From a virus: a stretch of DNA of 64,000 nt. Location: IMG/VR virus record IMGVR_UViG_3300015371_000015, positions 1 through 64,000 of that record, one strand, 5' to 3'. A program made the translations under genes and the position numbers. This document shows, piece by piece, positions 1 to 64,000 of this stretch (positions within the stretch are counted from its first letter, which is position 1; every line of letters starts with the position of its first letter). The notes under the pieces are model-generated. The model did not search any database, was not told where the DNA came from, and worked only from the letters and a program-made list of their open reading frames with translations.

Positions 1-111
1 CGCTGCCCTCCTCGAAATTTCCCCGGGGGGACAAAAAGTGGGACCAATCCATAAACCCCCATCGGGATTGTGGTCTACAAGGCCCTGAAACCCATCCGAA
101 AGGAGTCTAAC

Positions 112-726
112 ATGGCAGAAGTCACTGGCAAAACTTCTGAAGAGATCGATGAGCTCCTTTTGGAGATGGTCGTTGCCGGTCGAGCGCAGGATGGGAACCT
201 GATTCTCGTCAACAAGGGCGGTGGAGAGATCTTCGGAGGCTTCATCGGCTATGGTGGAGGCACTCCGACCGACCCCGGCCCGGGCGAAGACGCTCTCAAC
301 TACGAGAACGCCGCCCCCAACAGTCTTTTCGTCATCCATCGGGACGCGTTGACCGGCGACTGGCCCGGCACTCGACCCTCGAACCGTGCCGACATCGTCT
401 TCGACGTCACTGGAGTCGATCCATCACCCACCTGGATGCTCGCACGCGACCGTCGTTCCATCCCGATGCCTGAAGGCGGGGCTCTCATCTTCGCGGATGA
501 CCTGCTCACGGACTCCGGTGGCTCGGGCGGCGGCACTGGTACACCCCAGACCTACGAGACCGCACTCGGTACTTCACTGTTCGTCATCTATCGGGACTCC
601 GTCACTGGACTGTGGCCGGCTTCTCGTCCTTCGGCTCGCACTGACATCATCTTCGAGTGCGTAGGCGTCGACCCATCACCGACCTGGATGATCAACCGGG
701 ACCGCCGTGTCATCCCCAAGCCATGA
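112..726 (+). CDS. virion-associated hypothetical protein with an internally duplicated ~55-aa domain
   Basis: AGGAG RBS before ATG 112; two copies of SLFVI.RD..TG.WP..RPS.R.DI.F...GVDPSPTWM..RDRR.IP; N-terminus resembles that of the next gene (MAxVTGKTS..ID.LL). Confidence 0.7.
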   Translation: MAEVTGKTSEEIDELLLEMVVAGRAQDGNLILVNKGGGEIFGGFIGYGGGTPTDPGPGEDALNYENAAPNSLFVIHRDALTGDWPGTRPSNRADIVFDVTGVDPSPTWMLARDRRSIPMPEGGALIFADDLLTDSGGSGGGTGTPQTYETALGTSLFVIYRDSVTGLWPASRPSARTDIIFECVGVDPSPTWMINRDRRVIPKP

Positions 727-738
727 GAGGAGTCGTAG

Positions 739-1458
739 ATGGCAACCGTAACAGGCAAGACATCTGACAAGATCGACGACCTCCTGGGGCAGACCTTTGT
801 GGGTGCAGATCTGGATTCGGAAGGATCACTCACATTCACTCGCAAGAATGGATCGATCGTCAACGCCGGCTCACTCGGTGCTTCGATCGTTAGCGCGACT
901 ATCAACAGTGCTAAGCACTTGATCTTCACCAAGATGCAGGGCGGCGAGATCGATGCAGGTCAGATCACACCCAACCTCCTTGAGGCTTGGCCTGTGGGCT
1001 CGATCTACATGAGTGTGGACTCAGCCAACCCTGCGACCAAGCTTGGTGGCGGAACTTGGGTTCGGTTTGCGCAAGGCAGGATGGTTGTCGGCGTTGACAG
1101 CGCTGATGCATCGTTCGACGCCGTCGAGGAGACCGGAGGTTCGAAGACTTCCACGCTGGCTGCGCAAAATCTGCCAGCTCACACTCACCCGATGCCGCAC
1201 ACTCACCCGATGCCGCACACGCACGAACCTGGTACTCCGTCCAACAACTTCTTGGTGAACCAGCCAGCACCAAACGTCAGGAACCGTGCGAACGGTGATG
1301 ACTACAACGCAGTTGGTTCCCCCACAACTAGCGGACCATCCAATCCGAACACCGGCGCTTCTAGTGCAGCGAACACTGCGGCAAACAGCGGCACGGCCGA
1401 CCCGTTCAACGTCATGAACCCGTACGTCACCGCCTATCTTTGGAAGCGTACGGCCTGA
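739..1458 (+). CDS. minor tail / baseplate-tail-fibre-like protein
   Basis: WPVGSIYMS...NPAT.LGGGTW.RFAQGR..VGVD, GG.K..TL...NLPAHTH and MNPY.TAY.WKRTA motifs typical of phage tail-collar/baseplate proteins. Confidence 0.75.
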   Translation: MATVTGKTSDKIDDLLGQTFVGADLDSEGSLTFTRKNGSIVNAGSLGASIVSATINSAKHLIFTKMQGGEIDAGQITPNLLEAWPVGSIYMSVDSANPATKLGGGTWVRFAQGRMVVGVDSADASFDAVEETGGSKTSTLAAQNLPAHTHPMPHTHPMPHTHEPGTPSNNFLVNQPAPNVRNRANGDDYNAVGSPTTSGPSNPNTGASSAANTAANSGTADPFNVMNPYVTAYLWKRTA

Positions 1459-1475
1459 CCTAGGAAGGAGGAGAG

Positions 1476-1847
1476 ATGGCTACTCGTCGTAGAAACTCTG
1501 ACGATGACGCAGACATGGTCCTCCCTCCTCCGGCGGCAACCCTCGAAGGTAGAGAAGACCAGCTCATCCTCGCAGCATACGATCTCGTTGAGAAGCGGAT
1601 CGCTCGAGGTGATGCGTCAGCACAAGAGACCACCCATTTCCTCAAGGCTGGTTCTCGGTTCAACCGAGCCCAGATGGACAAGCTTGAGCATGAGAACGAA
1701 GTTCTGCGAGCTCGAGTCAAGCAGATGGAACAGATGGCGTCTCAGGAAGATCTCTTGGAGAAGGCACTGCGTGCATTCAAGGGGTACTCCGGTCAAGTTG
1801 ACCCCAACGAGATGGGCGATGGCGATGACTATCAGGACATACAGTGA
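1476..1847 (+). CDS. conserved phage protein, possibly terminase small subunit
   Basis: strong RBS; PAATLEGREDQLI..AYDL.EKRI..G.AS.QE..HFLK.GS motif; located next to the HNH gene. Confidence 0.55.
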   Translation: MATRRRNSDDDADMVLPPPAATLEGREDQLILAAYDLVEKRIARGDASAQETTHFLKAGSRFNRAQMDKLEHENEVLRARVKQMEQMASQEDLLEKALRAFKGYSGQVDPNEMGDGDDYQDIQ

Positions 1848-2247
1848 GCTCTCGAGAATTCAGGGACTCACAGCACGCTATGAGTATTTGGCCCTCGGCG
1901 ACAACATCGGCGAGTGCACCTTCGGTTTCAACCGTTGGGTGAATCAAGATTTTTATCGGTCACGTGAGTGGCAAAGCGCCCGACGAATCGTCATCGCACG
2001 AGACGAGGGCTACGATCTAGGCGACCGGGAAACTCCTATCATTGGAGCGCACCTGGTACACCACATGAATCCTTTGACTCTTCAAGACCTCGAGGAAGGT
2101 TCCGACAATCTCCTCGACCCCGAAGGCCTCATCACTTGCGCACTTCGGACTCACAACGCAATCCACTTCGGGGACAAGTCTTTGCTCCCGCAGCCCTACG
2201 TCGAGCGACGTCCAGGGGATACCCAGCTTTGGGTGAGGAAATTCTAG
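1825..2247 (+). CDS. HNH endonuclease (packaging-associated)
   Basis: FY.S.EW...R..VI.RD, VHHMNP, LITC...THNAIH motifs. Confidence 0.85.
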   Translation: MTIRTYSELSRIQGLTARYEYLALGDNIGECTFGFNRWVNQDFYRSREWQSARRIVIARDEGYDLGDRETPIIGAHLVHHMNPLTLQDLEEGSDNLLDPEGLITCALRTHNAIHFGDKSLLPQPYVERRPGDTQLWVRKF

Positions 2248-2257
2248 GAGGAGAAGC

Positions 2258-2509
2258 ATGGATGTAAAGCGTGGAACCCAAGTCGAGGTGCGGGTACCTC
2301 CGCATCAGAACAACGGCGATGACGTGGCCATGGGCTTTGTCACTAAGGTGGTCGGCGAGGACGAGAATCAGACCGTGAACGTGCGGGCGCTTCTCGACAC
2401 CGGCATGGACCTTCGCCTGACCAACATCAAGCTCGTCGACAGCAAGGACGACGTCGAGGAAGAGGCCCGCGACTACGACGCACCCAAGGTCGCCTGGCCC
2501 TTCCAGTAA
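2258..2509 (+). CDS. hypothetical protein
   Basis: GGAGGAG RBS, phage-like codon usage. Confidence 0.7.
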   Translation: MDVKRGTQVEVRVPPHQNNGDDVAMGFVTKVVGEDENQTVNVRALLDTGMDLRLTNIKLVDSKDDVEEEARDYDAPKVAWPFQ

Positions 2510-2530
2510 TTCTCCCCGAAAGGAGTTCGC

Positions 2531-3274
2531 ATGACGCTTCGAAATCGTGAAGAGGCGGCCCGCGCCGCTGAGAACACTCACACCAACCGGGTGGGTATGT
2601 GCCAGCAGGTCACTCGTGGATACTACATGGGCGCATCTGCTGGAGATCGTGATCATGACGGTGACGCGGATGCCATCGACGGCTGGCTCTCAGAGCCGTC
2701 TCGCCTCAGGCACCCCGGTGACCGTAACCCGCCCCGAGGCGTCCCCGTCTCCTTCAAGAACGCACGCTCCAATGGACATGGCCATCGTGCCATTTCTCTT
2801 GGTAACGGCGTGATTCGCTCAACCGACTTCAACGGTTCTACCAAGCGGTTTCAGCCGGGCGTTCTCGGAAACGGCACCATCGCTGAGATCGAGCGAGCCA
2901 TGGGACTGGAGTATCTCGGGTGGACCCCGACCATCACCGGTCAGGAGATCCCAATGCCACCCCCGCCGCCCCCGACCAGGCTCGACAACTTCTGGAAGGG
3001 CGGGCCGCAGTGGAATGTCAATATTCTCGATCGAGCTGCAGCGCAGCGTTCCGACATTCGCAAGATCGTAGAACGAATCGACGTAGCTGTGAACAAGCTC
3101 CCACACGACCGGGGCAATTCCCTAGTCAATCAGTTCGTTGCGAGCTACAAGAAGGACCGCCGGTTGAGGATGGGTCTGCTGAACCAAGCGGTGAAGAACG
3201 GCCGCCATGGGACGGTCCAGCATGTGCGGGATGAGCTCCGCCGGCTCCTCTTCCACGATCTGCCCAAGAGCTAG
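2531..3274 (+). CDS. endolysin, CHAP/NlpC-like cysteine peptidase
   Basis: GMCQQ..R catalytic Cys motif, GHGH.AIS.GNG...STD, then YLGW and a Pro-rich linker. Confidence 0.7.
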   Translation: MTLRNREEAARAAENTHTNRVGMCQQVTRGYYMGASAGDRDHDGDADAIDGWLSEPSRLRHPGDRNPPRGVPVSFKNARSNGHGHRAISLGNGVIRSTDFNGSTKRFQPGVLGNGTIAEIERAMGLEYLGWTPTITGQEIPMPPPPPPTRLDNFWKGGPQWNVNILDRAAAQRSDIRKIVERIDVAVNKLPHDRGNSLVNQFVASYKKDRRLRMGLLNQAVKNGRHGTVQHVRDELRRLLFHDLPKS

Positions 3275-3282
3275 GAGCTGAC

Positions 3283-4227
3283 ATGACTACTGTGAATCAG
3301 CCCATGCTCGTCAACGCCCCTATCGCAGTCGAGAACCTGCACGGACCTGACAAGAACGTGGGGCACCGGCATGGATCGATCATCGCCCTGCTGGATGCAG
3401 CGAATGGCGGCATCGGCGGCTTCAATGAGCTCAACAGCAAGGACAAGAGCTTTCTCACTGCAGAGGCCAAGAAGCGTGGACTCGCTGTCCGCTCTGCTGG
3501 TCTCAATGGCATGGTCTTCGATCCCACCAAATTCTCGGTGGGTCAGCCTCGCATTCGCAAGATCATGCAGGGCGGCCATGTCGGAGCTGATGGCACAAGC
3601 GCAGGTCCAGACAATCGGAGGGTAGGACCGAACCGATACGGCCTGTACTGGCCTGTCACGGTCCTGGCGCTGGACTTCACTTTCGAGTTCGTGGTTACCC
3701 ACACCATGGCTCGAGCCTTCACCCTGCACAAGTGGCGCCAGCCTCTGTTCTGGAAGTCGATTCGGTCACTGGCCGACGGCGTACTGGACGAAGACGGCGT
3801 GATGATGGGCGACTTCAATACCAATCAGGTTGTCGACCTGCCAGGTGTCGCCGATGTCAACGTGCCTGCACCGCCCGACATGGGCAAGCAGCACTACACC
3901 AAGATGATGCGATGGGGTAAGCGCATATTCATCTCAGCTCTCAAGGCAGTCAACACGCCTTCCGACCACCACATGCTCAAGGGCACTATCACGCTCTATC
4001 GTGAGCCTCAGGGGCACCTGACTGCTCCGCCCGCCTCGCACGTCCCTACGCCGAAGCCGTCGACCCTCCCCCAACCGGGAACACGCGGTGTCAGGTGGAA
4101 GAAGTACGGAGCGCCGGTGGCTCATCCATGGGCGAGTAAGTACAAGCGCCCCCGTTTCAAGAAGCGTCGACCGGTGCTGGCAGGAAAGATTGCCAGGTGG
4201 AAGGCCGCTTACCGCCGACGTCTCTAG
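3283..4227 (+). CDS. endonuclease/exonuclease/phosphatase (EEP) family protein with a basic C-terminal tail
   Basis: GFNE, GDFN and SDH motifs. Confidence 0.7.
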   Translation: MTTVNQPMLVNAPIAVENLHGPDKNVGHRHGSIIALLDAANGGIGGFNELNSKDKSFLTAEAKKRGLAVRSAGLNGMVFDPTKFSVGQPRIRKIMQGGHVGADGTSAGPDNRRVGPNRYGLYWPVTVLALDFTFEFVVTHTMARAFTLHKWRQPLFWKSIRSLADGVLDEDGVMMGDFNTNQVVDLPGVADVNVPAPPDMGKQHYTKMMRWGKRIFISALKAVNTPSDHHMLKGTITLYREPQGHLTAPPASHVPTPKPSTLPQPGTRGVRWKKYGAPVAHPWASKYKRPRFKKRRPVLAGKIARWKAAYRRRL

Positions 4228-4235
4228 GAGACCAA

Positions 4236-4760
4236 ATGCAAAGTTCATTGATGCGGACTATCCCGTACATCGAAGCCCGTCTACCCAGCCACCTGGGTAA
4301 GAAGCAGAACCCCAAGACGATTTCACTTCAGTTGTCAGGGACCACAGCTGATCGTGGGGCCGCTCTGGGCATCGCCAACTACTGGAATGGGTCTAGCTCT
4401 CAGCTCTCATATTCTCACTACGTCGTAGATGAAGAGCTGATGTTCCAGTGTGTGCCGGACAGCCGTCGGCTCACTGAGCGAGGGATAGTCCGCATCAATG
4501 TCTGTGGTGAACCGGTCACCGACGGTAGTTTGTGGACCGGAACACAGAAGTTCGACGTTTTCCACAACGTCGTTGGGCTCGTCGCAAAGCTTTGCTGGAA
4601 GTACGGTATCCCCGCCAGAGAGATCGGACTGGAGGAGCATCGCAAATTCCTTGGCCGTGGCGGGATCATGTTCGACATTCGTGGTGCATGGCCCAGAGAG
4701 TACTTCTTTGCGGCTCTGCAAGACCAACTCGAGCTCTACAAGTCCGAAGGAGGCCTGTAA
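4236..4760 (+). CDS. N-acetylmuramoyl-L-alanine amidase-like protein, probably degenerate
   Basis: A..IANYW, SHYVVD....QCVP, LVA.LC.KYGIP; the usual Zn-binding His and catalytic Glu appear replaced. Confidence 0.55.
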   Translation: MQSSLMRTIPYIEARLPSHLGKKQNPKTISLQLSGTTADRGAALGIANYWNGSSSQLSYSHYVVDEELMFQCVPDSRRLTERGIVRINVCGEPVTDGSLWTGTQKFDVFHNVVGLVAKLCWKYGIPAREIGLEEHRKFLGRGGIMFDIRGAWPREYFFAALQDQLELYKSEGGL

Positions 4761-5494
4761 TGCCCGAAGTCGCAAGCATTTTGGACTCTGTCAAGGCTTC
4801 CCTTGGGGTTCAGGACGCTACGGCGTTTGATGCACAGCTCATCATGCACATCAATGGTGCGCTGTCGAATCTCACTCAGCTTGGCATTGGTCCAGAAGAG
4901 GGTTTCCGTGTCAGCGACAATACCAAGACCTGGCACGATCTCTTGGGCGACAACGAGGCTCGTTACGGTGCTGCCAAGGACTACATGTTCTACAGTGTCC
5001 GCCTTGCCTTCGACCCGCCTTCACTTCTCTCGGTGCTCAATGCATTCAAGGAGCTTCGTGATGAGGCTGCTTACCGGGTAAACCGAGCTCGGGAAGATGT
5101 TGTGAACCCCCGTCAGCCCAAACCTGGCGTGGAGATCACTGATGGTTCGGACCTGGACGCTTCAGCGACCAAGCTTGAGGTGGCCCGGGGCTTTCCGTTC
5201 TCCAAGAATGTGCGCATCAGCAACGGCAAGAATGTCTGGCCTACGCTGGATCTGGTCGAGGCGAAGATGCTCATTCGAAAGACCAAGTCGACGGCCAGCG
5301 ACGTCCTCAAGGACTTCACTCCGTACCTACACCTCGACTTCGACGGCAACGATCTTGTTGTCAGCTGGTCGCTGTCGGGTCAGGAGACTCTCGACCTGGT
5401 CTCTGGGTACTACGAGCTCGTCATCTCCGACGCCGGCCCGCAGGACACCCGCGCCATTCGTGCGCTGTACGGTTATCTCAACACTAGTCTTTAG
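4760..5494 (+). CDS. head-to-tail adaptor with C-terminal extension
   Basis: SILDSVK..LG....FD..LIMHIN.A...LTQLG.GP..GF and VRL.FDPP motifs. Confidence 0.75.
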   Translation: MPEVASILDSVKASLGVQDATAFDAQLIMHINGALSNLTQLGIGPEEGFRVSDNTKTWHDLLGDNEARYGAAKDYMFYSVRLAFDPPSLLSVLNAFKELRDEAAYRVNRAREDVVNPRQPKPGVEITDGSDLDASATKLEVARGFPFSKNVRISNGKNVWPTLDLVEAKMLIRKTKSTASDVLKDFTPYLHLDFDGNDLVVSWSLSGQETLDLVSGYYELVISDAGPQDTRAIRALYGYLNTSL

Positions 5495-5502
5495 GAGGAG
5501 TT

Positions 5503-5760
5503 GTGGCAGACGAGATCACAGTCACCCTCGAAGACAATGAGCCTGACGTAGTCGTGGTGGTGGAGAACCAGTCGCCCGACGTATCGGTGAATGTCTCGGA
5601 GGTAGGCCTCGTCGGCCCCCCGGGACCTCCAGGTCCTCAGGGACCGGCTGGTGTCGACACTGCGTTGGCACTGAATGAGCACATCATGGACGAAAACCCA
5701 CATCCGGTTTACGACAGTGGCATTGACTGGCTTGTCCTCTACGAGAATGCGAAGGTATAA
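5503..5760 (+). CDS. small collagen-repeat virion protein
   Basis: GPPGPPGPQGPAG repeat; H...NPHP.YD motif. Confidence 0.65.
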   Translation: MADEITVTLEDNEPDVVVVVENQSPDVSVNVSEVGLVGPPGPPGPQGPAGVDTALALNEHIMDENPHPVYDSGIDWLVLYENAKV

Positions 5761-5763
5761 CAC

Positions 5764-6885
5764 ATGACTTACGAGTCCCGGCAAACAACTCTTGTTACCC
5801 AGCTCGGTACTGACTACAAGGGTCTTCGAACGTTCCTCACCGGCTCTTCGGTAGGCGCCTTCTCCCTGGCCACCACGGCTCAGGACGTCAAGGCTGCTAT
5901 CTCGGAGCTCAAGGATGCCATTACGGCTGCGGCCGCCGGCATGCCTGCCAACGCCACGGAGACTTCAGTCGGTGTGGGCGAGATCGCCACCCAGGCCGAG
6001 ACCACCGCTGGTACGGACGACTTCCGATGGGTCACCCCGCTCAAGCTCGCACAGAAGCTCACTGCTTGGGCGCAGCCCCTGAACACCAACCTGACCAACC
6101 TGGCTGGTGTCACTAACACCGCCTATGGTCGTGCCTTCCTGGCGCTGGCCAACCAGGCTGGTCTGATGGCTCTGCTTCCGGCTTCCTCTGACACCGTAGT
6201 GGGTGTTCAGCGCAACGCTACGCAGGCCGAGACCAACACCGGCACGCTCGACACCGCATCGGTCACCCCGCTCAAGCTGCAGACCCGTATGGCTGCCTAT
6301 GCCATGCCGCTGTCCTACCTGGACACGGACACTCTGCTGGCTGCCAACTCCGACACCAAGGTCGCTTCGCAGAAGGCCGTCAAGGCATATGCGGACGCAC
6401 TCATCGGGGCCAACGACGCGATGGTCTTCAAGGGCGTCATCGACGCTTCGACCACGCCGAACTACCCGGCCGCCAACAAGGGTGACGCCTACAAGATCAG
6501 CGTGGCCGGCAAGATCGGTGGTGCCGCTGGTATCAACGTGGAGGTCGGCGACCTGATCGTCTCCACCGCCGACGGCCAGGCTTCTGGCACGCAGGCTGCC
6601 GTGGGCGCGAACTGGACGATCATCCAGTCCAACCTCGACGGCGCTGTCATCGGTCCCGCCGCTTCGACCTCGGGCAACCTTGCGTCGTTCTCTGGCACCA
6701 CGGGCAAGCTCGTCCAGGACAGCGGTTTGTCCCTGGACACCAGCACCGCCCTGGGTACCTCGAATACCAAGATCCCCTCGCAGAACGCGGTCAAGGTCTA
6801 CGCGGACTCCACCTTCGTCACTCAGGCTGCCATTGGCAACCCGGATGTCGATCTACTGGCGGCTTACACGGCCGCTAAGGCGTGA
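5764..6885 (+). CDS. minor tail / fibre protein
   Basis: repeated ATQAET..GT.D...VTPLKL and SQ.AVK.YAD fibre repeats; Ala/Thr-rich. Confidence 0.75.
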   Translation: MTYESRQTTLVTQLGTDYKGLRTFLTGSSVGAFSLATTAQDVKAAISELKDAITAAAAGMPANATETSVGVGEIATQAETTAGTDDFRWVTPLKLAQKLTAWAQPLNTNLTNLAGVTNTAYGRAFLALANQAGLMALLPASSDTVVGVQRNATQAETNTGTLDTASVTPLKLQTRMAAYAMPLSYLDTDTLLAANSDTKVASQKAVKAYADALIGANDAMVFKGVIDASTTPNYPAANKGDAYKISVAGKIGGAAGINVEVGDLIVSTADGQASGTQAAVGANWTIIQSNLDGAVIGPAASTSGNLASFSGTTGKLVQDSGLSLDTSTALGTSNTKIPSQNAVKVYADSTFVTQAAIGNPDVDLLAAYTAAKA

Positions 6886-8903
6886 CGTACGAGAGCCGCG
6901 CCACAGCCCTTGCAGCTGCGCTGGGTGCGGATTTTAAAACCGCCCAAGCCGATAGGGGCTATCTTCTTCGTCTCGAGCGAGAAACAGATGAGCTCTTGCG
7001 GTTTCAGAACAGCCGGATGGAAGCAGCCGTTGCCGAGGCTACGTGCTTTACGGAGTCCTGGCTCGACTCTCGGAAGTGGACGGGTACAGCGGTTCTCGCC
7101 TCCGGGCGGATGTACTCAACCGCAGGTATCACCCGAGCTATTCCGACCTCATCTCGGTGGGTGGCCCGCGCGCAGCTGCACTGCACGGGTACATCAGGCA
7201 AGTACGCCTACTTCGGCATTGGTGATGGCACCAACTCACTGGCCATCGGTCAGACGTCGAGCTCTGCTACAGCGTTCGTCAACCGCTCGGCAGGCATCAG
7301 CGCTGGTGCTGTGATCATCCCCCGCACCATGCCGGCCTTGCCGGTGGGGGACTATCTGTGCACCATCACCAAGGACGAAGCTTACATCTCGATGACTATC
7401 CAGCCTGCTGCCTCAGCGGGCCAGGCCATCTATGGCTGCCGGGTCAAGATCTCTGATCTTCCGCTGGCGCCTACGGTGCTGTTCTTCTCAGCCAACGACA
7501 CCGCGGCTGGTGGTCTGAACTGGGGACCGTGTGTGATCTACGAAGAGCTCGCTGTTCCGCCACTGGCTAAGCGCTCGGTGGCTGGCGTGAACCTCTTCGG
7601 CTCAGGGCGTCCGCTGGCTCACTGGTGGGCAGACCCAACGACGGGTATTGGCCGCATGCTTCATATTCCTGGAGACAACGACGCTCGAGTCCCGGCACCA
7701 CTTGTGGGGTTCCTGCACCAGTCGTTGAGCGGCCTTGCCTCGTCGATCTACACCGAGTCCAGAATGGCCAACGTCCTGTCTGCTCTTGAGGGAGCAGGCT
7801 ACATGGTCGTGGCATCGGACAACGGTCCGAACGCTACTACCGCCGGAGGCACACAGGACAAGTACGGTAACCAGGCAGGTCTAGACGACTACGCATCCAT
7901 GATCAAGTGGGTGCGAACGCACCAGAACACGTCCGGTTTGAACCTTATCGCCCCATCTATGGGCAACTTCTTTGCGATGAACCTGCTTCAGCAACGCATC
8001 GTTGGCGGAATTACTGCAGTCGCAGGTATCTCCACTGGATACGATCTGGTGGCTGGTCTGTCAAATCCGACGTACCACGACCTGCTCCTGGCGGCATATT
8101 CTGCTGTCGACGATGCTGACTTTGTGACTAAGTCGCTGCTCTATGACCCGGCGCGGACAGCTCCGTACCGGTTCAGAGGAGTGCCTTGGCGTCTCTACGC
8201 CGGTGATTCGGACACGACGGCGCCCATCGCAAACACTCAGGCATTCGCCAACCTTATCCTTCCGTACTCGCCGGAGGCCACGGTTGTCACCTCGGCTGGA
8301 GCAGGCCATCTGGCTGATGCTCTCTACCAGGGCTCTGACATGGTGGCCTTCTTCAACAAGTACAACAGCATCGACGATGCCGTGGCACTGAGCACTGGTC
8401 CCAATGAGCGAAGGTTGCTCAAGAACCAGCCGGCGACGGTGCTTCAGTCGGGCACGGACTACATCGAGAAGTACGAGATCGTCTCAGATGGCTCGTCCTC
8501 ATCGGGCTGGCCGAATAGGCGTGAGATCTACTGCACACCTGTGGGTGGCGGTGCTCCTCGGTTGGTCCAGTACGAGAATGAGTACGGCGAACGTCGACTC
8601 AACGCTCGTCAGAACACAGTACTGTGGCGGGCTTTCGCCAAGGAATTCAATGCTGACACCACGCATGACGTCACGGTTCCGATCTGGGAGATCCAGAACG
8701 ACCGAGACAACCGGGTGCAGCTGCATGGGTTCTTCAGCGATGGCAAATGGTATCACTCTGGCGATGGCACTGTCGGGGGTAACCTTGCCGTGACTGGCAC
8801 AGTCAGTGGTTCCAACATCGGCCCGCAATTCAAGGGCATCTATCAAGCTGGCTCTGAGCCGGCCGGACAACCGACAGGTACCCTTATCCTAGTGAGGCCA
8901 TAA
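6882..8903 (+). CDS. minor tail protein with an alpha/beta-hydrolase (esterase-like) domain
   Basis: FLHQ, APSMG nucleophile elbow, G.SD..AP and GH catalytic-triad pattern; shares MTYESR N-terminus with the previous gene. Confidence 0.65.
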   Translation: MTYESRATALAAALGADFKTAQADRGYLLRLERETDELLRFQNSRMEAAVAEATCFTESWLDSRKWTGTAVLASGRMYSTAGITRAIPTSSRWVARAQLHCTGTSGKYAYFGIGDGTNSLAIGQTSSSATAFVNRSAGISAGAVIIPRTMPALPVGDYLCTITKDEAYISMTIQPAASAGQAIYGCRVKISDLPLAPTVLFFSANDTAAGGLNWGPCVIYEELAVPPLAKRSVAGVNLFGSGRPLAHWWADPTTGIGRMLHIPGDNDARVPAPLVGFLHQSLSGLASSIYTESRMANVLSALEGAGYMVVASDNGPNATTAGGTQDKYGNQAGLDDYASMIKWVRTHQNTSGLNLIAPSMGNFFAMNLLQQRIVGGITAVAGISTGYDLVAGLSNPTYHDLLLAAYSAVDDADFVTKSLLYDPARTAPYRFRGVPWRLYAGDSDTTAPIANTQAFANLILPYSPEATVVTSAGAGHLADALYQGSDMVAFFNKYNSIDDAVALSTGPNERRLLKNQPATVLQSGTDYIEKYEIVSDGSSSSGWPNRREIYCTPVGGGAPRLVQYENEYGERRLNARQNTVLWRAFAKEFNADTTHDVTVPIWEIQNDRDNRVQLHGFFSDGKWYHSGDGTVGGNLAVTGTVSGSNIGPQFKGIYQAGSEPAGQPTGTLILVRP

Positions 8904-10378
8904 TGGCAGTATCGATCAAGCAAACGGTCACCCAGACGGGGACTACGTCATCGGTGAACACGACGTTCACTACCACGGCGGACATTCTTCCTGGCGAAGA
9001 CATCTTCATTGCTTTGGGTCGAGCTACCCAGACGGGTCACGCTGCAGGCATCTCCAACATCACGACGAGCGCCGGGGCCGGGACATTTGAACGAGTAGCG
9101 ACATCCATCAGGGCGTCGACTTTCGATCTCGTTCTGGCCCGGCTCCGGTGCACGACGCTGATTCCATCAGGCTCCACTATCACCGCAGTGTCTCGTACGT
9201 CTGAGGCCAAGCGTGGTGGAGTCATGCAGGTCGTCTCGGGCCTGAAGGCTACCTATACGGCAGCCAACGCAAGCTCGGGTAACGCTGCTGACAACGCTGA
9301 CGGCGGCACAAGCTCTGGTCCCAACGGCTCTAGCACTGCAGAAAGCGGCTCGACAACCGGTGCGACTACAGCAGCGGACTGTCTGGTCCTGGGTGTGGGT
9401 TCAGTTGGTGGTACCAGCACAGTGAGCGCTGGCTCAGGCTTTACTCAGATGGGTCAAGCCAAGTCGGCCAGCGGCACCTCAGATCGAGGCTGTATCCTCG
9501 AATACAAAATCGTTTCTGCTACCGGTGTTCAGACAGCTACGGCTACGCTGAGCGCTACCGGTGGTTGGGCCATGGCCGTAGCGGCTTTCGAGATCGAGCC
9601 TGATCCGCCGGCCGGACATACTGATGAATTCACTGCCACGCAGAACACTTCGGGCACATCGCTGGCTATTCCCGTACCTCGGGCCGTGCCAGTAGGCAGC
9701 CTTGCTGTCGTGTCGTTCGCGGCACATATTCAGACTGGGTCTTATACCATCACCGACTCACGAGGCAACACCTATACGGTGGATGATGGTCCGAATGACT
9801 TCGGTCTGGGCCCATCGGCTGCAGGCTACGCGCGACAAGGTCAGTCACGATTGAGTACCGCGCTCCAAGCAGGCGACACCATCACTATCACAGCAACTGG
9901 CGCAACACCAGCCAAGTGGGCAGCGGTTGTGGGCATCTTCAGTCTGCCTGCGAATGCATATTTCGGCGACGTTGATGCGCTGGAGACGCTGGGCGAGCTT
10001 GACATGTACGCCCCTCCTGTCACTTCGCAAAGAACGAACGCTCTCGTCGTGATTTCGCACTACATGGTGAACTCCGGTCGAACATTAACGGCGAAGAATG
10101 GCTGGACGCTTAGTGCCAAGGCAGTGACTACTGCCGCATCAGCCAACCGAGCAGTAGTTCAGGCATGGAAGTACTTTCCTTCCGTGATCTCAACGCCCCT
10201 GGCTGAGATGTTCGCCAGCTACGATACGTCTGGTGATGCTGGTCATATTGCTCGAGTCTTCGAGACTCCTGCTCCGGCATTGGTCCTGAAGCGCTGGACT
10301 GGTTCCGCCTGGGAGACCGTTACACCTAAGCGATGGACTGGCTCAGCTTGGGAAACCATTACTGCAAAGGAGCTGTAG
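8903..10378 (+). CDS. minor tail / receptor-binding protein
   Basis: Ser/Thr/Gly-rich beta domains; C-terminal KRWTGSAWET repeated twice. Confidence 0.65.
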   Translation: MAVSIKQTVTQTGTTSSVNTTFTTTADILPGEDIFIALGRATQTGHAAGISNITTSAGAGTFERVATSIRASTFDLVLARLRCTTLIPSGSTITAVSRTSEAKRGGVMQVVSGLKATYTAANASSGNAADNADGGTSSGPNGSSTAESGSTTGATTAADCLVLGVGSVGGTSTVSAGSGFTQMGQAKSASGTSDRGCILEYKIVSATGVQTATATLSATGGWAMAVAAFEIEPDPPAGHTDEFTATQNTSGTSLAIPVPRAVPVGSLAVVSFAAHIQTGSYTITDSRGNTYTVDDGPNDFGLGPSAAGYARQGQSRLSTALQAGDTITITATGATPAKWAAVVGIFSLPANAYFGDVDALETLGELDMYAPPVTSQRTNALVVISHYMVNSGRTLTAKNGWTLSAKAVTTAASANRAVVQAWKYFPSVISTPLAEMFASYDTSGDAGHIARVFETPAPALVLKRWTGSAWETVTPKRWTGSAWETITAKEL

Positions 10379-10397
10379 AGCTCGGAAAGGAACATAG

Positions 10398-11504
10398 ATG
10401 AGCTCTCGACTCGATCGCTGGATTGTAAAGGACGGAGCGGAGCGGCGGCGTGGTCATGTCGATCGGCCGCTGCTTCCTCCCGAAACCCCTCCGGACTATG
10501 TGCCCCAGTTCTTGGGCGACCCCGGAGCGAACAAGTACATGCTGGGATGGGCCCTTGGGCCGAACGGCAACGACTCGATAGCTGCGATTCAGGACAACCC
10601 CGGATACCCGGGTGACTCCAAGATCAGTGTCATCCACGACTACTCAAGCAACGGACAGGGAATCGACACCGCATCGGCGAACGCTGCCCTTGCGCTGAAC
10701 ATGATTCCTTCGCAGTCTGTCAAGTTCAAGAGCGCTGGCACCACGCCAGCTGCAATCGCAGCTAGTATTGCCTCAGGCGCGCGCGACGGGTGGATTGATA
10801 CCATGGCTGCCTACCTGGACAGCATCGCACCGCAGTTCATGTATCTGTGTTACCACCACGAGCCCGGTGGCGATTTCGGATCTTCGGCCAACACCCAGGC
10901 AATGAAGGACTACCGAGATGCCACTCGGAGAATGGTCTTGAGAATCCGCGCTGCGGGCGTAACAAACGTCCAGTGGCAGTGCATCTTGGAGACGCCATGG
11001 AACTTCGCTGGAAGCGGCGTTTCTGGGGCTCCTGTGAGTGGTTCTCCGTCATGGATGGACTTCCGTTTCTGGCACGCTGACTGGGATTGGAGGAACAACC
11101 GCTGGTTTGACGATCTGACGATGGACATGTTTGGCATCGACCAGTATGTCCCGATGATTGGAGGTACCAATTATCGGCAGTTCGGCACCGATCTTGGCTA
11201 CGTCAAGACCAAGCTGGCTGCAGCCGGAGCTCCTAACTGGCCTATCACCATTATGGAGCATGGTATGAACAACGACGCCGTGGGCCACAACTGGCCAGAC
11301 TATGCGACCAAGAAGGTTGCGTACATGAAGGCCAACAACGTCAAGCTCACAACCTACTGGGACAACTCAGACGAGCTCGGGCGTTACTCCTTCGGTCCCC
11401 GTCCGGCCGGCGTCACCGACACCACCCTGTACGACCAGGATGGTACCAAGTTGACGGGCTACAACATCGTCCGTGACGGATCTGTAAAGGTGGTGAACAG
11501 CTAG
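10398..11504 (+). CDS. glycoside hydrolase, GH26-like TIM barrel
   Basis: I.SGA.D.WI, YHHEP acid/base motif, D.FGID.Y, IMEHG nucleophile motif. Confidence 0.7.
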   Translation: MSSRLDRWIVKDGAERRRGHVDRPLLPPETPPDYVPQFLGDPGANKYMLGWALGPNGNDSIAAIQDNPGYPGDSKISVIHDYSSNGQGIDTASANAALALNMIPSQSVKFKSAGTTPAAIAASIASGARDGWIDTMAAYLDSIAPQFMYLCYHHEPGGDFGSSANTQAMKDYRDATRRMVLRIRAAGVTNVQWQCILETPWNFAGSGVSGAPVSGSPSWMDFRFWHADWDWRNNRWFDDLTMDMFGIDQYVPMIGGTNYRQFGTDLGYVKTKLAAAGAPNWPITIMEHGMNNDAVGHNWPDYATKKVAYMKANNVKLTTYWDNSDELGRYSFGPRPAGVTDTTLYDQDGTKLTGYNIVRDGSVKVVNS

Positions 11505-13180
11505 TGGTTATTCAAGCTCCTACAGTACTTACCGCAGGAGGCAGCGGCACCGACGGGCTTGAGTACACGACTGCCGTTGTCGGACCCGATGCTGGTTCGC
11601 TGATTGCTGTCTTCGTGGAGGCAGGCGCTCTTGCTTCTGGTGAGAACGACATCCCCACGATCAGCGACACCATCGGTCTGACGTGGACACAGGTAGACAC
11701 CGAGGTTGGCTACACCGGTCTCTGGATGCGTGGAACATGGTTTGTGGCGGAAGCAGATACGTCGGACACAGGAACCATCAAGTTCACATTCGCCCATACC
11801 CAGTCGAACTGTCACTGGCACGTAATCCAGATCAAGGGCGCGAACAATACCGATCCGGTGGTTCAGGTCATCTCGACGGCCTTCAACACTACGGTCAATC
11901 CGAGCGTCACCCTCCCGGCTCCTCCTGACCCCACCAGCCTCGTGCTGGGCGCTGTCATGCGCAATGCCACAACTCCTATGGCGCCGGGAGCGAACCATAC
12001 TCTGCTCTCAAGTGTCAACGGTAACTCTGGCCCCGCTGTGGGCTCGGATGTTACCTACGACATGGCGCCCGCGGCGCAGACGGTTGGCATCACGACTAGC
12101 TCTGGTGTCCAGAAGACCGTCTACGCGCTCGAGATCGCTATGGGTGGCGACGTTGCGCCTCCTCCCACTCCTGCGGAAGCAACGCTGATCCGTAGCTGGA
12201 AGCAGATCGAGACCACTTCGGACAACGTCTTCGAGCTCACTGTTCCTCACGACATCGAGGTCGGCGAGACTCTCGTTATCTCTATCAACCGAGTCACGGG
12301 CGCTTCGCCTCAGCCGATCACTGGCGTGACTGGTATCGGCGCCAACGTGGCGTCGCTGGTCGCTACCTCGACGCGTGCTTCAACGATGATCGCCGGCACA
12401 ATCGTGATTCCGGTCACGGAGAAGATCCTCAACGGCACTGTCCTGAACGTCAACATCACCTCAGGATCGCCATCTCGCAAGGCTGCTGTCTGTAGCGTGT
12501 GGTCTGGCTTGACCGGCGAAGTGAACGCTGACAGTGGGAACGTATTCGGCTCAGGTCCCAACGGATCGTCGGCTGCGCCTTCTGCCAGCACCACAGGATC
12601 GGTTTCTGAGATCCCGGCACTCCTCATCGGTACGTTCGGTCATGGCACTCAGGTGTTCACGCCAGATCCTGGAAACACACTTGTGGACACCATTGCTACG
12701 GCAGTGGGCACCACGGACCGAGGCGTATCACAGGCATATCGCGTGGAGTCTGCGGTTGGGGTAAAGACGATGGGTGGCTCTCTATCGGCCACCGGCAGCT
12801 GGGCAGTGAACGTTATTGCCCTGCCGCTTGCCTCAGCCGCCCCAGGAGCCCCAACAGTAGTCACCAGTGGCAACCAGATCGACATCGAGCCTGGAGATGA
12901 GATCGACTTCACGGCCGAGGACAGCACCGCTGGCGGTGCCATGACCTTTGTCTGGGAGCAAACTGGCGGCGAGCCGGTGGACTTCGTAGCAACAGGTCCT
13001 GACCTTCACATCCCGGAGGCGCCTTGGACCATCGCAGGTACCACGCTCACATTCAAGGTATCGGTCACCTCTGGTGGCGTAACTTCGACTGGCACCGTAA
13101 CAGCAACAGTGTTTCCCGCTGAGGGCCGCATTGTCGTCAACGGAGTCGAGGTACCTCTCAAGACCATTCAAGTCGGATAA
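11504..13180 (+). CDS. minor tail protein with a C-terminal PKD/Ig-like domain; paralogous to 8903-10378
   Basis: shared GPNGSS...S.STTG and T.DRG motifs; F.WEQTGG.PV...TLTFKV.VT PKD pattern. Confidence 0.65.
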   Translation: MVIQAPTVLTAGGSGTDGLEYTTAVVGPDAGSLIAVFVEAGALASGENDIPTISDTIGLTWTQVDTEVGYTGLWMRGTWFVAEADTSDTGTIKFTFAHTQSNCHWHVIQIKGANNTDPVVQVISTAFNTTVNPSVTLPAPPDPTSLVLGAVMRNATTPMAPGANHTLLSSVNGNSGPAVGSDVTYDMAPAAQTVGITTSSGVQKTVYALEIAMGGDVAPPPTPAEATLIRSWKQIETTSDNVFELTVPHDIEVGETLVISINRVTGASPQPITGVTGIGANVASLVATSTRASTMIAGTIVIPVTEKILNGTVLNVNITSGSPSRKAAVCSVWSGLTGEVNADSGNVFGSGPNGSSAAPSASTTGSVSEIPALLIGTFGHGTQVFTPDPGNTLVDTIATAVGTTDRGVSQAYRVESAVGVKTMGGSLSATGSWAVNVIALPLASAAPGAPTVVTSGNQIDIEPGDEIDFTAEDSTAGGAMTFVWEQTGGEPVDFVATGPDLHIPEAPWTIAGTTLTFKVSVTSGGVTSTGTVTATVFPAEGRIVVNGVEVPLKTIQVG

Positions 13181-13197
13181 AAGGAAGGAGGGCCTGT

Positions 13198-14643
13198 ATG
13201 GCACAGCAAGCAGTCATTGTCGCTTTGCCCCCGGCGCTGGACCCAGTCCGGCTCGTCGGAGACGAGGAGAAGCATGCAACGATCTTGTACTTCGGCGACA
13301 CCGCTTCACTCCCTGCTGATGCGAAGACTACGATTCTGGAGTCTCTTGCTACGGTGGCGAATCTCTTCATGCCTTTCGCGGAAGAGACGATTGGAGTCGA
13401 AAGACTAGGGTCGGATGTACCTCCGGCTCTCGTCGCGAAGCTCTCGAACCGATGCTTGGGTAAGATCCGGGACACGTTCCAGGTCAACCCCTCGATCGTT
13501 AGCTACATGAGCAACGGGACGCAGTACCCGCAGTACACACCGCATGTCACGCTGGGCTATCCCGACTTCCAGGCCGAGGTGGGTCTCAAGGAGTTGACCA
13601 AGACTCTCTACGAGATCCGCTTTGACCGTCTGGCGCTGTGGTGGGATGACGAGCGTATCGAGTTTCCTCTCGGTGCTCAAGACCGGGGCATGATGCGAGC
13701 GCTTTCTCAGGATGCCATGGCGAAGGTCGGAGACTTCCTCGAGCACCACGGTATCAAGGGCATGAAGTGGGGCGTTCGGCGCAAGGATCCCTCGGGGTCA
13801 GGCTCGAGCGGTTCTTCGGATAAGTCCAGCGACGACAAGTCGACCAAGAAGGCCATGGACAAGATGGCTGTGGGCTCAGTGGTTCCGATGAAGCAGTCGG
13901 ACGGCACGACCAAGCTTCTGATCAAGAAGAAAGACGGGTCGTGGAAGGAGACGTATGTCTCTGCCGACGCTGAGAAGTTCATTCGCGCCACGCAGAAGGA
14001 AGGCCACGAGATCAGCGACCGCGAGCTTCGGGAGACCGTGCAGCGGGCGAAGATGGTCAAGGAGTACGACCAGTGGTTCGGAGATGGTCCTAACAAGGAG
14101 CTTCAGCAGCGGGTCGAGCAAATGCGGCTTCAGAAGGAATACAAGCAGCTCAACACCGAGCTCAATCCCCCGAAGAAGTCCATGGTCAAGAAGTTCGTGG
14201 CCGCTAGCGAAGCCGGCTTCAATGCCTATCAGAAGATCGATCAGATCTCGGGCGGCGCGGTGAGCAAGAAGGTCAAGATGAACATGAACGCTGCGCTCTT
14301 CCCGCCGACGAACAATTCGGCACCAAAGAGCAAGCCGTTCGCGGGGCCAGGCCCCAAGACCAAGGGCTTCCGAGGAAAGACGCCTCCTCCGGCTCCTTGG
14401 GGCTCAGGCTCTCCCGCGGGCGCGCACATGCCCGGGGGCGCAAGGATCAAGCCGAACCCCAACTTCAAGCCGCGCTCATCTCAGCAGCCTGTGCCAAACA
14501 TCTCCACTATCGGGCACATGCCGAACAACTTCAAGAACTCGGACGGGTCATTCCGACCTGGCATGTTCATTCGGCCTGACGGCTCGGCCTTCCCGGTTCG
14601 AACGCCAGCAGACCTGCCGAAGGCGCTCCCTAGGGGGTCGTAA
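13198..14643 (+). CDS. 2H phosphoesterase (2'-5' RNA ligase/Acb1-like) domain fused to an HHGxKGMKWGVR domain
   Basis: two HxT motifs (KHATILY, PHVTLGY), followed by FLEHHGIKGMKWGVRR. Confidence 0.75.
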   Translation: MAQQAVIVALPPALDPVRLVGDEEKHATILYFGDTASLPADAKTTILESLATVANLFMPFAEETIGVERLGSDVPPALVAKLSNRCLGKIRDTFQVNPSIVSYMSNGTQYPQYTPHVTLGYPDFQAEVGLKELTKTLYEIRFDRLALWWDDERIEFPLGAQDRGMMRALSQDAMAKVGDFLEHHGIKGMKWGVRRKDPSGSGSSGSSDKSSDDKSTKKAMDKMAVGSVVPMKQSDGTTKLLIKKKDGSWKETYVSADAEKFIRATQKEGHEISDRELRETVQRAKMVKEYDQWFGDGPNKELQQRVEQMRLQKEYKQLNTELNPPKKSMVKKFVAASEAGFNAYQKIDQISGGAVSKKVKMNMNAALFPPTNNSAPKSKPFAGPGPKTKGFRGKTPPPAPWGSGSPAGAHMPGGARIKPNPNFKPRSSQQPVPNISTIGHMPNNFKNSDGSFRPGMFIRPDGSAFPVRTPADLPKALPRGS

Positions 14644-15053
14644 TGCCAGATCTGACCGTGGACGAGTTCCTTGCACACCACGGCGTTAAGGGCATGAAGT
14701 GGGGAGTCCGCAAGGATCAGCCACCGCCGATGTCTGCGACGGAGAAGCTTCTAGCTCATCCCGCGGTCCAGCTTGCGAAGGGTACGAAGGAAGGCAATGC
14801 TGCCAACCTGGCTATCACCGCAGCTGGTATCGCGGCCGTCGCGGCATCGGCACCTGTGTCCGCGCCAATTCTCATCGGCGGTACCGTCAGCGCGCGAATC
14901 GCCATCAAGTCTTACGAGGCTTACAAGATGTTCTATCAGAAGCACCCAAGCAAGCTGCTACCCAAACCGAATCCTGACCGTATGGCTCGTCTGAAGACCG
15001 GATCTGAGATGCGCAAGCAGCTACTCAAGGAACACGGGTCTAAGAAGCTATAG
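14643..15053 (+). CDS. HHGxKGMKWGVR-family protein with a hydrophobic segment
   Basis: FLAHHGVKGMKWGVRK N-terminus. Confidence 0.7.
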   Translation: MPDLTVDEFLAHHGVKGMKWGVRKDQPPPMSATEKLLAHPAVQLAKGTKEGNAANLAITAAGIAAVAASAPVSAPILIGGTVSARIAIKSYEAYKMFYQKHPSKLLPKPNPDRMARLKTGSEMRKQLLKEHGSKKL

Positions 15054-15068
15054 GAACAGGAGGCCATA

Positions 15069-16832
15069 GTGCTGTCAAACACCGCTGTACCGATCTACTA
15101 TGGCCGCTTCCGAGAGCAGGTCAAGCGGGGAGAGATCCCTGTGTGTCGTGAAATCTCACTAGAGATGAATCGCATTGACGCTCTCATCGAAGACCCTACG
15201 GTCTACTACGACGACCAAGCCATCAACGGCTTCATCGCATTCTGTGAGGGCGAACTGACTCTGACAGATGGTGAGCCACTCCGATTGCTCGACTCATTCA
15301 AGCTGTGGGCTGAGCAGATCTTCGGATGGTGGTACTACGTCGACGAACCGGTCTGGGAGCCGGCTACTCCGCTGAAAGAGGCGGGGTATGTCACAAAGAC
15401 GGTGAAGAAGAGGCTTACAAGCAAGCAGTACCTAATCGTGGCTCGAGGCGCTGCCAAGTCTATGTATGCCGCTTGCTTGCAAGCCTACTTCCTCACTGTC
15501 GATACCGAGACCACGCACCAGATCACCACCGCACCAACCATGAAACAGGCCGAGGAAGTGCTCTCGCCGATCCGGACAGCGATCACTCGCCACCCCGGAC
15601 CGATGTTCGAATACTTAACTTACGGTTCACTTCAAAATACGACTGGAAACAGAGCAGACCGAGTCAAGCTCGCGTCGACCAAGAAGGGTGTCGAGAACTT
15701 CCTGACTGGTTCGATGCTCGAGATTCGTCCCATGGCCATCAACAAGCTTCAAGGCCTGCGTACTAAGATGAACACTGTAGATGAGTGGTTGTCTGGCGAT
15801 CTACGTGAGGACGTTGTCAACGCGATCGAGCAGGGCGCATCCAAGGTGCCCGAGTACTTGATCGTCGCTATCAGCTCTGAGGGTACAGTCCGTAATGGTT
15901 CTGGCGACACCATCAAGCTTTCGCTGGCCGACCGCCTCAAGGGCGACTTCTATGACCCGTTCACTTCGATCTGGCACTACAAGCTGGACGAGCTGGAGGA
16001 GGTTGGAGACCCGTCTAAGTGGCTGAAAGCTAACCCAAACCTGGGCATAACGGTCAGCTATGAGACTTATCAGCGCGACGTTCTGCAGGCCGAGAAGGCC
16101 CCCGCGACGCGGAACGACATCCTCGCCAAGCGCTTCGGCATTCCCATGGAGGGCTACACGTACTTCTTCACATACGAAGAGACGCTGCCCCAGATGCGGA
16201 TTGACGGCACCATCATTCCCATTGACACTCGCGGCATGCCGTGCACGATGGGAGCGGACTTGAGCCAGGGAGACGACTTCTGTGCGTTTACCTTCCTCTT
16301 CCCATTGGCGAATGGGTCGTTCGCAATCAAGACTCGAAGTTACATCACACAGCTCACTTTGGACAACCTCCCCGGCGCCATGTGGCAGAAGTACCAAGAG
16401 TTCATTCAAGAGGGCTCTCTCATCATCATGGACGCCACGGTCCTAGACATGCTCGACGTGTTCGACGATCTCGACGCGTTCATTGTCAAGATGGACTACG
16501 ACGTCAGGGCCATGGGCTTCGACCCATACAACGCCAAGGAGTTCGTCAACCGTTGGGAGCAAGAGAACGGTCCGTACAACATCGAGAAGGTTCAGCAGGG
16601 CGCACGAACTGAGTCGGTTCCGCTTGGCGAGCTCAAGAAGCTTTCCGAGAACCACATGCTTCTGTTCGACGAGGTCTTGCTGACTTTCTGCATGGGCAAC
16701 GCGATCACCATCGAGGACACCAACGGTAACCGGAAGCTGTTGAAGCGCCGGCATGAGGAGAAGGTTGACAACGTCGCCGCCCTCATGGACGCGTGGATCG
16801 TCTTCAAACTACACAAGGAGGAGTTCGAGTGA
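15069..16832 (+). CDS. terL: terminase large subunit
   Basis: VARGAAKS Walker A, VDEW Walker B, GADLS.GDDF nuclease motif, KVDNVAALMDA. Confidence 0.95.
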   Translation: MLSNTAVPIYYGRFREQVKRGEIPVCREISLEMNRIDALIEDPTVYYDDQAINGFIAFCEGELTLTDGEPLRLLDSFKLWAEQIFGWWYYVDEPVWEPATPLKEAGYVTKTVKKRLTSKQYLIVARGAAKSMYAACLQAYFLTVDTETTHQITTAPTMKQAEEVLSPIRTAITRHPGPMFEYLTYGSLQNTTGNRADRVKLASTKKGVENFLTGSMLEIRPMAINKLQGLRTKMNTVDEWLSGDLREDVVNAIEQGASKVPEYLIVAISSEGTVRNGSGDTIKLSLADRLKGDFYDPFTSIWHYKLDELEEVGDPSKWLKANPNLGITVSYETYQRDVLQAEKAPATRNDILAKRFGIPMEGYTYFFTYEETLPQMRIDGTIIPIDTRGMPCTMGADLSQGDDFCAFTFLFPLANGSFAIKTRSYITQLTLDNLPGAMWQKYQEFIQEGSLIIMDATVLDMLDVFDDLDAFIVKMDYDVRAMGFDPYNAKEFVNRWEQENGPYNIEKVQQGARTESVPLGELKKLSENHMLLFDEVLLTFCMGNAITIEDTNGNRKLLKRRHEEKVDNVAALMDAWIVFKLHKEEFE

Positions 16833-16856
16833 TGAAGACAGATGAAGGGGGTGACT

Positions 16857-18218
16857 ATGGCGCAGGCAGAGACACAGGGTAAGTCCCGCCGCGGAGTTAT
16901 CGCTCGCGCGAGAGCAGCAATCCACGCGTTCAACTCGTTCACCGTAAACGAAGTTGCGGCAGCTCCGCCCCAGCAAATGGGCTACAACATGGGCCCTTCG
17001 GTGTGGGCACGCCCCGACCGTCCTCGCTTCCGTGTAAGCGGCGGTGAGCGCACGATCATCTCATCCATCTACACGCGCATGTCAGTCGACGCCGCCGGCG
17101 TTCGCATCGAGCACGTCAGGGTTGACGAGAACGGTCAGTATGTCGACACGATCAAGTCGGGTCTTCACAACTGTCTGAATGTCGAAGCCAACCTCGACCA
17201 GGGCGGACGTCACTTCCGTCAGGACATCGTGCTCACGCTTCTCCAAGAGGGTTGCATCGCGATCATTCCGGTCGACACGACGCTCAATCCGATGTCTGCT
17301 GGAAACTGGGACATCAAGACCATGCGTGTTGGAACCATTCTCGAATGGTGGCCTGAGTACGTCAAGGTTCGGGCCTATAACCAGAAGACGGGTAAGCAGG
17401 AGGATCTCACTCTTCCTAAGACGATGGTCGCCATCGTTGAGAACCCGTTCTACGCAGTCATGAACGAGCCCAACTCGACTCTTCAGCGTCTCATTCACAA
17501 GCTCAGCTTGCTGGACAACGTTGACGAAATCTCGAGCTCGGGCAAGCTCGATGTCATCATCCAGGTTCCTTACTCGATCAAGTCTGAGTCTCGCAAGAAC
17601 CAGGCTGAAAATCGTCGTAAGGAGATGGAAGAGCAGCTCGCCGGCAGTACGTACGGCATTGCCTATGCTGATGGGTCTGAGAAGATCACTCAGCTGAACC
17701 GAGCTGTGGAAAACAATCTTCTCCAGCAGGTCCAGTATCTGACGGAGAAGCTGTACAACGAACTCGGTATTACCGAGGACATCATGAACGGCACGGCCGA
17801 CGATGTAACCATGCTTAACTACATCAACCGAATTATCGAGCCCATCATGGACGCCGTCGTGGAAGCGATGATCCGAACCTTCCTGACCAAGACTGCACGA
17901 ACGCAGGGTCAGACCATGATGTACTTCCAGGATCCGTTCAAGCTGATTCCTATTAGCCAACTGGCTGACGTTGTCGACGTATTCAGTCGCAACCAGATCG
18001 TGACGCCGAATGAGGTTCGCCCCGCACTGGGTCTCAAGCCCTCGAAGCAGCCTCAGGCAAATCAGCTCGTTAACTCCAACATGCCCCTCAAGGATCAGGT
18101 TACCGATCCCAATGCACCGGATGGTTCACAAGACCCGAACGCAACAGACGGGACTAATGACCCATTGGCGCAGGATGAGGCAAACCTTGATCGTACTATG
18201 GCAGATCTGGGGGTCTAA
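16857..18218 (+). CDS. portal protein
   Basis: position after terminase; HK97-like portal pattern; TPNE.R..LGL.P near the C-terminus. Confidence 0.9.
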   Translation: MAQAETQGKSRRGVIARARAAIHAFNSFTVNEVAAAPPQQMGYNMGPSVWARPDRPRFRVSGGERTIISSIYTRMSVDAAGVRIEHVRVDENGQYVDTIKSGLHNCLNVEANLDQGGRHFRQDIVLTLLQEGCIAIIPVDTTLNPMSAGNWDIKTMRVGTILEWWPEYVKVRAYNQKTGKQEDLTLPKTMVAIVENPFYAVMNEPNSTLQRLIHKLSLLDNVDEISSSGKLDVIIQVPYSIKSESRKNQAENRRKEMEEQLAGSTYGIAYADGSEKITQLNRAVENNLLQQVQYLTEKLYNELGITEDIMNGTADDVTMLNYINRIIEPIMDAVVEAMIRTFLTKTARTQGQTMMYFQDPFKLIPISQLADVVDVFSRNQIVTPNEVRPALGLKPSKQPQANQLVNSNMPLKDQVTDPNAPDGSQDPNATDGTNDPLAQDEANLDRTMADLGV

Positions 18219-18826
18219 TGGCAGTACAAGACTACGACCCGCAGAAGCGCCATGATAGGTATGAGAGGACAAAGCAGCTGAAGGGCCGAGGCAAAGGCTC
18301 GAAAGCTACGTCTGCTAATCCGTCCCATCCTGCTAAGTCAGTACATCCTATTCGTGAACAGACTCAAGCTAGCCATGACCGGGTTATCCGTGTTAGAGGG
18401 AAGATCAAGAAGCTCGAGGGTGCGCTTTCAGAGGCACAGGCTGAGCTATCTACCCGGAGGCAAAAGAGTCGAGCGGCCAAGAAGGCAAGCTCCGATGGGA
18501 AATCTACTGCCGCTGAGAAGCAAGCTTCGCAGGAGTATCGGGACAAGCATAAGACAGAACTCGCTAGCAAGTCCAAGAAGAGCAGTAGTTCTTCGAAGTC
18601 TGGCGGCGGGTCTAAATCTTCGAGCAGCAGCGTTGCTGACATGAGCACGAAAGCTCTAGAAGCTCGAGTTATCAAGATCAAGGGTGCCATTCGTGACGCC
18701 CGGCGATTGCTATCCAGTGCATCAATCGAGCACGGTCAGCTCATGCACTCAGCAATTGTTTCTGATCCAGATGTCAACGAACGCTTTGCTCGATTTAATT
18801 CAGCAGAAAGGGGTCCGTCAAGATGA
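18218..18826 (+). CDS. basic coiled-coil hypothetical virion protein
   Basis: YDP.K.H..YE.TK.LKGR N-terminus; Lys/Ser-rich. Confidence 0.65.
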   Translation: MAVQDYDPQKRHDRYERTKQLKGRGKGSKATSANPSHPAKSVHPIREQTQASHDRVIRVRGKIKKLEGALSEAQAELSTRRQKSRAAKKASSDGKSTAAEKQASQEYRDKHKTELASKSKKSSSSSKSGGGSKSSSSSVADMSTKALEARVIKIKGAIRDARRLLSSASIEHGQLMHSAIVSDPDVNERFARFNSAERGPSR

Positions 18827-21174
18827 CAGATGATGTCAAGCCGGATTTCAGTGGCTACGCCACCAAGAGCGACCTCCAGTGTGCCGATGGACGGACCATC
18901 CTTCGGGGCGCCTTTGCTCACCAGAACGGTGAGCGCGTTCCACTCGTCTGGGGGCACGGTCACGACCGCGCTACCAACGTGCTGGGGCATGTGCTTCTGG
19001 AGAACGTGGAGGATGGGGTTCGCGCGCACGCGTTCTTCAACAACACGGTCGACGGACAGCACGCCAAGGAGATGGTCAAGCACGGTGACGTGCGGTGGCT
19101 TTCCATCTTCGCCAACCAGCTCAAGGAGAAGGCCAAGCAGGTTTCACATGGCTTCATCCGAGAGGTGAGTCTCGTCCTGGCTGGGGCCAACCCCGGCGCA
19201 ACGATCGACAACCGACCCGCGGAGGAGTTCGCTCACGGGGACGATGGCGAGTATTACTACGACGAGGCAGACATCACGACCGGTCTCGAGATCGAGGTGC
19301 CCGAGATGGCCCTTGCTCACGCGGCTGGTAGTGGTACCGCCACGAAGAAGGAGACCGACAGCAACTCAGGCAGTGGTAAGTCCCTGGAGGAGATCCTGGG
19401 CACGCTGAACGAGGAGCAGTCCAACGCGGTCGACTATCTTCTCAGCCAGGCGCTTACGCACTCTGAGCAGAGTGCCGAAGCCGACAGTGACGCCGAGGAC
19501 GAGGGCGATGCTGACGCTGGTGAGGCCGAGGGAGAGAACACTGAGGGCGCCGCCGGCGCTGAGGGTGAGGGCTCCGAGGGCAATGCTGAAGGCGAGAACG
19601 CCGAAGGCACCGACAACGCTGAGGGCTCGGAAGGTGACGGTAACGGCACCGAGGGCACCGAAGGCACTGACAACGCCGAGGGCGCTGAGGGCGACGGCAA
19701 CGCCGCTGAGAGTGTCCAGAGCACTGACAATGCTGAAGGTACCGAGGGTACCGAAGGCGCTGAAGGAACCGAAGGCGGCAACGCCGAGGGCAACACCGCT
19801 GCTGGCGACAGTGTCCAGCACGACAACAACTCTCAGGAGGACAACAGCATGACGCACAACGTGTTCGATCGGTACTCGGCGACCGGCGCCGCCGGCGCCA
19901 CTGGCCCGACTGCTGCTCACACCCAGGTCAAGCTCGGTGAGGATGTCATCAAGGGCATCATCGAGCACGCGGACGAGGTCGGCTCGCTCAAGAAGGCGTT
20001 CAAGGCCTTCATGCGTGACACCGGCGTCACCGTCGACGGTGAGCTGAAGCACGGCATCGAGAACATCGACTACCTCTTCCCCGACGCGAAGCTGCTGGAC
20101 AACAGCCCGCAGTTCCTCTCGCGCCGGATGGAGTGGGTCGACAAGGTTCTCTCCGGTGTCCGGAAGCAGCCTTACGGTCGCATCAAGTCCGTCTCCGCGG
20201 ACATCACGATGGAGGAGGCCCGCGCCAAGGGTTACATCAAGGGCAACATGAAGAAGGAAGAGTTCTTCAAGCTGTCCAAGCGCGAGACCACCCCGCAGAC
20301 CGTCTACAAGAAGCAGGCGCTGGACCGGGACGACGTGATCGACATCGTCGACCTGGACGTCATCGCCTGGATGAAGGCGGAGATGAAGGTCATGCTCGAC
20401 GAGGCCATCGCCGAGGCCATCCTCTTCGGTGATGGTCGCTCCAACGGTGACGAGGACAAGATCCGCGAGGACAAGATCCGCCCGATCGCCACGGACGACG
20501 AGCTCTACGCCACCACGGTGAACGTCAACCTCGACGACTCCAACAGCTCCATCGAGGAGTTCGTGGACGTCGTGATCGACAACCGCCAGTACTACAAGGG
20601 CACCGGCTCGCCGACCTTCTTCACCACCGAGGCCACGGTCTCGAAGTTCCTGAAGCAGAAGGACGGCTTCGGGCGTCGGATCTACGACGACATCACCGAC
20701 ATCCAGAAGGTGCTGCGCGTCTCCGAGATCGTCACGGTCGAGTCGATGGAGCGCGTTCCGGACCTGGTGGGCATCATGGTCAACCTGGTGGACTACACCA
20801 TCGGTACCGACCGTCTGGGCGCCGCGACGATGTTCGACGACTTCGACATCGACTACAACAAGCTGAAGTACCTGATCGAGACCCGCCTGTCGGGTGCTCT
20901 GGCCAAGCTCAAGTCGGCCCTGGTCTTCCGCTCGGTGCCGGCCGCTTCGGTCCTTCGTGAGCCCCTGGCTCCTGACTTCGACGGCACCACCGTGACGGTT
21001 CCGACCGTGACCGGTGTGGTCTACAAGGACGGGCAGGGTAACACTCTGACCACCGCTTCGCCGGTCGCCCTTGACCCGGGTGAGCAGCTCCACGTCGTGG
21101 CCACTCCTGAGGCGGGCTCGTACTTCGAGAACAACGCTGAGGACGAGTGGGACTTCGTGGGCGAAGAGGCCTGA
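18823..21174 (+). CDS. prohead protease - acidic linker - major capsid protein fusion
   Basis: DFSGYAT, VPLVW.H.H, LSI.AN, EVSLVLAGANPGA protease motifs; EG/AEG-rich linker; HK97-type capsid C-terminal half. Confidence 0.9.
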   Translation: MTDDVKPDFSGYATKSDLQCADGRTILRGAFAHQNGERVPLVWGHGHDRATNVLGHVLLENVEDGVRAHAFFNNTVDGQHAKEMVKHGDVRWLSIFANQLKEKAKQVSHGFIREVSLVLAGANPGATIDNRPAEEFAHGDDGEYYYDEADITTGLEIEVPEMALAHAAGSGTATKKETDSNSGSGKSLEEILGTLNEEQSNAVDYLLSQALTHSEQSAEADSDAEDEGDADAGEAEGENTEGAAGAEGEGSEGNAEGENAEGTDNAEGSEGDGNGTEGTEGTDNAEGAEGDGNAAESVQSTDNAEGTEGTEGAEGTEGGNAEGNTAAGDSVQHDNNSQEDNSMTHNVFDRYSATGAAGATGPTAAHTQVKLGEDVIKGIIEHADEVGSLKKAFKAFMRDTGVTVDGELKHGIENIDYLFPDAKLLDNSPQFLSRRMEWVDKVLSGVRKQPYGRIKSVSADITMEEARAKGYIKGNMKKEEFFKLSKRETTPQTVYKKQALDRDDVIDIVDLDVIAWMKAEMKVMLDEAIAEAILFGDGRSNGDEDKIREDKIRPIATDDELYATTVNVNLDDSNSSIEEFVDVVIDNRQYYKGTGSPTFFTTEATVSKFLKQKDGFGRRIYDDITDIQKVLRVSEIVTVESMERVPDLVGIMVNLVDYTIGTDRLGAATMFDDFDIDYNKLKYLIETRLSGALAKLKSALVFRSVPAASVLREPLAPDFDGTTVTVPTVTGVVYKDGQGNTLTTASPVALDPGEQLHVVATPEAGSYFENNAEDEWDFVGEEA
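19470..19810 (+). repeat. low-complexity Glu/Gly/Ala/Thr coding repeat (scaffold-like linker)
   Basis: repeated EGTEG / TDNAEG / EGDGN units. Confidence 0.7.
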
Positions 21175-21183
21175 TAGATCCCG

Positions 21184-21516
21184 ATGGCGCGCTTCTTCGG
21201 CAAAGTAGGGGTTGAACTACCCGGAACTAATGTCGACGGTGTGTGGACGGCACCGGTTGAAGAGCGTGACTATTACGGAGACGAGATCAGCGCATTGCGT
21301 TCGCTTGAATCGTCCGACAAGGTCAATGATGACTATCGGTTGCAGAACCGAATCAGCATCGTGGCCGACGTGGGCGTTGATCTCGTCTCCAAAATCAAGT
21401 ACGTCTCGTTGCATGGGACTAAGTGGATCGTAAACTCAGTCGAGTACGATCGCCCCCGTCTCATCCTCTCGCTGGGAGGTGTATACCATGGCCCGACCCC
21501 GGATAATTCTCCATGA
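21184..21516 (+). CDS. head-tail joining protein (stopper)
   Basis: MARFFGKVG...YYGD...N.ISIVAD...KW.V..VE...PRLIL.LGGVY; synteny. Confidence 0.7.
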   Translation: MARFFGKVGVELPGTNVDGVWTAPVEERDYYGDEISALRSLESSDKVNDDYRLQNRISIVADVGVDLVSKIKYVSLHGTKWIVNSVEYDRPRLILSLGGVYHGPTPDNSP

Positions 21517-21799
21517 GAAGCTAGCAATAGCTCTGGGCAACCGCGATGAAGTGCACTTCCAGCCTCCTGAGGATGCCAAGATGGGGGACCCATGCATTGT
21601 GTATGAGCGAGACGATGCTTCTATCGATTACGCGGACAATCTCCCGTATCGGGACGCGCTTCGCTATCAGGTCACGCTCATGACCAAGAATCCGGACAGC
21701 GACGTCTATAAGGAGCTTCAGAAGCTTCCTTACTGTCGTTTCCAACGGCACTTTGCGACGTCCGGTCTCAACCATGACGTCTTCGTGATTTACCACTAG
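21488..21799 (+). CDS. tail terminator
   Basis: V.FQPP......PCIVYE, YQVT....PDS, LNHDVF.IY; synteny. Confidence 0.7.
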   Translation: MARPRIILHEKLAIALGNRDEVHFQPPEDAKMGDPCIVYERDDASIDYADNLPYRDALRYQVTLMTKNPDSDVYKELQKLPYCRFQRHFATSGLNHDVFVIYH

Positions 21800-21812
21800 G
21801 AGGAATCCAAGC

Positions 21813-22688
21813 ATGACTAAGCTCACTTGGGACCAGACCGGCCAGCGTCTCTACGAGACCGGCGTCGATCACGGTGTCCTGTACATCCCGGACGTTTCGG
21901 GTAACTACTCCGACGGAGTGGCCTGGAATGGTCTGACCACGGTCACGGAATCGCCTTCGGGCGCCGAGGCCAACGCCCTGTACGCCGACAACATCAAGTA
22001 CCTGAACCTGGTCTCCGCGGAGGAGTTCGGCGCGACGGTCGAGGCGTACATGTACCCGCCGGAGTTCGGCCAGTTCGACGGCACGGCTATGCCCGTCGTC
22101 GGTCTGTCGGTCGGTCAGCAGGCTCGCAAGATCTTCGGCCTGTGCTACCGCACCCGCCTCGGCAACGATGTCGAGGGTTCGGACTACGGCTACAAGCTGC
22201 ACCTCATCTACGGCGCCCAGGCGGCTCCGTCGGAGAAGGCGTACGCTTCCATGAACGACTCGCCTGAGGCGATCACGTTCTCGTGGGAGCTCACGACGAC
22301 TCCCGTATCGGCCGGAGACGACCTCAAGCCGACCTCCCAGATCGTCATCGACTCCACTCAGGTGGACTCCGACACTCTGGCGGCTCTCGAGGTCATCCTC
22401 TACGGCTCGACCGGCGTGGAGCCCCGGCTTCCGCTGCCCGAAGAGGTCATCGGCATGTTCACCGAGACGCTGCCGACCGTCGAGACCGTGGAGCCGAGCT
22501 ACAACGCGGCCACCGACACCATCACCTTCCCCGACGTCACCGGAGTGATCTACTCGGTGGGCGGCGTGGACAAGGCGCCTGGTTCGACCATGGTCATCAC
22601 CGAGGACACCGTTGTCGAGGCACGTCCGGCTGCCGGTTTCCGGTTCACCGAGACCTCGGACAACGACTGGACGATCGAATACAGCTGA
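21813..22688 (+). CDS. major tail protein
   Basis: L.WD..G.R.YETGVD.GVLY, AWNGLT.VTESPSGAE, YKLHL.Y. Confidence 0.9.
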   Translation: MTKLTWDQTGQRLYETGVDHGVLYIPDVSGNYSDGVAWNGLTTVTESPSGAEANALYADNIKYLNLVSAEEFGATVEAYMYPPEFGQFDGTAMPVVGLSVGQQARKIFGLCYRTRLGNDVEGSDYGYKLHLIYGAQAAPSEKAYASMNDSPEAITFSWELTTTPVSAGDDLKPTSQIVIDSTQVDSDTLAALEVILYGSTGVEPRLPLPEEVIGMFTETLPTVETVEPSYNAATDTITFPDVTGVIYSVGGVDKAPGSTMVITEDTVVEARPAAGFRFTETSDNDWTIEYS

Positions 22689-22718
22689 TCGTCTGCGAAC
22701 TAGAAAGGAGACCGGGGG

Positions 22719-23237
22719 ATGCTTCGGATTTCACTACCGCGGACAGAGTTTGTCAGCGAGCTCGAGTTGGAGCTGGAGCATTCCCTGGTCTCTCTTTCAA
22801 AATGGGAGTCAATGTACGAAAAGCCTTTCTACGGCAAAGAGGACAAGACACCCGAAGAGACCAAGACTTACATTCGCCAGATGATTCTAACTCCAGATGT
22901 GCCTGACAACGTCGTGGAGCGCTTCAAGACCGAACACTACAATCAGGTTACTGAGTACATCAACTCCAAGCAGACCGCTACATGGTTTTCGGAGATGCAG
23001 GAGCCTAAGCGTGGACAGCCGGAGGCCATTACGGCCGAGCTGATCTACTACTGGATGATCTCATTCCAGATTCCGTTCGATCCTTGCGAGCACTGGCACC
23101 TCAATCGTTTGATGACCTTGATCCGAATCGCTGGTATCAAGCAGGCCCCGCCTAAGAAGATGGGCAAGGCGGAGTGGGCTGCCAAACAGCGTGCGCTGAA
23201 CGAGCAACGACGTCAGCAGATGGGATCCTCCGGCTAA
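22719..23237 (+). CDS. tail assembly chaperone
   Basis: LEHSLVSLSKWES, ITAELIYYWM, WHLNRL.TLI; position after major tail gene. Confidence 0.75.
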   Translation: MLRISLPRTEFVSELELELEHSLVSLSKWESMYEKPFYGKEDKTPEETKTYIRQMILTPDVPDNVVERFKTEHYNQVTEYINSKQTATWFSEMQEPKRGQPEAITAELIYYWMISFQIPFDPCEHWHLNRLMTLIRIAGIKQAPPKKMGKAEWAAKQRALNEQRRQQMGSSG

Positions 23238-23253
23238 CCAGAAAGGGGTAACC

Positions 23254-24045
23254 GTGACTCGTTTGAACTGGAACAATCCAGAGGCTCGAATCTTCGAAGT
23301 GGGCCTAGACCGCGGTGTCCTCTACCCCAAGAGCGCTCCGGCAGTGGCTTGGAACGGGCTGACCGGCGTGGACGAAAACGGCGCTGAAAGCTCCAAGGTG
23401 TACTACCTGGACGGAAGGCCGTACCTGATCGTCCCTACGCCCAAGGAATACCAGGCCACTCTCAAGGCATTCACCTACCCCGATGCTTTCTCGGAGATCA
23501 TGGGACTGGTGGAAGCCACCGACGGCATGTACGTAGACTCCCAACAGGGAGACGCCTTCGACTTGTCGTACCGAACTCTGATCGGCGATGCGAATCAAGG
23601 GTTGGAGGCGGGCTACAAGATCCATCTTGTCTACAACGCAATCGCGGCCCCTCAGGGCAACAGCTACAGCACTATGGGTAGTTCAGTGGATCCCTCGGAG
23701 TTCTCCTGGGACATCCAGGCGTATCCCATGCCTCTGGTTGGCTACCGCTCGACCGCGCACGTCGTGATCGACACCCGTCATATGGACCAGTACAAGCTTG
23801 GAGAGATCGAGGAACTCCTTTACGGCACTGACGCCGCTGAAGCATCCATTCCCGAACCTCAGGTCGTCTTCGACACCCTGAACCACGGTGACGCGATCAT
23901 CATCACCGACAACGGTGACGGTACCTGGGAGGCTTCTGGTTCCTACAAGAACGTGCACCTCATCGGAGACGGCATCTTCGAGATCGAGAACGTCAACGGC
24001 ACCGACAACGGCGATGGTACCTTCACCATCAGTACTACGCTATGA
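23254..24045 (+). CDS. second major-tail-protein paralogue
   Basis: GLDRGVLY, AWNGLT.V.E, YKIHLVYN motifs shared with 21813-22688. Confidence 0.8.
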   Translation: MTRLNWNNPEARIFEVGLDRGVLYPKSAPAVAWNGLTGVDENGAESSKVYYLDGRPYLIVPTPKEYQATLKAFTYPDAFSEIMGLVEATDGMYVDSQQGDAFDLSYRTLIGDANQGLEAGYKIHLVYNAIAAPQGNSYSTMGSSVDPSEFSWDIQAYPMPLVGYRSTAHVVIDTRHMDQYKLGEIEELLYGTDAAEASIPEPQVVFDTLNHGDAIIITDNGDGTWEASGSYKNVHLIGDGIFEIENVNGTDNGDGTFTISTTL

Positions 24046-24443
24046 GTCGGGGTTCAAACACTGGCGTCGGCCTCACATTCAGTGGGAGCACCAAACGGAC
24101 GCAGAAGTTCCTAGACGATCTTGCCTCTGGACGTACGGTGTTGGACGGCATCGAGGCACTTGCTCAACAGGGCGTGAACGCTCTGTCGTCCGCCACCCCC
24201 GTAGCCTCCGGTCAAACTGCTGCATCTTGGTCGTATGAGATCGAGCGCGGCAAGGGAGCTATTCGCATATCTTGGATCAACACGCATGTCGTGAACGGCG
24301 TCAACATCGCCGTGATTCTACAGTACGGCCATGGAACTGGAACAGGAGGTTACGTCGCCGGAAGAGACTACATCAACCCTGCCATTAAGCCGATCATGGA
24401 CAAGATCGCAGACGAAGTGTGGAAGAAGGTGACCAGCTCGTGA
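24042..24443 (+). CDS. HK97 gp10-like tail completion protein
   Basis: ATPV.SG.TA.SW, ILQYGHGT.TGG.V.G.DYINPA. Confidence 0.75.
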   Translation: MSRGSNTGVGLTFSGSTKRTQKFLDDLASGRTVLDGIEALAQQGVNALSSATPVASGQTAASWSYEIERGKGAIRISWINTHVVNGVNIAVILQYGHGTGTGGYVAGRDYINPAIKPIMDKIADEVWKKVTSS

Positions 24444-27400
24444 GCAGCGTAGACGACCGCATTGTCAACATGCAGTTCAACAACAAGCAATTCGAGTCTG
24501 GTGCCACCCAGTCCCGAAAGACCCTCATGGGCCTCGAAGGCGCGATCGCTAAGACCGGTCAGTCCAAGGGTATCTCCAATCTCGGCGCTGCGGCGACGGG
24601 TGTTGGTAAGAAGTTCTCTGTCATGCAGGTGGCTGGCGTCACTGCGGTGGCTACGATCGCCAACAAGGCGGTCAACGCCGGCCTCAGTCTCGTCAAGAGC
24701 CTGACGATCGACCCGATCCTCCAGGGTTGGGATGAGTACAACACCAACCTGAAGTCGATCCAGACTGTTATGGCGAACACCGGCAAGGGCATCAAGCCCG
24801 TCCAGGGCGCGCTTAAGCAGCTGAACAACTTCTCTGACCAGACCATCTACAACTTCTCTGAAATGGCCAAGAACGTCGGTACCTTCACGGCCGCCGGCGT
24901 CGGTCTGAAGCAGTCGGTCTCAGCGATCAAGGGTATCGCCAACATGGCGGCGCTGTCGGGCTCGAGCTCACAGCAGGCCTCTGGCGCGATGTATCAGCTC
25001 TCTCAGGCAATTGCTGCTGGGCGAGTGAACCTCCAGGACTGGAACTCTGTGGTCAACGCTGGTATGGGTGGTAAGAACCTCCAGAAGGCGCTGATCCAGA
25101 CCGGTACTGCGATGGGCACGATCGATGCTAAGACGGTCAAGTGGGGCAAGAACATCAAGATCGCTGGTCAGTCCTTCCGAGAGTCGATCTCGGCCAAGGG
25201 AGGCGCTGCGCCATGGCTTACTTCTGATGTTCTGACCAAGACCCTGGCTCTCATGGACGGTCGTCTCTCGAAGACGGCTATCACGGCCAACATCATGGCC
25301 AAGGGCCAGCACACCATGGCCGAAGCCACGAAGATGGCGGATGAGCAGATCAAGGCGCAGCAGAAGACTCTTGCGAAGCAGGGGTACAACAGGGAGCAGA
25401 TCAAGTCCCTGACTTCTATGGCAGATCGGGCTTATCAGTCAGCGACCGTGGTCAAGACTCTGCCGCAGCTTATGGGCGTGGTGAAGGAATCGATCGGTTC
25501 GGTGTGGGCGAACGCCTTCTCTGCGATCGTCGGTAACTTCAACCAGTCCAAGAAGATGTGGACGGCTGCTGCAAACTCCATCTCGAACGTGATCAAGGGC
25601 TTCAGCATGAGGCTCAACAACGCGATCGTCATGTGGAAGAGAGGCATCGACGGGATCGGCGGAAGGTTCGCCGTCATCGAGGGCTTCAAGGCTGTATTCA
25701 AGACAATCGGCTCGATCCTTGGTGTGGTGGGCAAGGCCTTCCGCGATGCGTTCCCGCCTGGCGGCGAAAGCACTCTTGCCAAGATCTCGATCGGGTTCAT
25801 GCACCTTGCTCAGGCACTCGTGCCTAGTGAGGCGACCTTGAAGAGCCTGCGAAGCATCTTTGGCGGCATCTTTGCTGTCCTGCACATCGGCGTCTCACTG
25901 GTCACTGGCATTGCTGCCGGATTCAAGGCGCTCTTCGGCGCTATGTTCGAAGGATCCGGACAGGCTGGCGGCGGAGTTCTCGCTCTACTGGGCAGCGTCG
26001 GCGAGCTTCTGCTCAAGATCAATGAGATGCTCACCGGTGGCGGCAAGATGAAGGACTTCTTCGTCACTCTCGGCACCGCAATCGGCACGTCTCTGCATCC
26101 GGTGGTAGCCATCGTCAGCAGCGTTGTGGGAGCCATTGGCGCCCTTGGCGGTGTTGGTGGCGGACCTACAGCGTTCTTCGAGTCGATCCAGTCCTCCCTA
26201 GGTGGGCTTGCCGGCGTCGGAGACAAGGTCACCGCGGTGTTCACTTCCATCAGCGCATCGTTCAAGTCACTCGATCCAAGCAAGGTACAGGCTGCATTCG
26301 GCACGATCGGCAACATGGTCGGTCAGTTCGCCGGCGAAGGCGCCAAGATCGCTACCGGTCTCATCACTGGGCTGGTACAGGGTCTGGCTGGAGCAGCTCC
26401 TGCTATATTTGCCGCTATCGGCTCGCTTGGTTCATCGATCATCGAGGGCATCAAGAGCGCGCTTGGCGTGCATTCGCCCTCCTACAAGATGATCCCCGTC
26501 GGTGCTGGTCTGATTGCAGGACTGATCATTGGTATCTCTGGAGGCATCGGCGAGGCGCTCAGCGCTATGGGCACCATTGCCAAGAAGATGTTCCAGGGGT
26601 TCATCAACATGTTCAAGCAGCTCTTCAGCGGCATGAACTCGCTCGACATCGCGTCGATGTTCAACGCACTTCTTACCGGTGGTCTTCTGCTCAGCATGAA
26701 GAAGGTCTCAGACACCGTTCTGGACTTCAAGAAGATCATCAACGACGTGGTCGGCGGCTTGACCAACTCGCTCAAGGCGATGCAGCAGGGCGTCAAGGCT
26801 TATGCCATCAAGCAGATCGCAATCGGTGTCGCGCTCCTTGCGGCATCTGTTATCGCGCTGTCGTTCATCGACCCCAAGAAGATCGCTATCTCCATCGGTG
26901 CCATCGGTGCTATGGTGGGCATTCTGGTTGGGGCTATTGCCGCGCTCGGCAAGCTCGCCAAGGGCGAAGTGAATCTCGCTCTGATTGGTGCAAGCATGAC
27001 GATGATTGCTGCGGCAGTCTTGACTCTTGCCGGCGCAATCGCAATCCTGGGCAACCTGGACATGATGACGCTGGTCAAGGGCATTGGCTCTCTGGCGTTC
27101 ATCATGGGCATTCTGACTGCGTCTTTGGCTTTGCTGTCGAAGGCGGGAAAGACGTCTCTGGGTGTTGGTCCGGCCGTTCTCGCAATGGCCGTGGCAATCA
27201 ACATCATGGCGGTAGCAGTTGCTGCTCTGGGCATGATGGACATGAGTACTCTAGCCAAGGGGCTTGGCGCAATGGCCATCGGTCTGGGACTTATGGTCGG
27301 CGCGCTGATGATCCTTTCATCGGGAACATTGATGAAGCAGCTTGTAGCATCTGGTACAGCTCTGGTCCTTGTCGCTACATCGTTGACTATTCTTGCTGGC

Positions 27401-29764
27401 GTTATTGCTCTGTTCGGTAACATGGACATGGGCACGTTGGTCAAGGGCTTTGCTGCTATGGCCATCGGTCTGACTCTTATGACCGCATCGTTGATGCTCT
27501 TGGGCAATACTGGCCCGTTCGTGATTCTAGCGGCGGCTGGTATGGTCATGATGGCTAAGGCAATGCTGCTCATGGTCCCAGTCATTGGCATTCTCGGCAG
27601 CATGGACTGGGGAACTCTAGCCAAGGGCCTTGGTGCTGTCGCTATCGTGATGGCCATATTTGTCGCTGGCGTTGCAGCTCTTGGGGCTGTGGCTATGGTC
27701 GTCGGGCCTGGTCTAATCATGCTCGGCACCGCGCTATTGCTCGCAGGCGCGGGCATGCTTGCGTTCGGCACGGGCTTCGCGCTCATGGCGGCCGCTGGTA
27801 CTGCTGGCGTGGCCGTGCTTACCGCAGCATTCGTGGCGTTTATGGGTCTTCTGCCTGCACTGGCACAGCAGCTGGCTTCGGCCATTGTTGCGACTTTGGA
27901 GACGTTCGCTAAGGCGGCTCCACGCTGGCGTGCTGCGATGTCGACCATCATTAAGAACATGATCGGCGTGCTGAGGGACAACATCCCGCAATTCGGCAAG
28001 CTGCTCAAGACCATGATCGCTACTGGTCTGTCCGTTCTTAAGTCGGCCGTGCCTCGGTTCATCGAGACAGGGTTCACGATCATCGACAAGTTCCTGGCGA
28101 GCGTTGCGGCCCACGTGCCCAACATTGTCAAGTCGGCGGTCAAGATCGCTGTCAGCTTCATGCAGACAATCGGTAATCAGGCAGGCAAGCTGGCTGATGC
28201 TGGCGCCAAGATGATCATCAAGTTCATCACGGCAACGGCCAAGGCTATCGACAACAACAGCAAGCAACTTGGAACGGCCGCAGGCAAGCTGGGCGTCGCC
28301 ATCGTCAAGGGCATCGTCAAGGGCATCGGGGGCATCGCTCACGAGGTCATGGACGCGGCCGGCGAGCTGGCACAGAAGGCTATCAACAAGATCAAGGACA
28401 AGCTCAGTATCTTCTCGCCTTCGAAGGTGACCGAAGAGCTGGGTATGTACTTCGGCATGGGCTTTGCGCAGGGTATCGCTGGCCATCAGAAGCCGGTAAG
28501 CGATGCTTCGGGCTCTCTTGCTGATGCGTCCATCAACGCCATCGAATCGGCTCTGCTGATTCAGTCCCCATCCAAGAAGGCTCAGTGGTGGGGCGAGATG
28601 ATCGGTGCAGGACTGGCAGCTGGCTTGAAGAAGGCTAACATGCCTGCAGTTAAGTCTATGCTGGACTTCATTAACTCGATTACAGCCGCGGGCGATAGTA
28701 CCGTGCTGTCTAGGTCGAGGGCTGCGGAGAAGGCAGAGGCCACCGCGGCAAAGTCAGCAGTTCGAGCAGACATCGCCAAGAAGCGTGCAGCAGCAGTCCC
28801 GGCGAAGAACAAGAAGGCCAAGAAGGCGGCAAACGCAGCAGCTACCAAGGCCGCTAATCAGGCCAAGAAGGATGCTGCAGCTGCAGCTACTGCTAATAAG
28901 TCTGTGGAGAATGCGATCGCTATGCGCGACGCGGACGCCAAGGGCCGAGGCGACATCTATCAGAGTTACGCCACGTCGAATGCTGACAAGGCAACGAAGC
29001 TGTTGGCGAAGGCTGCGCAAGAGTCGGCTTCGGCCAAGGCACTTGCTAGAACCAATGCCAGGCTGGCAGCTCAGCTTCGCGCACAGGCGGTTAAGGATGC
29101 CAAGGCAGCCAAGACCGCGGCAGACAATGCTAAGAAGTACCAGCAGACGGCGCTGAATTACTACGCTGTCGAGGTTAACGATCGCATCAAGGCCATGAGG
29201 GATGCTCAAGACGCGGAGGCGAAGGCAAAGGCCGATCAGGCTGAGCTGGACGCCGCGACAGATCCTCAGGCTAAGGCGGACATCCTCAACAAGAGGGCGG
29301 CTGCCAACGACGTGCTCGCAGCGCAGTACAAGGCCGACATGGAGACCTTGATTGCTCAGGCGCAAGCCGAGGCAGGAAAGAACGCCACGAAGGCCCTTGC
29401 TTTGCTTGATCAGGCGGATGCAGCTGCTGCGGCGGCTAAGGACGCTGCGGATCAGGCGGAACAGCAGCGCAAGGATGCAGAAGCAGCACTGGGAACTGAC
29501 ACTACTAGCTCGGGCTCTGGTCCGGGCACCATCACGCCATCCGACGACGTGCTCGCACAGGCTGCGAAGATCGTCGACAACTACACGGCGTCGATGCAGC
29601 AGGCCGAACAGGCCGCTTTGGCTGACCAGCCTATCCAGCAGTTCGTCCAGAACAACTACTCTCCGGAAGCCTTGAGCGTTTCGGAGGTTTATCGACAGAC
29701 CAACAACCTTATGTCGCTCGCCCAGCTCAAAATGGGAGGAATCAAGCGACCTGGAGACTCGTAA
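24440..29764 (+). CDS. tape measure protein
   Basis: ~1770 aa, Ala/Gly-rich amphipathic repeats, tape-measure domain (D.TIYNF.EM), LG.HSPS motifs. Confidence 0.95.
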   Translation: MSSVDDRIVNMQFNNKQFESGATQSRKTLMGLEGAIAKTGQSKGISNLGAAATGVGKKFSVMQVAGVTAVATIANKAVNAGLSLVKSLTIDPILQGWDEYNTNLKSIQTVMANTGKGIKPVQGALKQLNNFSDQTIYNFSEMAKNVGTFTAAGVGLKQSVSAIKGIANMAALSGSSSQQASGAMYQLSQAIAAGRVNLQDWNSVVNAGMGGKNLQKALIQTGTAMGTIDAKTVKWGKNIKIAGQSFRESISAKGGAAPWLTSDVLTKTLALMDGRLSKTAITANIMAKGQHTMAEATKMADEQIKAQQKTLAKQGYNREQIKSLTSMADRAYQSATVVKTLPQLMGVVKESIGSVWANAFSAIVGNFNQSKKMWTAAANSISNVIKGFSMRLNNAIVMWKRGIDGIGGRFAVIEGFKAVFKTIGSILGVVGKAFRDAFPPGGESTLAKISIGFMHLAQALVPSEATLKSLRSIFGGIFAVLHIGVSLVTGIAAGFKALFGAMFEGSGQAGGGVLALLGSVGELLLKINEMLTGGGKMKDFFVTLGTAIGTSLHPVVAIVSSVVGAIGALGGVGGGPTAFFESIQSSLGGLAGVGDKVTAVFTSISASFKSLDPSKVQAAFGTIGNMVGQFAGEGAKIATGLITGLVQGLAGAAPAIFAAIGSLGSSIIEGIKSALGVHSPSYKMIPVGAGLIAGLIIGISGGIGEALSAMGTIAKKMFQGFINMFKQLFSGMNSLDIASMFNALLTGGLLLSMKKVSDTVLDFKKIINDVVGGLTNSLKAMQQGVKAYAIKQIAIGVALLAASVIALSFIDPKKIAISIGAIGAMVGILVGAIAALGKLAKGEVNLALIGASMTMIAAAVLTLAGAIAILGNLDMMTLVKGIGSLAFIMGILTASLALLSKAGKTSLGVGPAVLAMAVAINIMAVAVAALGMMDMSTLAKGLGAMAIGLGLMVGALMILSSGTLMKQLVASGTALVLVATSLTILAGVIALFGNMDMGTLVKGFAAMAIGLTLMTASLMLLGNTGPFVILAAAGMVMMAKAMLLMVPVIGILGSMDWGTLAKGLGAVAIVMAIFVAGVAALGAVAMVVGPGLIMLGTALLLAGAGMLAFGTGFALMAAAGTAGVAVLTAAFVAFMGLLPALAQQLASAIVATLETFAKAAPRWRAAMSTIIKNMIGVLRDNIPQFGKLLKTMIATGLSVLKSAVPRFIETGFTIIDKFLASVAAHVPNIVKSAVKIAVSFMQTIGNQAGKLADAGAKMIIKFITATAKAIDNNSKQLGTAAGKLGVAIVKGIVKGIGGIAHEVMDAAGELAQKAINKIKDKLSIFSPSKVTEELGMYFGMGFAQGIAGHQKPVSDASGSLADASINAIESALLIQSPSKKAQWWGEMIGAGLAAGLKKANMPAVKSMLDFINSITAAGDSTVLSRSRAAEKAEATAAKSAVRADIAKKRAAAVPAKNKKAKKAANAAATKAANQAKKDAAAAATANKSVENAIAMRDADAKGRGDIYQSYATSNADKATKLLAKAAQESASAKALARTNARLAAQLRAQAVKDAKAAKTAADNAKKYQQTALNYYAVEVNDRIKAMRDAQDAEAKAKADQAELDAATDPQAKADILNKRAAANDVLAAQYKADMETLIAQAQAEAGKNATKALALLDQADAAAAAAKDAADQAEQQRKDAEAALGTDTTSSGSGPGTITPSDDVLAQAAKIVDNYTASMQQAEQAALADQPIQQFVQNNYSPEALSVSEVYRQTNNLMSLAQLKMGGIKRPGDS

Positions 29765-29778
29765 GAGAGGAGACTACC

Positions 29779-30606
29779 TTGCTAACGCGAATTGACGTCG
29801 ACAGCGAGAACGCATTCTACATCCCGATTGCCGGCGCTACGCCGAAGGATAGTCTCATCGTCCAGAAGATTGAGGGTCTGAACCCACCGGATGTCACTCT
29901 GTTCATGGGTGATTACGCAAGAGACGGCGGGAACTACCAGGGGCGCAGGGTTGGGAACAGGAACGTGGTCATCACCTTCGACCTTAATCCCAACCCTGCG
30001 CTCGGGGAGACCGTAGATGGCCTTCGTGAGCTCCTTTACAAGGCCTTTCTGGATCCTCAGCCCGACGCCGACTACATCAAGCTGAACTTCCTCGATGACG
30101 CAGGACGTACAAGGTACGTGGTCGGCTACACGGAAAAGATCGAGACTTCACCCTTCGACATTGACACCTCTGCGCAGGTGTCAATCATCTGTCCGGACCC
30201 CTACATCCGAGACGACATCAAGACGGTCAAGGCAGACCCTAGTGGATGGATCAACGTTCCATTCAGCTACAAGGGCACGGCGGAGACGGGCTTTGAGGCG
30301 GAGATCTACATCACTGCGCCGACCGATACTCTCACGCTGGAGAACAACGGTCGCACTATGGTCTTTAACCGCTCGTTCTTTGCGGGCGACGTTATCAAGA
30401 TCAACACCAATGCAGGTTCTCGTAGCATTACAGTTGCTCACGCCGGCGAACCCGTTAAGTCGATCGTTGCGAGCATGAGCGCTCTGTCCCCGTGGCTGCA
30501 GCTTCACTCCCAGAACAACAACATGAAGGTCTATGGAGAGCAGACGACCGATCTGGTCGCCGCAGTTCGCTCTTTGGGGTACACCCAGTCCTATTGGGGG
30601 ATTTAA
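29779..30606 (+). CDS. distal tail protein (Dit)
   Basis: follows tape measure; I.GL.PP, RN.VI, Q.SIICPDP. Confidence 0.8.
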   Translation: MLTRIDVDSENAFYIPIAGATPKDSLIVQKIEGLNPPDVTLFMGDYARDGGNYQGRRVGNRNVVITFDLNPNPALGETVDGLRELLYKAFLDPQPDADYIKLNFLDDAGRTRYVVGYTEKIETSPFDIDTSAQVSIICPDPYIRDDIKTVKADPSGWINVPFSYKGTAETGFEAEIYITAPTDTLTLENNGRTMVFNRSFFAGDVIKINTNAGSRSITVAHAGEPVKSIVASMSALSPWLQLHSQNNNMKVYGEQTTDLVAAVRSLGYTQSYWGI

Positions 30607-31697
30607 TGGAGTTCCAGACACTCAACGAGGACTTCCAGGCAGAGCATGTCGTAGAGAACTACGAGACTCTCATCTGGACCGAACGTTACTCAACCAACGG
30701 CGAGTTCCAAGCCACCTTCAACAACATTCCTGCCGGCCTAGCGCAGCTTCCGGAAGGCTCGTACGTCACTCTTCGTGAGTCGACGGTGCCCATGAAGGTC
30801 GAAACTCACAAAATCGAAAAGAAGAAGAACGCTGTCCCAGTATTGACTGTTACCGGTCGAACCTGTGAGGCCTGCTGGCTTGAGCAGCGCCAAAGCGTTA
30901 AGGATCTGCCTAGCGCTGCGGGTCGCCCTGCGTGGACCATTACGGCAGACAAGCAATCAGATGCTGCCTACAAGGCCATTCGCACCGTCATTGGAGATGA
31001 AGAGCGCTTCAAGGATGGCGTTTCGGTATTGGCCGCTATTGCTCCCTCGATCTCAGCTAAGCGAGCTATTCCACAGGCGAGTCTCATCTTGCCTCAGGAT
31101 TACAGCACGTTGACAACGAATACTTACGAGATCAAGGCCGGCAATCTCTACACGGTAATCATGGAGCTGATCACGGCGAATTTCCACGGCATTAAGTCGG
31201 TTCGCCCAAACACAAGCGACACTCGTGTAGACATCGAGATCTACAACGGCTCTGATCGAACTGATGAGCTCGTCTTCGACGCACGATTCGATCAGATCGA
31301 CGACGCCACATATTTGTTGAGTAAGCAAGGATCTTGCGACATTGCTCTTGTCTACGGTCCCAACGGTAGCCAGCAAGTCTTGAAGAATGCTACCGAAGAG
31401 CCGGAAGGTCTTGAGCGACGCGAGCTCCTGGTCGACGACTCAGGCTCTACGTCCGAAATCCGAACGAACCACGGTCTTGTCGAGCTATACAAGTACAACG
31501 CTACGGCGCTGTTCGACGGACAGATCGCTGAGCAGGTAGCTTCGGGCTACAACAAGGACTACTTCCTTGGCGATTTGCTTAAGCTGACGGGACAGTACGG
31601 TCTTTCGCAGATCGTGCGGGTTGCTGAGTTCATTCGGTCTTCTGACAACACCGGAACAAAGGCATACCCCACGTTCGAGGCAATCACCACCTCATAG
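30606..31697 (+). CDS. minor tail / tail tip protein (ReqiPepy6 gp37-like)
   Basis: LIWTERY...GEF, Y..DYFLGD, R..EFIRS.D..G...YPT. Confidence 0.75.
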   Translation: MEFQTLNEDFQAEHVVENYETLIWTERYSTNGEFQATFNNIPAGLAQLPEGSYVTLRESTVPMKVETHKIEKKKNAVPVLTVTGRTCEACWLEQRQSVKDLPSAAGRPAWTITADKQSDAAYKAIRTVIGDEERFKDGVSVLAAIAPSISAKRAIPQASLILPQDYSTLTTNTYEIKAGNLYTVIMELITANFHGIKSVRPNTSDTRVDIEIYNGSDRTDELVFDARFDQIDDATYLLSKQGSCDIALVYGPNGSQQVLKNATEEPEGLERRELLVDDSGSTSEIRTNHGLVELYKYNATALFDGQIAEQVASGYNKDYFLGDLLKLTGQYGLSQIVRVAEFIRSSDNTGTKAYPTFEAITTS

Positions 31698-31713
31698 AAA
31701 GGGGGGTCGTCGA

Positions 31714-31977
31714 GTGAGTCATAGGCAGGAGGGGCCAAAACTTCCCCGTAAGCTCGACCCTCATACCGTTCAGCTCATTGTGAAGATTTTTCGAGACATG
31801 GCGATCTTCATTCTCGGCGCATATGGGTTCGTCCACGAATTATCACGAACCGGCGCTGAGCGTCCACAAATCCTGATCTTGTGCGGCATGATGATGGGTC
31901 TGCCGCTGATCATCCGGGGGGACGAGAAGAAACAAGAGGAGGTGAAACCAGATGACAGCAGCAAGGCCGCTTCCTAG
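31714..31977 (+). CDS. membrane protein
   Basis: two hydrophobic segments; lysis region. Confidence 0.6.
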   Translation: MSHRQEGPKLPRKLDPHTVQLIVKIFRDMAIFILGAYGFVHELSRTGAERPQILILCGMMMGLPLIIRGDEKKQEEVKPDDSSKAAS

Positions 31978-32104
31978 GCGTGCGCTTGAGTGCGTCCATC
32001 GGGTTCACCGGAAGTATTACAACACTACCAACTACATCGCGATCATGGTCACGATTCTCGTGATCCTGCAGATCTGGTGGATGTATGGAGGAGGGCATAG
32101 ATGA
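31952..32104 (+). CDS. small membrane protein (50 aa, not in ORF track)
   Basis: GAGGAGGTG RBS; IAIMVTILVILQIWW transmembrane segment; stop overlaps next ATG. Confidence 0.55.
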   Translation: MTAARPLPRRALECVHRVHRKYYNTTNYIAIMVTILVILQIWWMYGGGHR

Positions 32105-32520
32105 ATCATCGTGCTAAGCAGCATTGGCTGAAAGAGTTCTTGAACAAGTACCCACAGGCCATTGCATACTTAGGCCTTGGTTTGATCTTGGTTCTGATCT
32201 TCACTCTCCAGACCATTAGCAACCACAATACGTTCAAGAGTCTGTGCGTTTCCGGCATCGATTCTCGAAACGTAGATCGGGATCAGACGCAGCGAATTTA
32301 CAACCTCGCTGTCAGCACGCTTCCGAAGAACAACGAGGGTCTTACTAAGGACCAGATCAAGCGACTCAATGCTTACGTGAAGCAGGTTCAAAAGTTTCGC
32401 GATGAGTCTTTCGCTACGATCAAGCCGTCGGAAGCGTGTAAGCCTTTCGTCGATGACGATGTGGTCACGCCGGAGCAGTGGGCGAAAGAACACCCGCCCA
32501 AGCCGCTCAACGAATCCTAG
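32101..32520 (+). CDS. membrane-anchored protein
   Basis: N-terminal transmembrane helix. Confidence 0.65.
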   Translation: MNHRAKQHWLKEFLNKYPQAIAYLGLGLILVLIFTLQTISNHNTFKSLCVSGIDSRNVDRDQTQRIYNLAVSTLPKNNEGLTKDQIKRLNAYVKQVQKFRDESFATIKPSEACKPFVDDDVVTPEQWAKEHPPKPLNES

Positions 32521-32528
32521 GAGCATAC

Positions 32529-32972
32529 ATGGCAAACCCCGAGCCGGTTAACGGCGCACACAAGGCTGAAGAGGTCGGAAACCCTCTATTCAGCGGGCCT
32601 GTCTACGACAAGCTCAAGTTCATCGCCCAGGTAGTCCTGCCTGCGGTTGCTACCTTCTACATCACGGTGGGCAATCTGTGGCATTGGCCAGAGCCTGAGA
32701 AGGTGTCAGGCACGATCATGGCCTTCGACTTCCTGCTGGGTGTGATCCTGGGGATTTCATCCAACCAGTTCAAGGCAATCGACCGCGCTCAAAAGGTCAT
32801 CGAGCAGAATACCACTGCTGCCACGATCATCACCGACAGCGTGGATCCGGACACTGGGATCCCCAACATCGGGCTGAAGATCACCCAGCCTTTGGAAGAG
32901 GTGTTGAAGTCCAACACCATCCGGGTGAAGGTCGACAACCAGCTACCTCCAGAGCATCAGTTACCAGGCTGA
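32529..32972 (+). CDS. holin (Dp-1 type)
   Basis: YD.LK.IAQ.VLPA..TFY......W..P...V.GTI.A....LG..LGISS. Confidence 0.85.
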   Translation: MANPEPVNGAHKAEEVGNPLFSGPVYDKLKFIAQVVLPAVATFYITVGNLWHWPEPEKVSGTIMAFDFLLGVILGISSNQFKAIDRAQKVIEQNTTAATIITDSVDPDTGIPNIGLKITQPLEEVLKSNTIRVKVDNQLPPEHQLPG

Positions 32973-32999
32973 AAACTTCAAAATGGGAGTGACGACTAA

Positions 33000-33293
33000 G
33001 TGCATGTAGAAGACATTCTCCGAATCATCAATCTCGTTCTCGCGATTCTCACGATTGTGTGGCTGGTAATCCGCCGGTTGCGAAATCGTGGAGATTACGG
33101 AAGAGGCTCTCTTCGACGCGACATCTGGACGTCATCGTTTTTGTGGTTCTTAGCCGCCATCGTCGGTACCTACGAGCAGCTGTTCGATACGGGCACCTAC
33201 TTCCGTGTCGTCTTTACTCTGGGAGCGATTCTGACAACGATCAGCATTCTCGCCAGACCGAACAAAGAGTGGGTTGATGGTACCCAGGGATGA
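33000..33293 (+). CDS. membrane protein (3 TM)
   Basis: three hydrophobic segments. Confidence 0.65.
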   Translation: MHVEDILRIINLVLAILTIVWLVIRRLRNRGDYGRGSLRRDIWTSSFLWFLAAIVGTYEQLFDTGTYFRVVFTLGAILTTISILARPNKEWVDGTQG

Positions 33294-33360
33294 TCTGTCC
33301 GCCTTCGCGCTAGAAACAAGTACTTAAATGAGAACTATCCTCTAGCGAAAGGCACAGCCT

Positions 33361-33711
33361 ATGGACCCCGACCGCTTTGAAGCGATCCAGAACGGATTCC
33401 TCGACCAGATCGACCAGGAGCCGCTCGAAGCCGACAAGACCGCCACCATGATCAAGAACCTCGAAGCGTTCTCGAAGCTCCAGCCTCGCGTACCCGCGCC
33501 TGAGCCCGCAACCACTCCTCCCCTTCCGGAGACCAAGTGGGACCGGTTCAAGTGCGGCGTCGCGAAGGTCTGGGACAACGAGACGACCCGAGTCGCGATC
33601 AAGGCAGGCGCGTCTGTCGGCGGAGTGATCTTCGTCGGCTGGCAGACGATCCACAAGGACCGCGTCATCGAACGTCAGGCGCTCGCGCAGGCCAACCAGC
33701 GCAGTCTGTAG
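33361..33711 (+). CDS. hypothetical protein
   Basis: follows a promoter repeat; GAAAGG RBS. Confidence 0.75.
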   Translation: MDPDRFEAIQNGFLDQIDQEPLEADKTATMIKNLEAFSKLQPRVPAPEPATTPPLPETKWDRFKCGVAKVWDNETTRVAIKAGASVGGVIFVGWQTIHKDRVIERQALAQANQRSL

Positions 33712-33856
33712 TTCCAAGAAGGGTGGGCCTCTGTGAAAACAGGGGCTTACCTTTTTGTTCAGATCGAAAATCCCCCGGGGCAATTTTGCCGAAAACTTTT
33801 GTGAATCGCGTAGGTAACAATGACTAAAATGAGACACCTACCCCAAGGAGATTCCT

Positions 33857-34105
33857 ATGCAAGACGAGGACCTTAGCACCCTCGCGTACTGGAGTGAAAT
33901 GCTCACCAAGACCGTCAAGCGTCTGGAGCCGTACCAAGAGAAGCTGATTCAGATCCCGATCGAGACCTTCACCTACGAAGATCACGTGAGGCTGCGTCAT
34001 ATCCTCCTGGACATCCAGGTCGAGACCGGCCTTCTCGAGCGTGACATCCAGAAAGCGAAGAAGCGCAAGCCGCCCACCTTCCTGCAACGCCTCTTCAACA
34101 AGTAG
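33857..34105 (+). CDS. hypothetical protein
   Basis: promoter repeat, AAGGAG RBS and downstream hairpin. Confidence 0.75.
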   Translation: MQDEDLSTLAYWSEMLTKTVKRLEPYQEKLIQIPIETFTYEDHVRLRHILLDIQVETGLLERDIQKAKKRKPPTFLQRLFNK

Positions 34106-34111
34106 CACATC

Positions 34112-34139
34112 AAGCCCGCCCCGCAAGGGGTTAGGGTTT
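34112..34139 (+). terminator. recurrent terminator-like hairpin (AGCCC-GCCCC-loop-GGGGT-TA-GGGTTT)
   Basis: related hairpins at ~34645-34695, 39406-39446, 57010-57042, 62210-62237, 62494-62527, 62876-62906, 63439-63471, 63748-63781, each just after a stop codon. Confidence 0.75.
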
Positions 34140-34166
34140 CGCTCGCGCTGGAAACTGCTACTAAGA

Positions 34167-34281
34167 TGAGACCCAGAACCCACCGAAGTTCTGGCCTAGC
34201 CTTACTGCCGTATTAAATCGTCCCGAACGATCCAGAACACAAGTTCCTAAGTGCGCTTTAAGAGTGGGCGCACAGGTCTCA
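34167..34281 (+). ncRNA. putative small structured RNA (cassette without an ORF)
   Basis: TGAGACC/GGTCTCA closing stem; internal hairpins CCAGAAC/GTTCTGG, ATCGT/ACGAT, GAAC/GTTC, GTGCGCTT/GGGCGCAC; begins at a promoter repeat. Confidence 0.6.
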
Positions 34282-34350
34282 ACTGTTCATATTTTTCTCT
34301 CGCGCTGATAACAACTACTGTAATGAGACCATCCCAGTTTAGGAGCCACC

Positions 34351-34437
34351 ATGATCCGTCGAACCGTGTTCGTCATCGTCTTCTACGAAGGCGTGCCGAC
34401 GCTCGTCATCGCCACGATCTACATCCCCCTCTACTGA
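34351..34437 (+). CDS. 28-aa hydrophobic microprotein
   Basis: promoter repeat, AGGAG RBS, MIRRTVFVIVFYEGVPTLVIATIYIPLY, then hairpin. Confidence 0.65.
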   Translation: MIRRTVFVIVFYEGVPTLVIATIYIPLY

Positions 34438-34538
34438 CCCACCACCTTAGCCCATTTCCCCTGGGCTTAGGTTTTGGCGGCCTCGCGAGTAAAACAATCA
34501 CTGTAATGAGATACCAACCCATCCCTCAAGGAGAAATC

Positions 34539-34631
34539 ATGCACATCGTCTTCAAGATCCTGCTCGTCCTCGCCGCCCTGCTCGGACTGGCCGGACTCGT
34601 GAAGTTCATCGTGAACCGCCTCGAGAGCTGA
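34539..34631 (+). CDS. 30-aa single-TM microprotein
   Basis: promoter repeat, AAGGAG RBS, MHIVFKILLVLAALLGLAGLVKFIVNRLES. Confidence 0.7.
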   Translation: MHIVFKILLVLAALLGLAGLVKFIVNRLES

Positions 34632-34735
34632 ACCCCTCGGCCCTAGCCCATTGCACCCTCCAAGCCACATCGCAATGGGTTAGGGTTTAGCTTTTTCCCA
34701 CCATCCCACAAGCACCACCTAACAAGGAGACATAC

Positions 34736-35179
34736 ATGAACGACCAGCCCATCCCGACCCCCGCCCTGACCGAGCAGCTTCGGAAGGTCAAGAACCACCG
34801 CTACTTCAAGGCCGCGATCATCGGCGTCGCCGCAGCCGGCGGTGCGTTCCTCGCTGTCCGTGCCTCGCTCAAGCAGATCACCGATGACGTCCACCACATG
34901 GCCGGTCACGTGCACAACCTCGACCACAACGTCTACAACGAGGCCAGCCACGTCATCGACGAGATCCACGCTCAGCAGCGCCTGCGCAACACCAGCCGTC
35001 GTACGATCGACATGGCGATGCACGCCAACGCCGACTTCGACTACTACCCCGGTCTCGGGGTGCGCTACGCCTCGATCGAGCAGGCGGACAAGGCCGAGCG
35101 CAAGTGGCTGGAGCGTCAGCAGGAGATCGAGTCGGGCAACGTCACGCCCATCTCCAAGAACAAGAAGAAGGCGAGCTGA
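34736..35179 (+). CDS. hypothetical membrane-anchored protein
   Basis: AAGGAG RBS, TM segment. Confidence 0.75.
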   Translation: MNDQPIPTPALTEQLRKVKNHRYFKAAIIGVAAAGGAFLAVRASLKQITDDVHHMAGHVHNLDHNVYNEASHVIDEIHAQQRLRNTSRRTIDMAMHANADFDYYPGLGVRYASIEQADKAERKWLERQQEIESGNVTPISKNKKKAS

Positions 35180-35181
35180 TC

Positions 35182-35424
35182 ATGCAGAACTACGCAGTGA
35201 CGACCTATGTCACCGCCCCGAGTGCTGAGCTGGCGGCGCAGGCCATCGCTCAGGCGCAGACCACCCAGCAAGTCGTCGTGCCAGTCACCATCGGGGCTCA
35301 GTCCGTGGAGCCCACGTGGATGGAGATCGACACCACAGTCGTGGACAGGATCGTGCGCAAGGTCATCGCCGGCGTCGCCATCTACTACATCAGCAAGTCG
35401 CTGAAGAAGTGGGCGAAGTCATGA
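35182..35424 (+). CDS. hypothetical protein
   Basis: tightly packed; ATGA overlap with next gene. Confidence 0.6.
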   Translation: MQNYAVTTYVTAPSAELAAQAIAQAQTTQQVVVPVTIGAQSVEPTWMEIDTTVVDRIVRKVIAGVAIYYISKSLKKWAKS

Positions 35425-35918
35425 GCGGCGAGGGTCTGAGGGCGCTTCAGGAGGCCCTGGTCAAGTGGGTTCGACTCGAGCGCAAGCCCGAGACCCCCGA
35501 GGTCGAGACCAAGGACGTCGGTGGCGTCCAGGTCACCACGGTCATGGCCTTCCCGGAGGCGAAGGAGGGTGAGCGTCACGCTGACCTTCATTTCATGCTC
35601 GCATCCAAGGACGAGTCCTTCCCCACCAAGGAAGAGCTCATCGCCACGGTGCAGGCAGCCATCGGCGAAGGTGAGTTCGTGACCATGGAGGCGCAGCGTC
35701 TCGCCGGCGGCCTCTCCTACATCGATCTAGGCGGATGGCTGGGTTCCCAGGACCTGGCCGTTCGTCTGATCGGTGCCATGGAGTTGGCTGAGATCGGACC
35801 TGCCATCACGCCTGCCACTCTCGGGATCACAGGCACACAGGCCAACGAGCTGGCCGGCATGGGGATGGTCATGATGACTCCCTATGACGGGTGGACGCCG
35901 GCCGAGGTCAAGGCGTAG
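35421..35918 (+). CDS. hypothetical protein
   Basis: ORF with GC3-rich codon usage. Confidence 0.7.
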   Translation: MSGEGLRALQEALVKWVRLERKPETPEVETKDVGGVQVTTVMAFPEAKEGERHADLHFMLASKDESFPTKEELIATVQAAIGEGEFVTMEAQRLAGGLSYIDLGGWLGSQDLAVRLIGAMELAEIGPAITPATLGITGTQANELAGMGMVMMTPYDGWTPAEVKA

Positions 35919-35925
35919 GTACGAA

Positions 35926-36339
35926 ATGGGCGAGCGCATCGATCGATTCAAGTCCACGATCAAGGTTGCTGAGGTCAAGGCTCATATCCAACGCAACCAG
36001 AAGGCATACATCACCGGTGGTGTGTGTCTGGCCATCGGCGTTCTCGGGACGCTGGCGGCAGCCAAGAACAACAGCACTACGGTGATCAGCAGCATCGAAG
36101 GCAACCGGAACAACTTCGTCGGAACGGCGGAGCACGTCACGGTCGTTGTTGCCGAGCTTGAGCGACGAGGTCACCCGGGCAACGTCGTGCGTTGTCTCGA
36201 GACGGGCGAAGTGTTCGCCAGTCAGAGGCGCGCCGCAGAGATGCTCGGCGTCAACCCAGGAGAGATCTCGAAGCAGCTGCGCGGTCTGACCGATAAGGCC
36301 GGCGGCTACACCTTCGAGAATCTCGGCGAGGCTGCCTAG
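35926..36339 (+). CDS. membrane-anchored NUMOD1-like HTH DNA-binding protein
   Basis: TM segment, then VRCLETGEVF.S...AA..LGV....IS..L.G....AGGY.F. Confidence 0.7.
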   Translation: MGERIDRFKSTIKVAEVKAHIQRNQKAYITGGVCLAIGVLGTLAAAKNNSTTVISSIEGNRNNFVGTAEHVTVVVAELERRGHPGNVVRCLETGEVFASQRRAAEMLGVNPGEISKQLRGLTDKAGGYTFENLGEAA

Positions 36340-36360
36340 TCGCGAAAAGAACAAGCACTA

Positions 36361-36503
36361 AGATGAGACCCCTCTTACTTGGACGATCATTGCGATAGTC
36401 CTATGCCATCAAGACGATCATTGCGATAGTCGAGCGATCATTGCGATAGCAGGCATGCCCAACGGTCATTGCGACAGTTCGGTAAGTGAGAGGGGTCTCA
36501 TCT
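36361..36503 (+). ncRNA. putative structured RNA with four repeated AUUGC-loop hairpins
   Basis: 20-bp closing stem 36361-36380/36484-36503; repeats at 36381, 36413, 36434, 36461. Confidence 0.75.
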
Positions 36504-36551
36504 CTTGGACTTACATCAAGTGAATTATTTTTTCTATCAGCAAGGAGCATC

Positions 36552-36968
36552 ATGAGCAACGATATCGAGGACTTCTTGGCCACCCGTGACCAGTTGTCGA
36601 AGGAGTACGAAGGCATCGGTCTGAGGATCGATGAACTGCAGGCCGAGCTCAACGACCTCAAGGCCCGCAAGCGCCTTCTGGACAAGGCATTCGGCGTGCC
36701 CGTCAAGAAGACGGCGAGGAAGAAGCCGGCTGCCAAGAAGGCCGCACCCAGGGGCGGAAGCACGCCCAAGGACGACCCCAACGTCGAGCGTCTGGTCGAG
36801 CTGCTGAAGGGGTCTCCCACCATGGGGAGGGACGAGATCGCAACCCACTTCCCCAAGCTGGACAGCAAGGGCCTGGGTCTGCTGCTGAGCAAGTGCAAGA
36901 AGCGCGGTCTCATCGACAACGCCGGCGGTAAGCGGCACCCGGCATGGTTCGCTGTGGAGCAGGCATGA
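36552..36968 (+). CDS. coiled-coil + winged-helix-like protein
   Basis: AAGGAG RBS; N-terminal coiled coil, K/A-rich linker, C-terminal wHTH-like pattern. Confidence 0.6.
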   Translation: MSNDIEDFLATRDQLSKEYEGIGLRIDELQAELNDLKARKRLLDKAFGVPVKKTARKKPAAKKAAPRGGSTPKDDPNVERLVELLKGSPTMGRDEIATHFPKLDSKGLGLLLSKCKKRGLIDNAGGKRHPAWFAVEQA

Positions 36969-37117
36969 TCATTCCTGCTGAACATCGTGACCACTGGATG
37001 GAGCCGAAGAACATCTCTCGCAAGCGTGACAAGAGCGAGAAGTTCTGCGAGTCCTGTGGCGTGGCGATTCCCTTCCATGACCGGAAGTGCTCCTTCCTCA
37101 AGGGCCAGACTCGGTGA
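36965..37117 (+). CDS. 50-aa putative zinc-binding protein
   Basis: ATGA overlap; CESC.....H...C. Confidence 0.5.
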   Translation: MIIPAEHRDHWMEPKNISRKRDKSEKFCESCGVAIPFHDRKCSFLKGQTR

Positions 37118-37248
37118 CGGTCGGCATCCCGTGGGGAGAAGACCTCGAGCGTGATTGCTTGGAGATGCGCAAGTTGGAGTCGTGGGGCCTCTTCGCCAGG
37201 GGTCACCACGACGCCACTTGCACTCTCCACCATATGAAAGGATCGACC

Positions 37249-37425
37249 ATGACACCGGAAGAAGCACCGATCGGAACAGTCTGTCACATCGGCCCTCCCA
37301 GGAACGGGAAGCTCGCTCGCAAGGAGCCCGATGGCAAGTGGATCTACCTCAGAGCCGATGGTGGCGAAGTCGATTACGACGATGCTCACAAGTCCATGAC
37401 CGTCGCCTTCATGCCTCAGGGCTGA
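37249..37425 (+). CDS. hypothetical protein
   Basis: GAAAGGA RBS. Confidence 0.55.
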   Translation: MTPEEAPIGTVCHIGPPRNGKLARKEPDGKWIYLRADGGEVDYDDAHKSMTVAFMPQG

Positions 37426-37455
37426 AAAACTCGCGGTCAAAACAACGACTGTAAT

Positions 37456-37510
37456 GAGAGAGAAGAAGCCAGTAGTCTGGCCTACGCCTATAAGCGTAGC
37501 TTCTCTTTTT
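37456..37510 (+). ncRNA. putative small three-way-junction RNA
   Basis: GAAGC/GCTTC closing stem; CCAG-tagt-CTGG and CTACGC-ctataa-GCGTAG hairpins; U-tract; follows a promoter repeat. Confidence 0.45.
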
Positions 37511-37552
37511 GTCTCGCTATATTTCAACAATCGCTCACGAAAGGGCAACCGA

Positions 37553-38380
37553 ATGAAGTTCGACATCGCCAAGGGGATGAAGGCTGCGAAGTCCCTCATC
37601 ACCGCCAACTCGCCTGTCTTGCTGACCGGTGCATCCATCGCCGGCATCGTTGCGACGGGCGTCCTCGCTGCCAAGGGCGGCTACAAGGCGCGAGGTATCG
37701 TCGACGAGGAGCGCATGCGTCGTGTGGCTTCCCCGGAGCCTCCGTTCGACACCTTCGCCGAGTACTACAAGACGTACGTGGAGAAGGCGCCGGACCTGAC
37801 CTTGCAGGAGAAGGTCAAGCTGACTTGGCTCTGCTACGCCGCACCTGCGGTGACTGGTGTGACCGCGATTAGTTCGACCGCTGGTGTGCACCTGATCCAC
37901 ACCAAGCGGCATGCTGCCCTGGCTGGTCTGTACGCCATGACCAGCGCCAAGCTCGATGACGTGAGCGAGAAGGCCGAGGAGCTGCTCGGTCCGAAGAAGG
38001 CACAGGAGCTGAAGAACGAGATTTCCCAGAAGGCGGTCGACCGTGACGGTCCGATCGTCAACACAGAGGTCATGATCACTGGCGACGGCACGGCTCTGAC
38101 CCATGACCAGGGAACCGGTCGATGGTTCATGAGTTCGGTCAACAAGATCGAAGCGGCCGTCAACGAGGTCAATGCTGAGCTGGCCAACAACTCCGGCGCA
38201 GTCTGCCTCAACGACCTGTACGACAAGCTGGGCATGGAGCCCGTCGAGCTCGGCAACAAGGTCGGTTGGTCCGGCACGCTGATCACGGCCAAGTTCGGTG
38301 AGGTGAGGGCCTCGGACGGACAGGTGGCCAACAGCGTATGGTTTCAGCCCGCACCCTCGTTCGGTTACAACAAGCGTTGA
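37553..38380 (+). CDS. DUF6353-like phage protein (paralogue 1)
   Basis: NSP.LLTG....G...T.VLA, LNDLY..LG.......GW. Confidence 0.7.
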   Translation: MKFDIAKGMKAAKSLITANSPVLLTGASIAGIVATGVLAAKGGYKARGIVDEERMRRVASPEPPFDTFAEYYKTYVEKAPDLTLQEKVKLTWLCYAAPAVTGVTAISSTAGVHLIHTKRHAALAGLYAMTSAKLDDVSEKAEELLGPKKAQELKNEISQKAVDRDGPIVNTEVMITGDGTALTHDQGTGRWFMSSVNKIEAAVNEVNAELANNSGAVCLNDLYDKLGMEPVELGNKVGWSGTLITAKFGEVRASDGQVANSVWFQPAPSFGYNKR

Positions 38381-38669
38381 CGAAGCGGACGAGGCCTGGC
38401 ATCAGCTGATCGAAGAAGGGCATGCGCTCGAGGAGAACCGTCGGTGGCGGCGAAAGCTCCTCGGGCGTCACGCTCGAAACATCGAAGAGCTCATGAGTGA
38501 ACAGCAAAGAGGTGAGCTCGACGCTGTGATCGGAGAAGTGTCTTTGTGGGATCCCTACAAGGCAATCGACGATCTGCACGAAGACATGTTTCCACGCGCG
38601 GAGGGGTGCTGGCCGTTTGCATAGGCTGGCGCCCCTCTGGGGCGTGCCCGCATCAAAGGAGTAAGGCGT

Positions 38670-38789
38670 ATGGACGAAGAAGCACGTGAACTGCTGTGGA
38701 AGAGCATGGGACTCGCTATTCTCGGAGGCGCATTCGTCTTCATGTGGTGGCGAGGCCTCTACGAGCTTCGGGAGAAGGAAGCGAGCTAG
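38670..38789 (+). CDS. 39-aa single-TM protein
   Basis: AAGGAG RBS; hydrophobic core. Confidence 0.5.
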   Translation: MDEEARELLWKSMGLAILGGAFVFMWWRGLYELREKEAS

Positions 38790-39126
38790 GCGTATGGACG
38801 AAGGACACATCAATACGAAGTTCGCTGTGTTCTGTTTGTCAGGTATTGCGGCCAATACGGCCTATTACCTACACATCCTCAACAAGCAAAAGCGCACAAT
38901 TGCTGATCTCGCCAAGTACGGAGGCGAAGTAATCCGTGTTGCCGAGGAAGGACGCTTCATTCTTGACAAGGTAATGGAGTGCGCCATCATGTCCGTCGAA
39001 GATGCGGCCCGAATCAACGACGACATCACCCTCTACAAGCACGATTGGGAGATGATGCAGGTCCCGGGTATCGCGGAGAAAACAAGCCTTTTAATGAGAT
39101 CATCCCCTCACATCCAAGGAGAAAAC

Positions 39127-39399
39127 ATGACCGACCAGACCCCCGAGACCACTCCCGAGGTCCCGGTCCAGCCGTCCGAGCCCGCACCCAAGCCCTCGCG
39201 ACTGCGCCAGTTCACCGCCAACCACCCGAAGATCGTCAACGCCGCCAAGCTCACCGCCGCGGCCGTCGGCATCGTCGCCGTGACCCGCGCCGTGACCAAC
39301 GCGCAGCACAACAGGGAGCAGGTGCAGGCCGGCCTGGACCAGACCAAGGAGGGTCTCGAGACCCTGTCGGACTCCGTCACCTCCACGACGGAGGACTGA
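39127..39399 (+). CDS. hypothetical protein (in frame with an upstream ORF from 38794)
   Basis: promoter repeat 39071, AAGGAG RBS, downstream hairpin. Confidence 0.7.
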   Translation: MTDQTPETTPEVPVQPSEPAPKPSRLRQFTANHPKIVNAAKLTAAAVGIVAVTRAVTNAQHNREQVQAGLDQTKEGLETLSDSVTSTTED

Positions 39400-39495
39400 T
39401 CCAAGAGCCCTAGCCCATCGCCACCACCACGATGAGTTAGGGTTTTCTCTTCGCCGCTTATCGCCACCTATCAGTTCAAAATGGGAGACAAATCT

Positions 39496-40044
39496 ATGAA
39501 GACTCGGCTCAACTACGCCATCCTCAACAACGGAGAGGTCAAGGAGGTCATCGATTCCTCAGTGGTTTTGGATGATGACTCTCACCACACCAAGATCGCA
39601 TGGATCAACAGCCTGGTGGAGTCCAATCCAGGGTGCATCTTCTTCCTCGTGACCGACACCACCGACATCTTCGAGGCTGAAGACGAGCCTGAGATCGAGA
39701 GCGTCTCGATGATGTTCGATGCGAACAGTCCCAACTGGGGTCCAGACCCGAAGTACGCCCTTTCCTTCCTCAAGGCTACGCAGAACCACATGAACAATGT
39801 GCTGCAGATCCGTGGATGGCTCGTGCTCAACGACGTGCTGGACGCTGTGGGACTAGAGCGCACGGCACAGGGCATGACGGTGGGCTGGCGTAGGGACGCA
39901 GACGAGGATGGAACCGGAGACGGCTTCATCGACTTCGGACTCGACAGCGAGGACGAGTACACGCTCGCCTTTATTCGTGGAGAAGAGAGCACCGTGCTGT
40001 TGGACTTCAACGTCGACGGCGACATATCAAGCAAGGTCTCTTAG
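39496..40044 (+). CDS. protein with DUF6353-like C-terminal domain (paralogue 2)
   Basis: LNDVLDA.GL...GW...GDGFIDFGL...LDFNVDG.I shared with 42664-43554. Confidence 0.7.
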   Translation: MKTRLNYAILNNGEVKEVIDSSVVLDDDSHHTKIAWINSLVESNPGCIFFLVTDTTDIFEAEDEPEIESVSMMFDANSPNWGPDPKYALSFLKATQNHMNNVLQIRGWLVLNDVLDAVGLERTAQGMTVGWRRDADEDGTGDGFIDFGLDSEDEYTLAFIRGEESTVLLDFNVDGDISSKVS

Positions 40045-40074
40045 GCCTTCTACAAGCAAAAAGGAGTAACTATC

Positions 40075-40521
40075 GTGAGTGTTCGTTCTGAAGCTCGCAG
40101 GGACGCTGAGGAGTACGCTCGGGCCCAGATGTATTACGGAGATGGCGCGGGCACCAGGCGAAAGCTGATCGATGCCACCGTCACTTCCAAGATGATGAAG
40201 GACCCCATCTACGCCACGTACTTCCGTCAGGAGTACGCCAAGCAAGACATGGGGGAGCACGCCATGCGCGCACGCAAGGAGCGGGAGCGTCGTGATCACA
40301 ACAGCGCGATCATGCGCAACGCCAAGGGTCTGGCCACCGGCAACATCAACCAGGTCAGCCCTGTCGTGCTCTTCGTCGTGGTGGGCGCAGCCATCGCACA
40401 CAAGACCGGTCTGGACAAGAAGGCTCTCGACGAGCTGAAGGTCCAAAAGCACCGGTTTGACCTGTGGCGAGACAACCGGAGGCGTAAAAGGCGCCACCTC
40501 AAGCCAGTGAAAGAGGCTTAA
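40075..40521 (+). CDS. hypothetical protein
   Basis: AAGGAG RBS; A.MYYG.GAGTRRKLI motif. Confidence 0.7.
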   Translation: MSVRSEARRDAEEYARAQMYYGDGAGTRRKLIDATVTSKMMKDPIYATYFRQEYAKQDMGEHAMRARKERERRDHNSAIMRNAKGLATGNINQVSPVVLFVVVGAAIAHKTGLDKKALDELKVQKHRFDLWRDNRRRKRRHLKPVKEA

Positions 40522-40895
40522 TGAACCAAGATGAGTTCGAAGAGGTCTTCGAGCACATGATCGGGGCGTCGCGAGACGTTCTGGTCGAGAAGGCTCGGGA
40601 GTATGCCAACGACGGCGACCGCATGCACAACTTCAAGCGTGCGGCAGGTCTGAGTGGGCGTACTCCCGAGCAGATGTGCTGGGGCTTCAACATCAAGCAC
40701 CTGGTCAGCATCACTGACATGGTTGAGAGCGGGGAGTCCTACCCCGAAGAGAAGTGGGACGAGAAACTAGGAGATGCTCTCAACTACCTTATCCTCCTGA
40801 AGGCCTTGATCACCGAGGCTAACGCACCAGACCGTATCGCCCTCCACGATGGAACGGGCACCGTCATTGCTACGCACGAAGCGCAAGGAGAATAG
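40521..40895 (+). CDS. nucleotide-modification-associated domain (DUF1599-like) protein
   Basis: L..KA.EYA...D..HNF, KH, D..NY..L pattern. Confidence 0.6.
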   Translation: MNQDEFEEVFEHMIGASRDVLVEKAREYANDGDRMHNFKRAAGLSGRTPEQMCWGFNIKHLVSITDMVESGESYPEEKWDEKLGDALNYLILLKALITEANAPDRIALHDGTGTVIATHEAQGE

Positions 40896-41417
40896 GTGTA
40901 CCAGATCAAGGTTCCCTACAAGAACTACAACAACCAGCCCAAGACCCGCACCATCAGCTTCAACCTCGAGACTCGTGAGATCATGAAGCTCCTCGAAGAG
41001 TTCTACGTGGCCTTCCAGTGGCAGGAGCAGGCCCGCGAGGAAGAGGTCCGGGAGTACACGCCGGCTGAGACCGTGGTCTTCTACAACGCCTTCGAGGCCA
41101 TTCTGTTGGCCGCCTACGGTGTGGTCAGCGCAGACGGGGAGCGCTTCGAGAAGACCGGACGCTTCGAGTTCGAGGAGTCCAAGGTGTTCGCCGCGGTCAT
41201 GGACATCTTCATCCAGGACCCTGCGCGTACCAACGAGCTCATCAACGGCATTCTGCCTGAGGGTCTCGACAAGCTCATCAAGTCCTCTGAGGGCAACATG
41301 CAGAAGATGATCGAGAACCCCGACACCCCGGACTACATCCGTCGCGAGGTCGAGCGACAGCTGGCCCAGTCCCGAGCTGCCGCGGAGGGCATCGCCCCGG
41401 GCACGGAGCAGGCGTAG
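40896..41417 (+). CDS. conserved phage hypothetical protein
   Basis: FNL...E, I...AYG..S.DG.RF.K, F.ES motifs. Confidence 0.7.
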   Translation: MYQIKVPYKNYNNQPKTRTISFNLETREIMKLLEEFYVAFQWQEQAREEEVREYTPAETVVFYNAFEAILLAAYGVVSADGERFEKTGRFEFEESKVFAAVMDIFIQDPARTNELINGILPEGLDKLIKSSEGNMQKMIENPDTPDYIRREVERQLAQSRAAAEGIAPGTEQA

Positions 41418-41497
41418 GTACGGCTGGGTCTCGCGAAGAAAACACCTCATTAAATGAGAGCCTATCCAGTGCTCACTTTTATCACTAGGAGCATCGA

Positions 41498-41650
41498 ATG
41501 AAACTCGGAAAGTATCAGGTCCTCTCAGGGCTTCTCGTGCTTGCGTCTTGGTACGTGGGCTCGAAGAAGGAAGAGGAGGACATCCGCGAAGCTGTCAGCG
41601 AAGAGCTCGATAACCGCGGGCTGTCGAAGCCGCGCGAGACCCAGTCGTAA
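41498..41650 (+). CDS. 50-aa protein
   Basis: promoter repeat 41431, AGGAG RBS. Confidence 0.6.
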   Translation: MKLGKYQVLSGLLVLASWYVGSKKEEEDIREAVSEELDNRGLSKPRETQS

Positions 41651-41716
41651 CCAAACCCCAACCAAGTGAGAGCGGCCGTAACGGCTACTCTCCTTTTCTC
41701 TCGAAAGGACTCTCGC

Positions 41717-42430
41717 ATGACAAGCGAGCCCGTAGGCAACGGACCTCGACAGGAAGCCGTGCCCAAGAACTCCATGAAGGATCAGGAGGAGCGCAAGAAG
41801 CGCACTGTCGCTAGCGCAGCGCCTAGTTCATCGGCGCCAACTCCTGAATCAGAGCGGGAGCCGGCAACCAAGATCATCTCTGGCGAGGTCACGACCCGAA
41901 AGCCTGCGTGGTGGCGGCGACTGGGACGTAGCATCTTCGCCGAAGACGTGTCTTCGATTGGTAGCTACCTCTACGACGACCTGTTCATCCCCACCATTCG
42001 TAACGCGCTTCGTGAGTTCGGCGTCGGCGCGATCGATAGAGCCATCTACGGTGCCAAGATGGGCCCCCGACGCATGGGCGCCCCAGGCATCATGGGTCTG
42101 AGCGGACAGGTCAGCAACATCAGCACCCGGTATGACCGGATGACAGAAGGACAGCGAGTCGTCTCTAGGGAGGCTCGTGAGCGTCACGACTTCAGCGAGA
42201 TCGTCTTCCCCGACAGGGAGGAGGCCATGATCGTCCTCGAGGGCCTTGTTGCCCGTATCGAGCGCTTCCGTGTAGCCACGGTGCGTGACTTGTACAACCT
42301 ATGCGGCGTCTCGAACGCCGATTTCGCCGCAGGAGGGTACGGCTGGACCGACCTGAACACTGCTGCCATCCGTCAGCGCTACGGCGGCTGGCTGCTGGAT
42401 CTGCCCGAACCTGAGCCGATTCGCAACTAG
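41717..42430 (+). CDS. conserved phage hypothetical protein
   Basis: ATV.DLY.L.G.......YGWTDL motif. Confidence 0.75.
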   Translation: MTSEPVGNGPRQEAVPKNSMKDQEERKKRTVASAAPSSSAPTPESEREPATKIISGEVTTRKPAWWRRLGRSIFAEDVSSIGSYLYDDLFIPTIRNALREFGVGAIDRAIYGAKMGPRRMGAPGIMGLSGQVSNISTRYDRMTEGQRVVSREARERHDFSEIVFPDREEAMIVLEGLVARIERFRVATVRDLYNLCGVSNADFAAGGYGWTDLNTAAIRQRYGGWLLDLPEPEPIRN

Positions 42431-42663
42431 GAGAAAACTTCAAAATGGGAGTAGAAGTGAGCCGCATCGCAATCGTCATGAGTGCTTGCAGATGCAAGAG
42501 ACATGGCGCCGGGCTCAATGAACCATGCTGGGTGCTTCCTGCCCGCGACGGGCAGCAGAACAATGCCGCTGTATGCGGTAACCGTGTCAAGAGCGCCGGC
42601 TTCAACGGCGGCTACCACGGACCAGCCGAATCCTCCACCGGAAACCACAAGTAAGGAACACAG

Positions 42664-43554
42664 ATGAAGTTCGTACCAAACTCAGTGTCTCGGCTCGCTA
42701 GCCGTGGAGCACTCCAGGTGAGTGCCAAGAGCCCCACCATTCTCGTCGTCTCCGGTGTCGTAGGACTCGGGGCGGCTGCGGTCATGGCCGCACGTGCCAC
42801 TCGCAAGATCGACCCCGTGATCGAGTCTCACCAGAAGGAGCGGTGGGACATCAAGGCGCACATGCCGGCGACGCAGGTGGAGAAGAAGGAGCAGCAGCGC
42901 AAGCTGTTCGACCTCTACATGAACACCGGATGGGAGCTGGGTAAGATCTACGGCCCCACCATCCTCGTGGGCTCGCTGTCCGCGGTCTCGGTCCTCTACG
43001 GTCACCGGATCCTTCAGCGTCGCCACGCGGCGTCCCTGGCGGCGTACTCCAGCCTGTTCGAGCTGTTCACCTCCTACCGCAAGCGCGTTGCGCAGACGGT
43101 GGGTGAGGAGAAGGAGCGGGCCATCTACGACGGTGCGACGCTCCAGTACGTCGAAGACCCAGACCACAAGGGTGAGTACAAGCTCGAGCCGAAGTTCCCC
43201 GACGAGGCGGAGGTCACGTACTTGCGTCCCTGGTTCGGCCCCGACAACCCGAACTGGGTCAACGACCCGATCTCCACGTTCTCCTTCCTCAAGGGAGTCC
43301 AGCAGCACATGAACAACGTGCTGAACACCCGCGGCTACGTCTTCCTCAACGACGTGCTGGACGCTCTGCGCTTGCCTCAGGTCAAGCAGGGACAGGTGGC
43401 CGGCTGGCTGCTCAAGGACGTAGGGGAGGGTGACGGCTTCATCGACTTCGGCCTCTACAGTGACGACCCGCACACGGTCGCATTCCGCGACGGCATGTCC
43501 AAGACCGTTCAACTCCACTTCAACATCGACGGCAACATCTACGACCTGCTCTGA
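42664..43554 (+). CDS. DUF6353-like phage protein (paralogue 3)
   Basis: SPTIL...G..G, GYVFLNDV.D.L, GQ.AGW, FNIDG.I.D. Confidence 0.75.
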   Translation: MKFVPNSVSRLASRGALQVSAKSPTILVVSGVVGLGAAAVMAARATRKIDPVIESHQKERWDIKAHMPATQVEKKEQQRKLFDLYMNTGWELGKIYGPTILVGSLSAVSVLYGHRILQRRHAASLAAYSSLFELFTSYRKRVAQTVGEEKERAIYDGATLQYVEDPDHKGEYKLEPKFPDEAEVTYLRPWFGPDNPNWVNDPISTFSFLKGVQQHMNNVLNTRGYVFLNDVLDALRLPQVKQGQVAGWLLKDVGEGDGFIDFGLYSDDPHTVAFRDGMSKTVQLHFNIDGNIYDLL

Positions 43555-43585
43555 CCGCCCACCATGCACGATCGTTAGGAGAATC

Positions 43586-44401
43586 ATGCAGCGCAACAAG
43601 CTCATTGCCGTGGGAGCTGGTCTCTTCGGCTACGGAGTGTTCATCGGGTGGTCAGTTACCGCGGATCTGCTCAACAAGAAGCACAAGGAGCACACCGAGA
43701 CGCTCCTGGACCTTGTGGAGTTCCAGTCCCGTGTCATCGAGGAGAAGCAGGCTCTGCTGGAGTCGATCCCCCTCACGGATGAGGAGCTGGAGCAGATCCA
43801 GTCCGACAACAGGCAGATGCAGGCTGAAGATGCTGCCGTAGGTACGACTCCCGAGGGAACGGTCGCATATTCGGATGCAGATGAGACTGTCGAAATCGAA
43901 AATTCCCCGGCGGTACCTCCTGGAGAAACAATCCAGGAAACCAGGGCAAAGCTCCTGGAAAAGATCGATCCGTACATGCCGGACGATTCGACCGCACACG
44001 AGTTTGACCGTGTGGTACGACTCAATGACATCGCGGATCAGACTCCACCTTTCATCATCCCCGAGTCTGACTATCAGATCGAGGACGTCGACGGCGAGAA
44101 GTACGAGAAGATCGCCGTGACTTACTATCCCAACGAACGCGTCCTTGTCTACGAGGAGGACGAATCAGAAGTCGAAGACATCAACGCCGTCATCGGATGG
44201 GAGAACCTCAATAGCTGGGGCGACCGATCCGGCGACCCGAACGTCGTCTTCGTCCGCAACCATCGCATCCGCGCTGACTACGAGGTCATCCGCGATGAGG
44301 AAAACCGACCGCCTGCCCATGTCATCTACGGCATGGACAAGGAACAGTTTGCAGTGGAGAAGGCGGCCAACACACTGCGATTTCGACCGGAGGACATGTG
44401 A
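43586..44401 (+). CDS. conserved phage hypothetical protein
   Basis: AGGAG RBS; P.II, D...V.VRN......YEV. Confidence 0.7.
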   Translation: MQRNKLIAVGAGLFGYGVFIGWSVTADLLNKKHKEHTETLLDLVEFQSRVIEEKQALLESIPLTDEELEQIQSDNRQMQAEDAAVGTTPEGTVAYSDADETVEIENSPAVPPGETIQETRAKLLEKIDPYMPDDSTAHEFDRVVRLNDIADQTPPFIIPESDYQIEDVDGEKYEKIAVTYYPNERVLVYEEDESEVEDINAVIGWENLNSWGDRSGDPNVVFVRNHRIRADYEVIRDEENRPPAHVIYGMDKEQFAVEKAANTLRFRPEDM

Positions 44402-44976
44402 TCGCTCTCGAAGACCTGTACTTCGAGTGGCTGTTGACATGCATCGATCCTGATGGAGTGACGGAGGGGGTCGGCTACTTGGCTGGCCTCCTCCATCGCT
44501 GTGAATTCGAACGTCGAGTGGGTAACGACATCAACCGAGCCGTTGACGGCGCCGATCTGAGAAAGGAGTTCTTTGCTCAGTTCCCGTCGGCTACGTTCGA
44601 CCCGGCTGAAGTCGAGACTCTTTCGATGAAGGAATGCACCTGGCTCGAGATGCTGATCGCGCTCTCGCGACGCCTTGACTACCTGTATGACGGTGGCGTT
44701 TTCTCTCGATTCGTCGAGATGGTAAACAACATGCGACTTGGCGAGATCGCCGGGTTCGTGCCGTACAGGTCAAGGCAGACCGTAGAGCTAGATCAGCGGT
44801 ATGTCGACACCGTTACAAGTGCAATAGACAACAACAAGTTCAGACCAAATGGCCACGGAGGGATATTTCCCCTTCGCCACCAGCACCGAGTGGACCAGAG
44901 GAGGGTAGAAATCTGGGAACAGTGCGGCCTTTACTTCAGTGAGAAACTAGGACTAGAAGAGGGGGTGTATCACTAA
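44398..44976 (+). CDS. conserved phage hypothetical protein
   Basis: Y..WL, D.NR..DG..LR, LEM..AL, GG.FP, EIW.Q. Confidence 0.7.
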   Translation: MIALEDLYFEWLLTCIDPDGVTEGVGYLAGLLHRCEFERRVGNDINRAVDGADLRKEFFAQFPSATFDPAEVETLSMKECTWLEMLIALSRRLDYLYDGGVFSRFVEMVNNMRLGEIAGFVPYRSRQTVELDQRYVDTVTSAIDNNKFRPNGHGGIFPLRHQHRVDQRRVEIWEQCGLYFSEKLGLEEGVYH

Positions 44977-44978
44977 AG

Positions 44979-47900
44979 GTGGACTTCTACCACATCAGAA
45001 CCAAGCGAACGAAGGAAGGCCTTTACGTATACCCCGACTTCATTGTTCAGAGCTCGCAAGATCTTCTCGTCAAGGGCGGTGGCTTCTACGCCGTCTGGGA
45101 CGAGGAGAAGGGCCTCTGGTCGCGCAATGAGATGGACGTTGCCCGGATGGTCGACAAGGAGCTGTATGAGAAGGCGGATGAGCTAGACGCCATTCCCTTG
45201 CTTATGAGCAGCTATGAGTCGACCAGCTGGAAGACGTGGAAGCAGTACGTAGGCTCGCTTGATGACTCAGACGTCGACCTTGACCTGTCTCTCACCTTCG
45301 CCGACGCAGTTCCAGATAGAAAGCGCTACGCCTCTCGCAAGCTCCCATATTCCCTGACGGACGCACCTTGTCCTGCTTGGGATGAGCTTGTGGGAACTCT
45401 GTACAACCCCGAGGAGCGAGAGAAGATCGAGTGGTCCATTGGCTCGATCATTGCTGGTGACTCTAAGACGAACCAGAAGTTCCTGGTCTTCTATGGCCAG
45501 AGCGGATTCGGTAAGTCGACGATCCTGGGGATTATGGAGAAGCTCTTCGAGGGATACTACATTCCCATCGACATGAAGGCCCTGGGTATGGCGAGCAACT
45601 CGTTCGCCATGGCCGGATTCAAGAACAACCCGCTCCTTGCCTTGCAGCATGACGGTGATCTGAGTCGGATCGAGGACAACACTCGTCTGAACTCCATCGT
45701 CAGCCACGAAATGATGGCTATCAACGAGAAGTTCCGCTCTGAGTACTACACCAGGGCTTACGCTTTCCTGGCATTGGGCACCAACGAGCCTGTGAAGATC
45801 ACAGGTTCAAAATCAGGCATCATCCGGCGTCTGATCGACGTTCACCCTTCGGGCATGCTGCTCCCGAATCGTCACTATCACGCAATGCTCTCGCAAGTCG
45901 ATTTCGAGCTAGGCGCCATCGCAAATCACTGCCTTGGCGTCTACTACAAGCTCGGAAAGAACTACTACTCCGGCTACAAGCCCACGCTGATGATGTATGA
46001 GACCGACGTCTTCTACAACTTCGTCGAGCACGCCTACGACCTGTTCTACACACAGGACGGAGTCACGCTTGATCGAGCATGGCACTTGTACAAGGAGTTC
46101 TGCGAAGACTCAAAGATCAAGGTCGGGAGCATTCTGCAGAAGAACCAGTTCCGAGCAGAGCTTCAGAGCTACTTCGAACGCCTAGACGATAGGGCAACCG
46201 TTGATGGACATCGCGTCAGGAACTATTACTCCGGTTTTAAGACTCATCGGTTCATGAAGGTCGACGACACTAAGGCGATCTCTCTGACCCTCGATGAAAC
46301 GACCTCGTTGCTGGACGAAGTGCTCAAAGACCAGCTTGCGCAGTATGCAAATGACGAGGGAACGCCGAAGTTCAAGTGGGAGAACGTCAAGACCCACCTG
46401 CATCAGCTTGATACGACGAAGCTTCACTACGTCAAGATGCCTGAGAACCATATTGTCATCGATTTCGACCTCAAGGACGAGCACGGAGTAAAGTCTAGAG
46501 AGCGGAATCTGGAGAAGGCCGCTGAATGGCCGCCCACCTACGCTGAGTACAGCCAGGGTGGTGCGGGTATCCACCTTCACTACATCTATGACGGACCTCA
46601 TGACGTCGCCGATCTCAAGCCCTTGCACGAAGAGGGCATCGAGGTCAAGACCCTAGTGGGTAACGCCTCCCTTCGACGACGCTTTACGAAGGCTAATGGC
46701 ATCCCCATTTCCACTATTACCAGCGGCCTGGCCGTGAAGGAGAAGCCTATGCACGACCCAACGGCTATGGGTAATGAGAAGATCTTGCGCTCTCAGATCA
46801 TCAAGAACCTGCGCAAGGAAGTTCACCCGTCCACGAAGTCCTCCATCGACTTCATCAAGCATCTCTTGGATGAAGCAATCGAGCAGGGATATTCGTTCGA
46901 CGTGAGCGATCTCTACCCAGACACCCTCGCTTTCGCCATGGATTCAACCAACCAGGCGCGTTACTGCATGGACCGTGTCAAGGAGATGACGTGGCAGAGC
47001 GAAGACATGGACTTGAAGACTCAGTCCGATGATGACCGACTGGCGTTCTACGACGTCGAGGTGTTCCCCAACCTGTTGGTCATTTGCTGGAAGTTCATCG
47101 GAGAAGAGGCCTCCACGGTCAAGATGATCAATCCGACCCCCGACCAGGTGCAGGAATTGCTGCATCTCAAACTCGTGGGGTTCAACTGCCGTAGGTACGA
47201 CAACCATATTCTCTACGCGCGGGCAAATGGCTACTCGATTGAGCAGCTGTACGAACTATCCCAGCGGATCGTCGAGCACAACGACCGGTCTGCCATGTTC
47301 GGTGCGGCGTACGACGTCAGCTACACCGATATTTACGACTTCTCCTCGAAGAAGCAGAGCCTGAAGAAGTTCGAGATCGAGCTTGGGCTCAAGCACTCCG
47401 AGCTGGGCTTGCCGTGGAACGAACCGGTGCCCGAAGAGAAGTGGGACCTGGTTGCGGACTATTGTGTGGACGATGTCATCGCAACCGAAGCAGTCTTCGA
47501 GGCCCGCAGGGCAGACTTCACAGCACGGCAGATCCTTGCTGAGCTCTCCGGTCTCTCTGTCAACGCCTCGACGCAACAGCACACCGCTCGGATCCTCTTC
47601 GGCAAGGAGAAGCGTCCCCAGAGCAAGTTCATCTACACCGACCTGTCGCAGATGTTCCCGGGCTACAAGTTCGATTTCGGCAAGTCCACCTACCAAGGGG
47701 AGGAAGTCGGTGAAGGCGGTTACGTGTACGCTGAGCCGGGTGTGTATACAAACGTTGCACTGTTGGATGTGGCGTCAATGCATCCTACAAGTATCGAGCT
47801 CCTCGAGCTCTTCGGGCCCTACACCCAGAAGTTCACCGAACTCAAGCAGGCCCGTATCTCAATCAAGCGAGGCGACTTCGATTCAGCCAAACGGATGCTG

Positions 47901-48704
47901 GACGGTCGACTCACGCCATATCTCGAGGACGAAGATCAAGCGGAAGCACTGAGCTACGCTCTGAAGATCGTCATCAACATTGTCTATGGCCTCACCTCGG
48001 CCAAGTTCGAGAACGCGTTCCGCGACCCTCGTAACAAGGACAACATCGTCGCCAAGCGCGGCGCCCTATTCATGATCGACCTCAAGAAGTTCGTGCAGGA
48101 GCGCGGCTTCCAGGTCGTCCACATCAAGACCGACTCGATCAAGATCCCGAACGCAACACAGGAGATCATCGAGGACGTCATGAAGTTCGGCGAGAAGTAC
48201 GGCTATGAGTTCGAGCATGAGGCAACTTATGACGAGTTCGTGCTGTTCAACGACGCCGTTTATATCGCCAAGACTGACGATGGTCTCTGGCACGCTACGG
48301 GAGCTCAGTTCCTGCACCCGTATGTCTTCAAGACTCTGCTGAGTGGTGAGGAGATTACTTTCGATGACCTTGGTGAGACTCGGAACGTCGTCAAGGGTGA
48401 GATCTACATCGATAAGGAGGGTGAGCGCCGGTTCATCGGAAGAATTGGTCGCTTCATCCCCATCACTCCCGGGCATGGCGGTGGAACTCTGCTGCGCGTT
48501 GCTGACGTTACCTTCGAGAATGAAGAAGGCCAGCGCGTCACGGAGAAGCGTGCATACGCAGTCACCGGCACCAAGGGGTATGAGTGGCTCGAAGCAGAGC
48601 AGGTCCTGAACCTGGATCTGCAGGAGCACATCGACTACTCCTACTACGACAGCCTGGTCGAGAAGGCCAAGAACAACCTGCAAGCGGTCGGTTACCCGAT
48701 CTGA
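44979..48704 (+). CDS. DNA primase/helicase - DNA polymerase (family B) fusion
   Basis: SF3-like Walker A GQSGFGKST; AEP-like IVIDFD...GIHLHY; exonuclease FYDVEVFPN; PolB DVASMHP, K..IN..YG, KTDS. Confidence 0.9.
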   Translation: MDFYHIRTKRTKEGLYVYPDFIVQSSQDLLVKGGGFYAVWDEEKGLWSRNEMDVARMVDKELYEKADELDAIPLLMSSYESTSWKTWKQYVGSLDDSDVDLDLSLTFADAVPDRKRYASRKLPYSLTDAPCPAWDELVGTLYNPEEREKIEWSIGSIIAGDSKTNQKFLVFYGQSGFGKSTILGIMEKLFEGYYIPIDMKALGMASNSFAMAGFKNNPLLALQHDGDLSRIEDNTRLNSIVSHEMMAINEKFRSEYYTRAYAFLALGTNEPVKITGSKSGIIRRLIDVHPSGMLLPNRHYHAMLSQVDFELGAIANHCLGVYYKLGKNYYSGYKPTLMMYETDVFYNFVEHAYDLFYTQDGVTLDRAWHLYKEFCEDSKIKVGSILQKNQFRAELQSYFERLDDRATVDGHRVRNYYSGFKTHRFMKVDDTKAISLTLDETTSLLDEVLKDQLAQYANDEGTPKFKWENVKTHLHQLDTTKLHYVKMPENHIVIDFDLKDEHGVKSRERNLEKAAEWPPTYAEYSQGGAGIHLHYIYDGPHDVADLKPLHEEGIEVKTLVGNASLRRRFTKANGIPISTITSGLAVKEKPMHDPTAMGNEKILRSQIIKNLRKEVHPSTKSSIDFIKHLLDEAIEQGYSFDVSDLYPDTLAFAMDSTNQARYCMDRVKEMTWQSEDMDLKTQSDDDRLAFYDVEVFPNLLVICWKFIGEEASTVKMINPTPDQVQELLHLKLVGFNCRRYDNHILYARANGYSIEQLYELSQRIVEHNDRSAMFGAAYDVSYTDIYDFSSKKQSLKKFEIELGLKHSELGLPWNEPVPEEKWDLVADYCVDDVIATEAVFEARRADFTARQILAELSGLSVNASTQQHTARILFGKEKRPQSKFIYTDLSQMFPGYKFDFGKSTYQGEEVGEGGYVYAEPGVYTNVALLDVASMHPTSIELLELFGPYTQKFTELKQARISIKRGDFDSAKRMLDGRLTPYLEDEDQAEALSYALKIVINIVYGLTSAKFENAFRDPRNKDNIVAKRGALFMIDLKKFVQERGFQVVHIKTDSIKIPNATQEIIEDVMKFGEKYGYEFEHEATYDEFVLFNDAVYIAKTDDGLWHATGAQFLHPYVFKTLLSGEEITFDDLGETRNVVKGEIYIDKEGERRFIGRIGRFIPITPGHGGGTLLRVADVTFENEEGQRVTEKRAYAVTGTKGYEWLEAEQVLNLDLQEHIDYSYYDSLVEKAKNNLQAVGYPI

Positions 48705-48780
48705 TAGACGTGGAAGGCGGGTCTAGACCCCCCGAGCTGGGCCCGTCTTCCGCCTATATTTCTACACAAAAGGGGACATA

Positions 48781-48990
48781 ATGTCGTTGGTTTTGACCAC
48801 AGAAGACAATATCAAGATCCATCTCGAGAAACCGGAGAAGAACTACACCGAAAAGACCATGGTACTGACTGTCCCTGGGCCTGTGGTCACGCACCCAGAT
48901 CGACCCGATGAGAAGAAGCCGGACCTGATTCTGAAGGTCAACCTGTCCCCGGGCGACCTCGCCCACCTCAAGCACATGCTCAGTTCGTAA
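48781..48990 (+). CDS. hypothetical protein
   Basis: AGGGG RBS. Confidence 0.55.
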   Translation: MSLVLTTEDNIKIHLEKPEKNYTEKTMVLTVPGPVVTHPDRPDEKKPDLILKVNLSPGDLAHLKHMLSS

Positions 48991-48998
48991 GGAGCACC

Positions 48999-49808
48999 AT
49001 GGAAGAGAACTATCTTGCGTTGTTGAAGCATATCCGCGACGACGGCGTTGACAAGACCGACCGCACCGGCGTAGGGACGCGCAGCATCTTCGGTGCTCAG
49101 CTCCGCTTCGACCTGTCCCAAAGCTTTCCGCTCCTGACCACCAAGAAGATCTACACCCGAGGAGTGCTCGGCGAGCTGTGCTGGCTGATCCGTGGCGAGA
49201 CCAACATCCGTTGGCTGCAGAACAACAACGTCCATATTTGGGACGAGTGGGCAGACAAGAACGGCGACCTCGGGCCCGTCTACGGTGCTCAGTGGCGAGG
49301 ATGGCGCGGTCACAGGGGCGAAGAGATCGATCAGCTTCAGGAAGCAGCCAACCTCATCCGTCGGCAGCCCGATTCCAGGCGCATCTGCGTCTCGGCGTGG
49401 AATGTCAGCGAACTTGAGGACATGGCGCTCATGCCGTGCCACGCGTTCTTCCAGTTCGAGGTCCACGACAACAAGCTTTCCTGCCACATGTACCAGCGTA
49501 GCGCGGACGTCTTCCTCGGCGTGCCGTTCAACATCGCTTCGTATGCGGCGCTGACTCACTACATGGCCTGGAACACCAAGACCGAGTTGGGCGACCTGAT
49601 CATCTCGTTCGGAGACGTCCATATTTATAACAACCACTTCGACCAGGTGGACCTGCAGCTCACTCGCCGGCCCCGTCTGTTCCCGCACCTGGAGTACAAG
49701 CCAGGCAAGAAGCCCGAATCACCCATTCTGGACAAGCCGGAGATTGAGGACTTCGTCCTGACCAACTACTCCCCCTACCCATCTATCAAAGCGGAGGTCG
49801 CTGTATGA
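48999..49808 (+). CDS. thyA: thymidylate synthase
   Basis: DRTGVGT, FPLLTTKK, LGPVYG.QWR, PCH, YQRSAD.FLGVPFN. Confidence 0.97.
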   Translation: MEENYLALLKHIRDDGVDKTDRTGVGTRSIFGAQLRFDLSQSFPLLTTKKIYTRGVLGELCWLIRGETNIRWLQNNNVHIWDEWADKNGDLGPVYGAQWRGWRGHRGEEIDQLQEAANLIRRQPDSRRICVSAWNVSELEDMALMPCHAFFQFEVHDNKLSCHMYQRSADVFLGVPFNIASYAALTHYMAWNTKTELGDLIISFGDVHIYNNHFDQVDLQLTRRPRLFPHLEYKPGKKPESPILDKPEIEDFVLTNYSPYPSIKAEVAV

Positions 49809-50212
49809 GCCAAGCCGACCATGTCGAGACGCTCGACACTCCCATGCCGGTATATTTGCCGGGGCAATCTCGAGACTGGCATCGGTACTCGGGCATCGCC
49901 AAGATCAGCAAGACCGGCGACATCGTCATCAAGCTGATGGACAAGCGTGCAGCAGTCGGTCTGATCGACATGGCGCTTGAGAAGAATCTCCTCGCGGTCT
50001 CCTTCGACTACAAGCTGAGCGAAAAGCAGGTCGAGGAGCTGAATCAGAGGTACACCAAGAAGATCGTGTCCCGAGTGGGAGCACATCCTATCCAGGCTGA
50101 CGGTAAAGACGTAGGTACGGCCTATTTCTTCACTGACGGCACCATCCAGGTCAAGCTTGACGGCAACGACCTGACCTACACCATCGACTCAACCCAGAAG
50201 AAGGACGTATGA
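49805..50212 (+). CDS. hypothetical protein
   Basis: ATGA overlap with thyA; GGAGG RBS. Confidence 0.65.
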   Translation: MSQADHVETLDTPMPVYLPGQSRDWHRYSGIAKISKTGDIVIKLMDKRAAVGLIDMALEKNLLAVSFDYKLSEKQVEELNQRYTKKIVSRVGAHPIQADGKDVGTAYFFTDGTIQVKLDGNDLTYTIDSTQKKDV

Positions 50213-50676
50213 CACTGCAGCGATTCCGCCACGTACCTAACGAGATCGTGGCTGTTCAGTACACCGGCAAGAACGCGGGCGAGATCATCGACATCTTCGG
50301 CCTTGGCAAGATCTCTGAGACTGTCAGCGCGGTCGATGACGAGAATGTGCTGGAGTTCGTCACGGCGCACGGAGACGTCGCTTACGCCCGCTCCGGCGAC
50401 TGGGTCGTCCCCGACTCCAAGCCGGACACGTTCTACCCCATCTTGGGAGAGGTCTTCGAAGACACTTATCTCGAGGTGGGCGAGGATGCGCCCAAGGAGA
50501 CTCTGTCCATGCCGTGGCCGCGCATCGTCACGGGTCAGCCGGTGACCGCAGCCATGCTCAAGGAGGCTTGGACGGAGTTCATGACGCCTCTGCAGGAGGC
50601 TGGTCGTGGCTCGGAGCCGAATGTCCAGGTCATGCTCGCGGTCCTCCGTCACGTCTACGGCGGAATGCAGGGTTAG
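50209..50676 (+). CDS. phage protein (A.QYTG.N...GDW.V....FYP....F..TY family)
   Basis: recurrent phage motif pattern. Confidence 0.65.
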   Translation: MTLQRFRHVPNEIVAVQYTGKNAGEIIDIFGLGKISETVSAVDDENVLEFVTAHGDVAYARSGDWVVPDSKPDTFYPILGEVFEDTYLEVGEDAPKETLSMPWPRIVTGQPVTAAMLKEAWTEFMTPLQEAGRGSEPNVQVMLAVLRHVYGGMQG

Positions 50677-50687
50677 GAAGGAGCTAG

Positions 50688-51272
50688 ATGACAGACCTTA
50701 GTGATGGCTTCGGTGACGATCTATCGATCGAAGAACGAATCATCGCTAACGAACGGCTGCTGAAACTCAAGGCAGCTGAGCGAAACAGAATCCCTGAATT
50801 CTGGGACGACGTGTTGCAGGAAGGCCGCATCGTCCAATGGCAAGTCATGGAGAAGAGACCCGAGGCTGCGCCTGCCTATATTTCCGCGTCCATGTCAAAT
50901 CGGATACAGGAAGTGATCAATAGACAGACGTGGACCGGGTATGAGTCAAGACACGGACGTCCTACGGATCCCATCCGACGCAAAGACCGAGACTCATTCG
51001 ATGATCCTGACTTCCACACCGTGGCAAGCGCTGCCGAGACCTTAGACAAGGTCATATTTGCTTACCACCACGGAGAGATTCTACAAGCTCTCAACTCGCT
51101 CACTGAGCGACAGCGAGAGTACGTATATTTGCGATTCTGGCAAGGCCTGACCAATCCAGAGATCGCTGCACGCTTCGAGATGTCCAGATCGGCTGTCGAG
51201 CGTGAATGGAACACCAAGACCAAGCCTGCTCTACTCGAGCAGCTGGAACACTTGCACGAACTAGTGGGTTGA
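50688..51272 (+). CDS. RNA polymerase sigma-like factor (ECF-type, region 4 HTH)
   Basis: DD..QEG region-2-like segment; AL..LTERQRE...LRF..GLT..EIA.....S..AV region 4. Confidence 0.8.
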   Translation: MTDLSDGFGDDLSIEERIIANERLLKLKAAERNRIPEFWDDVLQEGRIVQWQVMEKRPEAAPAYISASMSNRIQEVINRQTWTGYESRHGRPTDPIRRKDRDSFDDPDFHTVASAAETLDKVIFAYHHGEILQALNSLTERQREYVYLRFWQGLTNPEIAARFEMSRSAVEREWNTKTKPALLEQLEHLHELVG

Positions 51273-51283
51273 GAGGGGGATAT

Positions 51284-51490
51284 ATGTGGCGGCGAAACAA
51301 GATCAACGCAGAAGAGGTCCAGGCTCTTCTTGATCAACTCGATGTGAAGCTTGCAAACGTCAAGTCGGCAACGGAGGCGCTCAATCGAGCCGCCATTGCT
51401 TCTGGTACGGCGGAAAAGCAGCTGAAGGCGACTATCGAACGTGCTGAAGCGGCGAACGCAAGGCTGAGGCGTAGTACTCAGGGTCGGTAA
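51284..51490 (+). CDS. coiled-coil hypothetical protein
   Basis: GAGGGGG RBS. Confidence 0.6.
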   Translation: MWRRNKINAEEVQALLDQLDVKLANVKSATEALNRAAIASGTAEKQLKATIERAEAANARLRRSTQGR

Positions 51491-51517
51491 CAACTATCTA
51501 TCGAGGAGATCATCTAC

Positions 51518-52057
51518 ATGACAAAGGACGTCGTCAATCGCCCGTTGCGGGGCATCGCATATCACGAGGCTGCGGTGCACTACAACAAGGAGATGGCGAA
51601 GGTGGCCCGGGCACTGGCCAAGTCCGAGGATACTCCAGACAAGCAGCTTGCACGTGCTGCTCGTGATCTGGCGAACTCCGACGAGGTATCGGACAAGGAG
51701 GTCAAGCGTTGGTGTAACTCCGTTGCGAAGCAGCACGAAGAGGCTGCTCGTGAACAGGAGCGAAGTCTGCGAGCCATCGCCAAGCAGCACGACGAGCACG
51801 TGGTCGTACACGAGCGAACACTGCGAAAGCTTCGAAAGAAGAAGCAAGAGAAGAAGCCGTACAACAAGAACAAGCCGCGCAAGACAACCGCCGGCCCCAA
51901 GCCCGGCCCTCCGCCGAATCGGAAGGAGGTGCCGAGTGTGCACGACAAGAACCAGACTCCTGCTCGGCCCATCCCCCGTGATCCGCGGTTGGGTCGAAAC
52001 CCTGCTGCCCGAACTGGCGTAGGGACGAACATCGAGAAGCAGGAGGCTTCAGCATGA
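51518..52057 (+). CDS. basic hypothetical protein
   Basis: GAGGAG RBS. Confidence 0.65.
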   Translation: MTKDVVNRPLRGIAYHEAAVHYNKEMAKVARALAKSEDTPDKQLARAARDLANSDEVSDKEVKRWCNSVAKQHEEAAREQERSLRAIAKQHDEHVVVHERTLRKLRKKKQEKKPYNKNKPRKTTAGPKPGPPPNRKEVPSVHDKNQTPARPIPRDPRLGRNPAARTGVGTNIEKQEASA

Positions 52058-52542
52058 CCGAAAGTCCAGATCGCCCCGGGTGGATTCCCAAGCTGGAGAT
52101 TGCAGACGCCCAGATCAAGTGGGTGTTCTCGCACTTCGACGGACGTGAAGACACGTTCAACCAGGAAGGCGACCACAACTTCACTGTCATCATCCCCGAG
52201 CGTGAGGCGCTCGAGCTCAAGGAGCAGGGATGGTCGATCCGTGAGGTACCGGGGTACGAAGAGGGCGACCCGCCGGAGTTCCTCCTCAAGGTCAAGATCT
52301 CCTCGCGTTTCTTCGACGAGCTGAAGATCTACCTCATCAAGAACAACCGCAAGTACCGCGCTGAGAAGCGTGACCTTGCAGACATCAAGCGCTCGACGAC
52401 CACCAGGATCGATCTGGTCATCAAGCCGTCTCGATGGACCCACGGCAACAACTCGGGCGTCACCGCCTACGTCGAGGAGCTGTACGCTCACATCGAGCAG
52501 TCGCGCTTCGCCGACATGTACGACGACCTGGAGACCATCTGA
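52054..52542 (+). CDS. single-stranded DNA-binding protein (phage type)
   Basis: F.G....FN.EG..NF, L...GW.IR, DL.I.P..W....G..AY; acidic C-terminus. Confidence 0.7.
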   Translation: MTESPDRPGWIPKLEIADAQIKWVFSHFDGREDTFNQEGDHNFTVIIPEREALELKEQGWSIREVPGYEEGDPPEFLLKVKISSRFFDELKIYLIKNNRKYRAEKRDLADIKRSTTTRIDLVIKPSRWTHGNNSGVTAYVEELYAHIEQSRFADMYDDLETI

Positions 52543-52812
52543 TGCGACGCAATCAGGGTACTCAGGCAAAGGACCGCACGCGCTCCCGTCGCTTTCGAGC
52601 CGGTAGCCGTCGGAACAAGAAGCTGAGGAACGTAGGTTCTTTCGGCTCGGACCGGAGGGCATAAGCGATATGCTCGTCTGGGTCTATTACTCCAAGGATG
52701 GTCATTCTTGGGTATCTCAAACCTCGGAGGAGGAGGCGCAAGTAGCGTCTGAAACTCAACCTTCTCACATCTATTTCTTCGCGGAGCTTGACGAGCTACA
52801 GGCAGCATAGCC

Positions 52813-53058
52813 GTGGCGCAAGCCTACGCGATTCGGGTTACGCCGAGCAACTTCGGCGCCATATCAAGTGAGAACCCCTATTTCAACCTTGAAGAGCTCC
52901 ATGAGTGGCTAGACGCCCACGGCGACGGATATTTCATCAGAGATGAAGACCACGAGCCGTTCGATAATGTGTACATGGACATGACAATCTTCGAGGAAAT
53001 TTATCGGTTTGAGGGCTACCGCCCCGACCAAATGTTCCACCCCATCACATTCAAGTGA
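52813..53058 (+). CDS. hypothetical protein
   Basis: ORF in gene-dense + strand run. Confidence 0.5.
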   Translation: MAQAYAIRVTPSNFGAISSENPYFNLEELHEWLDAHGDGYFIRDEDHEPFDNVYMDMTIFEEIYRFEGYRPDQMFHPITFK

Positions 53059-53070
53059 ACAGGAGACACC

Positions 53071-53292
53071 ATGAGCGAGGACAACAAGTACGACGAGGTC
53101 GAGAAGGCCTCTGCTCCGCCGCAGCCCGAGAACCCCCTGGGTGAGGCCACGGATCCGGCGGCCACCGTCGGTGACGCGGTCACCAATCCCTCGGCGGTCG
53201 AGGACGCTCCGGACCCCGAGCAGGCTGCTGCGCCGGTCGAGGACGCGCCGGACCAGCCCACGCCCGAGTCGGGTAGCTCCGACGAGAGCTGA
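53071..53292 (+). CDS. acidic disordered protein
   Basis: AGGAG RBS; AVEDAPD repeated. Confidence 0.65.
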   Translation: MSEDNKYDEVEKASAPPQPENPLGEATDPAATVGDAVTNPSAVEDAPDPEQAAAPVEDAPDQPTPESGSSDES

Positions 53293-53405
53293 CATGTGAG
53301 CATGGGGGATCGGGATTAAAAGAACCAAGATTGGGGCCGGTACCCGCCTCAGCGCCCGGTCCCCCGTGTGCATATTTCAGAACTCGCGCGAAAAACAACT
53401 TCTAT

Positions 53406-53503
53406 AATGAGACGTACTGAAGCCAATCAGTTCAAATGTCGTAAGAAGCCAACTACCGAGCTATCCCTAGCTTAACTGTAGGTTGCGAAGACGACGTCTC
53501 ATT
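53406..53503 (+). ncRNA. putative small structured RNA (cassette without an ORF)
   Basis: AATGAGACGT/ACGTCTCATT perfect 10-bp closing stem; ACTGA/TCAGT, GTCGT/ACGAC, AGCTA/TAGCT inner stems. Confidence 0.6.
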
Positions 53504-53536
53504 CTTTGTTTCACTCCCACCACCTAAGGAGACAGC

Positions 53537-53794
53537 ATGGCACTTCCCGATGGAACCGGCCGCGCCGGTCGCATGATGGCCAACATGAGCTCGCTTAACC
53601 TCGGGCGACTGATGAAGGCCCTGATCGATCCCGATCGAAAGCTCAGCCCTGCGGAGAAGCACCTCGCCGAGTACGTCATGGACGAGATCGTCCCGGGCAC
53701 TCGCACTGCAGAGCACCCGAACTACAAGCACAAGGGCGACGGCAAGCCCGGGGTGAAGAAGACCAAGGAGCACTCTGGTCGACGAGCAGCCTGA
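53537..53794 (+). CDS. hypothetical protein
   Basis: AAGGAG RBS. Confidence 0.7.
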   Translation: MALPDGTGRAGRMMANMSSLNLGRLMKALIDPDRKLSPAEKHLAEYVMDEIVPGTRTAEHPNYKHKGDGKPGVKKTKEHSGRRAA

Positions 53795-53795
53795 C

Positions 53796-54610
53796 ACTCG
53801 ACTGAGCGAGTCTAAATAGGCCTTAAGCTCAGAGCGGCCCTCTTCGGAGGGTGTGGACTGTCTGGCGAGACAGAACTTTCTCAGCGAAACTGATCTGGCA
53901 TACCGGAATCCGGCGTGCTTGCGGGAGTAGGTGTACAACTGAGGATTGGTTAAACAAAAACACGTGGTGGCAAGTTCGAGGCAGCCCTGGAGTTGGCCGC
54001 TAAGCAGTCGGGTCTCCAGCCCTCTCGGTCTCTGACTCTTCATAGAGAAGAACCGAGGCACTACCACCGCTCGCCCAGCACCTGAGGCGTGCAATAAACG
54101 GGGTGGCCCCAGTATCAGGCCATGTCAAAAGGCACCCCACCTTGACGTATGTCATATTTGTTAGAGACCTAGGAGGTGAGAGCGATGCAAGCCCGAGGGT
54201 TGTAATCACCCTCCTACAAGTCAACATAGTCTTGGTCATGGCAAGGACCCCCATTACGATGGTAAGGCCCCTCCCATGATCATATTCGCATGGAGGCACT
54301 ACACTCCGTGCGGCAAACCCGTCCCCTACAAACACCCAAGCTTCCGCATAGACGGTCATGAACGTAAAAGCGGACTGCTGAACTCTAGTGAGCCCAGACA
54401 ACCTGCGTAGCGGCTTTATGTGGCGCCATCAGGAATCTGCAAGCCTAGAGCAACTGGAGCGGCCCATAGTGGCCTGGTTACAAATGCACGAGACAAGCAC
54501 ACCGGTCAGGTTAATGTATCCATATTCGTTGTGAATCACTGGACTAAACTGAACCGCGTACATGAGGTGAGCTGCCACCATGGTTGATTCCAAGCGCAGT
54601 GAAGTTTAAG
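53796..54610 (+). ncRNA. putative large (~800 nt) structured non-coding RNA region
   Basis: no credible + strand ORF; many hairpins incl. CCCTC-TTCG-GAGGG, CTGTCT-GGCG-AGACAG, TAGGAGG/CCTCCTA. Confidence 0.5.
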
Positions 54611-54615
54611 CATTA

Positions 54616-54746
54616 CCCGTTCGGGTCGAATGCAGTCGGTTAACTTGAGTTATTGGTTCGAGTCCAATATGCCTTCTTTGAGGGCATTGGCGCAATTGGC
54701 AGCGCAAAGTACATAAAACCCGGCAGCACCCTTACATCCGAACGGG
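54616..54746 (+). ncRNA. Y RNA / YrlA-like unit 1 (permuted tRNA-like domain)
   Basis: CCCGTTCGG/CCGAACGGG outer stem with GGGTCGAA..TACATCC core; T arm ATTGG-TTCGAGT-CCAAT, loop-closed acceptor-like stem, D arm GCGC-AATTGGCA-GCGC; adjacent to Ro60. Confidence 0.85.
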
Positions 54747-54775
54747 CTTCATCTATCCCACGCAGAGGAGAACGC

Positions 54776-62291: not shown

Positions 62292-62486
62292 ATGACCAAG
62301 ATCGTTGCTTTCTGCCTGATCCTTGCCGCCCTCGTCATGGGCACCCGCTACGTCAACGAAGTGGTCGACCAGTACAACACGCTGTCCCCGACCGCCAAGA
62401 TCTACACGTACACGTGGTGCCAGAGTGACATCGGCGTCAAGGACTTGCAGGACCACATCGACTGCGCCATCCTCAACGTCCTCTGA
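62292..62486 (+). CDS. small membrane/secreted protein (cassette)
   Basis: promoter repeat, RBS, hairpin. Confidence 0.7.
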   Translation: MTKIVAFCLILAALVMGTRYVNEVVDQYNTLSPTAKIYTYTWCQSDIGVKDLQDHIDCAILNVL

Positions 62487-62605
62487 TCCATCCAAGCCCG
62501 CCCCGTTTCCACAAGGGGTTAGGGTTTCGCAACTGCTTATATTTTTGCCTTCGCGGTGCTAACAACGGCTTAAATGAGACTATCCCATCTACCAAGGAGA
62601 CAACT

Positions 62606-62869
62606 ATGTTGCCCTACGAGATCAAGCCCTTCGCCGACCACCACAGAGAAGAGCTGGAGAAGGTACACAAGTTCCTTGACCTCATCCACCAGTCCTTCAC
62701 GTCAAACGTCGTTGGCATCAGCGCCGAAGACGTACTGGCTGAGATGGACCGAGTTCAGAACGCTCGTGAAGCCCTTCGCCGGTTCGAGATCTGCATGGCA
62801 GACGAAGTCCAGCAGAAGATCCGCATGCGCGACCGCTGGTTCGAAGCCACTGGCAAGAACAAGCCGTAG
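62606..62869 (+). CDS. hypothetical protein (cassette)
   Basis: promoter repeat, RBS, hairpin. Confidence 0.7.
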   Translation: MLPYEIKPFADHHREELEKVHKFLDLIHQSFTSNVVGISAEDVLAEMDRVQNAREALRRFEICMADEVQQKIRMRDRWFEATGKNKP

Positions 62870-62953
62870 CCTCAGACCCGCCCCTATATTCTAGGGGTTA
62901 GGGTTTCGCGAGTGAAACACCGCCTTAAGTGAGACCCTATCTAAGGAGACACC

Positions 62954-63124
62954 ATGCCTACACCCAAAGTGCACTGGCGTTGTGCCAACGTCGATGAACC
63001 CACGTGCATCATTCCCAATCCAAATCGGGAATACATCACGACGGACGACCCGACGAAGGTCACTTGCAAGAAGTGCATCAACGGCATATTCTTCCCGAAC
63101 CACAGGGAGATTCGAAATTACTGA
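62954..63124 (+). CDS. 56-aa putative zinc-finger protein (cassette, not in ORF track)
   Basis: promoter repeat, AAGGAG RBS; VH....C...VTCKKC. Confidence 0.65.
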   Translation: MPTPKVHWRCANVDEPTCIIPNPNREYITTDDPTKVTCKKCINGIFFPNHREIRNY

Positions 63125-63213
63125 GCTAGGCCCTTTCGAGGGCTTAGTTTTTGCTCTCTGATCGCGTAGGAAACAATGCATATAATGACACCTACACCAT
63201 TCAGGAGACCACA

Positions 63214-63429
63214 ATGTTCAACGACGTTTGCGGTAACTGGACCGTCTACCACAGCCTCGCCGTTTCGCTCTTCGTCGGAATGAGCATCTTCACCGGTAGC
63301 AGTGTGCTGATCGCCATCAACGAATGGCTCGCACGCCGCGCCGACAAGAAGCTCGCCAAGAAGAACGAGCAGCAGCCCGTGGTCGTCGACCCCGACACCG
63401 CCTACAACCACGCCATTCACGGCATCTGA
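63214..63429 (+). CDS. small membrane protein (cassette)
   Basis: promoter repeat, RBS, hairpin. Confidence 0.7.
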   Translation: MFNDVCGNWTVYHSLAVSLFVGMSIFTGSSVLIAINEWLARRADKKLAKKNEQQPVVVDPDTAYNHAIHGI

Positions 63430-63522
63430 CATGTAGACAACCCGCCCCAGCATATCTAGGGGTTAGGGTTTCGCGTAGGTAACAACTCCTTAAATGAGAT
63501 ACCCATCCATAAGGAGAAGCCA

Positions 63523-63741
63523 ATGAACATCTTCGACCTCTTCATCGCCTACATCCAGCTACTGAGCCACGTGTTCCCGTACGCCGTCGTGTTCTGCCTG
63601 GGGTACTTCTTCTGCGACCACCAGTCCAAGAAGCAGTCCCGCCAGAGCAAGCGCCACGCCGTCGACGCATACGTCGCACAGTTCCCGGCTGTCAGCCGCC
63701 GAGAAGCCAAGAAGCTCATCACGTCCGACCCCATCCAGTAG
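63523..63741 (+). CDS. small membrane protein (cassette)
   Basis: promoter repeat, RBS, hairpin. Confidence 0.7.
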   Translation: MNIFDLFIAYIQLLSHVFPYAVVFCLGYFFCDHQSKKQSRQSKRHAVDAYVAQFPAVSRREAKKLITSDPIQ

Positions 63742-63845
63742 TACCTCAGCCCTGCCCCAGCATTTCTAGGGGTTAGGGTTTAGTCTCCTCGCGGAGGGAA
63801 CAACTCATATAATGAGATCCCATCCATTCTACGAAGGAGACCACA

Positions 63846-63998
63846 ATGACACGCACGACCATTCGCACCGTCGGTCGTGGCGCCAGCCAAGTGATCACCG
63901 GAACCGTCAAGAAGTTCCTGTGGTTCGTGCTGGGCGTCGCGCTCGCCGCTGCGTTGCTCGGAAGCCTCGTCATGGGCGTCATCATCAAGAACGTCTGA
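63846..63998 (+). CDS. 50-aa membrane protein (cassette, not in ORF track)
   Basis: promoter repeat 63789, AAGGAG RBS, C-terminal TM. Confidence 0.65.
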   Translation: MTRTTIRTVGRGASQVITGTVKKFLWFVLGVALAAALLGSLVMGVIIKNV

Positions 63999-64000
63999 TC

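Follow-up and report, generated by a model that had tools for sequence, protein, structure and literature searches.

The idea that one RNA with several hairpins can bind a protein several times is known, and several described systems each resemble in part the phage element reported here (36340-36503, + strand). The CsrB, RsmZ and RsmY sponges are small RNAs in which many short hairpins show one loop motif repeatedly, as they do in the element, titration being presumed in our case. However, the sponges carry GGA loops, whereas all loops of the element are AUUGC, and the element is phage-encoded, has a long closing stem and offers only 2-4 sites. Rfam gave no CsrB/Rsm match, and to our knowledge CsrA is not found in Actinobacteria. 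The boxB hairpin of lambdoid nut sites is a promoter-proximal hairpin whose pentaloop is read by a protein, and the element shares both its position and its loop size. Yet boxB is single, has a GNRA-like purine loop and works with boxA and the N protein in antitermination, whereas the element has 2-4 copies in a terminator-like fold and no N-like gene is conserved nearby. Type III antitoxin RNAs (ToxI), which are regular tandem direct repeats with a cognate endoribonuclease toxin gene after them, and their pseudo-ToxI phage mimics share a promoter, repeated RNA units, a leaky terminator and a downstream ORF with the element, together with the idea of phage RNA mimicry. In contrast to ToxI, the element has no regular tandem unit, its spacing is irregular, its stems differ between copies and no ToxN/AbiQ-type gene lies downstream; the downstream genes vary, and the one in the window encodes a protein that belongs to no family and is not conserved. 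The initial annotation had likened the locus to CsrB/RsmZ and to phage mimics of RNA antitoxins, but GGA loops, a regular tandem unit and a toxin gene are all absent and the likenesses are analogies only. Y RNAs of the YrlA type share a closing stem made by the 5′ and 3′ ends, a variable displayed module and the occurrence of several such cassettes in one phage, but the payload of the element is a repeated hairpin and not a tRNA-like domain. In addition, 36340-36503 has no Rfam match to a Y RNA, and tblastn found no Ro60 homologue in the AUUGC-array carriers Qui, G001 and G002, the last two of which are incomplete.

Two further systems come close in their arrangement. ANTAR-target RNAs consist of two tandem hairpins, each with a hexanucleotide loop in which only A1 and G4 are fixed (PMC8164766). 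They are common in Actinobacteria, and the EutX and Rli55 sRNAs, which sequester an ANTAR regulator, provide a precedent for an sRNA decoy (PMC8164766, PMC8934654). The element shares with them tandem short hairpins, stems of at least 3 bp with free sequence, a loop with A1 and G4 (A-U-U-G-C) and linkers within 2-25 nt, the gaps between neighbouring hairpins in the window being 11, 2 and 10 nt. ANTAR hexaloops, for which the supplementary examples look like GUC-AACGAU-GAC, nevertheless differ from a pentaloop in which all five bases and the closing pair are fixed, and we rejected ANTAR-target membership because the loops are 5 nt long with an invariant C-G closure. The PeSL cassettes of T4-like phages are composite promoter and stem-loop units that punctuate early genes and appear modular between phages, and they are presented as promoter-terminator motifs that mediate shuffling (PMC4122927). 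In these respects they resemble the element, but PeSLs are not known to have arrays of covarying fixed-loop hairpins.

The window, a stretch of 64,000 nucleotides, covers the opening 64 kb of one 79,660-bp contig, which has a G+C content of 57.6%. The genome is that of a siphovirus-type phage and carries almost all of its genes on the + strand. Among the gene products are a large terminase, a fusion of protease and capsid protein, a tape measure protein of 1781 aa and a DNA primase/polymerase of 1241 aa, the last of which shares 53-55% identity with its counterparts in Gordonia cluster DJ phages and in Rhodococcus phage ReqiPepy6. The host is presumably an actinobacterium. A sequencing-run search recovered near-identical DNA only from rhizosphere and soil metagenomes, over several years. 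All 22 sequencing runs that contain the phage are DNA metagenomes, and in contigs from four DNA runs the element is without variants, the contigs ending at the repeats.

The element begins with a promoter repeat, TCGCG-N5-AACAAG-N3-TAAGAT-GAGA (36340-36368), made up of TCGCG at 36340-36344, AACAAG at 36350-36355, TAAGAT at 36359-36364 and GAGA at 36365-36368. Both the sequence and the folds give a 20-bp closing stem, with one T.G (G-U) pair, between a 5′ arm AGATGAGACCCCTCTTACTT (36361-36380), which overlaps the end of the -10-like hexamer and the following GAGA, and a 3′ arm AAGTGAGAGGGGTCTCATCT (36484-36503). Within it lie hairpin 1, GGAC-G-AUC-AUUGC-GAU-A-GUCC (36381-36401), hairpin 2, GAC-G-ATC-ATTGC-GAT-A-GTC (36413-36431), hairpin 3, GC-G-ATC-ATTGC-GAT-A-GC (36434-36450), and hairpin 4, AAC-G-GUC-AUUGC-GAC-A-GUU (36461-36479). 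All four were read from the sequence; the alignment supports hairpins 1 and 4, with covariance model (CM) scores of 29.4 and 30.2 bits, and the fold supports both. Hairpins 2 and 3 share a sub-domain (36403-36456), seen in the sequence and the folds and closed by an AUGCC/GGCAU helix (36403-36407/36452-36456), and hairpin starts are spaced by about 31, 20 and 28 nt. The tail (36504-36551) holds a weak 4-bp hairpin, AUUAUUUUUUCU with its T6 run at 36528-36533, and the ribosome-binding site (RBS) AAGGAG (36542-36547) of the next gene. About 25 nt separate the T6 run from the 3′ end of the closing stem, so that the two do not adjoin, and an intrinsic-terminator scan confined to loops of 3-8 nt made no call at the element. 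The exact core RTCATTGCGAY occurs four times in the window, always within the element, other window matches having one mismatch, and has no copy in the genome's other 15.6 kb.

These features bear out everything that the initial annotation had described at the locus, since the promoter repeat, the 20-bp stem with one G-U pair, the four hairpins and the ATGCC/GGCAT bracket are all present where it placed them. It had further claimed compensatory changes in both helices of the fourth copy, and hairpin 4 indeed differs from hairpins 1-3 by two double changes: in its outer helix A-U replaces G-C, and in its inner helix G-C replaces A-U. Its claim that there is no ORF also stands. On the + strand the element contains no ORF with a ribosome-binding site, and a 288-aa minus-strand ORF (36401-37267), antisense to the downstream gene and low-complexity in translation, was taken as spurious. 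The folding check that it had called for was favourable, with an RNA fold of 36340-36530 at -70.7 kcal/mol against -47.2 +/- 3.9 in dinucleotide shuffles (z = -6.1). In the minimum free energy fold the closing stem, the ATGCC/GGCAT helix and two of the hairpins (1 and 4) are retained, while a register-shifted pairing between repeats competes with hairpins 2 and 3.

The product of the upstream gene (35926-36339, + strand) is a protein of 137 aa that has a transmembrane helix at its N-terminus and a NUMOD-like HTH at its C-terminus (Pfam PF22083, E 2.7e-7; PHROG phrog_27818), and its homologues were used to reach related arrays. Such NUMOD-HTH homologues adjoin arrays in Qui, ReqiPepy6, Tanis and IMG/VR contigs, and the gene is a syntenic marker of hairpin-array cassettes and their sole consistent neighbour. 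The downstream gene (36552-36968, + strand) encodes a 138-aa protein that, as read from its translation, has a coiled coil, a basic linker and an HTH-like C-terminus. It matched no Pfam or PHROG family, and neither tblastn against Qui, G001, G002, ReqiPepy6 and Tanis nor the related-locus search returned a homologue. This gene has no promoter of its own and must be transcribed through the RNA cassette.

The same design recurs in five further arrays from four other phages, three of them represented by IMG/VR contigs and the fourth being Arthrobacter phage Qui (and likewise Paella). A promoter, a closing stem, 2-4 AUUGC hairpins and a U-run are found in every array, next to a NUMOD-HTH homologue that is 35-45% identical. 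Contig 3300047160_004082 (L056) has two of these arrays. The first lies downstream of a 45%-identical homologue and has the promoter TATAATGAGAG, a perfect 21-bp closing stem and three hairpins with TCATTGCGA tops, followed by a U-rich tail; the second has three GAC-AUUGC-GUC hairpins. In Qui (and Paella) the array occupies an unannotated gap after gene 172, with a promoter, a 15-bp closing stem, three hairpins and T6, and two of the three Qui hairpins are AAC-G-AUC-AUUGC-GAU-A-GUU. Contig 3300020125_000038 (L438) has two AUUGC hairpins with 7- and 11-bp stems containing G.U pairs, and in contig 3300045944_000135 (L430) an array of two hairpins lies upstream of the NUMOD gene, its closing stem, AAUGAGAGG/CCUCUCAUU, being followed by U8. 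In Qui, L438, L430 and L428 the U-run directly adjoins the closing stem, which is the form of a terminator with a G+C-rich stem and U-run. A blastn search of 35800-37100 against the phage collection gave no match, and at E up to 10 only Qui and Paella share the hairpins; neither ReqiPepy6 nor Tanis has an AUUGC array anywhere in its genome.

Comparison of the six arrays (window, Qui, two in L056, L438 and L430) provides evidence for selection on the fold. All six fold into one closed multi-branch shape, with z between -3.5 and -7.8 relative to shuffles. Alignment of 15 AUUGC hairpins drawn from five phages shows no change in the seven bases C-AUUGC-G, double changes in five of the six tested stem pairs, and pairing in 85.6% of cells, compared with 18-42% for slid partners. 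Covariation scores 0.575, whereas shuffles give 0.247, and none of 500 shuffles reaches the observed value. Below the 3-bp top helix there is usually an irregularity, either a 1x1 loop (G.A, A.A or C.A) or a 2x1 loop. Covariation together with a shared closed fold is strong evidence for a selected single-stranded fold, and the retention of the design in related phages argues for a real RNA element. Window and Qui have one and the same hairpin core (CGATCATTGCGATAG) despite an identity of only 37-40% in the neighbouring protein, and this points to strong purifying selection on the loop. The element is a clear example of a structured RNA module maintained by selection among phages in which the adjacent protein is down to 35-45% identity.

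Which strand is active is indicated by context. The hairpin stems contain G.U in four cells and A.C in three, about equal numbers, so the hairpins alone do not prove the strand. The element is co-oriented with all phage genes and promoters, the U-runs lie 3′ of the 3′ arms, and + strand folds are much more stable than - strand folds in the low-GC phages (-37.7 vs -27.1 and -32.8 vs -19.4 kcal/mol). A + strand RNA is therefore favoured on present sequence evidence. Rfam 15 has no family for it, either in the window at gathering thresholds or in four related loci at E up to 1, and we found no description of these RNAs in print. From sequence comparison we regard the element as a real, conserved and previously uncatalogued phage RNA element, the function of which we infer; its motif, scaffold, modular relatives and phage context are new. 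Phage-encoded non-coding RNAs are poorly charted, above all in phages of Actinobacteria.

The promoter repeat is present 20 times, always on the + strand, with its copies spread from 33 to 72 kb of the 79.66-kb genome (the non-structural half), and most copies lie 10-25 nt upstream of an RBS followed by ATG. A consensus scan for sigma-70-type promoters, with -35 and -10 elements 16-18 bp apart, finds none at the repeats, which have a TAnAAT hexamer only and TCGCG just 13-14 bp upstream. In promoters of Actinobacteria the -35 element is often absent. The same promoter motif type is present in ReqiPoco6 and Perkunas, and a similar 50-bp motif containing TATAAT has been reported for DJ phage Vardy (PMC9671010). 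As a component of our best explanation, and at even odds, the element would be part of the early/middle promoter regulon of the phage.

The closing stems use the bases immediately after the TAnAAT hexamer and sometimes its last 2-4 bases, an overlap seen in all window RNA cassettes and at L185 2900-3016, L430 2344-2430 and L438 2929-3022. In the L430 and L438 cassettes, and in two window cassettes at 53384 and 57051, the 5′ arm is almost wholly the 6-10 bases directly after the hexamer. A canonical sigma-70 start lies 6-8 nt downstream, which would exclude much of the closing stem from the RNA in most cassettes; in the window, 11 bp of the stem fall beyond the canonical start site. Possibly transcription begins at GAGA or upstream of it, an unusual arrangement for a sigma-70-type -10. 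Alternatively, the full closing stem may form only in read-through transcripts and could then be an RNase III site, or the complementarity to -10-proximal bases may serve another purpose. In the window, the NUMOD gene lacks its own terminator. Stems that pair with the promoter's own -10-proximal bases call into question the start site of a very common phage promoter type.

Our preferred reading, to which we assign a probability of about 0.5, is that the element is a small structured RNA that displays identical loops and binds several copies, or an oligomer, of one loop-specific partner, most likely a protein. The + strand gene would be transcribed into an RNA of roughly 125-180 nt, in which the closing stem would hold a multi-branch fold presenting four copies of one recognition module. 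This module would be a 3-bp helix capped by the AUUGC pentaloop on a C-G pair, over a 1x1 (usually G.A) internal loop and a variable lower helix. The RNA could then act as a protein sponge or decoy or as an assembly scaffold, and the closing stem and U-run would terminate most transcripts, with read-through providing the mRNA of the next gene. A fixed loop and closing pair combined with drifting stems, in 2-4 copies per RNA and swapped between cassettes as one unit, argues for multivalent binding of a loop-specific trans-acting partner, for which a dimeric or oligomeric protein would be the simplest candidate.

The search for this partner was directed at both phage and host. When 111 ORFs of the phage genome were compared by tblastn with Qui, G001, G002, ReqiPepy6 and Tanis, none proved specific to the phages with AUUGC arrays. 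Since the loop has no accessory phage gene as its companion, the partner is probably a host factor or a core phage protein. The initial annotation had proposed that the hairpin be sought in host genomes; a single-hairpin CM found no counterpart in 151 Micrococcales genomes, although this 25-nt model has little power and the true host may lie outside the genomes searched. The hits were isolated, and all 12 that were inspected fall inside long ORFs, often over Ile-Ile-Ala-Ile codons, so mimicry of a host RNA receives no support from them. Pattern searches gave similar outcomes. Among the matches listed, the 15-mer pattern in viral contigs returned 55 single chance matches, the three-copy CATTGCG pattern returned mostly unrelated tandem repeats, and the two-copy pattern in metagenome and genome contigs returned unrelated repeats, including a known-looking cyanobacterial/Bacteroidota repeat. 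For a CRISPR-repeat mimic (RNA anti-CRISPR), the genome-contig scan yielded only unrelated tandem repeats among the matches listed, and the Micrococcales genomes yielded the intra-ORF hits alone. We also considered and set aside mimicry of a tRNA anticodon arm: the AUUGC loop is without U33 geometry. The two tRNA-Ala genes compared are CGC isoacceptors. The initial annotation had read the locus as a multivalent decoy for a host protein. The part of this reading that holds is a structured, promoter-associated non-coding element under selection, given covariation across five phages; for the decoy itself, the partner was not found.

The position of the cassettes relative to genes is what gives a cis-acting leader or attenuator its appeal. 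In such an arrangement the fold and U-run would form a terminator in the 5′ UTR, and a loop-binding factor would tune read-through with no role in trans. The order promoter, repeats, terminator and ORF is the classic attenuator layout, the window, L056-b, L438, L430, L424 and L428 cassettes run directly into an RBS and start codon with no new promoter, and in four of the six AUUGC arrays the cassette is the next gene's only 5′ leader. We nevertheless consider it unlikely, because the genes downstream are unrelated (a 138-aa HTH-like protein, DUF6353, a 43-aa membrane peptide, a NUMOD protein and an HNH-like protein), the Qui cassette stands alone between its own promoter and the next, and the internal hairpins are compatible with the closing stem instead of competing with it, which leaves no obvious switch. 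It is highly improbable that the element has no specific function and is a promoter-terminator spacer or PeSL-like recombination cassette with internal repeats arising by local duplication. The cassettes are indeed modular, have promoter-derived inverted repeats at their flanks, are shuffled between phages and resemble PeSL units (PMC4122927), but local duplication explains neither an identical loop core across phages whose neighbour protein is 35-45% identical nor compensatory stem changes around a fixed loop.

The NUMOD-HTH neighbour brings in action at the DNA level, with the repeats, as duplex or as extruded hairpins, binding the adjacent membrane-anchored protein (to tether phage DNA at the membrane or as an operator) or serving as a single-strand origin. 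Arrays adjoin NUMOD-HTH genes in 8 of 13 distinct viral-contig loci (seven downstream of the gene and one upstream) as well as in the window, Qui, Tanis and ReqiPepy6, and L056 has three NUMOD paralogues, each with arrays. The C-terminal NUMOD domain, in an AlphaFold model, resembles the DNA-binding domains of I-HmuI and I-TevI, and the invariant core TCATTGCGA, at 9 bp, has the length of an HTH site. From the genomic arrangement, a link between AUUGC arrays and the consistently adjoining NUMOD-HTH gene is possible. However, duplex binding needs no complementary flanks, yet the flanks covary and tolerate G.U, and the spacings of about 31, 20 and 28 bp are not helically phased. The NUMOD recognition helix shows no clear correlation with loop type, a single contig (L056) has at least eight arrays with different loops, NUMOD genes without an array exist (L426 and L435), and charge distribution suggests that the HTH domain may face outward. 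The operator for flanking HTH proteins that the initial annotation had offered as an alternative is weakened both by these covarying stems with G.U pairs, which dsDNA binding does not explain, and by the absence of the downstream HTH-like gene beside the arrays of other phages. Overall, we regard a DNA site as decidedly unlikely. Base pairing has even less in its favour and is very unlikely, although some sRNAs do use repeated exposed loops as seeds and the loop family has AUUG in common; the loops would then make kissing or antisense contacts with a GCAAU-containing phage or host RNA. The exposed complementarity is just 5-7 nt, GCAAU is absent from the leaders and RBS that the phage's own cassettes have in common, and the sole 8-nt complement in the genome (near 34670) lies inside a terminator stem.

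An RNA that displays identical loops to one partner, our preferred reading, would also fit what surrounds the AUUGC element. Judged by sequence and predicted structure, it is a member of a wider, undescribed class in ReqiPepy6, Gordonia DJ and Qui-like actinophages. We defined this class by a phage promoter repeat, pairing of the closing stem with (A)AUGAGA, a set of 2-4 hairpins that have one loop in common, and a U-rich tail, all of which are found in the window and its relatives. Other cassettes with a similar scaffold have other loops, of the GUUAA, AUUGA, AUUG, CCUUUAGG and UAUGAGG types, many of which contain AUUG, and occur in ReqiPepy6, Tanis and contigs L424, L425, L427 and L428. Three or four copies each of GACGCCCGUUAAGGGUAUC are present in L424, L425 and L428, loops CGUAUUGAAC and GUCAUUGAGA in L427, and CCAUUGGG and CCUUUAUGAGGAG in ReqiPepy6. 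A conserved structured RNA candidate of about 105 nt lies in the unannotated gap after the NUMOD gene in both Tanis (Gordonia; L184 2880-3000) and ReqiPepy6 (Rhodococcus; L183 2890-3000); it has a CCUUUAGG(A/G)G hairpin and no Rfam match. The most extensive case is L056 2735-3720, about 1 kb without an ORF in which at least eight promoter/closing-stem modules follow one another, each repeating a hairpin of its own 2-3 times (CCUGUUAGG, CCUUGUAUGAGG, GAC-AUUGC-GUC, UCUAUUGACAG, GGAUUAAUGG, CCUUUAGG and others). These modules have the linkers CGGACGAGAC and GGAUCYC in common, while their loops differ.

The window itself contains four more non-coding promoter-driven cassettes, at 34143-34300, 37431-37515, 53384-53510 and 57051-57135, each with a 3′ arm that is complementary to (A)ATGAGA of its own promoter and precedes a U-rich tail. 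In the 53384 cassette GAAGCCAA occurs twice, at 53419-53426 in a predicted hairpin loop and at 53445-53452, and the 37431 cassette carries GAAGCCAG. Loops that are identical within one RNA but swapped between RNAs are what multivalent recognition predicts. It is tempting, if doubtful, to see in the cassettes a modular RNA decoy library, with a constant scaffold and swapped loops that would each titrate a different host RNA-binding regulator or RNA-targeting defence protein. Such a library would be an RNA-based counterpart of anti-defence gene islands, and loops that decoy host proteins would represent a new means of phage takeover or counter-defence, from which compact RNA-protein recognition pairs could be drawn. 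Culturable carriers exist (Arthrobacter phages Qui and Paella, with sister cassettes in Gordonia DJ phages and ReqiPepy6), which makes the partner and the function directly testable.

Several other features of the window were noted. Three paralogous DUF6353 genes are present (37454-38380, 39481-40044 and 42664-43554), and two of them contain a 136-nt stretch that is 71% identical between 39714-39849 and 43233-43368. The related-locus search returned no relatives of the DUF6353 protein; the gene family is core to all relatives examined. In the gene at 37454-38380, the ATG of the longest ORF falls within a promoter repeat (TAATGAGAG), and the real start is more likely the ATG at 37554 (MKFD...), 3′ of the 37431 RNA cassette. 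Downstream of the 53384 promoter and a small ORF lies a Pistol self-cleaving ribozyme (53796-53858, + strand; Rfam RF02679, 60.8 bits, E 1.3e-8). A 631-aa protein encoded at 54653-56548 matches phrog_850, annotated as 'RNA-binding protein', and its gene is flanked at 56550-56700 and 57130-57900 by repeated GGGTCGAA...CGGTTA units with tRNA-like arms. In addition, a terminator-like unit, CCCGCCCC-N4-GGGGTTAGGGTTT, is repeated at 34111-34145, 62209-62243, 62497, 62876, 63441 and 63751; these units lie directly 5′ of promoter repeats and mark single-gene cassettes.
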